Shown here: one piece after another, positions 1 to 35,669 of the stretch
How positions within the stretch are numbered: position 1 is the stretch's first letter
Layout: each line of letters begins with the position of its first letter
Assembly: GCA_005223125.1 (NCBI GenBank)
Contig: NJBH01000037.1
Location: 1 to 35,669 of the forward strand
Source: Promethearchaeota archaeon Loki_b32
GTDB taxonomy: Archaea > Asgardarchaeota > Lokiarchaeia > Sigyniarchaeales > SOKP01
Length of the DNA stretch: 35,669 bases
Direction of reading: 5' to 3'
Translations under genes and position numbers: made by a program
Notes under the pieces: generated by a model
Database searches by the model: none
What the model was told of the DNA's origin: nothing
The model's input: only the letters and a program-made list of their open reading frames with translations

Positions 1-822
1 CACAGTATATTCATTCTCTATCGTATCATAGAATATTTCATCTCCAATATTAACACCCCATTCCACATCATCTGTGATATCATAGTCAAATACTTGTTTC
101 ATTGAAGCATTAATTAACAATGGACCATCACCCATTTCAACCTTCAAATATGCTTTTCCATAATTCATGGTTCCATTATCATAATAATACCCCTCAGAGA
201 AAAATCCATCTGTGGAATTGGAAAAGTAAATCATGTTCGTATTCGTATCATTTGTAAAATCATCGAACTTGTTATAAGCCCCCATTTGTGATGCAGGATA
301 ATACATTGTTTCATTAATAATCGGTGCTAGAATATCCACTTCTACATTATTTGAACCATTAATTGGTAGCAAAAAGGGCATTCCATTCCTACCTGCTCTG
401 ATTCTATGTTTTATTGAGTCCGTGTTATTATATCCAAATAGAGCTAATTCTTGATTTGAATATTCATATGTTTCTAACTCTCCTTTAGTGACATTATAAT
501 AATATTGTGTTGCATTCACTTGCGAAAATTCATTTACACCAAGCCAATCAATAGTGACATCTTCAATAGATGTAATATTATAGATCCAAATATCTCTAAA
601 CATCATAGTCACTTCACCAGTAGAAGCATTTGTAATAATAAATTCTCCTTCGAAATACAAATGATCTCCTACATCAACCTCCCAATGCCATGCATTTTCC
701 GGATCTGATTCTGGTATTGCTGGTCCAGCACGAATAGGAGCAATTAGTGTACTTAGTGTCATTGTAGTAGTCAATAGAATTAGGAAAATAACAAAAAGTC
801 TCTTATTTCTTTTTGACATCAT
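1..822 (-). CDS. Secreted/cell-surface glycoprotein, N-terminal part (runs off the left edge; absent from the ORF track)
   Basis: Manual translation from ATG at 822 is open to base 1: MMSKRNKRLFVIFLILLTTTMTLSTLIAPIRAG (signal-peptide-like), many N-x-S/T sequons, and a recurring W-x-V-x-x-G-D motif (WEVDVGDHLYF ... WGVNIGDEIFY). Confidence 0.8.
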   Translation of the reverse strand, partial: MMSKRNKRLFVIFLILLTTTMTLSTLIAPIRAGPAIPESDPENAWHWEVDVGDHLYFEGEFIITNASTGEVTMMFRDIWIYNITSIEDVTIDWLGVNEFSQVNATQYYYNVTKGELETYEYSNQELALFGYNNTDSIKHRIRAGRNGMPFLLPINGSNNVEVDILAPIINETMYYPASQMGAYNKFDDFTNDTNTNMIYFSNSTDGFFSEGYYYDNGTMNYGKAYLKVEMGDGPLLINASMKQVFDYDITDDVEWGVNIGDEIFYDTIENEYTV

Positions 823-989
823 CAAATTTAACACTTATTTAATTTTTATTGACAAATTTGTTATATTCTTATTTATCAATAGATAAGATTAAACAAATAG
901 TAGCAGATTGCATTTTTATATTTATGTTCTTTTAAAGTAAAAAAATAGGACAGTTATTTTTAAGATTGAGACTTAACATATATTGAGAT

Positions 990-1724
990 TTAAGATGATA
1001 AAATACCTAATAATTCCTCTAATGAGTTAATTAACAAATCTGGTTGACAATATTTAAGTATCTCTCTTTTACTAACACCACTTGCTACTCCTATTGTCCA
1101 AAATCCAGCCTCTCGACCAGCAGTAATGTCTGATGGCATATCACCTATCATCAAGAATTCATCTCTACGCCGATTCTCATAGTTTTCCAAGGCAGGTTGA
1201 AGTGCCATAGGATCTGGTTTTTGAACGGGAATTTTATCACTTCCATAAACACCTTTAAAAATTTTATCGATGCCCTCTTTTTCCAAATGTTCAATTATCG
1301 TTTCAGTTTTATTATGAGAAACAATAAAAAGATCACAAGATTTAGCGAGTTTTTCTAAAAGAGGTTTGAATTCTGGGAAAAAAGAAGCATCTTTAGCATA
1401 TTCAAGATATTTACCAAATATTTTTAAAGCAATTCTTAACTTTCTAAAATAAGTTAAATCTTTGAGAGCCGTAATATGTTTGAATATTTCATATGATTCA
1501 AGCAATACTTTAGGCAATGGATACCCTTGAATAGTTTCTAACAGCGCTCCAATTTCTTGGATAGTGGTTTCCATGTCAACGTTGATATTCTTTTCAACCA
1601 AAACTTCCTCAATTGATTTTTCGAGTATTTCTCTTATATCAAGAAGAGTTCCATCAAAATCAAAAATGATTCCTCTAAGAGAACCAGATTGAAGTAGTTT
1701 TGTCAGTTGACTTTCTCTACTCAT
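990..1724 (-). CDS. HAD-superfamily hydrolase (phosphoglycolate phosphatase-like)
   Basis: Motif I FDFDGTLLD, KPDP, motif IV IGDMPSDITAG. Confidence 0.9.
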   Translation of the reverse strand: MSRESQLTKLLQSGSLRGIIFDFDGTLLDIREILEKSIEEVLVEKNINVDMETTIQEIGALLETIQGYPLPKVLLESYEIFKHITALKDLTYFRKLRIALKIFGKYLEYAKDASFFPEFKPLLEKLAKSCDLFIVSHNKTETIIEHLEKEGIDKIFKGVYGSDKIPVQKPDPMALQPALENYENRRRDEFLMIGDMPSDITAGREAGFWTIGVASGVSKREILKYCQPDLLINSLEELLGILSS

Positions 1725-1774
1725 ATTGTTTATTTAAAAAGCTTGAAGAGTTAAAAAGATATTGTTGAATTGAT

Positions 1775-2458
1775 TCAAGAGAAAGATTGTCTCAAAGCGC
1801 CATAACCTTGAATTATGCCACAGATGAGTAAAGTATATATCATTATTTTTTGTCCAATTACTGATATAAGCAATTTAATTTGGAAATTGGCGTTTTGAAC
1901 TGATGAGAAAGATATGAAATATATTCCTAAAATAATAATGGAAATCACTAGTATTTTTGCATAGAATTTTGGATAATTTATATCTTGATATATCACTATA
2001 GAATACAAAATCAATGAGATAAAAATAGAACCAAATCCAAATAGAACTAATAAATCATGTAAGTCCCCTATAAGATCAGAGGGAGTAAATGCAGTTCCAA
2101 CATAACAAACCCCTGTAAATATTCCAAAAATAGATCCTGTTATACTAATTCTTTTCAGTTTCCTAGTTTTAAAAAAGAACTTTGGGAATGCAATGAAGAA
2201 TGGGATTTGCGATAAACCCCATAAAGATAAAGCAATTGTAAATAACACAAAAGATTCCTTATTTGAAACCCCTGAATGGGCTACAGATCTCCCCAAATCA
2301 CTAAAATAATTATACCAAAATAAATAAGAGGGAGAAGAGGGATCTGAATAAGTTCCTCCCTTATAGAAAAACATTGCCACTATAGTCAGAATAATAAATT
2401 GGAAGGACCCAAAAATAACAATAATAAAAGTCCAGTATTTCCAATTTTTTAGAATCAT
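1775..2458 (-). CDS. Multi-pass membrane protein (DUF998-like)
   Basis: About 6 hydrophobic segments; Y-x-F-W-x-N-Y-F-S-D-L-G motif after TM1; His in the fourth helix region. Confidence 0.65.
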   Translation of the reverse strand: MILKNWKYWTFIIVIFGSFQFIILTIVAMFFYKGGTYSDPSSPSYLFWYNYFSDLGRSVAHSGVSNKESFVLFTIALSLWGLSQIPFFIAFPKFFFKTRKLKRISITGSIFGIFTGVCYVGTAFTPSDLIGDLHDLLVLFGFGSIFISLILYSIVIYQDINYPKFYAKILVISIIILGIYFISFSSVQNANFQIKLLISVIGQKIMIYTLLICGIIQGYGALRQSFS

Positions 2459-2670
2459 ATAGTAGTTATAATAATCTATTTTGAAATTTAAATGATTATT
2501 GAATGGATAATGGATAAGCTAAAAACTAAGAAAGAATTTATTTTTGTAATTAGTGGATATTTGCAAATCTCGCGCCTCGAGCACGTTCTAATCACTTATG
2601 GTACATAAAGACCTTTCCAGATTATCTAAGTAACCGTAAGGCTCTTATTCCATTTATATTTTAAGCAAAA

Positions 2671-3741
2671 TCATTTTTGAAATAATTTAGAATGAGATTT
2701 GAGATAGATCCGATTTCTCGAATCTACTAATTGTAAACTTCCCCATGAGTCAAATAAAGTTTCAGTTTTTCCTAAAATTAAAATTCCATTTTCATTCAAT
2801 CGATTTTCAATGATTTTTAAAAATTTATGTCGATTTTCTCGATTGAAATAAATCAAAAGATACCTACAGAAGATTATATCATACCTATAGGGCATTTTGT
2901 GACCCTTTGTAACATCTTCTTCGACAAATTCAATTTTATTCTTGATATTTTCTTTTATTACATTGGTGTGCCCAAAATGGGTTTTTTGTTTTGAAAAGTA
3001 CTTATTTTCGTAATAATCTGAAATTTCCTTCATTGAATCATCCGTATAGATCCCAATTTTTGCTTTTTTAATTGCTTCGGGAGCGATATCAGATGCTACG
3101 ATCCTATATTTGGGAAATCTTGGAACTTGAGTCTCAAGATTATCTAATATCATTGCTAATGAATATGGTTCTTCTCCAGTTGCACATGGACATGACCATA
3201 TATTAATACAATTATCTGTACTTTTCACACCCTTCATTTTTTTATAATATGAGAGTTGGTTGAGAAAAATAAATATATCCACATAGAATCTCGATGGTTT
3301 TTCAGTTAAATGCCGATTTCTATGGAAATTTTTAACTGCGTTAGATTTGGTGCGAAATTTAACCAATTTTGAAGACTCTGGTCTTATATTACTTTTTATA
3401 TCCTTTCTGCTAACTCTTAAGCCCTGAATGAATAAATCTTGAAATAATTCGAACACATCATAATCTCGAAAAAAGAACGTGTAATTTATAGTAAATCCAT
3501 CTATGAATTTTTTCACTTCTTCGTTATTTGATGAAATAAAATCGTAATATTGGTTAAGAGTTTTACACGGGACCCTAATCATTCGAGATTTTATACGTTT
3601 TTCTATAAATGTTTTATTATAATACTCAAAATTTAACCCCGTCTTTTTTCTTAATAAATGAATTAATGAGTTATACGATTTTTCATCAACAGGAATATTT
3701 TCAATAAGATTATCTTTATTTAAATTTGAATCAAAGCTCAT
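2671..3741 (-). CDS. cheR: CheR-type protein-glutamate O-methyltransferase
   Basis: TINYTFFFRD, IWSCPCATGEEPYSLAM, ASDI, YDIIFCRYLLIYF, LILGKTE are CheR motifs. Confidence 0.88.
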   Translation of the reverse strand: MSFDSNLNKDNLIENIPVDEKSYNSLIHLLRKKTGLNFEYYNKTFIEKRIKSRMIRVPCKTLNQYYDFISSNNEEVKKFIDGFTINYTFFFRDYDVFELFQDLFIQGLRVSRKDIKSNIRPESSKLVKFRTKSNAVKNFHRNRHLTEKPSRFYVDIFIFLNQLSYYKKMKGVKSTDNCINIWSCPCATGEEPYSLAMILDNLETQVPRFPKYRIVASDIAPEAIKKAKIGIYTDDSMKEISDYYENKYFSKQKTHFGHTNVIKENIKNKIEFVEEDVTKGHKMPYRYDIIFCRYLLIYFNRENRHKFLKIIENRLNENGILILGKTETLFDSWGSLQLVDSRNRIYLKSHSKLFQK

Positions 3742-3884
3742 AAATTTATCAATATTTTTGTAAACAACAGTGAATTGCTAATTTCCAATTTTACATTTCC
3801 ATAATAAACTTCATTAATTTATATCTTATTAGATAGAAAAAGTTGAAAAAAAAAAGTTAAACTTAATAAAACGCTATTAAATTC

Positions 3885-4838
3885 TTATTTTTTTAATCTT
3901 TCCAATAACTCTCGAATTTTAATTAATTCGTCTAAGCGTAATTTGTCTACTTTTATTTTATTTGAATTATCAATCTTAGATGAAGTCCCAATCGATTTTA
4001 TTTTTTCCCATATTGCTGTACGAATAAATGCTGATTGAGTTTGATGAGAAAGTTGAGCGTATTTTTTAATAACGGCTAATTCTTCTTCATCTACTAAAAA
4101 TTTAACTTGCTGGGTTTTTTTCAACGCTTCCTTAACTTTTTGTAATTCTTCCAAACGATAAAGCTTTTCTCTCTCTCTCTTTTTTAAAACAGCGTTATCG
4201 ATTTCTTTTAAATACTTTCCTTCAATATGTGATGGTATGGCTCTTTGTTTAATTTCTTTAAAAACTCTAGCCCTGGTATTAGGTGATCTCTGTTTACCGT
4301 AGAAAGATTTCAAATAAACTATTTGTTGAATTAAATTAGGATTTTCCTCCTCCAATTCTCTAATATTTTCTGTTGAAGTCTCAATATATCCTAATAAACC
4401 CTCTTTTCTTACAAATTCACGATATTTTTTTCTATCTATTTTTTCTTGGTTTTCAATTGCATCAAGCTTGTTTCCTATTAACAGAAGAGGTGCCCTATTT
4501 AGATTTATTTGCCACCAAATGTTTTTGAGACAATTTGTATGATATTCAAATGTTTCTGGTCGCGATAAATCAAAAACAAAGAAAATTGCTGATGCCCCAC
4601 TAGCATATAAATGATGGAAGGATTCAAATTGTTTATTATGAATAAAATCCCAAAATTGAAATTTATAATCCTTTCCTTTGAATTTTATTTGCTTTATAAA
4701 AAAATTTACTCCCATTTTTACTGTTCTATGTTCTTCGAAAACCTTTTCAGCATAATGTTCCATTATAGTTGTTTTTCCAACTCCAGATGCTCCAAGAACT
4801 ATAATTTTAAAGATATCTTCAAAGTGTTCTTCACTCAT
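3885..4838 (-). CDS. Degenerate Rab-like GTPase fused to a C-terminal ribbon-helix-helix-like domain
   Basis: G1 GASGVGKT, G4 GNKLD, G5-like ETST; G3 is degenerate (WDFIHN). C-terminal QVKFLVDEEELAVIKKYAQLSHQTQSAFIRTAIWEKI follows the CopG/RHH pattern. Confidence 0.75.
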   Translation of the reverse strand: MSEEHFEDIFKIIVLGASGVGKTTIMEHYAEKVFEEHRTVKMGVNFFIKQIKFKGKDYKFQFWDFIHNKQFESFHHLYASGASAIFFVFDLSRPETFEYHTNCLKNIWWQINLNRAPLLLIGNKLDAIENQEKIDRKKYREFVRKEGLLGYIETSTENIRELEEENPNLIQQIVYLKSFYGKQRSPNTRARVFKEIKQRAIPSHIEGKYLKEIDNAVLKKREREKLYRLEELQKVKEALKKTQQVKFLVDEEELAVIKKYAQLSHQTQSAFIRTAIWEKIKSIGTSSKIDNSNKIKVDKLRLDELIKIRELLERLKK

Positions 4839-4876
4839 TATCTTAATCCTCCAATTTTATATTAAATAAAATATTA

Positions 4877-4950
4877 TATGTACTGATTATGTACCTATAA
4901 TTTAATTAAGAATCATTACTATATAAATTTATGTACCGAATAAGTACATA
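4877..4950. promoter_or_regulatory. Candidate operator: TATGTAC repeats upstream of the GTPase-RHH gene
   Basis: TATGTAC at 4877-4883 and 4888-4894 (11-bp period), plus inverted repeat TATGTAC-N7-GTACATA at 4930-4950. Confidence 0.55.
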
Positions 4951-5054
4951 TGATTACTGTATCAAAAAAAACCTTTTAACCTTTTTAAATATAACTTTTG
5001 ATAGTTTTCTAATATTAAACATAATGGATTCTGTAATTAGAATAAAAAAGAGCA

Positions 5055-7415
5055 TTAAATTGAAGCGTGCTCCGTTCTTCTTATTATTTCATCCTGCAAA
5101 TCGGAACCTAAATTAATGAAATAATCACTATATCCCGCTACTCGTACAATTAAGTTTCGATATAGTTCAGGGTTAATCTGAGCAGCCCGTAAAGTATCTG
5201 CTGAAACAACATTAAATTGAATATGATGTCCATTCATTTTGAAATATACTCTTATCATATGAACCAATTTATCAATTTTCTCTTGATCTGAAAAAAAATG
5301 AGGTGCAAATTTTTGATTCAATAAGGTTCCTCCTGTTCTTAAATGATCAATTTTTCCAGCTGATTTAATCACAGCAGTTGGACCATTAATATCCATTCCT
5401 TGAACTGGAGAGATGCCTTCCGATAAAGGTGTATAGGCTTTACGCCCATCTGGAGTGGCACCTGTTACTTGACCGAAGTAAATATGAACAGTTGTAGGAA
5501 GTAGATTAATTCGATGTACTCCACCTTTAGTATTAGGTCGATTATTAATTGCATTATAAACAATTTCAAAAACTTGAGCAGTTATTAAATCAGCATAGTC
5601 ATTATCATTCCCGTATTTAGGAGTTTTATAGATTAGTTTTTGGTGAATAATATCATTTCCATCAAAATTATTATCTAAAGATTTTATTAGATCTTCTATA
5701 GATATAATATTTTTATCAAACACATTATATTTTAAAGAAGTTAGACAATCTGTGATGCTACCCATTCCCACAATTTGTATATAAGAAGTGTTATATTTTG
5801 CTCCACCATCATTATAATCCTTTCCATTTTTAATACAGTCTTCAATTAATATTGATAAGAATGGAGCGGGATTTTGAGCCCAAATACGTTCAATTATTTG
5901 ATTCCCCTTGATTTTAATGTCTACAAAATGCTTCACTTGCTTAGTATAAGCTTCAAAGAAACCATCAAAAGTTTCAAAAGTCGTAGGATCACCAGTTTCC
6001 AATCCAATTTGCTTTTTTGTTAGAGGATCGAAACCGTTATGAAGCGTTATTTCAAGAATTTTCACTAAGTTAAAATATCCTGTAAGAATATACGCTTCTT
6101 TCCCAAATGCACCAGATTCAACACATCCACTTGCTCCAGCATTGTATGCATCTATCAATGACTTTCCTTGCCTAGTTAATTCTTCAATAATGGCATCAGT
6201 GTTAAAAATTGAAGGTTGTCCAAAACCAGTTTTAATTATTTCAAGAGCTCGTTTTAAAAATTTATCTGGAGTTTTTTCACTGATTTGAACATTACTACTT
6301 GGTTGTAAAATCCGCATTTCTTCAATTACATCCAAGAGTATATAAGACATCTCATTAACTCCATTAGAACCGTCCTCTTTCAACCCTCCTATATTTATAT
6401 TACAAAAATCAGTATATGTATTGCTTTCTTCTGCTGTAACACCAACTTTGGGAGGGGCAGGTTGATTGTTAAATTTCACCCAAAAAGCTTGCAGTAATTC
6501 ATGTGCTTCTTCCCTTGTCATTTCACCATTAGCTATATCTTTTTTGTAGAATGGATATAAGTGCTGATCTAAGCGTCCTGGATTGAAAGAATCCCAGGTA
6601 TTATACTCCGTTATAACACCTAAATGAATGAACCAATAATGTTGGAGTGCCTCCCAAAAGGTTCTTGGTGCTCGTGAAGGAATATAAGTACAAATTTCTG
6701 ATATTTTCTCTAACTCTTTTTTTCTAATTGGGTCTAATTCCTTGGTAGCCAAGTGTATAGCTTCTTGTGCATGACGTTCTGCAAAAGAAATAATTGCATC
6801 TGCAGCGATATTCATCGCAGTTAACTGCTCTCTCTTATTAAATGCCTCAGGATCATTATAAAAATCTAATTTTTCTATACTTTCTTTTATTTCTTTCTTA
6901 AAATCTAAAAATCCCTTATTCCATATGTTTTTCCCACCAACTGTATGTCCAGGAGCTCTCTGTTCCATAAATTCTGTGAAAATTCCTGCTTCATATGCAT
7001 CAATCCATTCATCATCAACTTTAGAAAAAATTTTATCGCGAATAGACCTTCCTTTCCAATAAGGAATAATTATATCTTTTGTTTTTTGTCTTGTTTCCTC
7101 AGATACTTTAAAGGAAATTTTATCACGAGCATTTAAAATGTCTAAATCTTGTAAGCTGTGGCAACATACTTCTGGATATGTTGGAGTTGCCTTTGGTTCT
7201 GGACCACGTTCACCAACAATTAATTCCCCTTCATTAATGCAAATCTTTTTGTTTTCCATGAGATGCTTAAAAGCTTTTGCTCTTGCAATAGGAGCAGAAA
7301 ATTTATGAGCTGCACCATTTTTATAAAATTCTGTCAATAAAAGGGCACGTTCTAGTGAAAGATAAGGGATCAACCCTCGACTTTGAGTTCTCAATTTTTT
7401 AATTCTATCATTCAT
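5055..7415 (-). CDS. hypD: Glycyl radical enzyme, trans-4-hydroxy-L-proline dehydratase (HypD)-like
   Basis: Glycyl radical motif RVAGYS and Cys loop SGCVE; segments recalled from HypD: PTYPEVCCH, FTEFMEQRAPGHTV, FNNQPAPPKVG, SNTYTDF, LLPTT. Confidence 0.85.
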   Translation of the reverse strand: MNDRIKKLRTQSRGLIPYLSLERALLLTEFYKNGAAHKFSAPIARAKAFKHLMENKKICINEGELIVGERGPEPKATPTYPEVCCHSLQDLDILNARDKISFKVSEETRQKTKDIIIPYWKGRSIRDKIFSKVDDEWIDAYEAGIFTEFMEQRAPGHTVGGKNIWNKGFLDFKKEIKESIEKLDFYNDPEAFNKREQLTAMNIAADAIISFAERHAQEAIHLATKELDPIRKKELEKISEICTYIPSRAPRTFWEALQHYWFIHLGVITEYNTWDSFNPGRLDQHLYPFYKKDIANGEMTREEAHELLQAFWVKFNNQPAPPKVGVTAEESNTYTDFCNINIGGLKEDGSNGVNEMSYILLDVIEEMRILQPSSNVQISEKTPDKFLKRALEIIKTGFGQPSIFNTDAIIEELTRQGKSLIDAYNAGASGCVESGAFGKEAYILTGYFNLVKILEITLHNGFDPLTKKQIGLETGDPTTFETFDGFFEAYTKQVKHFVDIKIKGNQIIERIWAQNPAPFLSILIEDCIKNGKDYNDGGAKYNTSYIQIVGMGSITDCLTSLKYNVFDKNIISIEDLIKSLDNNFDGNDIIHQKLIYKTPKYGNDNDYADLITAQVFEIVYNAINNRPNTKGGVHRINLLPTTVHIYFGQVTGATPDGRKAYTPLSEGISPVQGMDINGPTAVIKSAGKIDHLRTGGTLLNQKFAPHFFSDQEKIDKLVHMIRVYFKMNGHHIQFNVVSADTLRAAQINPELYRNLIVRVAGYSDYFINLGSDLQDEIIRRTEHASI

Positions 7416-7461
7416 ATTTTCTAGCCTTCTATTGACACATTGATTAGGATTGTTAATATTA

Positions 7462-7650
7462 TTAAAAAACTATCTTAATCTCTAAATGTTGAGCAATTTC
7501 AGCTTCTTCAGGTGTAAACATTATTTTTATGTATTCCTTAAAGGCTTCAGAAATTTTTCCATTTTCATCGATTGGAATATCATTTGGATATTCTCTCATC
7601 TTTTTCAATATTACTTCATAAGGATCTTCAATTTCCGTTAAAATTCTCAC
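7462..7650 (-). pseudogene. Truncated N-terminal fragment, probably of a 4Fe-4S-binding protein
   Basis: 62-aa ORF with a FTPEEAEIA motif of the kind that precedes ferredoxin domains; ends abruptly and contains no Cys. Confidence 0.45.
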
Positions 7651-7666
7651 CTAATCTATATATTTC

Positions 7667-9355
7667 TTATCCACTACTCTCTTTTTCAGCTTTTTTAGCT
7701 TCTTTATCTCTAATTATTCGCCTTAAGACTTTTCCAACGGCACTTTTTGGTAAAGAACGTACAAATTTTACTATTCTTGGATATTTATAAGCCGCCATTT
7801 GCTCTCTAGACCAATAGATTATTTCTTGTTCAGTGATTTTTCCTTTATATTCTTTCTTAAGAATAATATGTGCCATAATATTTTCACCTCTTTCTGGGTC
7901 CTTAATACCAATTACAGCACATTCTTGAATCGCAGGATGTTCATATAAAACTTCCTCAATCTCTCTCGGGTAAACACTATGCCCCTTATACTTTATCATA
8001 TCTTTAATCCTATCGATTAAGAAAATATAACCTTCCTCATCCATTTTTGCAAAATCACCTGTCCGTAGCCACCTAAAGCCCCCGGCTTCAAAAAACACCT
8101 TTTTATTCTCTTCTGGTCGATTATGATATCCCACCATAACCTGAGGACCTGCGACAACTAACTCTCCAGATTCTCCAATAGGTAAAAAATTAAGATTCTC
8201 ATCAATAATCCCACATAAAGTACTCGCAACAGGGACACCACAACTCCCGAGCTTTTTTTTTGCCCAAGGAGGACTATTTGTGACTGTTGGACTAGTTTCA
8301 CTTAGCCCATAACCTTCTCCTAAAGGAAATCCTGTTTTTCTTTCCCATTCTTTAGCAATTTCGATGGGCATTGCTGAAGCTCCTACATTTGTATATTTCA
8401 AGCAAGAAAAATCCACATCTTTACTTAGTGGCGAGTTTAACAGATGAATAAACATCGTCGGTACTCCTAATAGTGTATTTGGTTTTTTTTCCTTAATTGT
8501 TTCAATAATCCGAGGAATATCAAATGTAGGAAAAATGAATCCTTTTCCCCCTGTCATAGGACCTTGTATAAGTTCACATGTTTGTCCATAGATATGATAC
8601 CAGGGAAGAATACAAATATTTACAAGATCTCCCTTAATGTAAGCTTCTTTCATGTAATTTGATATCTGCTGCATTTGGAGTATATTAGCAACTATATTAT
8701 GATGAGATAAACATGCCCCTTTGGGATCTCCTGTTGTTCCTCCTGTATACTGTATTACCGCGATATCTTCTTTAGGATTGATATTAACTTTGAAAGCTGT
8801 AAGTGTTTCTGGATTCTGTTCTAATAATGTATTGTAATGAATAATTTTGGTGGTTTCAGGCACATCAGGAATCTCACCGGCAACATTAACAATTATAATT
8901 TTCTCCAATGCCAGTTGATCTTCAACTTTCTTAAATTCCTTGATAAACCTATCAATCATAATTAAATATTTTGCACCAGAATCTTTAATTTGATATGCCA
9001 TTTCTCTTCCTGCAAATAGAGGACTTATGGCAGTTAACGTTGTTCCAAGCCCTAAGGCAGCAAAATAACAAATACTAAAGTGTGGGGAATTTGGTAACCA
9101 TAGAGATATAACGTCTCCTTTTTTTACACCTAATTTTAGAAGCCCTTGTGCTAATCTTCTTGTTAAATTATCCATCTCTTTAAATGTAAACTCTCTACCA
9201 AAATAGTCTATGCTTACTTTATCGCCATATTCTTTAGCTCCTTTCTCGAATAGGTCAATTAACGACAGGTCTTCTGGAATATCAATTTCTAATGTAATTC
9301 CCTCTGGTAAATAATCCTTCCAAGTTCTGTTTTTAATATAATCTGGGAGTTCCAT
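7667..9355 (-). CDS. fadD: Long-chain fatty acid--CoA ligase (ANL family)
   Basis: YTGGTTGDPKG, EGYGLSETSP, WLRTGD, DRIKDMIK, LPKSAVGKVLRR. Confidence 0.9.
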   Translation of the reverse strand: MELPDYIKNRTWKDYLPEGITLEIDIPEDLSLIDLFEKGAKEYGDKVSIDYFGREFTFKEMDNLTRRLAQGLLKLGVKKGDVISLWLPNSPHFSICYFAALGLGTTLTAISPLFAGREMAYQIKDSGAKYLIMIDRFIKEFKKVEDQLALEKIIIVNVAGEIPDVPETTKIIHYNTLLEQNPETLTAFKVNINPKEDIAVIQYTGGTTGDPKGACLSHHNIVANILQMQQISNYMKEAYIKGDLVNICILPWYHIYGQTCELIQGPMTGGKGFIFPTFDIPRIIETIKEKKPNTLLGVPTMFIHLLNSPLSKDVDFSCLKYTNVGASAMPIEIAKEWERKTGFPLGEGYGLSETSPTVTNSPPWAKKKLGSCGVPVASTLCGIIDENLNFLPIGESGELVVAGPQVMVGYHNRPEENKKVFFEAGGFRWLRTGDFAKMDEEGYIFLIDRIKDMIKYKGHSVYPREIEEVLYEHPAIQECAVIGIKDPERGENIMAHIILKKEYKGKITEQEIIYWSREQMAAYKYPRIVKFVRSLPKSAVGKVLRRIIRDKEAKKAEKESSG

Positions 9356-9540
9356 TTTTATTATCTCTTTAAAAATTTATTTTATTAATTAATGAATTTA
9401 GTATAAAAATTAAAATTTTCAATTCTCACATTATTATCTCTACTTTACAAATTATTTTTTAATGATTTATAATTATAAATTCAAGTATCTTTGATAAACT
9501 CAAAATAATTATTCTAATTTTAAATTATAGGTTTAAGATT

Positions 9541-11154
9541 TTGAAATCACAAAATGAATTAGGAGTTCCAGTTCCGGCAAATAAACCTCTAGTAGTTCGG
9601 ACTATTAAACAAGTTACCAGGGAACAACGTGAATATGTACTTAAAAAAACAGAATACAGTATGTTTTCTTTTCCCGCAGATTTAATCTTTGTAGATTTTT
9701 TATCTGATTCTGGCTCTGGAACAATGACGGATTTTCAATGGGCTGCTTTATTCCATGGAGATGAATCTTATGGGCGCAATAAAGGATATTATGTTCTTTT
9801 GGATGCGATTAGAGATACCTTCGAAAGAGGCGATACTCCAAATAGATCTATTAATTTAATTCTTTCTGGTGAAACAGATGTAAATAAATTAATGGATGAA
9901 CTTTACGTAACTTCATTTGAGGGTGGTTTTGTAAATGGAGGAACTCATCAGTTAACCCGTCCTAATGCTTTCATTGTTCCACAAGGACGATGTGCTGAAC
10001 ATTTACTCTTCTCAACTATTGCTCCTATCTTAAAACAGAAAAATAAAGATATTATTAATTATATTCCAAATAACGGACACTTTGATACGACTGAAGCTAA
10101 TATCGTTGCTAATGGTATTCAAGCAGTAAACTTATTCTCAACAAATTTAATGGATGACTTTCCTTATGATGAAATGGATAAGAGAAATCCATTTAAAGGT
10201 AATATGGATCTTAAAGGACTTGAAGATCTGATTAAAGAAAAGGGTGTAGATTCTATTCCATTAATTTATGTTACAATTACAAATAATACGGCAGCAGGTC
10301 AACCGGTTTCAATGAAAAATATAAAAGAAGTTCATAAAATTGCAAAGAAATATGATATTCCTTTTTTCTTCGACGCTTGTCGCTTCAGTGAGAATGCAAA
10401 CTTTATAAAAGAATTCGAAGAAGGGTATAGAAATCGATCTATCCTAAGTATTGTGCAAGAAATGTTCTCATATGTTGATGGTTTTACAATTAGTTTCAAA
10501 AAAGATGGATTAGCTAATATAGGAGGGGGATTTTTCTTTCGAGATAAAGGTGTTTTTCATAAAAAATTTTCCATTGATGAGGATATTGGGATTAAATTGA
10601 AAGAAAAACAGATTTTAACTTTTGGAAATGATTCATACGGCGGAATGAGTGGCAGAGACATAATGGCTTTGGCTGCAGGGCTTTATGAAGTTGTAAAAGA
10701 ACCCTATCTCTATGAAAGAAAAATTCAAGTTAGGGAATTCGCTAGAAAGCTTGCTCAAAATGGTATTCCCATTCTGCTTCCCGCAGGGGGTCATGCGGTG
10801 TATATTGATATGGATAAATTTTTTGAGGGAACAGATATGAAGATCGATGATTTTGGAGGTGTTGGTTTTACTATTGAACTTCTGAAGCATTATGGTATTA
10901 GATCTGTTGAATTAGGACCCTTTTGTTTTGAATGGGATAAGAAAACACCTGAACAACAGAAGGGGATCCTGAATTTAGTCCGCCTTGCAATGCCTCGAAA
11001 TGTCTATAGCGCTTCACATATCGATTATGCTGTAGCCGCTATTACAGAACTTTATCACAATAAAGAAAAAATTCCAAAAGTGAAAATCTCGCGAGGAGCA
11101 GAATTACGATTGAGACATTTTCAAACAGGACTTCAACCAATCTATAAAAATTAG
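9541..11154 (+). CDS. tnaA: Tryptophanase (PLP beta-eliminating lyase)
   Basis: DFLSDSG, GDESYG, QGRCAE, HFDTT, FKGNMD, TNNTAAGQPVS, DACRF, SFKKD (PLP Lys), GGHAVY. C-terminal LRHF matches tryptophanase rather than tyrosine phenol-lyase (LRFF). TTG start. Confidence 0.85.
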   Translation: MKSQNELGVPVPANKPLVVRTIKQVTREQREYVLKKTEYSMFSFPADLIFVDFLSDSGSGTMTDFQWAALFHGDESYGRNKGYYVLLDAIRDTFERGDTPNRSINLILSGETDVNKLMDELYVTSFEGGFVNGGTHQLTRPNAFIVPQGRCAEHLLFSTIAPILKQKNKDIINYIPNNGHFDTTEANIVANGIQAVNLFSTNLMDDFPYDEMDKRNPFKGNMDLKGLEDLIKEKGVDSIPLIYVTITNNTAAGQPVSMKNIKEVHKIAKKYDIPFFFDACRFSENANFIKEFEEGYRNRSILSIVQEMFSYVDGFTISFKKDGLANIGGGFFFRDKGVFHKKFSIDEDIGIKLKEKQILTFGNDSYGGMSGRDIMALAAGLYEVVKEPYLYERKIQVREFARKLAQNGIPILLPAGGHAVYIDMDKFFEGTDMKIDDFGGVGFTIELLKHYGIRSVELGPFCFEWDKKTPEQQKGILNLVRLAMPRNVYSASHIDYAVAAITELYHNKEKIPKVKISRGAELRLRHFQTGLQPIYKN

Positions 11155-11305
11155 TAGAAAAACAAGTGTAATTGTTGAATTATATTTAAGTTTTTAACAA
11201 AATTGTAGAATCTGATTTCTTTTTTAGAATTAATTAAGTATAAGACGAAATTCAGACTGATTAAGTACTTCCTATTTAAAAAATTTAAGAAATCTGTTAG
11301 AAAAT

Positions 11306-11617
11306 TTAGATATCTAACATTCTTAATCTCTGGGAAATATTCTTTCTTCTGAGAATCTTCATGAAATCGTCTTTCCTTTGCTGAAGTCGAGTCAGAAATG
11401 AATCAAGCTTATCAAAATTATTAAAAAAATACTCTCTACCGTCAGCCATAATCTTCACGCCTTTTTTATCGTTTTCAATAACCGCGTAAATTCCTCCTAC
11501 TTCAGAATCGTGTTTAATAAAGACTTTTTCTGTTCCAGGTAGTTTTTCATTTCCTTTTTTGGCCCAGAAATTATTTTTCAATAAATATGATCGATACATA
11601 CTCATTTTTCCACACAC
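11306..11617 (-). CDS. Hypothetical protein
   Basis: 103-aa ORF with a GAGGT SD-like sequence upstream; no recognised motif. Confidence 0.55.
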   Translation of the reverse strand: MCGKMSMYRSYLLKNNFWAKKGNEKLPGTEKVFIKHDSEVGGIYAVIENDKKGVKIMADGREYFFNNFDKLDSFLTRLQQRKDDFMKILRRKNISQRLRMLDI

Positions 11618-11920
11618 TACCTCTTTTATTTAATTATGATGAGTCATCGAGATATGCTTATTAGACATATATTTATGACCATCGGCATATAGTTCCTAGT
11701 AATATAAAATAAATAAATCGATTATAACATCATATAATATGTAAGGAACATATCACGCAGATATTATACGATTTTTACTTTATACTCCACAAGAAACATA
11801 GTTTCCAAAAACACTTATAAATCATTAAGTAAAAAGTTCAGTACTATTTCCTATATAAAATTTACTTGGGGTTGATGTGAAAAAATTTCAATTGGACAAC
11901 TTATTTTTTAAAAATAAAAA

Positions 11921-12712
11921 TTAGGGGTATTTAGAATATAATTCCTGGATAAAATCATCAAGTTCCTTCATTGTCTTTTTCTTTGTAGAATAAGCAACCA
12001 TTGCACATTCGTCTTCTAAATCAAAACATGCTTTAATATAGGCTTTATTCATGATTGTTAGCATTGATTTCATAAGAAATAAGAACTCTGTTTGATATTT
12101 AGTTAATTGTTTTGCAAATGAAAGTGTTTCAGCCTCTAATTGATCAAGTGGAAAAATTCTTACAGGAAAATTAATGTTTTTCAGTTCTTCTACTCCAATT
12201 TTATCTGTTGTAAAAAGAAGATTTTTGGCATAACTTAACCCAAATGCCATTAACGGTAAGAATGTGGCTCCTGTCTGTGGAAATATTGAAATAGCTATTT
12301 CTGGTAATTTTAGATACAGTTCTTCTTTAGGTCTATCAGCAAAAACCCTAAAATCAGAAGCAAGTATCATTAAAGCTCCAAAACCAATGGCAATACCTTG
12401 AATTTGAGTAATTATTGGTTTTTTCATTAAAACTATAGTTTCATTTACTTTTCGACCCCATTCTATTATTTTAGCAGCATTTTCATGAGAACTTTGTACC
12501 TCTTTTAGGTCATATCCACCAGAAAAGAATTTGTCCCCTATACTTTTTACAATAATACATTTCACTTTCTCATCTCTGTCAGCATTAATTAAACTTTCAT
12601 GCATTGATCTTAGCATTGAAAAATTACACGCATTTGCCTTATCTGGTCTATTTATTGTAATTGTAGCGATTCGCCCTTTTGTATTATATAGAATTAAATC
12701 TTGGATACTCAT
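11921..12712 (-). CDS. Enoyl-CoA hydratase/isomerase (crotonase family)
   Basis: TITINRPDKANA, FSGGYDL, KPIITQIQGIAIGFG, LPEIAISIFP. Confidence 0.88.
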   Translation of the reverse strand: MSIQDLILYNTKGRIATITINRPDKANACNFSMLRSMHESLINADRDEKVKCIIVKSIGDKFFSGGYDLKEVQSSHENAAKIIEWGRKVNETIVLMKKPIITQIQGIAIGFGALMILASDFRVFADRPKEELYLKLPEIAISIFPQTGATFLPLMAFGLSYAKNLLFTTDKIGVEELKNINFPVRIFPLDQLEAETLSFAKQLTKYQTEFLFLMKSMLTIMNKAYIKACFDLEDECAMVAYSTKKKTMKELDDFIQELYSKYP

Positions 12713-12893
12713 AAGATCTTTAACATTAACTATAATTTAAAATATATTGAATTTTCAGATATTAAAGAAGATAAGATTGTCTTACTAAATTGTTAATCTA
12801 GATATTTTGATAATTTTATTAAATCGGATAACTTATTACATAAATATCACGATATTTTAATAAAAATACCTAAAAAACCAATTAAAAAAAATC

Positions 12894-13826
12894 ATGAGAA
12901 TCAGACTATTTGATGAAGTTCTTGATAAAAATAGAGTTATAGATGTTTTGGATAAATTCCTTAAGGACATAAATCCAGCATTTAAGATTAATGGAGAACA
13001 GTTTTATTCTTCAATCGCAGTGTTGGGAGATCAAACTGATCTTTCACGAGATAGCTTAGTTGTGGAAGATAACAATGGTAAACTAATAGGTTTTACTGGA
13101 TTACTAAAATCTTCTAAGCAGGATTTCTGGCAGTTACAAATTGGAATACTACCAGAATATTTCAAGTCAAATTTTACTTTGAATTTGTTTGAATCTATTC
13201 TACAATTGGCAAAAGAACAAAATGCTCCAGATATCCGCTTTACAATAAGTAAGTATTTATTCACAGATTCTCTTCTTAAAGAAAAGTTCAAGGAAATGGG
13301 ATTAAAACCAGTTCACTATGATTTTTGGATGAGTTTGAATAAGATCGACTCAATTCCAACATTCAAAGATCCATCAGGCATCACTTTTCAGAATCAAAAG
13401 GAAATAAGCGATGTAAACGGTTATCTTACAGTATTAAATGATGCTTTTAACAAACATTTTGATTTTAGACCTTTAACAGAAGAAGAATTCAGATTAGTTT
13501 TCGAGAAAAAGTGGAAAGAAGATGATACTGCAAATTGGTTTGCTTTCGAAGGAAATAAACTTATTGGGATTTGCACTTTAACAATCAATCCAGAGCTAAG
13601 CCATATTGGAATAATAGATGTATTAGGAGTTCTTCATGAAAATCATCACCGTGGAATTGGTAGTTCTTTATTAGGACATGGGATTCAATCACTTATTGAG
13701 AAGGGTTGTACAACCATTGAATTAGGTGTTGAGGCTACTAATGAAAAAGCACTAACACTCTACAAAAAGTTTGGATTTAATGAAGTCGAATCGCGAACAC
13801 TGATTTTTTATACAATTAAGGTATAA
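12894..13826 (+). CDS. Tandem GNAT acetyltransferase (MshD-like architecture)
   Basis: C-terminal LGVLHENHHRGIGSSLL and N-x-x-A-x-x-LYKKFGF; degenerate N-terminal GNAT domain. Confidence 0.85.
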   Translation: MRIRLFDEVLDKNRVIDVLDKFLKDINPAFKINGEQFYSSIAVLGDQTDLSRDSLVVEDNNGKLIGFTGLLKSSKQDFWQLQIGILPEYFKSNFTLNLFESILQLAKEQNAPDIRFTISKYLFTDSLLKEKFKEMGLKPVHYDFWMSLNKIDSIPTFKDPSGITFQNQKEISDVNGYLTVLNDAFNKHFDFRPLTEEEFRLVFEKKWKEDDTANWFAFEGNKLIGICTLTINPELSHIGIIDVLGVLHENHHRGIGSSLLGHGIQSLIEKGCTTIELGVEATNEKALTLYKKFGFNEVESRTLIFYTIKV

Positions 13827-14155
13827 TTTTTCATATCAAATATTCTTTTTTATAATTTATTTTGTTTTTAATCCCTCTGGAATATTGATTGGATAATTGC
13901 TCAATCATCTTATTAATATAGATATGTAGATATTATGAGAGTTTTAATTATATGATCATTAAATAAATCTTATCATTACATAGAAACAAGTGAATACTAA
14001 AGTACAAAAAAGTTAAAAGAATTTCAGAACCTGATCAAAGATGTTTGTATTAGTATAACGGAAAAGTTCTGAAATGAATGGTTTAAAATATATTAATGGA
14101 TAAATATATAATTGCAAGTGCAAGGGAGAAATATTAAATTTTCAGCACGTAAGGG

Positions 14156-14476
14156 TTGAGGTGGTATAGGCTAAGAATGATCTCCGAAGTAGAGTTTTTT
14201 AATGAAATTTTTGAGGATTTTCTCTGTAGAGACAATCAGGTACATGAAAACGAATTATGGAAGTCTCATTCAATAATAAAACTAATGCATAATTCAGATG
14301 AATTCGAAGATAAAAAACTTGTAGAAGAAGGCCTGAAAATAATCATCAATTTGTACAGGTTTAAAGAGTGTGGAGATCTATTAGATTCTTATGAAATAGA
14401 AAGTCAATTTGTTAACGAATTACCAGAATCAGAAAAAACTCTACTTAACTCAATTTTACAGGCAGAATTTATTTAA
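14156..14476 (+). CDS. Hypothetical acidic protein (start may be ATG 14178)
   Basis: Non-shadow ORF, convergent with the PUA gene and overlapping it by 8 bp. Confidence 0.55.
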   Translation: MRWYRLRMISEVEFFNEIFEDFLCRDNQVHENELWKSHSIIKLMHNSDEFEDKKLVEEGLKIIINLYRFKECGDLLDSYEIESQFVNELPESEKTLLNSILQAEFI

Positions 14477-14975
14477 ACTGCTTTTCAAATTCCCAGACAG
14501 AATCTTGGATTGTGTGAAGATTCTTTATTACTTTTCCAGAGCTTTTTGCTTCCATCTCAGGAGCATCAAACATTGCTTTTCCGATAGCTAAAGCTCTATT
14601 TTTTGTCTCTTCTATGATACTCACGATATCTCCCTTCTTAATAGAAGGATCTATTTTAGTTATACCTGGTCGCATTACATCTGCACCATTTGTAACACAA
14701 CGAATAGCTCCAAAATCAACAACAATAGTTTTCATTTCTACTTGATTTTTTAATAGTAAGGTTAAAACTGGAATATACCCCTCTTTAGACTTCCATAGTT
14801 TCAACACATTATTAATTGCATATAAAGTATCTCCTGCTTCTGTTTCTATAACTTCAACATTACTCTTTGTTGGAAATATCTGATCAACAAATTTCTGATC
14901 ATAATGTTTTAAGATTTCGGCTTTCAAGGGTCTTAACTCTGTCTTCTTTATAAAATGTCTATGTTTGATTTTCAT
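14469..14975 (-). CDS. PUA-domain RNA-binding protein (DUF1947+PUA, MCT-1/Tma20-like)
   Basis: VVDFGAIRCVTNGADVMRPGI, ALAIG, GKVIKNLHTIQD. Confidence 0.9.
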   Translation of the reverse strand: MKIKHRHFIKKTELRPLKAEILKHYDQKFVDQIFPTKSNVEVIETEAGDTLYAINNVLKLWKSKEGYIPVLTLLLKNQVEMKTIVVDFGAIRCVTNGADVMRPGITKIDPSIKKGDIVSIIEETKNRALAIGKAMFDAPEMEAKSSGKVIKNLHTIQDSVWEFEKQFK

Positions 14976-15129
14976 AAGTTAAAATAAAAATAAAATTTAA
15001 GAATATTAAAATTTGGCATTTTAAGAAATAACTTCATTTCTGATTTACTGAGGTAAATGTATTACTAAATTTCACATAATATATCAAAATGAAAAGAAAA
15101 ATTATGAAAAAGATTAGTGAAATTATCTC

Positions 15130-15460
15130 TCAATAATAACCTATATTTGGTGAAATGTAATCGAAAGATAATATAAAATTCGTGTCAAGATAAAAACTAA
15201 GAGCTCCTAATAATGTTATAATAATTCCACATTTTAACGCATTGGAAAAATCTAAATGGAGAATTTTTATAGTTGAATATACAGTTAATCCAAAGAGAAA
15301 AATATTGACGGGAACGAACCTAATTGGATTCCATAAAAGCAGGGGGGTACATTCCACCTTCAGCTCGAAAACAGAATTTCATCAAAAATCTTGTTATCAT
15401 ATCTATAATACCAAAACCAACGTAGAGTATAGCAATTATTTTTATTTTAATTCGATTCAA
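15130..15460 (-). pseudogene. Small membrane protein with a +1 frameshift in a homopolymer
   Basis: TTG at 15460 opens MNRIKIKIIAILYVGFGIIDMITRF...GGMYP; removing one base from G6 (15342-15347) joins it to the 15130-15357 ORF frame, giving 109 aa. Confidence 0.55.
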
Positions 15461-15600
15461 ATTATGATTTCTCTCTCTTAATATTCTTAATCTTTAGTAT
15501 AGATACTCTTGAATTTAAAATTTTTACATTTTTGAAAATTTTATAAAGACTATGAACATATCTTATATGTATGTTCTAATTCTTACATAAATATCATTAA

Positions 15601-16170
15601 TTGAATTCCCAAAAAATCTTGATGAGTAAAGTCTTTACGTCAGCTGTGGTGATTATCCCTCCTGAAGAAAAATGGGCGCTCATCCAAGAAATTCGTGAAA
15701 AATATGACCGCCAAATCAACAGATGGATGCCTCACATAACTTTATTATATCCTTTTAGACCTGAAACTGAATATTTAACACTTGAGAAAGAATTTTTAGA
15801 GATATGTAAAAATATTAATCCTTTTGAAATTAATCTAAAAGAATTTAAATATTTTAACCACGGAAAACAACAATACACATTATGGTTCAATCCAGAACCA
15901 GTTGTATTGATTAAAAATTTACAAACAACCATTCTTGAAATAGTACCAGATTGTAATGATGTAAATAAATACAAACATGGGTTTAGACCACATTTAAGTG
16001 TAGGTCAAATTCAAGGTAAAAACAAGCTTTTAGAAATCATAAAGAATTTACAAGATAATCTACATGAAATTCATTTTCTCTTAAATGATATATTCTTTAT
16101 TGCTCGTGAAAAAAGTAAAACTTCACAATTTGAAATAAAAAAACGAATTCAACTAAAAACAAATGAATAG
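15601..16170 (+). CDS. 2H phosphoesterase (2'-5' RNA ligase family)
   Basis: Two HxT/S motifs: PHITLLYPF and PHLSVGQ. Confidence 0.85.
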   Translation: MNSQKILMSKVFTSAVVIIPPEEKWALIQEIREKYDRQINRWMPHITLLYPFRPETEYLTLEKEFLEICKNINPFEINLKEFKYFNHGKQQYTLWFNPEPVVLIKNLQTTILEIVPDCNDVNKYKHGFRPHLSVGQIQGKNKLLEIIKNLQDNLHEIHFLLNDIFFIAREKSKTSQFEIKKRIQLKTNE

Positions 16171-16323
16171 ATTCAAAAGAAAGGGAATTTAATCAAATAA
16201 AATGCTAAAAAACTCTAGCAATAATTTATAACTATAAATTTTCTTTAGAATTATTAGACAAAAATTAAATTTCTATTGTATAAATTTTAAGTATTTTAAT
16301 ATATTGAAACAATAGTGGATTAA

Positions 16324-17259
16324 ATGGTAAAAGAAAATAATAAAACAATGTATTTTAAAGATATTAGTTTTTCTGAATCATTTGAAATCTATGAAATAAA
16401 AGCATTAGTTGATGAATTATTTTCTTTAGATTCTTTACCCGACGATTCTTGGTCTTGTACTTGCCCTCAATGGGCATCTGGACAACAAGAATGTATCCAT
16501 ATAAAGCAATATAAGCAACATAACTTCGATCCTACTTGGCTTCCAGATTTTCCAGATTATAACGATCCTTATATAGATGTTGACTTAGTAAAATTGGGAA
16601 AGAAAGGGGGAACATTTAAAAATTTTGTGGAAGAATATCCAAGATGGGTAATAGAATTTATTCTTAAAAATAATTTAGAAATGGGTTATACAAAAATGGA
16701 GTTAGCTAAAAGTTTAAGAACCACCGATTTCAAGATTGGAAAACTACTTTGGTTGTTAGGAGATTATCACCAACAAGTAAATCAGATGATGAATAAAAGG
16801 ATTTTATCAATCATAGATGAGAATAAAGCTGAAGAATTAATATTCTGGGATAGTCAGATTCTTTCACTTCCCGAATCCATTGGAAATTTTACTAGTGTAA
16901 GGAAGATAGATTTGAGTGGGAATAAATTAACAGGACTTCCCGATTCTATAGGAGATCTTCCTTTACTTGAAATATTGAATTTAAATAATAATTCAATAGA
17001 AAAAATTCCTAAATCTTTGGGAAATTTAAAGAATTTAAAGGAACTACACTTAGTAAATAATAGATTAACCACTCTTCCCAACTCGGTTGGTAATTTGGCT
17101 TCTCTTGAAATTTTAGATTTAAGTTGGAATTATATGTTAGGGTACTTAGGGGAATCAATTTTTAAACTCCCTAGATTAAAAAAATTAATTTTAGAAAATA
17201 CTCCTTTAGAGAAATCAAAATATAAATCCATAGAGGAATTGATTGATTCTCATAAATAA
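16324..17259 (+). CDS. SWIM zinc-finger + leucine-rich repeat protein
   Basis: WSCTCPQW-x-ECIHI (CxC...CxH); about 5 LRRs of the form LxxLPxSIGxLxxLxxLxLxxN. Confidence 0.8.
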   Translation: MVKENNKTMYFKDISFSESFEIYEIKALVDELFSLDSLPDDSWSCTCPQWASGQQECIHIKQYKQHNFDPTWLPDFPDYNDPYIDVDLVKLGKKGGTFKNFVEEYPRWVIEFILKNNLEMGYTKMELAKSLRTTDFKIGKLLWLLGDYHQQVNQMMNKRILSIIDENKAEELIFWDSQILSLPESIGNFTSVRKIDLSGNKLTGLPDSIGDLPLLEILNLNNNSIEKIPKSLGNLKNLKELHLVNNRLTTLPNSVGNLASLEILDLSWNYMLGYLGESIFKLPRLKKLILENTPLEKSKYKSIEELIDSHK

Positions 17260-17340
17260 TAATTAAAATTTTTATATCCGAATTTCATTTATATATTAAT
17301 TAAAAACTGAAAAACTGTAAAAAGAATTTCTATAAGAATC

Positions 17341-17949
17341 ATGTCAAATGATAAAAAAGAAGGAAAATTAGTGTTCCACCAACGGACTGAGATGATCTTC
17401 AAAATCATTGTTATTGGAGACCCTGCTGTCGGTAAAACAAGCCTTTTGACAAATTTCTGTGGTGATAAGTTTAATTACGAATACATACCGACGGTTGGTG
17501 TAAATATAACAAAGGAGCCCGTCACTATAAAGGATGATATGGGTAAAGATTCTACAGTGAATCTTATGATTTGGGATATAGCGGGACAATGCAATTGAGG
17601 CTTCCTCCTTAGCGTCAACCCACAGTTCTATATGCTACATCGCCCTTACTTTAACGGTGCTGATGGAATGATATTAGTTTATGATATTACACGTTCGAGT
17701 TCATTCTCAAACATAAACAATTGGTGGAGTACTTCAATAAAATATGGGCTTAGCGCTATCCCTCGCATCCTAATCGGCAACAAAATAGATTTAAAAGATG
17801 ATCGGAAGATAATCCTTCCAATGGCGGAACATTTAAGTGAAAAAATTAGCGCACCTTTTTTTGAAACATCCGCAGTAACGGGAGAAAATGTGAAATCAAT
17901 CTTTCAAAAAATAGCAGAATTAGCTTTACGTTCAAAATTAGAGGAATAA
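17341..17949 (+). CDS. Rab-like small GTPase interrupted by a 30-nt in-frame insert containing TGA (192 aa if removed)
   Basis: ORFs 17341-17598 and 17632-17949 are in the same frame. G1 GDPAVGKTS, G2 YIPTVG, G3 WDIAGQ | PQFYMLHRPYFNGADG, G4 GNKID, G5 ETSAV. Confidence 0.88.
17590..17619 (+). other. Putative bulge-helix-bulge-type mRNA intron (30 nt)
   Basis: TGCAATTGAGGCTTCCTCCTTAGCGTCAAC; both junctions fall after the second nucleotide of 3-nt bulges flanking a GGAC/GTCA central helix; the insert itself folds as a hairpin. Confidence 0.6.
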
Positions 17950-18058
17950 CTTATTCTTTTTCATTATCTATTTATAACTCATTATTTACTTATTAGTTAT
18001 TTAAAAAATCTTGGGATTTAAATAGAAAATATTATACATTTCATTGATCACTATTTAC

Positions 18059-18120
18059 CTCTTTTCAAAAGAGAGAATAATGAGGAGATAATATTCCATT
18101 GATTTCATCTACCTTCTCTC
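18059..18120. terminator. Hairpins between convergent genes
   Basis: CTCTTTT-C-AAAAGAG (18059-18073) and GAGAGAA...TTCTCTC (18071-18120). Confidence 0.3.
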
Positions 18121-18123
18121 TAA

Positions 18124-18735
18124 TTATCCTTTTACAGATAACTTATTAATCCAAAATGTAATTTTTTCTTTAAGCTCGTTTTTTACGTCATCAGCAAGGG
18201 TTTCGAAACTATTTAATTTACTTGCAAAATGACCGATTTCATAGAGGATCCTATGACCTCCGGTGAAAACGAATATATCTTCTTTAATATTTCTTAAACT
18301 TTCAACAACTGGTTGAGGATCGTCATTTTCTGCGATATAGCTTACCAAAGTGTTAAATTGTTCAATTATCGCCTCTTTTTTATCAGTGGCAGATGTATCT
18401 CGTTCAACTGTTTCTCTATTAGCTTCTTTAGAGTGAAATGAAATATCTGATCTTTGAATTAAAGATCTAATTAATTCAAGTTCTTCTTCAAGAATTTTTT
18501 GATTTTCAATAACATTCGTCAATTGAGGTGTTAATGATTTAATATCGAGTGTTGCTTTACTTAACTCATCGATTTTATCAGTAAGTACATTTATTTTCAA
18601 GTTAGTTTGACCCATTTTCGTAATAATATCGAGCCCAAATTTTTCGAGGATCGAGGCAAATTTATCTATTTTTTCATCAGCTTCTTTGATAAATTTAATG
18701 GTATCCTCTTTATCTAAATCATCAGTGTCTCCCAT
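18124..18735 (-). CDS. Hypothetical coiled-coil protein
   Basis: 203-aa helical, charged ORF with an AGGGGA SD-like sequence upstream. Confidence 0.7.
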   Translation of the reverse strand: MGDTDDLDKEDTIKFIKEADEKIDKFASILEKFGLDIITKMGQTNLKINVLTDKIDELSKATLDIKSLTPQLTNVIENQKILEEELELIRSLIQRSDISFHSKEANRETVERDTSATDKKEAIIEQFNTLVSYIAENDDPQPVVESLRNIKEDIFVFTGGHRILYEIGHFASKLNSFETLADDVKNELKEKITFWINKLSVKG

Positions 18736-18937
18736 TGATTTTCCCCTTTAAAGTATTTATTTAATGAGATAATATGATATAAATCAAATAATCTTTACAA
18801 AAATTATTTTGCATTAAAAATTATTATTTAATTAATAATACTATACAGTTCTTATAATATTAGGTTCTTACAAAAAACTTCTTAAGTAAAAAAAATAACT
18901 TGAATTCATTAGTAATGAATAAAAAGTCATCCTCGAA

Positions 18938-19807
18938 ATGATTCAATATATTAACGTGCTAACGAGAGACGGTAAATCGCTTTTATTTAGAAATTATGGA
19001 AGTTCTGATGTAGATAGAGATTTATTAGCAGGATTTTTAAGCGCATTTTCTGGTTTTATGAAGGAGATTAGTCAAAGTGATATTAAGAGTACAGCAACAG
19101 AGGATTTTAAGTATTATTACACTATTATTGATACAATTATCATTGTAGTATGCACAGATTTAGAAGATGATGATGCTACGATTAATTCGAAAATTTTAAG
19201 CATTAGAACAAAATTCATTGAGAAATATGGGAAAATCCTTGAGGATGGTAGTTGGGGGGGAAATCGTAGTATTTTTACTGATTTCGAAAAAGAATTAGAT
19301 GATATTATTTTAGGGGCAATTAAAGTTTCTATTGTTGGATTTGGTGGTGTTGGAAAAACCACTTTAACAAAATTGATATGCGGAAAAGATGTAAATCTTG
19401 AATATGTTCCAACAATAACAGCCGATATTGCTGCTTATGACGGAGATGAATTTGAAAGGTCGATAACATTATGGGATTTTGCCGGGCAAGCTCAATTCAG
19501 ATCCTTATGGAAAAGTTTGCTCCAGGGAACTGATATTACATTACTTGTGGTTGATTCTACCTATGAAAATATTAACAATTCGAAGGAAATAATTCATGAG
19601 ATATTAGATAAATTTTTTCAAGATAAATTAGTAATTGGGATTGCTAATAAACAAGACTTACAAAATAGACTAACACCAGAATTTTGTGAAAAAATTTTAT
19701 CCAGTGAACAACGTGTTATTAAGACTCATGGGATGATCGCTATTGAACCTATGTATCGAGAAAAGATATTAGCAATTTTAAAAGAAGCTATAAAAGAAAT
19801 TTCTTAA
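18938..19807 (+). CDS. Longin domain-small GTPase (Arf/Rab-like) fusion
   Basis: N-terminal longin pattern (DGKSLLFRNY...LLAGFLSAFSGFMKEI); GFGGVGKT, YVPT, WDFAGQ, ANKQD. Confidence 0.85.
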   Translation: MIQYINVLTRDGKSLLFRNYGSSDVDRDLLAGFLSAFSGFMKEISQSDIKSTATEDFKYYYTIIDTIIIVVCTDLEDDDATINSKILSIRTKFIEKYGKILEDGSWGGNRSIFTDFEKELDDIILGAIKVSIVGFGGVGKTTLTKLICGKDVNLEYVPTITADIAAYDGDEFERSITLWDFAGQAQFRSLWKSLLQGTDITLLVVDSTYENINNSKEIIHEILDKFFQDKLVIGIANKQDLQNRLTPEFCEKILSSEQRVIKTHGMIAIEPMYREKILAILKEAIKEIS

Positions 19808-19848
19808 ATTTTCTATTTAAATAACAAATTGATTTAGATCTATTTAGG

Positions 19849-21606
19849 GTGAGCAATCTGTTTGATTTTGATATGGAAGATATTGGATTGGAAAAGTTAG
19901 AAGAAGATATACAAATTTTAAAATTACCTGAATTAACGGAAAATGAAAAAAATATTATTAATCCTATTGTAGCACCAACGTCAGGTTTACGAATTCAAAT
20001 CCTTGATGTTTCCATAAAGGATGATAAAGAGAAATACATATTAACTAAAAGAAAGTTCTATTTATTTCTTAGAGTGTTTAAAGCTATTAGCCAACAATTT
20101 AAAGAAAGGAAGAACAATCAAAATTTGAAAATTCTAATAGTTACTGATAATCGACCAACAAAAGAGGTTTTATTACAATATTGTTCTCAGATTTTTACAT
20201 ATGATGGATATGAAGTCTATTATCAACAGGATGAAGAGGGAAAATCAAGGATCTCTGCCCCCTATGGAGCAGCATCAGTCGCCTTATATGAAGATATTAA
20301 CCTTATCATTGTTTTAACAGCAAGCCACAATGATTTATCTTGGAATGGAATGAAAGTGTATTTTGATTACCCAATCCCTCTCTCTGGAGATTTATTTAAG
20401 AATATATCAAGGAAAGCTTTAGAACTCAAAGAAATTAGATTAAAACCAGCAAAACATATTACTATAGAAGCAGAAAAGAAAAATAATGATTATGTTGTTA
20501 ATCTATTATCAAAAACTCTTGAAATTAAGAGTATAAAGGGAAAAAATATAGTTATTTGGCCATATTTAGGGAAAGCTCGAGGTATTGTTAATTTATTTAA
20601 ACATTACGGGGCTAACGTTACACTCGTCGAGGAAGAACTGAATCCTCCTAATCCTATAAAGAATTTGCAGGAAATAAAATTACAAAAGATAATGAATCAA
20701 GCTAATTCAAATATTGCGCTTTTACTGGACGCTGATAGGGATAGGATTGTATTATATGTAAAACAGAATGGAGAATATTTCACATATATACCTAATGAGA
20801 TCTATAGCGCTATGCACAATATTTTAGCAAAAGAATATGGTAAAAAAGTTATTAATGTTAGAACAATTCCTAGCGATTTACGAGGAGATGATACAAGTTT
20901 TATTAACATCCTGACTGGAGTTGGTTATAAACATTTAGGTGTTATTATGTATTTTCTCCTTGGTATTGAAGTAGATCAATCTAAAATTGACACTGCTATT
21001 CTGTATGTTGAAGATGAGGATAAAAATTTAATAAAAATTAACAATGCTGCCCCTTTAAGACAACAAATAATTAAATTAATGAAAAAGCAGAATTTAGAGA
21101 AAGAATCATTCTTAATGGTATTTTGGGAAGAAAGTGGTGGACACACTCTAAATATTTTGGATGTTTCTAAAAATAGTGAGACAGATGAATACGATTTTAG
21201 TACTGATTTTGCAATTATTGCTGATAAGTACCCTGTTCCAGCATTAGTTTTAATAACAGAACTTATATGTAGGGGCTCAGTTATTTCTGAATCAATTGAT
21301 TGGACTATAAAAGGTATTAACCGCACAATTCCAGCTGTAGATGAAGAAAAGATCAAAATAATGAAGAATTTTGAGGTAAATGATGGAAAAAAGATTACTA
21401 TTAATGAAAAGAACTATGAAGTCCATGCTTTATCAGATAATAACGATATGATTGATATTTATCAAATTAAGAGTAAAGATTCAACACTTTATTTCCGGCC
21501 AAGTGGAACAGGACCAGATGTTAGATTTTATATTTTTGGTAATGTAAAGACTCATCTAGAAGAAATACATAAACTAATGGAATACATTAAGAATAAATTC
21601 AAATAG
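19849..21606 (+). CDS. Phosphoglucomutase/phosphomannomutase family protein (divergent)
   Basis: TSGLR, TASHN (phosphoserine), DADRDR (metal loop), EESGG, FRPSGT. Confidence 0.85.
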   Translation: MSNLFDFDMEDIGLEKLEEDIQILKLPELTENEKNIINPIVAPTSGLRIQILDVSIKDDKEKYILTKRKFYLFLRVFKAISQQFKERKNNQNLKILIVTDNRPTKEVLLQYCSQIFTYDGYEVYYQQDEEGKSRISAPYGAASVALYEDINLIIVLTASHNDLSWNGMKVYFDYPIPLSGDLFKNISRKALELKEIRLKPAKHITIEAEKKNNDYVVNLLSKTLEIKSIKGKNIVIWPYLGKARGIVNLFKHYGANVTLVEEELNPPNPIKNLQEIKLQKIMNQANSNIALLLDADRDRIVLYVKQNGEYFTYIPNEIYSAMHNILAKEYGKKVINVRTIPSDLRGDDTSFINILTGVGYKHLGVIMYFLLGIEVDQSKIDTAILYVEDEDKNLIKINNAAPLRQQIIKLMKKQNLEKESFLMVFWEESGGHTLNILDVSKNSETDEYDFSTDFAIIADKYPVPALVLITELICRGSVISESIDWTIKGINRTIPAVDEEKIKIMKNFEVNDGKKITINEKNYEVHALSDNNDMIDIYQIKSKDSTLYFRPSGTGPDVRFYIFGNVKTHLEEIHKLMEYIKNKFK

Positions 21607-21756
21607 ATTCTATTGGTACTATACACAGCTATCCTTTTCTTTTAGATTGTTATACTTTCACTGAAATAACCTATAAATGAACTTTTCATTGAATTAGTGT
21701 GTAAGATTTTGGATACAGCATTAAGTTTAAATAATATAAGAAAAATATCTTAATTG

Positions 21757-21778
21757 GACATGTAAACATATGACATAT
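21757..21778. promoter_or_regulatory. Candidate PadR operator 1
   Basis: GACATGT-N8-GACATAT (contains ATGT-N9-ACAT) just upstream of padR. Confidence 0.55.
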
Positions 21779-21802
21779 ATTATTGTTTAAAAATCATTAA
21801 AT

Positions 21803-22405
21803 TTGTTAAAAATGAGTATTGAGAAAAAAAAAGACGATACAAAATTTGTTGAATCTATTGAGCAATCAATGAAAAGTGGTTATATCAGTATGCTTATTTT
21901 ATTAGCTCTTGAAAAAGAACCCGCTAACGGTTATAAGCTAATGAAAATGATATCAGAGGATACTTTTGGTGAATGGCGACCAACTAATTCAACAATGTAT
22001 CCATATCTTTCTAATCTTACAAAAAGAGGATTAATTCAATATAGAACTAAGAAACAAGGTCAAAGAGAAAGCAAAGAATATTCCCTAACACCGAAAGGCA
22101 CAAAAATCTTAAAAAAGTTGGTAAATAAACAGCAAGAAATGAATTTGTCACTATTAAGTATGGTTTCAACTGTCATAGACATTGATAGTCTTCCTAATCA
22201 TCTGCTCGACTTTTTTAGTCAATCTTATCATGAGTATATTCTAATGGGTAAATCTAGTGAAGAAAAGATTGGAATTCTCAGCAGACGCGTTGAAATGCTT
22301 AATTTATTTTTAGATATTATAGGAAAGAATAAAGTTGAAATGGAAAATGAATTAGAAATTCTCAAGAGTAATGAAATGAAGAAAAGTTCATTTTATAATC
22401 ATTAA
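21803..22405 (+). CDS. PadR-family transcriptional regulator
   Basis: LILLALEKEPANGYKLM...STMYPYLSNLTKRGLI...KEYSLTPKG. Confidence 0.9.
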   Translation: MLKMSIEKKKDDTKFVESIEQSMKSGYISMLILLALEKEPANGYKLMKMISEDTFGEWRPTNSTMYPYLSNLTKRGLIQYRTKKQGQRESKEYSLTPKGTKILKKLVNKQQEMNLSLLSMVSTVIDIDSLPNHLLDFFSQSYHEYILMGKSSEEKIGILSRRVEMLNLFLDIIGKNKVEMENELEILKSNEMKKSSFYNH

Positions 22406-22447
22406 TGTTAATTATTTCTATTTGAAATGAATTTTATTTCTAATTCC

Positions 22448-22469
22448 GACATGTCGAAATTCGACATAT
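22448..22469. promoter_or_regulatory. Candidate PadR operator 2
   Basis: GACATGT-N8-GACATAT, including the perfect inverted repeat ATGTCGAA-A-TTCGACAT, upstream of the ABC operon. Confidence 0.6.
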
Positions 22470-22650
22470 TTAAATATTGTAATGAATAAATTATATTATC
22501 AGTTATTTTGATTTAAAGTATAGCATTATATTTTAAAAAATATGTAAATAGAATGTATTTGATAACAATTTTATAAAAATAGGAGATGAGGATTATTTCC
22601 TCATACTCTTAAATAAAACTTTTTAAAAAAAAAAAAGAGTAAATGAGAAC

Positions 22651-25600
22651 ATGGGTATAATACTAAAGATCGCGCTACGTAATATGAAAAGACGTAAAGT
22701 TCGTTATATTCTAACAACAATTACACTTGTTATTAGTGTTGCGCTGTTTGGAGGAGTAATGATCGTCTCCGACTCATTCAATGTAATGATGTTAGATACC
22801 ATTGATGAACAAATGGGTACGGCAGACATTCTCATTAGATCTGCCAATAGTACTGATGGTTGGTTTGACCCTAATGAAATAAACAGTGAAATCGAAGATG
22901 TAAAACACGTTGTATCAATAGCTTATAGAATTTCTGGCTTTAGCGTTTTTATTAGCGCAACTGATAGCGGAGACTTAGATGATAATAGTACTATAACTGG
23001 GATAAATGGTATTGATCATCTAAACCCAGATGAACGAAAATTAGGTGCGGATCCATTTATACTAGATTCAGTTAGTGATGGAGAATCGATTGAAGAACTT
23101 CTTGAATATGTTGACCCAATTAACAATGATAGCGTTTTGGTTATTTCAGAATCATTAAAAATCCAATTAGGGAAAGATTTTGAAGCAGGTGATAGTGTTT
23201 GGATTTTTCCTGTCAATGGATCATCTCTTGGACATAATCCGTTAAATACAGGAACATGGCTTGAATATACTGTTGTTGCAATTATACGGGATATTGGTGA
23301 AGCTCGTGATTTCGATCCAGAAAATCCATCAGATTCCTCAATGTTTTCACAAGGGCCGGGAATATTTGCAAATATTAATAATACACATGAACTTGTAGAT
23401 GGCACAGAAAATCATACTGGTGAGTTTAATCTGGGTGTTGTCGGTGTTGATGATATATACAGTGTTTCTTATGTTGCTGAAAAAATTGAAAATAATTTAG
23501 AAGCTCTTAATGATGGAAGAGATTGGAAGGTTAATGACTTAAAATCAGACAATTTAGAGATGATAGAAACCACAATGAGTACGATGCGGACTATGTTTTT
23601 GATGTTTGGAATTATTGCATTAGTACTTTCAATTATATTGATGATGAATATCTTTAACATTATTAAAAAAGAACAAGAGTACGAAACAGGCATGTTCCAA
23701 GCAATAGGAGCATCTAAATCTGAAACTTTTAAGATGTTCTTAACCCAAGGGATAGTAATGGGGGTAATTGGAGCGTCAATAGGGACGGTATTTTCCTACT
23801 TTATATCTTATGTAATCTTTTCAGTAACCTTACAGGCTATTCAAAATATTGCAGCTCAAATGGGAGGATTTTCAATTTCAGATTTTACAATTGTTTTATA
23901 TCCAGCAACTCTAATAGTTACATTTGTAATAGGGCTAATTTCTTGTATTATCGCTTCGCTTTACCCTAGCTGGAAAGCAAGTCGTAAACCAATTATTGAA
24001 TGTTTAAATCCTATTGAAGAAAAGTCTAAAAGGGAGAAAAAACATTATTGGAGAAGACTTATTTTCTTTCTTTTAGGAGGATTACTTATTTTCTCTGGGT
24101 TATGGCTCATGTATTCCGCTTCTGGAACTACAGCCGAAATCCAGACAACTCCTGGACCACCTCAAGGAATGATTTTGTCAATGTTTGCCCCAATATTAAT
24201 CATGTTTGGGATCATTTGGTTATTAGCACTTAGCATTAAACCACTTAATAAAGCTTTTGTAATATTGTTTATCCCCTATCTTCGAAAAACAAAATTATTA
24301 ACTGAAAAGAATATCTTAAGGCATCGAAAAAGGACGACCCTTACCTTCACTATGATCGCAATAACAACAAGTTTTCTTATTGGGATGAGTGTAATGATGG
24401 ATTCTATGAGAGCAGGGATATATACTACTGTTAATGACTTTATGGGCGCAGATATTCGAGTATTTACTTTTGGTACACCTAGATCTTTCGAAGATGGACT
24501 TATTAACCAATCAGGAGTAGAGGATGTAATGGGAGCAAGTCATCAAAATGCACAAATCCAAATAGATAGTGATTGGGTTGGGCATAGTTCACTTGATAGC
24601 GAATGGAATGAATCTATAATCATGAATGTATTAGATACCGCAAAAGTTAAAGAACATATGACTAAAACCGTAATAATCTCCCCTTCAACAATGACCCTTA
24701 GTGAAATGATGGATGAAATCGAAATTGGAAACAATATTATAATTGATGAAGATTTTGCTGATGATTATGATGTTAAAGTTGGTGAAAATATTTCCGTCAA
24801 ATTCTCTCTAGGTACAACTTATGCAAATCTCACGGCATTACGTTATAGGGATGATAATAATGCGCATGAAGATACAATTGTAGTAACCATGAATGTTATA
24901 GCAGTTATAAGAAGTATTCAAGGATTTTCAACTGTAGATCTCATGGGATTTCCAAGCGAAGGAAAAACTTATAACATGTTTATCTCTTGGGAGATTTACG
25001 AAGAAATTGCAGATAAGAATCTACCTGGTGGAGGAACTGATATGGTTTTCAGGCAACTAACTCAAACTGGTAATCCTATGTTAGACATAGTTCAATCAAA
25101 TTGGTTTAATTTTTCTAGTATTGAGACTGTTCTTAATAGTATTAGCGGAATTGAATATTATACTACTAGAATGGACTATTATACACCTACATCTTTTAAC
25201 GGTTCAGTAATAGACTACCTAAGTTCAGTTACAGGTATACATATAAATTCAAGCGGAAAACTAAAATCCGATTCGTTTTTTGGAAATAATAGTCTCATAA
25301 GTCAAAAGGACGGATATGATGGAGATACCATGGAAGAACTTCTAAATACATTGCAAAATGTATGTGTAGTTGATGAAACATTCATAAAACTTAATCCTTC
25401 AATAGGAATTGGTGATAACATAACAATTTTTCCACAACAATTCATATTAAGTACTATAAATGCCGGAAATTTTCCCTATATTTCAACAGCTATTCCTTAT
25501 AACAATAATTATACGTCAGTATCAGGTAGTACCGCAAATTTAACTCTCTCTGATGATGTGTATTTATCATTTGTGAGTAATCAATCGTGGCTTACATTTA

Positions 25601-26814
25601 ATATTACGACAAGTCTACAAACACTTCATTTTTATAAGGTTATTAACGTTACAATTGAAACTTCAGTAAATTCTTCCGTTGATAAGCTTGAATTGGAAGC
25701 ACTTAACATTTATACTAATACATTTGAAAAACTGGGTTCTATTAATAATCGTACAGAAGCTAATAACACTTTTGCGTTTGATTTGAATCATTATTATATC
25801 GATTCGATGAATAATATTAAATTAAGAATAGTAGGTCATAATTCCACATATAATAATAACTATAATTTAACTATTGATAGTCTAAAATTTGGAGTAGCTA
25901 GATCAGTTTATTCAAAAGACCCCACAACATGGCCAAAATTTGAAATCATTGGAATAATAGAAGCCCCTACTTTGTATAATACCGAAAAATACGATTGGTA
26001 TGCTGGTTTTGAAACAAGTTTTGATATTAGCGGAAACTCGGTATATATAAGTTATGAAAATGCGAGAAATATTATCTATTCTGATTATAGAGGTTCTAAC
26101 TATTCTAATGATATGGTAACTTCAGTCTTGGTTCACAGTGATCAACCAGAAAACATTGTCACTCATAAAAACTTACTATTACAAAATCTATATTTTATAC
26201 CGGATGTATACTGGTCAATAATAGATCTCAAAACTTTCACTCTTGAAATTAGAACTAATGTTTATGACTGGTTTGCTTGGGTGGAAAAGGGAGTGCATGA
26301 CGAGGATGTGCTAGAAGAAATAATCGACTATATAGAAGATAGAGGTTATCTTATTATATTTGCTTTTACAAGATCTTTTATGAGTTCTATATTCAGAACT
26401 ATGATTAATTTAATTACTTTCATAACAAATGGATTACTTATCTTTTCTATAATAATAGCAATGATTGGGCTGACTCTTCATAGCCTCCTTACTACTATGG
26501 CACGTAGAAGAGAAATAGGGATGCTTAGGTCAATAGGATTAGACAAAAAGGGAGTAATACGATCAATATCTGGGGAAACATTAATCTTAGCTCTTTTAGG
26601 TGTCTTTACGGGTATATTCGCAGGTTTAGTTCAAGGCTCTTTAATGGTGGATACAATGCCCTCAGGTGGATTCCTCACGGTTACTTGGACGATTCCATGG
26701 TTAACTATTGGAATTTTGGTATCAACTGTTTTAATCACTGTAATTCTGAGCTCACGATATCCTGCAAAATGGGCAGCAAACTTGAATATTATAGATGCGG
26801 TGAGAACGAGATAA
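22651..26814 (+). CDS. MacB/FtsX-family ABC exporter permease (two FtsX units, large extracellular domains)
   Basis: IALRNMKRRKVR, ETGMFQAIGASK, YPSWKASR, RRREIGMLRSIG, YPAKWAANLNIIDAVR. Confidence 0.9.
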   Translation: MGIILKIALRNMKRRKVRYILTTITLVISVALFGGVMIVSDSFNVMMLDTIDEQMGTADILIRSANSTDGWFDPNEINSEIEDVKHVVSIAYRISGFSVFISATDSGDLDDNSTITGINGIDHLNPDERKLGADPFILDSVSDGESIEELLEYVDPINNDSVLVISESLKIQLGKDFEAGDSVWIFPVNGSSLGHNPLNTGTWLEYTVVAIIRDIGEARDFDPENPSDSSMFSQGPGIFANINNTHELVDGTENHTGEFNLGVVGVDDIYSVSYVAEKIENNLEALNDGRDWKVNDLKSDNLEMIETTMSTMRTMFLMFGIIALVLSIILMMNIFNIIKKEQEYETGMFQAIGASKSETFKMFLTQGIVMGVIGASIGTVFSYFISYVIFSVTLQAIQNIAAQMGGFSISDFTIVLYPATLIVTFVIGLISCIIASLYPSWKASRKPIIECLNPIEEKSKREKKHYWRRLIFFLLGGLLIFSGLWLMYSASGTTAEIQTTPGPPQGMILSMFAPILIMFGIIWLLALSIKPLNKAFVILFIPYLRKTKLLTEKNILRHRKRTTLTFTMIAITTSFLIGMSVMMDSMRAGIYTTVNDFMGADIRVFTFGTPRSFEDGLINQSGVEDVMGASHQNAQIQIDSDWVGHSSLDSEWNESIIMNVLDTAKVKEHMTKTVIISPSTMTLSEMMDEIEIGNNIIIDEDFADDYDVKVGENISVKFSLGTTYANLTALRYRDDNNAHEDTIVVTMNVIAVIRSIQGFSTVDLMGFPSEGKTYNMFISWEIYEEIADKNLPGGGTDMVFRQLTQTGNPMLDIVQSNWFNFSSIETVLNSISGIEYYTTRMDYYTPTSFNGSVIDYLSSVTGIHINSSGKLKSDSFFGNNSLISQKDGYDGDTMEELLNTLQNVCVVDETFIKLNPSIGIGDNITIFPQQFILSTINAGNFPYISTAIPYNNNYTSVSGSTANLTLSDDVYLSFVSNQSWLTFNITTSLQTLHFYKVINVTIETSVNSSVDKLELEALNIYTNTFEKLGSINNRTEANNTFAFDLNHYYIDSMNNIKLRIVGHNSTYNNNYNLTIDSLKFGVARSVYSKDPTTWPKFEIIGIIEAPTLYNTEKYDWYAGFETSFDISGNSVYISYENARNIIYSDYRGSNYSNDMVTSVLVHSDQPENIVTHKNLLLQNLYFIPDVYWSIIDLKTFTLEIRTNVYDWFAWVEKGVHDEDVLEEIIDYIEDRGYLIIFAFTRSFMSSIFRTMINLITFITNGLLIFSIIIAMIGLTLHSLLTTMARRREIGMLRSIGLDKKGVIRSISGETLILALLGVFTGIFAGLVQGSLMVDTMPSGGFLTVTWTIPWLTIGILVSTVLITVILSSRYPAKWAANLNIIDAVRTR

Positions 26815-26850
26815 TTTTTTTGAATAACATAAACAAAAAAGGTGTAAAAA

Positions 26851-27654
26851 ATGTCAATTGAAAAGAAAAAAGTGAGGATGAATAAACAACGAAGAGCAAC
26901 GACAAAAGCGGTTAGAATAGATCCTAATATAGTGCTTACTGTACAAGATCTCACCAAAACTTACACAGTGGGTAATTCTACAATCACGGCTCTAAGTAAG
27001 GTCAATCTTACAATCAGAAAAGGCGAATTCATTGCTATTGTAGGTCCATCTGGTTCAGGAAAAACAACATTAATAAATTGTTTAGGCGCTCTTGATTTTC
27101 CAGATTCAGGCAAAATTATATATAATGTCGATGGCAAAGGAATGGGCCTTGATCTAGCTGTAATGACCAATAAACAACAAAAAAAAATCCGATTGCGTAA
27201 GATAGGATTAATTTTTCAATTCTACAATCTTTTCCCAATTCTCACTGCATATGAGAATGTTGAGTTACCAATGATTATCGATAAAAAGGGTCCTAAAGAT
27301 AGAGAAGAAAAAGTTAAATTCCTTTTAAAAAGGATTGGACTCGGAGAACGAATGCATCATCTTCCATCCCAACTATCTGGTGGAGAGCAACAAAGAGTTA
27401 CAATATCGAGAGCTTTAGTGAACGACCCGCTTATAATTCTTGCTGATGAACCCACAGGAGAACTCGATACGGAGACAACAACGAATATAATCAAAATTTT
27501 TCTCGATCTTAAAAATGCTGGAGAATCAATTTTAATGGTTACCCATAATAAAAGAATTGCAAAAACTGCAGATAGGGTTATTATTTTAACTGATGGAGTA
27601 TTTACTCATGAAAGTAAAGGTGGAAAACCTATTGAGGATATTTACAAGCAATAA
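26851..27654 (+). CDS. ABC transporter ATP-binding protein (LolD/MacB-like)
   Basis: [30 protein letters not shown]. Confidence 0.93.
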
Positions 27655-27669
27655 ACTAGAGGAAAAAAA

Positions 27670-28434
27670 ATGAGAAAAGAGAAAAAGGAAAAAAAACAAG
27701 AAATGGCTTCTCAAGAAACAATTGACTATGAATTGGACCCTAACGCAATAATTCAAACGTTTGATTTAGCTAAAATTTACAATATTACTGAAGGAGTTGA
27801 AATTAGAGCTTTAAACGGAATTAATATTGAGATTAAGAAAGGTGAATTCGTTTCTGTTATGGGTCCTTCTGGTTCTGGAAAGACAACACTTCTTAACATG
27901 ATTGGCGCTCTGGATAATCCTACAACTGGTGCAGTGTATATTAGAGGTACAAATATAGCTTATATGGACGATGCTCAACGTACTAATTTAAGACTTAATG
28001 AAATTGGATTCATTTTTCAGTTTTATAATCTAGTTCCTGTTCTTTCTGCATATGAAAATGTTGAACTGCCAATGATATTTGCTGGTAGATCTAAAGAAGA
28101 ACGAAACCGAAACGTTAAAAAATTTCTTGATATCGTGGGTCTGAGTGAAAAATCAGATCACCTCCCTTCAGAACTTTCAGGTGGAGAACAACAGAGGATT
28201 GCAATTGCTCGAGCATTATGTAATGAACCTTCTATCTTAATTGCTGATGAGCCAACAGGTGAACTTGATACCGTCAAGGGTATGGAGATAATTAGACTAT
28301 TACGAGAATTAAATTTAGAGCTCAATCAAACAATTTTAATGGTAACGCACGATCCGGCAGTGGGCACTCTCGCAGAAAGGATGTTAAAAATGCGAGATGG
28401 CAAAATCATAGAAACTATAACTACTAACAATTAA
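27670..28434 (+). CDS. ABC transporter ATP-binding protein (LolD/MacB-like), second paralog
   Basis: [30 protein letters not shown]. Confidence 0.93.
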   Translation: MRKEKKEKKQEMASQETIDYELDPNAIIQTFDLAKIYNITEGVEIRALNGINIEIKKGEFVSVMGPSGSGKTTLLNMIGALDNPTTGAVYIRGTNIAYMDDAQRTNLRLNEIGFIFQFYNLVPVLSAYENVELPMIFAGRSKEERNRNVKKFLDIVGLSEKSDHLPSELSGGEQQRIAIARALCNEPSILIADEPTGELDTVKGMEIIRLLRELNLELNQTILMVTHDPAVGTLAERMLKMRDGKIIETITTNN

Positions 28435-28744
28435 GTACATTTTCTGCAACTAATAAATTATAAAAGTTCTGCTCATCTAAATGAAATAAAAAGAGTTCAA
28501 GACTATGTGAATGAGAACTATATTTAGGTAATAATATCCTTTCTAATTAGGAGAAAATTTTAATTCTTTTTCAATCTCAACCGATCTTTAAAATTAATAT
28601 TGAATTTAGGATCTCCTAACTGAATCATATTGAATATATTAATTTTGGTTTTCTATATCAAAGATTTAATTGAGATAAAAAATTTAGACTAATTAATAAA
28701 AATTCTTTCAAATTTTAGTAAATATTATTAGGATTGACGAAAAA

Positions 28745-30004
28745 ATGTTTCAAGAGAAAATTATTGATGATCAAATTCTTGAAAAGATGTCATTGGAAAA
28801 TGTCTTCAAAATCTTTAATGATAATGTTTTTCCAATGCTTAATGAACAAGAACGAGAGTATTGTCAGGAACTACAAGAGTTTTGCTTAGATCTACACCCT
28901 AAAATCGATAAATCAAAAGATGTATATGGTTTACTTCCCGAACTTGGAAAACGTGGATATATCCAACGAGTGAATCCATGGAAAGACTTCAAACCATTTG
29001 GAATGAAAAGAGAAATATTATTAGGCACTCACATCTCGTTGTTAGACCCTCAATTAGAACTAGCACGATTGGCAAGCGGGATATTATGTGGAAATCCTAC
29101 TTTTCATTACTATGAACATGGAGGTGGATCTGATATACCCTTAAAAGTGCAAGATGAGCTTTTATCGGGGCAAAAAATTGGTTGCATTGGTATTACAGAA
29201 CCTGAAAGAGGTTCAGATGCTGTAAATATGACAACTAAATGTACAAAAACAGAAGATGGTGTAATATTTAATGGAGAGAAAGTTTATACAACTAATGGTG
29301 CTGTAGCGGATTATTTTGCCTGTTATGGGGTTTACGATGAAGAAAATCCAAGAGATACTATGGTACAAGCTATTATTGCCCGCGAATTTGGTGTAAAAAC
29401 GGAACGTTTAAAAATTAATTCTGTTCCAAGAGTTCAAATTTGCCATACTATTCTTGATAATGTCTTAGTGCCTCACGATTATATACTTGCAGATGATGGA
29501 CTTGGATATAAAAGACTTTTTGAAGGTTTAGTTCCTGAAAGACTTTCAATAATGGGAAGTGGAGTCGGAATTTGCTGGGCAGGATTAATTTATGGCATTA
29601 TTTATACGAATTTAAGGAAACAATTTGGTAAACCCGTAATCAGATATCAAGGAGTTGGTTACGGATTGGCAGATTTATTAACAAAATGTAATGCTGCCAC
29701 TGCTTTAGCCTTACAGGCCGCGACTGTATATGATGAGAAAATTTTATTTTCAGAAAAACCATCTAAAGAGGCAGAAAAATGGGTTGCTTCAATTTCTTCG
29801 CAAGGGAAGTATTATTTGGCTAAGCTTACCCATGAAGTATGTTATGAAACCCAACAACATATGGGTGGCGTAGCGGTTACAGATAATACTCCTGTTGATG
29901 AGTTGTGTGATGTCAGTAAAATTGAAGAAGTTATAGGTGGGTCAAGAAATATCCAACTTCTTTTAATACAGTCTCAAATTCAGAGATATACTGGATTATT
30001 ATAA
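28745..30004 (+). CDS. Acyl-CoA dehydrogenase
   Basis: ITEPERGSD, NGEKVYTTNG, RKQFGKPV, QHMGG, IGGSRNIQ. Confidence 0.9.
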   Translation: MFQEKIIDDQILEKMSLENVFKIFNDNVFPMLNEQEREYCQELQEFCLDLHPKIDKSKDVYGLLPELGKRGYIQRVNPWKDFKPFGMKREILLGTHISLLDPQLELARLASGILCGNPTFHYYEHGGGSDIPLKVQDELLSGQKIGCIGITEPERGSDAVNMTTKCTKTEDGVIFNGEKVYTTNGAVADYFACYGVYDEENPRDTMVQAIIAREFGVKTERLKINSVPRVQICHTILDNVLVPHDYILADDGLGYKRLFEGLVPERLSIMGSGVGICWAGLIYGIIYTNLRKQFGKPVIRYQGVGYGLADLLTKCNAATALALQAATVYDEKILFSEKPSKEAEKWVASISSQGKYYLAKLTHEVCYETQQHMGGVAVTDNTPVDELCDVSKIEEVIGGSRNIQLLLIQSQIQRYTGLL

Positions 30005-30075
30005 TCCATTTTTTTTTATTTTATCTTCATTTATCTAGCTTTCTTCTTCTCAAGTTTGATAACATAATATTAAAT

Positions 30076-30843
30076 TTACAATAAGCTAGCTAAGGTGATA
30101 CTTGATAAGATAATCGATTTTAAACTAATTCCTATGAGAAAGCAGAAGATGATAATCTGAAATTTCTTTACCGGTATTTTAGGTGTAATTTGGTGGCCAA
30201 GTTTGGTCCCAAGAAATATTACCGGAAAAGCAAAAAGGAATATCAAGATTAGCTCATAAGGGAAGATATCTCCAATAAAATAAAATGGGATTCTTGAAAA
30301 TGACAGCATGGTTCCAATTGCCGCAAAGTTTTCAATGAAGCTTTCTCTATAATGCCCTGTCTTTTCTAATAACGCTACATTAATCGGTCCTGCTGCACTA
30401 ATCAGACCAGTTAATAAACCATAAGAAAAACCACCAGCAAAAATAATTGGAGATGTTGTATTAATTTCATTTTTGATTTCGAAATTATCAGGATTTTTCA
30501 AGTATTTAATAAGTTTTAAAGTAGAATACACAAAAATAAAAATCCCAAGAGTTAATTCTATCAATTCAACCTGAATATTTATAATTAGGAAAGTTCCAAG
30601 AATAGTTGCAGGGATTCCTATTGATAGAAATCGAAAAAAATATCCTTTATCTAAAAAGTTTCTATATTTGATAAAATTCAGCAATGCAGGAAAGGTTCCC
30701 CAAATATTAACTAATATTACTGCATTTCTAATTCCTATTATTGGCGTTATAATAGGTATGAGGATTAAAGCATCTCCAAATCCAATTATACCATAAACCA
30801 TACTTGAAAAGAATATTGCAACTAACGATATATAAATAATCAA
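30076..30843 (-). CDS. TauE/SafE-family sulfite exporter
   Basis: GIIGFGDALILIP and GLISAAGP motifs; about 8 TM segments. Confidence 0.82.
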   Translation of the reverse strand: MIIYISLVAIFFSSMVYGIIGFGDALILIPIITPIIGIRNAVILVNIWGTFPALLNFIKYRNFLDKGYFFRFLSIGIPATILGTFLIINIQVELIELTLGIFIFVYSTLKLIKYLKNPDNFEIKNEINTTSPIIFAGGFSYGLLTGLISAAGPINVALLEKTGHYRESFIENFAAIGTMLSFSRIPFYFIGDIFPYELILIFLFAFPVIFLGTKLGHQITPKIPVKKFQIIIFCFLIGISLKSIILSSITLASLL

Positions 30844-31075
30844 ATCCCTAAATTTCCTATTCTATAATTTATACTGATCTTGACTCTATAGATAAATGAG
30901 TGATAAAGATATAAGATTAGAGTTAAAGAATGATAATAAAATTTTTGAAGATTAGAATAATGTATTAGTATTCATTATTAATTCATTTTTGAGGCGTTTT
31001 TTTTCCTTTTTCCAATTAGATAGATAAATGTTCTTTTCTGTTAATAAATCAAAAAATTAATATATTTTAAAATTA

Positions 31076-31091
31076 TGTATACTAGTATACA
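31076..31091. promoter_or_regulatory. Palindromic operator of the toxin-antitoxin operon
   Basis: Perfect 16-bp palindrome TGTATACTAGTATACA upstream of the antitoxin gene. Confidence 0.6.
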
Positions 31092-31105
31092 AAGATACAA
31101 AAAAT

Positions 31106-31390
31106 GTGACTTTTATGAGCACGGTTAGGGTTGATAAAAAACATTTAAAATTGTTGGATAAATTGATTTCTCATTTAACTTTACGAGGAAATAAAATAAG
31201 CAAGAAGAACCTTGTAGCAAAACTGATTGAGGATGCAATGATAGCTGAAGGTCTTGAAGAAAATGAAGTTTCATATTCCATAACAGATGATCACGCATGG
31301 AAAGGATTGGACGATGTTTTTGAGTTAGGTATTGAAGATTTATCGGAAAAAGTCGATGAAATTTTATATCAGTTAAATGGGGAAGAATAA
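31106..31390 (+). CDS. Putative VapB-type antitoxin
   Basis: Small protein with an RHH-like N-terminus (STVRVDKK...) and acidic tail ending DLSEKVDEILY, directly upstream of a PIN gene. Confidence 0.7.
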   Translation: MTFMSTVRVDKKHLKLLDKLISHLTLRGNKISKKNLVAKLIEDAMIAEGLEENEVSYSITDDHAWKGLDDVFELGIEDLSEKVDEILYQLNGEE

Positions 31391-31802
31391 AATGGCAGTT
31401 TTTTTAGATACAGGATTTTTATTAGCAGTTAAGAACAAGGATGATAAAAATTTCCAAATTGCTCAATCTTGGATGAGTAGGTTTCTAAAAAATGAATTCG
31501 GGGAGGTATTTACCTCTACATTAGTGTTTAATGAATTGGTGACCTTAGCATTGGTAAGAATAAAACGTCCTGATTTCGCGATAAATTTGGGAAATTATAT
31601 TTTGAAGAGTAGAAAGATAAAGATTATTAGTTTTACGGATGACGATTTTAAGAATTCTTGGGAGACCTTTCAAAAATTTAAAGAAAAAAAATTATCTTTT
31701 ACTGATAGTTCCATTTTAATTCATTGCAAACGTTTAAACTGCAATTTTTTAGCTACCTTTGATAAACACTTTAAAGGTTTAATACCCTCAAATTTAAGTT
31801 GA
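31377..31802 (+). CDS. vapC: VapC PIN-domain ribonuclease toxin (likely start ATG 31392)
   Basis: FLDTG, VFNEL, LSFTD, ATFDKHF. Confidence 0.88.
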   Translation: MGKNKMAVFLDTGFLLAVKNKDDKNFQIAQSWMSRFLKNEFGEVFTSTLVFNELVTLALVRIKRPDFAINLGNYILKSRKIKIISFTDDDFKNSWETFQKFKEKKLSFTDSSILIHCKRLNCNFLATFDKHFKGLIPSNLS

Positions 31803-31868
31803 TCTTACTATTATTAGTAGTTCTTCTTGCAAATAATTAGAATCTCTAAATCCGGTTTCCATAATGTA

Positions 31869-32609
31869 TTAATATTCTTCATTAATTTTTTTCTGAGGGC
31901 TTTTTCTTTTTTTACCAAATAAAATTTTTTGATTTTTTTCAACAAATATTGGTCCAAATCCTGTTAAATTCTCCAATGGACCTATTATTCCTTTAACACG
32001 TCCTGTTCTCGTATATGTTATTTCAGTATGTTTTATTGCCTTAAATACTTCATATGGGGTTTTAAATCTAGCTATTAATGTACTCGCCTTTTTAGACCCA
32101 ATATCTGCTAAACCTTCTATTATAAAAGACCTTCTTTCTTTTTTAGACATTGCTTTAGGAGCTTTTCTTGAAAATATAGGCATGGCATCTTTTACTTGTT
32201 CCCGGTAGGCAATCCTCTCAATAACAATTCCGGTATCTTCCAAATTTCTAGTTGGAATTACAGAGATACCTAATTTATATGAAATAAAAGAGAGTGCTCC
32301 GTAAATCGATGATATTTTCATGCCAGTATTTTCGAATACTTCATTATTTAAACCCTCAAGTAGTAAAATTGGATATTGATAAGTATCTTTTAACCGAAGT
32401 AGTTGTTCAAATAATCTATTATCCATTATTGAAGCTACAAAATCAAAACCTTCTTTTCTCTCTATAGCGACCTCACTACTGACAACAATATCAGCAATGT
32501 CTAGTTGTCTTGATTCATAAGTTATTACATCCTTTTTTTTATCTAATAGAGCCATTAACTTTTGTTCTCTATTATCTACAATTACATGGAGAGGTTTATT
32601 TTGAGTCAT
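31869..32609 (-). CDS. xpf: Short XPF/ERCC4 structure-specific nuclease with HhH motifs
   Basis: VDNRE, IAD-x7-IERK, RLFEQ, GLADIGSKKA. Confidence 0.85.
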   Translation of the reverse strand: MTQNKPLHVIVDNREQKLMALLDKKKDVITYESRQLDIADIVVSSEVAIERKEGFDFVASIMDNRLFEQLLRLKDTYQYPILLLEGLNNEVFENTGMKISSIYGALSFISYKLGISVIPTRNLEDTGIVIERIAYREQVKDAMPIFSRKAPKAMSKKERRSFIIEGLADIGSKKASTLIARFKTPYEVFKAIKHTEITYTRTGRVKGIIGPLENLTGFGPIFVEKNQKILFGKKRKSPQKKINEEY

Positions 32610-32747
32610 CCTACTATTTTAAAATTAACATCCTCAGTTTTAAATATTTCATGTCTCTGTTATTAAACTATAAATTAAAAATTTAAAAATAAAAAACTTG
32701 CAGAGTTTGATTATTAAAAATATGGTAAAAAAATATATAACAACTAT

Positions 32748-34163
32748 TTATTCATTTAAAAGTCTATATTTTTTAAGTCCTTCTCTCATATCTGCTTGAA
32801 ATGGTCCTGGTGTTCCTTCTATAAACGCTTCAACAATATCTTTATTTTCTACAATTTCTGAAACTCTCTTTTTGGCTTTCTCTTCTGCGAGTGAAGCGAT
32901 TGCCATCCTTGCCATTTGTTGAAACTGAGGTGGTGATAATTTTATTAATTCATTGAAAATTCTTTCAGTCTCGGGATTCCAATTTAACCCGCTTGTTTTC
33001 TTCTCCTTAGGCTCAGCGGAAGTAACTCCAAACTCGCGACTTGTTATAATATCATTCATATAATTCTTTATTGAATCTACATATCGGGTAGATTCTTCCT
33101 TATCTAGAAGAACTGCCTTATTTGCCCATTCCTCACAATAATCACATTCATAACACATAGCTATACAATTCTGCTTCTTGAAAAAGTCTATAAACCCGTT
33201 CAATTTGGTATTATCAATGTATAACTTTGATTTAGATTCCTTTCCAAGGGTTTCAGTTAATTTAACATTCGGATCTTTTTGTTCTAACCCGCCAAATGAC
33301 ATAGAGAACCCCTGAATTATGTCAATAAGATTTCCCTCATATTTTCGGGAAGAAAATGCTTTAACAGAATTAGTAATCCATTGAGTAGACATTCGACGGC
33401 CAGCTATTTTAAAATCATCTATACCGATAGCTTCATAATGGGATAGATCCTCAGGGCGAACCCATCTTGCTTTAAGAACTTCTGTAGGGTTTGAAAATTT
33501 AATAATACTACAATTTAATATGCAAGTATCAACATAGTTACGTTCAAATTGTTGAAAAGTTTGAGAAGCATGACCTAGGGTGTTATAATGATAAAGTCTA
33601 AAAGGGCATTGATATAGACATCCATCAGTTAAAAGTACAATAATTTTACATTTTACTGCTTTTTGTATTTGTTCTAATGTCTTGAAATCGCGATTTAGCA
33701 TAACATCTAGAGTGATTTCATCTGCTCCAAGCATTTCATAAAACTTAGCTCTATTCACACTGTTTACGTGAGCAATTGTAGAAACACGAATTTTTAATTT
33801 AGGGAATTGTTCCTTAATGAGCTGGATCAAAAATGGGATAGTTACAGTAACACTATCTGCTCCAATATCACTAATCCATTGTAAATATTTAAGGAGCTCT
33901 TTATGATAATGTTGATCATATTCCATATTATTCATACATGGAGCATTTAATAAATAAGAAAATCCCATTTTTTTCTCATGAAGTTTTCTTATGTACTCTG
34001 CAATGTCTTCTTCTGATACTTTCTTTAATAAAAAAGAGGGGCGACCTCCCCCAACTATTGAATGGTCAGAAACACCATATAAATCAGATACAGGATACTT
34101 AGCTAATTCATCTATAAGACTTAAATCCCAATTTGTAGCTACATGTAATTTTATTGATATCAC
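32748..34163 (-). CDS. U32-family Fe-S protein (UbiU/UbiV/RlhA-related) with an extra Cys cluster and a C-terminal DUF2621-like domain
   Basis: YLLNAPC, RVSTIAHV, GCLYQC...CILNC, FKIAGR (U32 KIEGR), CIAMCYECDYC, then WNPETERIFNELIKLSPPQFQQMAR...TPGPFQ. Confidence 0.82.
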   Translation of the reverse strand: MISIKLHVATNWDLSLIDELAKYPVSDLYGVSDHSIVGGGRPSFLLKKVSEEDIAEYIRKLHEKKMGFSYLLNAPCMNNMEYDQHYHKELLKYLQWISDIGADSVTVTIPFLIQLIKEQFPKLKIRVSTIAHVNSVNRAKFYEMLGADEITLDVMLNRDFKTLEQIQKAVKCKIIVLLTDGCLYQCPFRLYHYNTLGHASQTFQQFERNYVDTCILNCSIIKFSNPTEVLKARWVRPEDLSHYEAIGIDDFKIAGRRMSTQWITNSVKAFSSRKYEGNLIDIIQGFSMSFGGLEQKDPNVKLTETLGKESKSKLYIDNTKLNGFIDFFKKQNCIAMCYECDYCEEWANKAVLLDKEESTRYVDSIKNYMNDIITSREFGVTSAEPKEKKTSGLNWNPETERIFNELIKLSPPQFQQMARMAIASLAEEKAKKRVSEIVENKDIVEAFIEGTPGPFQADMREGLKKYRLLNE

Positions 34164-34183
34164 CTTTCTGTATGCTTAATCTA

Positions 34184-34573
34184 TTATTTTTGAATAGCTT
34201 TAGCATGAGCTTTGGCATTAAGTGGCAATAACGGCGCACATGCCATAAGCTTAGTAGGATCACCTTCAACATCATATGTTCCAGCCATTGTTGCTTCAAT
34301 CGGATTAGTTTCTCCCGAATTAACTTTTTTAATAGTTTCAAAACTCGTCTTATGAATAATTTTTGGAACATCTGGCCCATTATAATCACCCATTCCCCAA
34401 CTCATCTTATCTTCTTCGATCGATTGCCAATAGTCCATCTCAGGACGATCATTGATTTTGTATTGAAAGACTAAAGGTGCGATAGGTTGTAGTAGAGTTG
34501 GTAAGTCGGGTAGGTCATTATAGGCTTTCATGAAACTATCAAGATATGCTTCCCATTCATCCTTTGTGTCCAT
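34184..34573 (-). CDS. SCP2 sterol/lipid-carrier domain protein (UbiT/UbiJ-like fold)
   Basis: GETNPIEATMAGTYDVEGD matches the SCP2 G-x-x-N-P-x-x-A-x-M-x-G-x-x-x-V-x-G-D signature; GGAGGT SD upstream. Confidence 0.78.
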   Translation of the reverse strand: MDTKDEWEAYLDSFMKAYNDLPDLPTLLQPIAPLVFQYKINDRPEMDYWQSIEEDKMSWGMGDYNGPDVPKIIHKTSFETIKKVNSGETNPIEATMAGTYDVEGDPTKLMACAPLLPLNAKAHAKAIQK

Positions 34574-34648
34574 TTTTATGTTCTACCTCCTTTTTTTTTT
34601 AATTATATTATTTTTATTTACCATTTTTAGATCGTTATTAATTAAAAT

Positions 34649-35668
34649 TTATTTATAAGATTCAAGTCCAGCTTTAGCACCCATTAACAAAAAATCAACC
34701 ATGGTTCCATTATAATCATTTTCAATCTTGTAGTAAAGTCCGTTAGGTGTAAAAGTAACACCATATATGAATTTATGAATGTCACTTTGAAATGGAGATC
34801 CTTCAATGAATTTTTTCATCAATGGATGAAAGTGCATAGGAACTTCTTTGGCATCACGACATGCCATCCCAAAGCATAGACGTTCGATCTTTTCTGAATC
34901 CCAACTAAAACTATAATTGAGATGTACTGCATTACAACAATATTCCATCACTTCTTTAGATGCTACTTCAAAATCCAAATCTTCTACAAGCCTTCTGCAA
35001 TTCTCGTAAGTAGCTGTTGATGGATTCTTTAACATGAAATATATGTTGGTTGTATTATGCGAAAAATCAAAAGCGAATAGCGCTAATGTAGTTAATCCAT
35101 GTTTTTTGAAGTAGCTTTCATAGTTTTTAATACTTTCTGGAATGTATTTCATAGAAAAAAGGGGATCGATTGACCCAGGTATGATAAAAGGCCATATCTT
35201 TGAGAACCCTTTTCTCGCATCAATATCAACTCCATAACCCATGATATCAAAAACTTCCAATGCTTCTACTATCATTTTATGAATAGGATGACCATTTTTT
35301 TTGATTAAACCTTCATTAAGAGCAGTAATATACGGATCAGGATTATGGGGTATCATCATTTCTACATATCTTACTGATACATCTCTTCTTTCAACTGGCT
35401 TAGTTGTGGTTCTAATTGAAAGAGATGAACCAGAATAGAATTTTTCATAAGCATTAAGCGCTTTCCATATGGCTTCTTCATTAAAATCAACATCTGTAAG
35501 TTCACATAGTGTTTGAATATCTTTAACCATTTGATTAAGATTATTATTAAGCTTGAAATCAGAATTTACTTTTGGTAAATATAAATCAACATCAACCCCC
35601 AGTGCCTTTAGGTCTTCAATCATTGTTGTTTGAAAAGCTGGTGGTGTGACTTCAAACAGCGCAACAAC
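34649..35668 (-). CDS. ABBA-family aromatic prenyltransferase (CloQ/NphB-type), 5'-truncated by the window edge
   Basis: YGVDIDARKGFSKIWPF, FAFDFSHNTTNIYF, IERLCF, YYKIENDY resemble PT-barrel strands. The frame stays open upstream of 35623 to the edge (VVALFEVTPPAFQTT-M). Confidence 0.78.
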   Translation of the reverse strand, partial: VVALFEVTPPAFQTTMIEDLKALGVDVDLYLPKVNSDFKLNNNLNQMVKDIQTLCELTDVDFNEEAIWKALNAYEKFYSGSSLSIRTTTKPVERRDVSVRYVEMMIPHNPDPYITALNEGLIKKNGHPIHKMIVEALEVFDIMGYGVDIDARKGFSKIWPFIIPGSIDPLFSMKYIPESIKNYESYFKKHGLTTLALFAFDFSHNTTNIYFMLKNPSTATYENCRRLVEDLDFEVASKEVMEYCCNAVHLNYSFSWDSEKIERLCFGMACRDAKEVPMHFHPLMKKFIEGSPFQSDIHKFIYGVTFTPNGLYYKIENDYNGTMVDFLLMGAKAGLESYK

Positions 35669-35669
35669 G

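Follow-up and report, generated by a model that had tools for sequence, protein, structure and literature searches.

A very probable tRNA-type pre-mRNA intron within the coding sequence of a Rab-like GTPase gene of Lokiarchaeia

Two open reading frames of the forward strand (17341–17598 and 17632–17949) lie in one frame and together look like a single small GTPase gene interrupted in its switch II region, which raises the question of whether the gene is broken, recoded, or spliced at the RNA level. The window, that is, the whole stretch of 35,669 nucleotides analyzed here, is contig C63 of a 4.13-Mb genome with 30% GC (G000 in the labels of this analysis), whose relatives carry the names Promethearchaeota or Lokiarchaeota. 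When positions 17590–17619 are cut out, the in-frame TGA (17596–17598) is removed and an uninterrupted protein of 192 amino acids results. Exon 1 (17341–17589) encodes Met1 to Gln83 with the G1, G2, and G3 motifs and ends at the switch II Gln, and exon 2 (17620–17949) encodes Pro84 to Glu192 plus the stop codon, with G4 and G5. The Pfam Ras profile is divided at the same place, its positions 1–58 stopping at the end of exon 1 and the match restarting at position 60 in exon 2, which confirms the claim of a first-pass annotation, made from the letters alone, that removal of 17590–17619 rejoins two same-frame halves of a GTPase. With its G1–G5 motifs and Ras-family profile, the joined product is a Rab-like small GTPase of the Ras superfamily, and related proteins in Promethearchaeota go by the names Rab family GTPase or GTP-binding protein.

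The boundaries of the insert are set by orthology and not by a fold, since 28 relatives found in a first search read WD(I/V)AGQPQFYMLHRPYF without a gap, with nothing between Q and P. The ortholog of about 125 genomes of the class is without the insert and joined exactly at WDIAGQ/PQFYML, and, among all excisions of 27, 30, and 33 nt that were tried, only that of 17590–17619 restores the invariant ortholog sequence WDIAGQPQFYMLHRPYF. Support from DNA, which the first-pass annotation had named as a check, was found in the contigs of two studies that cross the insert gap-free, one with 1 difference (X1, possibly the source sample) and one with 13 differences (X5). As the identical 30 nt are also present in two further public contigs (L037, L046), the insert is real DNA and not an assembly error. 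A protein search for a full-length match identical to the spliced product returned none; the best match reached 97% across exon 2, and intronless DNA assemblies proved to be the source of the top four, which were looked up. Within the genome, no further copy of the insert was found even at 8 mismatches, and a repeated mobile element or CRISPR repeat was dropped as a candidate, the insert being single-copy.

[quoted passage not shown] Its central helix pairs the exonic strand GGAC (17584–17587) with the intronic strand GUCA (17614–17617) in three Watson–Crick pairs and a G·A (3/4 pairs), the last position being G-U or G-C in most relatives. The 5′ bulge AAU (17588–17590) and the 3′ bulge ACC (17618–17620) place the predicted cuts at 17589/17590 and 17619/17620, in line with the ortholog-defined junction, and the helix is flanked by 17591G-17613C and 17592C-17612G on the inner side and by 17583G-17621C on the outer side. 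The coordinates, bulges, and pairings listed in the first-pass annotation all proved correct on recheck, and its caveat of a relaxed helix holds as well: the inner helix (5′ strand 17591–17592, partner 17612–17613) has two contiguous pairs, compared with 3–7 in 9 of the 10 other insert families, and this copy misses the canonical 4-bp central helix and flanking helix and falls into the relaxed BHB class only. According to a preprint, relaxed BHBs frequently arise by chance (bioRxiv 10.64898/2026.10.13.758758). Compared with shuffled inserts, the window copy reaches P = 0.025, with a fold z of about −1 to −2. ViennaRNA prefers a register-shifted fold with a 3 × 3 internal loop, the BHB form lying about 5 kcal/mol higher, and the probability of the central helix is near 0 for this copy and 0.4–0.9 in several relatives under an energy model that ignores G·A pairs and protein binding. 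The competing fold anticipated earlier is thus predicted, but as an internal loop and not as a second BHB; likewise, the exon–exon stem described alongside it is present, but its register does not match that of the BHB outer helix. Few members of the insert family are as weak as this copy, and the chance argument from it alone is modest; the strong evidence is the family.

When collections of genomes and metagenomes were searched with a pattern, 20 loci were found to have an insert at this codon boundary, which together with the window represent 11 distinct insert sequences of 30, 31, or 33 nt. All 11 carry a stop codon or a frameshift, and the stop positions vary. The BHB-predicted cuts, between positions 2 and 3 of two 3-nt bulges, coincide with the ortholog-defined junction in 11 of 11 insert families; 40 of 44 central-helix pairs are formed, compared with 11–22 when the partner strand is slid by 1–3, and six of the 11 families have a canonical BHB (4/4 central pairs and an inner run of at least 3). 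In the Gly codon, the third base, which is synonymous, occurs as A, U, G, or C, and its intron partner tracks it in 11 of 12 rows, with changes on both sides at this position (A-U, U-A, G-C) and at 5/5 inner-helix pairs. The covariation score, which is not a formal probability because the rows are related, was 0.455 versus 0.186 for shuffled and at most 0.124 for slid strands, with 24 both-sided cells and 0 of 500 shuffles reaching it. Pairing among the 11 inserts has therefore been kept through compensatory changes, as the first-pass annotation had suggested looking for in orthologs. The last intron base is A, C, or U across the family and the last exon base switches only among Gln codons, which favors the BHB register over a one-base shift. 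An apical hairpin GAG...CUC (17597–17607 here) was detected in 11/11 insert families of the site, with a shuffle P of 0.007–0.036 per sequence, the sequences being related. Its GAG...CUC/CUU form is common to all inserts of the site, and a similar loop occurs in an EF-2 intron; the shared hairpin could mark a common origin or a binding site.

The genome encodes two EndA paralogues (G000 C18:184174–184782 and C2:78428–79045) and RtcB (L073, G000 C48:37255–38562). In one EndA paralogue, the catalytic Tyr, His, and Lys are all present, and one of its loops can be aligned with the crenarchaeal-type K-P-R loop of the best-matching solved structures; the other is without the catalytic His. The crenarchaeal K-P-R loop has been linked to the cleavage of relaxed substrates (PMC12397907). 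Judged from its sequences, the host is predicted to have an EndA of two subunits whose loop is of the broad-specificity kind and which can cut relaxed motifs, together with the ligase RtcB. Several tRNA genes of the genome carry short inserts; contig C48 holds RtcB together with several of them, and ARAGORN assigns many of the genome's intron-bearing tRNAs wrongly.

The insert is very probably a tRNA-type pre-mRNA intron that is cut by EndA and joined by RtcB. The transcript would fold into a relaxed BHB at the junctions, the two-subunit EndA would cut after the second base of each bulge, RtcB would ligate the exons, and the joined mRNA would encode the full Rab-like GTPase including the switch II Gln; we infer this folding, cleavage, ligation, and translation in vivo. 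An EndA-type BHB intron with these exact splice sites had been put forward in the first-pass annotation and is strongly supported by the empty-site orthologs, the 11 covarying inserts, the selection on the exons described below, and the presence of EndA and RtcB.

Alternatively, the gene may be broken or split, with the insert killing the GTPase or giving two half proteins, the second from the ATG at 17632 in exon 2. This reading would suit the lack of the insert in most relatives, the weak BHB of this copy, and the RNA cover of the locus, which comes from one run (X20; a second run, X18, gave no cover) and covers exon 2 only, from 17626, 3′ of the junction, without a spliced read. However, dN/dS was 0.00–0.17 for both exons (0.01–0.17 for exon 1 and 0.00–0.07 for exon 2) in every pair with an estimable dS, including deep carrier–carrier pairs, and, consistent with the earlier statement that five G motifs are intact and other lesions absent, no lesions were found in the alignments of the carriers except further short inserts. 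A dead gene is unlikely given this purifying selection on both exons, the lack of second lesions, and the single close ortholog of the GTPase in the genome. Moreover, 11 independent lesions would not all fall on a single codon boundary and show covarying pairs, and a broken or split gene is considered very improbable. Between very close alleles, dN/dS overstates the selection on this lineage alone, since part of the synonymous divergence consists of recombined patches. The intron itself changes more slowly than synonymous sites, with 1 of 30 intron bases changed between L034 and L045 at a dS of 0.7–1.2. An intronless GTPase copy in L054 (G019:C165) looks degraded, with an altered G4 motif and a stop near the end.

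Recoding without splicing, whether by selenocysteine insertion at UGA, by read-through, or by ribosomal hopping past the insert, could draw on the in-frame TGA, the codon position of which is identical in four related inserts, but other inserts of the site have TAA, two stops, or a length of 31 nt, which shifts the frame, and read-through would put 10 variable residues into switch II. Conserved matching take-off and landing codons, as hopping would call for, are missing, and an Rfam search near the gene gave chance-level matches only, with no convincing SECIS or other element; recoding is therefore regarded as highly unlikely. There is likewise only a slight chance that another enzyme removes the insert or that it is removed from another fold such as the predicted 3 × 3 internal loop. 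For this copy and for L032, that fold is predicted as the minimum, but it is not common to the family, in which only the BHB register is conserved, and a cut one base earlier would turn the invariant Gln into His in three lineages. An assembly or sequencing artefact, in favor of which nothing was found, is scarcely conceivable, as contigs from different studies carry an identical insert and other species have homologous ones.

The Rab-like gene family has four insert positions in all, this site and three others in relatives: an insert of 30 nt with a canonical BHB in the K21 codon (L074, G111:C17 ~96900), one of 38 nt with a perfect BHB after Y93 (L031), and inserts of 30 and 32 nt at the PTVG motif, which fit the BHB poorly and have short direct repeats at their ends (L027, L040). 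Two inserts each are present in L031 and L040. In the window genome, BHB inserts were also found in the genes of EF-2 (30 nt, G000 C3:75804–75833, L079/L082), E2 (31 nt, C30 ~11080), psmA (29 nt, C4 ~22685), cdhD (33 nt, C45 ~47178), and single-copy gyrB (53 nt, C56 ~37030, minus strand); in all five, 4/4 central pairs form in the best BHB register, and removal restores a conserved motif. Compared with 29 relatives, the EF-2 insert is missing from 26 genomes of the genus and present with its helix intact in 4. A second insert of 30 nt with a stop lies deeper in EF-2, after QMTDS, in L084, L097, L100, and L110 (G018, G032, G102, G106). De novo genome-wide scans for a BHB combined with ORF joining showed no enrichment over offset controls, for which reason no intron census is claimed, and the threshold of the first scan left out even this GTPase intron. 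The scan for other same-frame split genes with BHB junctions, proposed in the first-pass annotation, thus gave no de novo signal above controls.

The intron at this site was found in about 5 of the 130 class genomes that have the gene (~4%, a count that may miss frameshifting inserts), and about 96% are without it, including near-identical relatives. Each genus-level carrier has intronless nearest relatives, and the tree requires at least six changes; a deep all-intron clade in the tree is a product of the pattern-based sampling and says nothing on ancestry. An approximate recombination tract (~170 bp, 17490–17685, unstranded) surrounds the intron, 19 of the 24 differences from the nearest intronless relatives lying at most 75 nt from the junction. 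Around the junction, 19 of 150 bases differ, compared with 5 of 372 in the remainder (Fisher P 2e-7; scan permutations, 0 of 20,000), and control pairs are without such clustering; the presence or absence of the intron here thus moved with a short homologous-recombination tract. Regarding direction, the numbers lean to the L060 clade having lost the intron. Most likely the host tolerates the intron as a passenger that selection keeps excisable, and it has probably been gained or lost between lineages at least partly via homologous recombination.

In the HAC1/XBP1 systems, a protein endonuclease and a tRNA-type ligase restore a reading frame; the intron there is conserved, and stress controls the cutting of stem-loops by IRE1. 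The intron described here would share with them the restoration of the frame by an endonuclease and a tRNA-type ligase, but it differs in its BHB substrate and its patchy occurrence. A HAC1/XBP1-like gate on expression, proposed in the first-pass annotation, is unsupported, since the intron is dispensable in most orthologs, the carriers have intronless nearest relatives, and housekeeping genes of the genome have similar introns; the intron is probably not a regulatory switch. A regulated switch on a eukaryotic-signature GTPase, based on a BHB that is weak and has an alternative fold and on the conserved GAG/CUC hairpin, would imply an Asgard layer of mRNA splicing with mini-introns spreading between genes and species and a dedicated reader factor, and is considered unlikely.

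The closest known system is found in Crenarchaeota, where splicing of the cbf5 pre-mRNA intron was shown by cDNA (Watanabe 2002; Yoshinari 2006; Yokobori 2009, PMC2738675). A 2020 study reported cbf5 as the only earlier BHB intron in archaeal mRNA and added a 5′-UTR case (PMC7714728), and in the literature searched cbf5 is the sole archaeal coding sequence with a confirmed spliced intron (PMC7714728, PMC2738675); no paper on introns in Asgard coding genes was found in that literature, the coverage of which is incomplete. Both the cbf5 intron and the present one are short and interrupt a coding sequence at a codon of catalytic importance, frequently with a relaxed BHB whose cut sites, predicted in the present case, lie between the second and third bulge positions, and both show patchy gain and loss in hosts with a hetero-oligomeric EndA. 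In contrast to cbf5, it belongs to another phylum and another gene, that of a eukaryotic-signature Rab-like GTPase, with up to four intron positions per gene family, several intron-bearing coding genes per genome, and only ~4% of orthologs carrying the intron, and its splicing is deduced where that of cbf5 rests on cDNA. The non-canonical tRNA introns of Asgard archaea concern, in the accessible part of their description, tRNA genes only (bioRxiv 10.64898/2026.10.13.758758), whereas here an mRNA is the host, and the motif's exon side has a protein-coding duty as well. The Haloferax HVO_1309 BHB (PMC7714728) is likewise an mRNA element processed by the archaeal splicing endonuclease, but it lies in the untranslated leader and not inside the reading frame.

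If the inserts are spliced, mRNA splicing is routine in Lokiarchaeia, which are prokaryotes closely related to eukaryotes, and extends to the mRNAs of eukaryotic-signature and essential proteins, and many "split genes" in Asgard annotations are intact. The GTPase gene is a good test case, with 11 divergent introns showing textbook covariation at one site and four intron positions, and the near-identical relatives with and without the intron, together with the recombination tract, bear on how BHB introns arrive and leave.

In the neighborhood, a leucine-rich-repeat (LRR) gene (16324–17259) lies between a 2′-5′ RNA ligase gene (15601–16170) and the GTPase gene, and it looks recently inserted, since in the closest relatives (L060–L072) the ligase gene is directly 5′ of the GTPase. 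Downstream of the Rab-like gene (18124–19807), a gene that matches no Pfam profile and an Arf-like GTPase bearing an additional domain at its N terminus were found, an arrangement that recurs in relatives.

Follow-up and report, generated by a model that had tools for sequence, protein, structure and literature searches.

What do three adjoining genes at the edge of a Lokiarchaeal contig make together? The window analysed here is a stretch of 35,669 nucleotides from Promethearchaeota archaeon Loki_b32, and on its minus strand lie open reading frames for a prenyltransferase (PT), an SCP2 protein and a U32-family protein, first drawn at 34649-35623, 34184-34573 and 32748-34163, respectively 75 and 20 bp apart. 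A first-pass annotation had proposed an O2-independent pathway to a prenylated aromatic compound or quinone, in which the PT product is held by SCP2 and hydroxylated by U32, as in the UbiT/UbiU/UbiV system. Its family assignments, the barrel fold, the conservation and the longer operon stood, whereas homology to UbiT/UbiU/UbiV, the quinone and the three-step scheme were not supported.

Gene identities and extent of the operon

The three co-directional frames and both gaps were found again, after which the starts of PT and U32 were corrected. The Pfam searches returned the expected families: PTase_Orf2 (PF11468) for PT (E 6.6e-50, 170.6 bits, cut-off 22), Peptidase_U32 for U32 (E 6.5e-14, 52.2 bits, cut-off 22.4) and SCP2 for the small middle protein (E 2.3e-4, 21.9 bits, cut-off 21.3). 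The last also matched the SCP2 structures 3BN8 and 3CNU by profile (E about 0.006), and its assignment, as judged from these scores, is marginal but consistent.

Features of the operon's 3' end in the window
Feature	Coordinates	Strand	Basis or remarks
DUF2621/PCP_red-like helical tag, U32 C-terminus	32751..32987	-	profile A2 E 5.7e-27; Pfam DUF2621 E 1.6e-4
U32-family Fe-S protein, 468 aa	32748..34154	-	Pfam PF01136; conservation; tree and BLAST against E. coli U32s
U32 GGTGA Shine-Dalgarno (34164-34160) and non-canonical ATA start (34154-34152)	34152..34164	-	46 upstream regions compared
Stand-alone SCP2 lipid-carrier protein, 129 aa	34184..34573	-	Pfam PF02036
ABBA (NphB/AmbP-type) prenyltransferase	34649..35669	-	residues 52-390 of 390 aa, 5' end cut by contig edge
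PT-barrel domain	34688..35539	-	equivalents of AmbP1 R46, K117, W119, N168, Y170, R223, Y276, K278
Tag remnant (C-terminal third), PT N-terminus	35570..35668	-	profile A2 E 5.8e-9

The PT frame stays open up to the edge of the contig; the ATG at 35623 is internal and 51 residues are missing. Its relatives have 390 residues including an N-terminal DUF2621-like domain, and a full-length relative (P0001) is 98% identical to the window protein. The annotation had named the fold of this frame as a check. The AlphaFold2 model (pLDDT 94) matched AmbP3 in Foldseek with E 1e-28 and a TM-score of 0.93 by target length (rmsd 2.1 Å over 291 columns); as modelled, PT is a true ABBA barrel of the ten-stranded PT-barrel fold. 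The best PDB matches were AmbP3, AmbP1 and EpzP, a phenazine prenyltransferase that ranked fourth. When the residue list for AmbP1 was taken from PMC6632223, R137, K208, N259, Y261, R314, Y363, K365 and W210 of PT (390-aa numbering) matched AmbP1 residues. Seven of the eight AmbP1 diphosphate residues are kept; the eighth, Y227, is Gly, at a position that varies in most family members.

Judged from the upstream regions, U32 translation most likely starts at the ATA at 34154, 5 nt past GGTGA, which makes the real gap to SCP2 29 bp. Orthologues carry ATA, ATT, ATC, ATG, GTG or GTT at this position, and at five loci (L003, L004, L010, L030 and L065) an in-frame stop directly precedes the ATA or ATT start.

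The suggestion that the operon may continue past the window was borne out. Contig C9 of the same genome carries the upstream part, namely a leader ORF, two SPASM radical-SAM genes and B12 radical-SAM genes, at a distance of 220-226 bp from the trio, and the unbroken arrangement is present in L039 and L040. The full operon runs leader ORF, two SPASM radical SAM, B12 radical SAM, PT, SCP2 and U32, and the trio forms its 3' end. Across 29 PT loci the strict order PT-SCP2-U32 was seen at 10, and the gene set itself was kept, as the neighbourhood check had asked: SCP2 domains occur at 27, U32 at 26 and both at 25, and therefore the linkage of the trio is not due to chance. A literature search that reached few subscription journals returned no description of the Lokiarchaeia cluster, in line with the earlier remark that no described pathway with this combination was known.

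Other genes of the window were considered and set aside. The ADH synthase gene beside U32, a candidate link to prephenate supply, belongs to the core set (123 of 135 genomes) and occupies the same nadB-ADHS-S8 backbone site in genomes lacking the cluster; the neighbour is backbone and the link was rejected. A tryptophanase/phenol-lyase-like gene (9541-11154), tried as an acceptor source, lies 21 kb away and outside the conserved neighbourhood. The glycyl-radical enzyme at 5055-7415 is a hydroxyproline dehydratase unrelated to the operon. No gene for an aromatic acceptor was found within the cluster.

The U32 clade, the shared tag and linked lipid genes

The conserved residues of U32 are C73, C179-x3-C183, H189 and C215, followed by a C-terminal group C330-x3-C334-x2-C337-x2-C340; C73, C179, C183 and C215 are kept at 99-100% across the three Asgard types. 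These cysteines fit the predicted 4Fe-4S cluster of the Peptidase U32 superfamily. Their spacing is neither the CX6CX15CX3C of TrhP/RlhA nor the CX6CX16CX38C of UbiU or the CXnCX12CX3C of UbiV. The best NCBIfam match, TrhP, scored 26 bits where the cut-off is 534, and UbiU scored 12.7 where it is 440. In the tree, where UbiV is a long branch, the protein fell outside the TrhP/RlhA/UbiU clade (99/99 support), which answers the earlier question of its grouping with RNA hydroxylases, while the second U32 of the genome (contig C18) grouped with RlhA. By motif and tree, the operon U32 is a member of a separate, uncharacterised clade, neither UbiU/V nor TrhP/RlhA. The UbiT/UbiU/UbiV parallel was not supported as homology: BLAST against E. 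coli UbiU gave E 0.2 and against UbiV no match, and SCP2 aligned to UbiT by hhalign with a probability of 0.7% (E 0.08, a single E. coli sequence as target).

Bacterial U32s of the same clade are 32-36% identical (E 1e-68 to 1e-91) and lie beside genes for chorismate mutase/DAHP synthase, FPP synthase and oxidosqualene cyclase, beside carotenoid genes, or beside aminodeoxychorismate genes. In five genomes with the U32-cyclase operon, no squalene epoxidase family match was found, and no description of this operon was found in a literature search to which most subscription journals were closed. A metagenome scan with one divergent U32 as the query gave no match. Prephenate should be available in the Loki genome, which encodes chorismate synthase and mutase; chorismate synthase was dropped as a discriminating marker, being present in 151 of 161 class genomes, where prephenate pathway genes are near-universal.

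An 80-residue, DUF2621-like tag is found on four operon enzymes only across the 4.13-Mb genome, and in 47 of 161 class genomes, comprising 45 with the operon-type U32 and two fragments. Its best fold matches were the BchI AAA+ lid (Z 8.1) and PCP_red 2L09 (Z 6.0), with no clear family; Foldseek returned histone folds only (E > 0.2) and a sequence search of the PDB returned no matches. Complex prediction for a tag homodimer scored 0.27 against a mark of 0.42 and was given no weight either way. Furthermore, SCP2 is fused in relatives to PT (at either end), to U32 or to a SPASM radical-SAM enzyme (P0060, P0104, P0121, L034 and L031). Three to five radical-SAM enzymes belong to the operon, all scoring under their NCBIfam cut-offs (Tes 61/450, TIGR04072 276/360, TIGR04190 273/500 and AhbD 138/500).

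A single leader ORF type heads both the PT/U32 cluster and a lipid module of a LuxE-like acyl activator, a GT2 glycosyltransferase and a CDP-alcohol phosphotransferase. Both aryl acids and fatty acids are substrates of LuxE. At many loci the phosphotransferase gene adjoins the cluster, accompanied by genes for GT2, LuxE, sulfotransferase and acetyltransferase. Occurrence was nested in 161 Lokiarchaeia genomes (phosphotransferase 64, U32 45 and PT 32), where absence means not found in the genomes searched, most of which are incomplete; PT was found in 6 of 53 congeners. Within family f1, the phosphotransferase was present in 34 of 36 genomes with U32 and in 26 of 99 others; all of these are counts over kin, which are not independent. 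The module lies on a separate contig (C36) in this genome and occurs without U32 in 26 f1 genomes; therefore, the link rests on co-location, the shared leader and nesting among kin. Two near-complete genomes, G024 (100%) and G214 (98%), keep U32 and SCP2 intact without PT, so that the U32 module is the older part, to which PT was added. This persistence, and the omission of the radical-SAM enzymes, tells against the scheme of prenylation, SCP2 holding and U32 hydroxylation.

What the operon may make

The gene identities, their linkage, the common tag, the SCP2 fusions and the nested distribution were observed directly. The reading that we prefer, with a probability of roughly 0.55, is that the operon modifies a hydrophobic lipid of the membrane in an O2-independent way, and not a quinone. 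The ABBA enzyme would prenylate an electron-rich acceptor, probably an aromatic one, with a C5-C20 chain; the B12 radical-SAM enzymes would C-methylate this acceptor, and the SPASM enzymes may form C-C bonds or decarboxylate. U32 would insert oxygen, probably from prephenate, into the ring or the isoprenoid chain. By analogy with UbiJ/UbiT in ubiquinone synthesis, SCP2 may carry the hydrophobic intermediate between the tagged enzymes. The more widespread LuxE-GT2-phosphotransferase module would build a glyco- or phospholipid, and the product would be an amphiphile that tunes the membrane. Counting against this reading are the absence of an aromatic-acceptor gene from the cluster, the place of the lipid module on another contig and the two kinds of acid that LuxE takes. 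In addition, the nearest bacterial tagged prenyltransferases are solitary or adjoin IPP isomerase, a context that hints at C5 donors, which are short, and at small molecules.

A bolder form of this reading, which we regard as doubtful, is that some Lokiarchaeia make an undescribed prenylated, methylated and oxygenated aromatic or polycyclic lipid, a sterol or hopanoid surrogate, on an SCP2-served complex held together by the tag. The U32 clade would then oxygenate isoprenoids with prephenate, its bacterial sister members may oxygenate squalene, and a membrane-inserted leader would set expression by sensing the state of the membrane.

A secondary-metabolite system whose meroterpenoid product is a diffusible antimicrobial or signal is unlikely. 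All ABBA enzymes characterised so far act in secondary metabolism (PMC7253389). The cluster is patchy, island-like at a backbone locus and variable in gene content and copy number, and a Bacillus plasmid U32 of the clade is encoded, together with an MFS transporter, in a cluster of the p-aminophenylalanine type. However, no conserved exporter or scaffold synthase was found in the Asgard clusters compared, SCP2 is almost always there and often fused, and the linked genes are makers of lipid head groups.

A respiratory quinone is probably not the product of the operon. Ubiquinone synthesis does combine prenylation, methylation and hydroxylation with an SCP2 carrier (PMC6747719), and a tagged U32-SCP2 fusion that is paired with another U32 resembles UbiT-UbiU fusions and the UbiU-UbiV pair. 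A membrane electron carrier of the quinone or methanophenazine kind, formed through soluble prenylation, methylation and hydroxylation by U32, would also suit the rank of EpzP among the PDB matches and the FAD oxidase/CCG-domain pair next to the cluster in L031, L067 and L133. Against this, the 95.5%-complete genome returned neither MqnA/D nor, in a search covering three families of quinone-using enzymes, membrane subunits of the NarI/HdrE, NrfD or SdhC type, which include the quinone-reactive cytochrome b families. Three genes pass the Pfam cut-off for UbiA; the two scored by NCBIfam resemble DGGGP synthase and decaprenyl-phosphate phosphoribosyltransferase, and no UbiA-type 4-hydroxybenzoate prenyltransferase was recognised in the genome (ubiA_proteo score 58/275). 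The patchy occurrence of PT, the lack of recognisable UbiU/V or UbiT homology past family level and the linkage to GT2 and CDP-alcohol phosphotransferase, which indicates a polar head group, further make such a carrier distinctly improbable.

Peptide or protein modification of the RiPP kind, with the leader ORF as the substrate and the tag as the recognition element, is very unlikely. SPASM and B12 radical-SAM enzymes commonly modify peptides, one domain across several tailoring enzymes is the pattern of an RRE, and the leader has a conserved N-terminus with a hypervariable but always open tail. However, the tag is a four-helix, AAA-lid/PCP_red-like domain and not a PqqD winged helix, no core motif is conserved in the leader tail, whose evolution is nearly neutral, operons that have no radical-SAM genes also begin with this leader, and SCP2 and NphB-type barrels accommodate small lipophilic molecules. 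That U32 is a tRNA or rRNA hydroxylase with incidental neighbours is barely credible, since despite TrhP being its best NCBIfam match it lies outside the clade of those enzymes, which the C18 protein joins through RlhA, and bears the operon tag and, in relatives, SCP2.

On the membrane-lipid reading, the cluster is a sign that close relatives of eukaryotes make an undescribed lipid, from a gene set that is defined, expressible and assayable, and this lipid could serve as a biomarker of some Lokiarchaeia. ABBA prenyltransferases are extended into archaea from bacterial and fungal secondary metabolism, and a U32 clade with ties to isoprenoid chemistry, as yet uncharacterised, is now identified. 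If this clade inserts prephenate oxygen, O2-independent terpenoid oxygenation, including a possible substitute for squalene epoxidase, becomes directly testable, which is relevant to the formation of sterol-like molecules in the absence of O2 or before its appearance.

Comparison with known systems

Radical-SAM tailoring of archaeal and hopanoid lipids is carried out by Tes/GDGT-MAS, Gms, GrsAB and HpnJ/HpnR. In these systems, SPASM and B12 radical-SAM enzymes methylate isoprenoid lipids and join them through C-C bonds without O2, as proposed here, and GDGT-MAS (7TOL) is the best, though weak, PDB match of one SPASM enzyme (E 3.5e-13). To our knowledge, none of them includes an ABBA enzyme or U32.

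The bacterial chorismate mutase-U32-oxidosqualene cyclase operons share the isoprenoid setting and a U32 of the same clade (32% identical over 389 aa). Their U32s form a separate branch and lack the tag, whereas the Asgard operon lacks the cyclase and chorismate mutase.

UbiT/UbiU/UbiV is an O2-independent ubiquinone hydroxylation system (PMC6747719) with prephenate as its oxygen donor (PMC10990095). As would hold here, an SCP2 carrier and U32 Fe-S proteins serve a prenylated hydrophobic substrate, and its SCP2-U32 fusions have Asgard counterparts, as do its paired U32 genes in many relatives. In contrast, the Asgard U32 belongs to another clade with other Cys spacing, its SCP2 is not recognisably UbiT, a soluble ABBA enzyme replaces UbiA and radical-SAM enzymes replace UbiE/UbiG; the Asgard enzymes share a tag, and quinone-using enzymes were not found among the families searched.

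The closest likeness of PT is to AmbP1, AmbP3/FamD1 (hapalindole) and EpzP, all of PF11468, with which it shares the PT barrel and diphosphate residues at about 27-30% identity. The cation shield W119 of AmbP1 is kept, as is the equivalent of R46, which according to a review is present in AmbP1 and AmbP3 only. The Loki enzyme differs in its archaeal, anaerobic host and its additional N-terminal DUF2621-like tag. Furthermore, PT has His in place of AmbP1 E209, the counterpart of the AmbP3 residue E207 to which the indole NH binds, and Gly in place of Y227; therefore, the acceptor of the Loki PT need not be an indole.

Gene boundaries and the larger operon

Three genes were confirmed on the minus strand of the window at the positions drawn in the first-pass annotation, with Pfam matches to PTase_Orf2, SCP2 and Peptidase_U32; each of these domain families was already known. 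The proposed gene limits held for SCP2 and had to be revised for the other two. The window is the entire contig C63 of a 4.13-Mb genome (completeness 95.5%), and the prenyltransferase frame is open to the contig end and runs past it; its relatives have 390 aa with an additional N-terminal domain. As judged from orthologues, the U32 gene most likely starts at ATA 34154, because ATA, ATT, ATC, ATG, GTG or GTT is found there and five orthologues have a stop one codon earlier. This non-canonical start may keep translation low. Most Lokiarchaeia U32 genes have ATA, ATT or ATC starts, so that gene callers place the start wrongly.

The operon had been suspected to extend beyond the window. Indeed, we located its upstream half on contig C9 of the same genome, which terminates within a B12 radical-SAM gene; before this gene lie a pair of SPASM radical-SAM genes, a leader ORF of 232 aa and two further B12 radical-SAM genes. 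The C9-C63 join is spanned by the near-identical public contigs L039 and L040, and the missing stretch is 220-226 bp. Many loci have additional genes, namely a degenerate U32 of 383 aa and a U32-tag-SCP2 fusion of 683 aa, in which the tag is an 80-aa DUF2621/PCP_red-like helical domain. The VapBC-like pair in the window is missing from L040 (92-95% identical), and hence its insertion was probably recent.

Coordinates of the features (L, compared loci; G, genomes; G000, this genome)
Feature	Location	Strand	Remark
Prenyltransferase	window 34649-35669	-	
SCP2	window 34184-34573	-	
U32	window 32748-34154	-	
U32 start codon	window 34152-34154	-	most likely; orthologue comparison
Small putative antitoxin and PIN-domain gene	window 31106-31802		VapBC-like
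trans-4-Hydroxy-L-proline dehydratase	window 5055-7415	-	above NCBIfam cut-off
Tryptophanase/tyrosine phenol-lyase family enzyme	window 9541-11154	+	carries large insertion
Leader ORF	L043:4323-5021 = G000:C9	-	61 copies, 42/161 Lokiarchaeia genomes
CDP-alcohol phosphotransferase and LuxE	G000:C36:110700-133000		three more B12 radical-SAM genes nearby
Truncated tag-SCP2 fusion, 159 aa	L065:11898-12377 (G214)		apparent scar of deletion
Tagged U32, then adenylating enzyme	L076:7086-9772 (G059)		EhpF-like by eye; no NCBIfam match
Tagged U32, then LuxE-LuxC pair	L069:13964-18180 (G038)		
Tagged ABBA prenyltransferases, anaerobic bacteria	L060:10001-11716; L099:710-3699; L098:8647-11158		single or tandem pairs
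FPP synthase - chorismate mutase/DAHP synthase - U32 - (GGR-like) - oxidosqualene cyclase operon	L207, L210, L211, L213 (G403, G424, G412, G460)		
U32 cluster, Bacillus wiedmannii plasmid CP024685	L084:10643-21288		

Linkage and distribution of the operon enzymes

The neighbourhood, whose conservation the first-pass annotation had proposed to check, proved to be conserved: at 29 prenyltransferase loci the partners were SCP2 (27), U32 (26), B12 radical SAM (26), SPASM radical SAM (24) and the leader (23), and the loci with missing partners were mostly short contigs. Only four proteins of this genome carry the tag, namely the two SPASM enzymes, the U32 and the prenyltransferase; among 161 Lokiarchaeia genomes it was found in 47, which are the 45 possessing this U32, plus two fragments. 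It folds into four helices, fold searches gave no decisive structural match, and we infer that it is a docking or substrate-binding module. SCP2 is fused in different genomes to the prenyltransferase (at either end), the U32 or a SPASM enzyme. These fusions are our best evidence that the enzymes would share one hydrophobic substrate. The tag and the SCP2 fusions tie the operon enzymes together.

A search of 400 Asgard genomes found the prenyltransferase family in 32, every one within Lokiarchaeia, and 31 of these 32 have the U32. Conversely, 14 genomes, including G024 (100% complete) and G214 (98%), have the U32 without the prenyltransferase; the trio is therefore not the core unit. In G214, a deletion apparently took the SPASM and prenyltransferase genes and left the U32 intact. 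The counts are nested, with the CDP-alcohol phosphotransferase in 64 of the 161 genomes, the U32 in 45, the leader in 42, and the SPASM enzyme and the prenyltransferase in 32 each. Within one family, the phosphotransferase was present in 34 of 36 genomes with the U32 versus 26 of 99 without it, these genomes being kin and not independent. At loci without the prenyltransferase and in deeper families, the U32 neighbours are the leader, B12 radical SAM, CDP-alcohol phosphotransferase, GT2 and LuxE, with LuxC once. In G059 and G038, which belong to deeper families, the neighbours suggest that a carboxylic acid is reduced within the same pathway. The phosphotransferase module of this genome, on contig C36, is likely its base lipid module.

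Operons of both types begin with the same leader. It has no Pfam match, and in all but two of the 61 unbiased matches (59) its frame spans 219-352 aa. Its N-terminus (~110 aa) is conserved and membrane-like, whereas the tail (~130 codons) evolves near-neutrally (pN/pS about 0.7-1.1 in close pairs) and yet stays open, with 0 stops against 10-15 expected per locus. The 3' end often lies on the ribosome-binding site of the next gene, with a weak (Y/H)P motif ~15-20 residues ahead of it. It is a candidate arrest leader resembling those of the MifM/VemP type. Together with the nested counts, the shared leader suggests that a polar membrane lipid is decorated stepwise.

The prenyltransferase and the U32 clade

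The expected PT-barrel fold was borne out by a structural model (pLDDT 94; rmsd 2.1 A to AmbP3), which identifies the prenyltransferase as a true ABBA enzyme. Of the eight diphosphate residues listed for AmbP1 (PMC6632223), seven are retained, as is the Trp shield; together with the barrel model, these suggest that the enzyme is likely to be catalytically competent. A His is found where AmbP3 has the Glu binding the indole NH. A quick tree joins the group that contains the window's enzyme (SH-aLRT 96) as sister to tagged bacterial enzymes, including those of Deltaproteobacteria, and places Asgard prenyltransferases with a C-terminal tag elsewhere. The bacterial enzymes occur alone, paired or adjoining an IPP isomerase, as in cultured Acetivibrio clariflavus, where the adjoining NUDIX gene is a type 1 IPP isomerase; they offer a tractable model for studying the tag.

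The U32 had been likened to UbiU/UbiV. By descent it lies outside both, scoring 12.7 bits against 440 for UbiU and 26 against 534 for TrhP, and its clade is set apart from UbiU, UbiV, TrhP and RlhA at 99/99; a second U32 of this genome clusters with RlhA. Compared with the Ubi motifs (PMC6747719), the cysteines are conserved but differently spaced, and there is an additional C-terminal four-Cys group. Bacterial members are 32-36% identical to the Asgard U32, and by sequence the Asgard and cyclase-linked U32s form one clade. The cyclase in the latter operons has a DCTAE motif, and no squalene epoxidase family match was found in five genomes with such an operon, which is a candidate for O2-independent squalene oxygenation. 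The B. wiedmannii cluster, with a U32 of this clade, holds aminodeoxychorismate synthase and aminodeoxychorismate mutase genes, DAHP synthase, two ATP-grasp genes and an MFS transporter. At L186, the U32 lies near carotenoid and glycosyltransferase genes, and the U32s of L185 and L186 might oxygenate carotenoids or quinones in anoxygenic phototrophs. These two lie downstream of MMPL/RND, LolA-like and DUF1302-like genes (annotated by eye), with a glycosyltransferase gene and a CrtI-family gene close by; their bacterial contigs carry chelatase-like genes.

Prephenate serves U32 hydroxylations in E. coli (PMC10990095). Genes for both chorismate synthase and chorismate mutase were found in this genome. 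In view of these facts and the clade neighbours, it is plausible that the U32 would insert prephenate-derived oxygen into an isoprenoid-bearing molecule.

Probable product and comparison with known systems

Taken together, we favour O2-independent, SCP2-served tailoring of an undescribed membrane lipid (probability about 0.55). The lipid would be prenylated and undergo radical methylation, radical C-C steps and U32 oxygenation without O2, with SCP2 serving the tailoring enzymes. That the product is instead a diffusible meroterpenoid seems unlikely. The quinone proposed in the first-pass annotation, or another redox carrier, is slightly less likely still: the genome has no MqnA/D, NarI/HdrE, NrfD or SdhC family matches and no 4-hydroxybenzoate-type UbiA, the operon is present in just a fifth of Lokiarchaeia, and Lokiarchaeales energy conservation has been reconstructed without a quinone-reducing complex I (10.1101/2024.07.04.601786). 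The search covered three quinone-using enzyme families, and within that scope these findings weaken the quinone reading. Peptide modification is improbable. Hydroxylation of RNA is the least probable, and the U32 does not join the tRNA/rRNA hydroxylases, a grouping raised earlier. The remaining probability falls to chemistry of an unforeseen kind.

The earlier statement that no such pathway is described was upheld in that the searchable literature describes neither this gene combination nor the U32 clade nor the product; a preprint dealing with lipid transfer in Asgard archaea names a single SCP2 of MK-D1, without a lipid gene cluster. Among known systems, UbiTUV has a similar layout, but the operon here is not a member of it.

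Follow-up and report, generated by a model that had tools for sequence, protein, structure and literature searches.

A small helical domain shared by a prenyltransferase, a U32 protein and radical SAM enzymes of a Lokiarchaeial gene cluster, and its possible role as an adaptor

Why would one small helical domain stand at the N-terminus of a prenyltransferase (PT) and at the C-terminus of a U32 protein encoded close by? The question arises at one end of the window, i.e., the whole stretch of DNA analyzed here (35,669 nucleotides of Promethearchaeota archaeon Loki_b32), which is the complete contig C63 of the 71-contig, 4.13-Mb assembly G000. An earlier note on this DNA had aligned a short piece of the PT frame with the U32 tail, and had proposed a module resembling DUF2621 and PCP_red that assembles the two enzymes, in a single pathway, into a metabolon. 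We use the name DOM for this shared small helical domain. Beyond the U32 gene, the window carries unrelated genes, namely those for an ERCC4 nuclease, a PIN toxin pair, TauE, an acyl-CoA dehydrogenase and an ABC transporter.

The prenyltransferase and U32 copies of the domain

The PT frame shows no stop codon before the contig end, where its 5′ end reads VVALFEVTPPAFQTTMIEDLKALGV (Table 1). As the window is a whole contig, the gene is truncated by the assembly and not by a stop codon. The visible portion of DOM corresponds to the last 29 codons of the contig, i.e., the C-terminal third of the domain; the DOM profile matches there at positions 52-79, and 51 N-terminal codons fall outside the contig. 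These 51 codons were absent from all other contigs when the whole assembly was searched by tblastn and HMM, the same searches returning only two paralogous copies on radical SAM-SPASM (rSAM-SPASM) genes. The orthologues do contain them. Among the matches listed there are 120 PT homologues, mostly of 390 aa, from Asgard MAGs (Promethearchaeota, Hodarchaeota, Thorarchaeota and others), and the orthologue P0001, 98% identical, supplies the missing 51 residues, beginning MEWQPKIKKLYEDMV. The full N-terminus obtained in this way has no nearby stop and includes the first half of the domain; in the orthologues, the PT-attached domain measures about 78 aa and starts with MEWQP. In the PT frame, the PF11468 match is full-length (model positions 3-283 of 287), as befits an ABBA prenyltransferase.

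Table 1. Positions of the features in the window (contig C63) and of the two related genes on contig C9.
Feature	Position	Strand	Details
U32 protein	32748-34163	-	
Complete DOM copy at U32 C-terminus	32751..32987	-	residues 393-471
U32 core	33009..34163	-	residues 1-385; Pfam PF01136, E 6.7e-14
CX3CX2CX2C motif, invariant	33135..33167	-	C333, C337, C340, C343; between U32 core and DOM
SCP2 lipid-carrier protein, 129 aa, free-standing here	34184..34573	-	Pfam PF02036, 21.9 bits vs cut-off 21.3
PT frame	34649..35668	-	
PT stop codon	34649-34651	-	
ABBA aromatic prenyltransferase domain PTase_Orf2	34688..35539	-	Pfam PF11468, E 7.6e-50; residues 44-327 of open frame
DOM tail on PT	35582..35668	-	helix 3 to helix 4; residues 52-80 of 390-aa orthologues
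ATG taken as start by ORF finder	35621-35623	-	Met67 of full-length PT (orthologues and PT alignment A2)
Two DOM-rSAM-SPASM genes (L002)	C9: 1461-2843 and 2856-4223	-	

Taken alone, the 25-residue PT fragment has its best ungapped match with U32 residues 444-468 (11/25 identities, BLOSUM62 score 39), a score equalled by 2 of 5000 shuffles (p ~4e-4), which is suggestive, not decisive. A phmmer search with the whole PT N-terminus retrieved the U32 tails from six genomes, at domain E values of 1e-8 to 3e-5, and searching with the U32 tail led back to the PT N-terminus. When the full-length PT family (alignment A2) and the full-length U32 family (alignment A3) were compared by hhalign, exactly one region was aligned, PT 2-86 with U32 391-471 (probability 98.5%, E 3e-15). 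Also, 24 of 24 DOM copies from four enzyme types and six genomes align without gaps, with W3, P19, E35, R41, D50, P60, F63 and L71 invariant or nearly so. Judged by these alignments, the PT and U32 segments are homologous, each being a copy of the same small helical domain, and what the earlier note had seen at the ends of the two enzymes holds.

It could be objected that no protein is encoded by the 15 codons preceding the ATG, and that the likeness to U32 is an accident of read-through, as merely 25-29 residues are visible and the shuffle test stands alone on them. This reading, to which we give next to no probability, is refuted by the extension carried by the 120 listed orthologues, by P0001, by the gapless alignment over four enzyme types and six genomes, and by hhalign. 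From the orthologue extension, the copy alignment and the hhalign result together, it follows that the ATG taken as start is internal and that the true PT start lies beyond the contig end.

Across genomes, DOM copies share 72-85% identity within a host-enzyme type and 25-45% between types. As the copies cluster by host enzyme, the fusions are old, and the domain is under purifying selection on each of its hosts. The part best conserved between enzyme types is the last third (helices 3-4), with the pattern D-[LIV]-x-x-A-[LF]-[FI]-E-x-T-P-x-x-F-Q-x-x-M-x-x-x-L, so that the similarity was visible even in the small terminal PT piece. The residues conserved across types are few in the 24-copy alignment, and mainly structural in appearance.

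In the U32 protein, a linker of about 25 poorly conserved residues precedes DOM. The protein possesses conserved cysteines of the UbiU/UbiV type, predicted from the sequence to be 4Fe-4S ligands, and C76, C182, C186, C214 and C218 are invariant in alignment A3. The CX3CX2CX2C motif may bind an additional metal or Fe-S cluster. A U32 of the UbiU/UbiV type is encoded by a single gene in this genome and not by a paralogous pair; the SCP2 gene lies 20 bp upstream of it, an arrangement of SCP2 with U32 of the UbiT/UbiJ type.

Gene cluster, architectures and distribution

The earlier note had placed the domain on two enzymes. Both carry it, but the count is four: tblastn and a six-frame HMM search found exactly four DOM copies in the 4.13-Mb genome, two in the window and two at the N-termini of rSAM-SPASM genes at the start of contig C9. 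The nearest named relatives of both rSAM-SPASM enzymes are AhbD, NirJ and AhbC (E 1e-33 to 1e-40), in matches that fall far below the equivalog cut-offs. One non-catalytic module is thus found on four enzymes of three unrelated folds.

Contig C9 opens inside a gene for a B12-binding radical SAM enzyme (B12-rSAM), of which the final ~8 codons are missing. The equivalent gene of L007, L018 and L019 is followed after ~54 bp by the PT gene, and the cluster genes of C63 and C9 both lie on the minus strand. From this synteny (gene order and strand), we infer that base 35669 of C63 joins base 1 of C9 across a gap of ~234 bp. The join unites two contigs into one cluster of ~12 kb and comes with a corrected PT gene model. 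In the cluster order reconstructed on this inferred join, a B12-rSAM gene (494 aa), a divergently transcribed B12-rSAM gene (470 aa) and a gene for a 232-aa membrane protein are followed by two DOM-rSAM-SPASM genes, a B12-rSAM gene (~471 aa), DOM-PT, SCP2 and U32-DOM. The membrane protein showed no family match. The cluster thus encodes five rSAM enzymes, of which the three B12-rSAM enzymes are without DOM, and a matching layout was found in L003-L007, L018 and L019. That all four DOM copies of the genome lie inside this one cluster bears out the proposal of a single pathway. LuxE was considered as a core member and rejected: it is a neighbour in L007, but lies on contig C36 in the present genome.

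A DOM profile search of 1.84 billion representatives yielded 256 proteins at E <= 1e-3, and the following architecture counts cover the 150 that were listed. Free-standing DOM proteins of <=125 aa, some of them possibly gene fragments, made up 68/150, next to U32-DOM (23/150), DOM-PT (15/150) and DOM-rSAM-SPASM (10/150, one with LuxC in front). The domain was C-terminal in two PT-DOM proteins (P0129, P0136), two others were SCP2-DOM (P0150, P0221), and the bacterial protein P0152 was of the U32-DOM-SCP2 type. Eleven proteins of the 150 presented DOM beside unassignable sequence, and one long protein gave no domain-level match on re-scan. We discounted 17 large proteins (850-1770 aa) without any cluster enzyme, in which 3-10 stretches match the DOM profile: we take these to be repeat-driven helical-hairpin matches and not members of the family, and the two that were checked (P0147 and P0149) are TPR_10/TPR_12 STAND NTPases. 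A natural SCP2-DOM-PT fusion also exists (P0059). The rSAM-SPASM enzymes, and PT apart from the two PT-DOM proteins, thus carry the domain at the N-terminus and U32 carries it at the C-terminus, and the linkers are variable.

A sample of 301 Asgard genomes revealed DOM in 26 of them, usually as 4-5 copies within ~15 kb. Within the family of the window it was detected in 22/68 genomes, and in only one of 21 other genomes of its genus; this patchy occurrence indicates an accessory, patchily inherited cluster. Variants of the layout were also observed. L018 and L020 have three paralogous U32 genes, of which one encodes a short protein devoid of DOM, another a U32-DOM-SCP2 fusion and the third a U32-DOM, and the trimmed cluster of genome G144 keeps a DOM remnant with an in-frame TGA. 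Away from the Asgard clusters, on metagenome contigs of 58-63% GC, the domain stands in a bacterial-type operon of the order LuxE - LuxC - LuxC::DOM::rSAM-SPASM - LuxE - FMN reductase, in which neither SCP2 nor PT nor U32 was detected when all ORFs were searched with phmmer and ten ORFs with Pfam.

Fold and family relations

The AF2 model of the U32 copy (pLDDT 95.2, pTM 0.84) is a compact four-helix bundle. A short strand is followed by a helix (5-15), a long helix (20-40) and a second short strand pairing with the first; the C-terminal half comprises the helices 48-58 and 61-73. The beta-bridge involves two residues, and the model is a closed monomeric bundle. The conserved pair R41/D50 may be structural, as in histone-type helix-strand-helix folds.

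The best Foldseek match was 2L09 (asr4154; probability 0.92, E 0.27), which we take to belong to PCP_red, with histone folds next. By VIA-align, the lids of ChlI/BchI superposed at Z 9.8 and 9.6 over 72-78 residues, those of MCM, ORC and Rpt at Z 8-9 (the Rpt3 C-domain bound to Nas6 at Z 8.0, rmsd 1.6 over 57 residues), 2L09 at Z 6.7 (rmsd 2.6 over 56 residues) and histones at Z 5.5-6, all below the Z of ~10 under which the tool assigns a common helical arrangement, so that these values serve as a description of fold only. BchB chains did not appear in the match lists. Searched against PDB sequences, the DOM profile gave nothing above E 0.05 in quality, the weak matches being all histone-fold proteins, and the DOM region of P0152 gave no match. 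AAA+ lids and histone folds provide the best structural superpositions, but DOM differs from them in having no significant sequence match, and no ATPase domain was found in any DOM protein examined by Pfam. On the predicted model, the likeness to AAA+ lids is thus one of fold only.

The resemblance to DUF2621 and PCP_red that the earlier note had suggested was borne out for the first family below its threshold, and for the second it did not extend to the copies of this genome. DUF2621 (PF11084) was matched by 20 of 24 DOM copies at model positions ~55-137 (best E 3.4e-6), all below the cut-off, and DOM covers only the C-terminal 60% of the model. The U32 tail scored 22.1-25.4 bits (E 1.6e-4 in the Pfam scan) and the orthologue P0001 13.6 bits; the genome scan gave 23.9, 20.6 and 16.1 bits against a gathering cut-off of 27.7, and the distant relative P0148 reached 29.2 bits. 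PCP_red (PF08369, cut-off 32.5 bits, a 45-position model) gave no match to the DOM copies of this genome even with the E limit raised to 10, and matched the DOM region of the bacterial relative P0152 at 28 bits. In a language-model atlas, the look-alikes of DOM (score 0.95) were small bacterial DUF2621/PCP_red proteins, of which 22-54% carry DUF2621 and some PCP_red. We read DOM and DUF2621 as belonging to the same superfamily, DOM not being a curated member. The free-standing bacterial proteins of 77-90 aa annotated as 'DUF2621 / PCP reductase family' resemble DOM in size and helical character, whereas the DOM copies of this genome are fused to enzymes and score below the cut-off (16-25 bits). 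DUF2621 has no known function, so that the match explains nothing of the mechanism of DOM. PCP_red forms the helical C-terminus of ChlB/BchB in dark-operative protochlorophyllide reductase, and its NMR structure 2L09 is the match that Foldseek ranked first; DOM has an extra fourth helix, and its cluster contains neither a nitrogenase-like partner nor a tetrapyrrole enzyme.

Possible roles of the domain

Non-catalytic domains that serve recognition and are shared by several enzymes include the RRE for peptide natural products, and the docking domains and carrier proteins of megasynthases. To our knowledge, none has been described from pathways in which a free lipophilic small molecule is tailored, and our literature search found no description of DOM or of its gene cluster. 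In the present genome DOM is a non-catalytic domain of one pathway, folds on its own in AF2 and has no fixed position on its host.

With about as much doubt as confidence, we regard DOM as a portable adaptor that links enzymes to a common lipophilic intermediate or to its carrier. This proposal draws on the recurrent SCP2 fusions (SCP2-DOM-PT, U32-DOM-SCP2 and SCP2-DOM), which provide the link to a carrier, and on the lipophilic chemistry of each context, i.e., prenyl transfer, SCP2 and LuxC/LuxE. The autonomous predicted fold, the placement at both termini and the free-standing, trans-acting forms argue for it as well. DOM would let enzymes of unrelated folds engage one partner; this would most probably be the intermediate itself, which is lipophilic (prenylated), or else SCP2 as its carrier, and the intermediate would pass from prenylation to radical-SAM tailoring and to O2-independent hydroxylation by U32 without being lost to the membrane. 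A candidate for a shared contact surface is the stretch of helices 3-4, which varies least from one enzyme type to another. The adaptor could act in three ways, by docking to SCP2, by direct binding of the ligand, or by helping to close the pocket of the carrier. However, the AF2 model of the SCP2-DOM-PT fusion (pTM 0.70, DOM pLDDT 62-89) has a disordered linker between SCP2 and DOM and shows no confidently predicted packing, and the three B12-rSAM enzymes of the cluster do without the domain. Also, as no SCP2 was detected in the LuxC operons, SCP2 is not a universal partner.

DOM could also act in cis, each copy capping the hydrophobic substrate pocket of its own enzyme as a lid or ligand-binding domain; in DPOR, the PCP_red C-terminal helices of BchB cover protochlorophyllide. 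The substrates are greasy in every context, and the sub-threshold relation to DUF2621, the PCP_red match in P0152, the top Foldseek rank of 2L09 and the DUF2621 and PCP_red annotations of the atlas look-alikes point in this direction. Nevertheless, a domain found at either terminus of PT and joined to U32 by a variable linker speaks against a single fixed lid geometry, many copies are free-standing and PCP_red misses those of this genome, and we consider a cis-acting lid unlikely. The metabolon, in which PT, U32 and the rSAM-SPASM enzymes would be kept in one complex through contacts of their DOM copies with one another or with a common scaffold, fits the presence of one domain on four enzymes of one cluster. 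The closest folds of DOM, the AAA+ lids (BchI/ChlI, Rpt3) and histone folds, typically mediate protein-protein contacts, but these matches stay within the range of a common helical arrangement, and the model, a closed bundle with a small beta-bridge, is not an open histone-type half-dimer. The B12-rSAM enzymes, moreover, would stay outside such a complex. DOM is the sole copy in the LuxC::DOM::rSAM-SPASM operons and exists as a lone small gene; thus, docking of PT to U32 is not its general function, and we judge enzyme-enzyme docking to be decidedly unlikely.

Recognition of a leader sequence, in a RiPP-type or protein-modification cluster, would account for an accessory domain that is N-terminal on rSAM-SPASM and occurs fused and free, which mirrors PqqD/RRE logic; B12-rSAM methylases and ABBA-fold prenyltransferases are also found in RiPP pathways. 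DOM indeed shares with the RRE its small size, its lack of catalysis, its fused or free state, its presence on unrelated enzymes and its frequent N-terminal position on rSAM-SPASM. However, its four-helix bundle is unlike the RRE fold, a winged helix with a three-stranded sheet. No PqqD-type family was returned when the domain and the enzymes were scanned with Pfam. A search of nine clusters revealed no conserved intergenic small ORF that could encode a precursor peptide, every conserved one being a frame shadow inside a large gene. The context is that of a lipid carrier: the presence of SCP2 and U32 suggests a small molecule of lipid character, and AhbD, NirJ and AhbC, the best matches of the rSAM-SPASM enzymes, act on small molecules. 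Leader binding is in our opinion very improbable.

For the adaptor, a known parallel is the ubiquinone systems UbiT-UbiU-UbiV and UbiJ/UbiK of Proteobacteria. UbiU and UbiV are O2-independent U32 hydroxylases that work with the SCP2 protein UbiT, and the ubiquinone intermediates on which the Ubi enzymes act are held by two SCP2 proteins, UbiJ and UbiT (PMC6747719). The two systems have in common an SCP2 carrier and a Cys-rich U32 acting on a prenylated aromatic without O2, and SCP2-U32 fusions occur on both sides, ubiT-ubiU in Zymomonas (PMC6747719) and U32-DOM-SCP2 in L018/L020. The idea of an SCP2-centred multi-enzyme complex is borrowed from UbiJ. Unlike in the Ubi system, the PT here is soluble and of the ABBA type instead of UbiA, one U32 takes the place of the UbiU-UbiV pair, and the DOM cluster has five rSAM enzymes. 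The available part of the article does not mention a DOM-like module for the Ubi system (PMC6747719).

A bolder version of the adaptor, which we hold only tentatively and think rather doubtful, makes DOM the small-molecule counterpart of the RRE, i.e., a receptor for the SCP2-held prenylated intermediate or for the intermediate itself. PT, the two rSAM-SPASM enzymes and U32 would then share one carrier-held lipid, in an assembly line built on a carrier protein, by which Asgard archaea would make an isoprenoid compound. If DOM does prove to be the means by which unrelated enzymes engage an SCP2-held intermediate, it would become clear how a greasy substrate can be converted anaerobically by enzymes that are soluble. 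The widespread small proteins resembling DUF2621 and PCP_red would gain a function, and DOM could be used as a sequence tag to find the other enzymes of this accessory pathway, so far undescribed, in the archaeal lineage closest to eukaryotes. Free-standing DOM would, in such an assembly line, serve the untagged enzymes; in genome G201, a free-standing DOM gene directly follows the gene of a B12-rSAM enzyme without DOM (L031).

Extent of the cluster and cysteine motif of U32

The five radical-SAM genes of contig C9 appear to belong to the same cluster as the prenyltransferase, SCP2 and U32 genes of the window, and the two contigs would be separated by an assembly gap estimated at 234 bp. The 3′ boundary of this cluster is formed by the small-protein/PIN-domain pair, whose genes overlap in the window and which is probably a toxin-antitoxin, together with the ERCC4-family nuclease. 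In U32, the segment that joins the core to the shared helical domain (DOM) contains an invariant cysteine motif. These cysteines are additional to those conserved in the core, and may be ligands of a second Fe-S cluster or of another metal.

Coordinates of the cluster, of its variants and of DOM-containing loci
Feature	Location	Strand	Remark
Single cluster, ~12 kb, on two contigs	G000:C9 1-8300 (L002) + window 32748-35669		gene order and strand
Small-protein/PIN-domain gene pair + ERCC4-family nuclease	window 31106-31802 and 31869-32609		directly past U32 gene
CX3CX2CX2C motif, invariant	window 33135-33167	minus	U32 residues 333-343
Short U32 paralogue adjoining U32-DOM-SCP2 fusion	L018 11015-14219; L020 5259-8406
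Trimmed cluster: membrane protein, SCP2, U32-DOM, B12-rSAM	L033 6049-10468 (G144:C1)
Free-standing DOM copy, 83 aa, + B12-rSAM gene	L031 7534-9292 (G201:C13)		U32-tail type
LuxE - LuxC - LuxC::DOM::rSAM-SPASM - LuxE operons	L025 901-7552; L026 1296-8190; L028 8793-16205

Variant clusters and related loci

Some clusters (L018, L020) also encode a short U32 paralogue of 383 aa, without DOM and without a match in Pfam. Its association with a U32-DOM-SCP2 fusion recalls a UbiU/UbiV pair to which UbiT has been fused. The trimmed cluster (L033) has no prenyltransferase and keeps a DOM remnant of 64 aa whose reading frame includes a TGA. The SCP2 frame also presents a weak DOM-like match at its N-terminus (E 4e-7).

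Also, a second locus of the Loki_b32 genome (G000:C36 113006-132653) carries, beside a LuxE-like gene, three B12-rSAM genes paralogous to those of the cluster, and may be a related lipid-tailoring locus.

DOM outside the main cluster

The free-standing DOM copy of L031 lies 40 bp 3′ of the B12-rSAM gene, distant from the main cluster of the same genome. The LuxE/LuxC operon is a distinct operon that also employs DOM. It was found on three metagenome contigs (GC 58-63%) with fusion proteins of 950-1027 aa, and in L028 an FMN reductase gene follows the second LuxE; SCP2, prenyltransferase and U32 genes were sought in these three operons, and none was detected.

Among the matches listed, the DOM profile matched 3-10 stretches in each of 17 proteins of 850-1770 aa (P0147, P0149 and 15 more), with summed E-values as low as 1e-17. 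The two proteins checked, P0147 and P0149, are TPR_10/TPR_12 STAND NTPases. The 17 cases probably reflect a repeat-driven likeness between helical hairpins, and users of the profile should beware of matches to long helical-repeat proteins.

Elsewhere in the window (18938-19807), an Arf/Roc-type small GTPase of 289 aa with an N-terminal extension of ~125 residues represents typical Asgard "eukaryotic signature" content.
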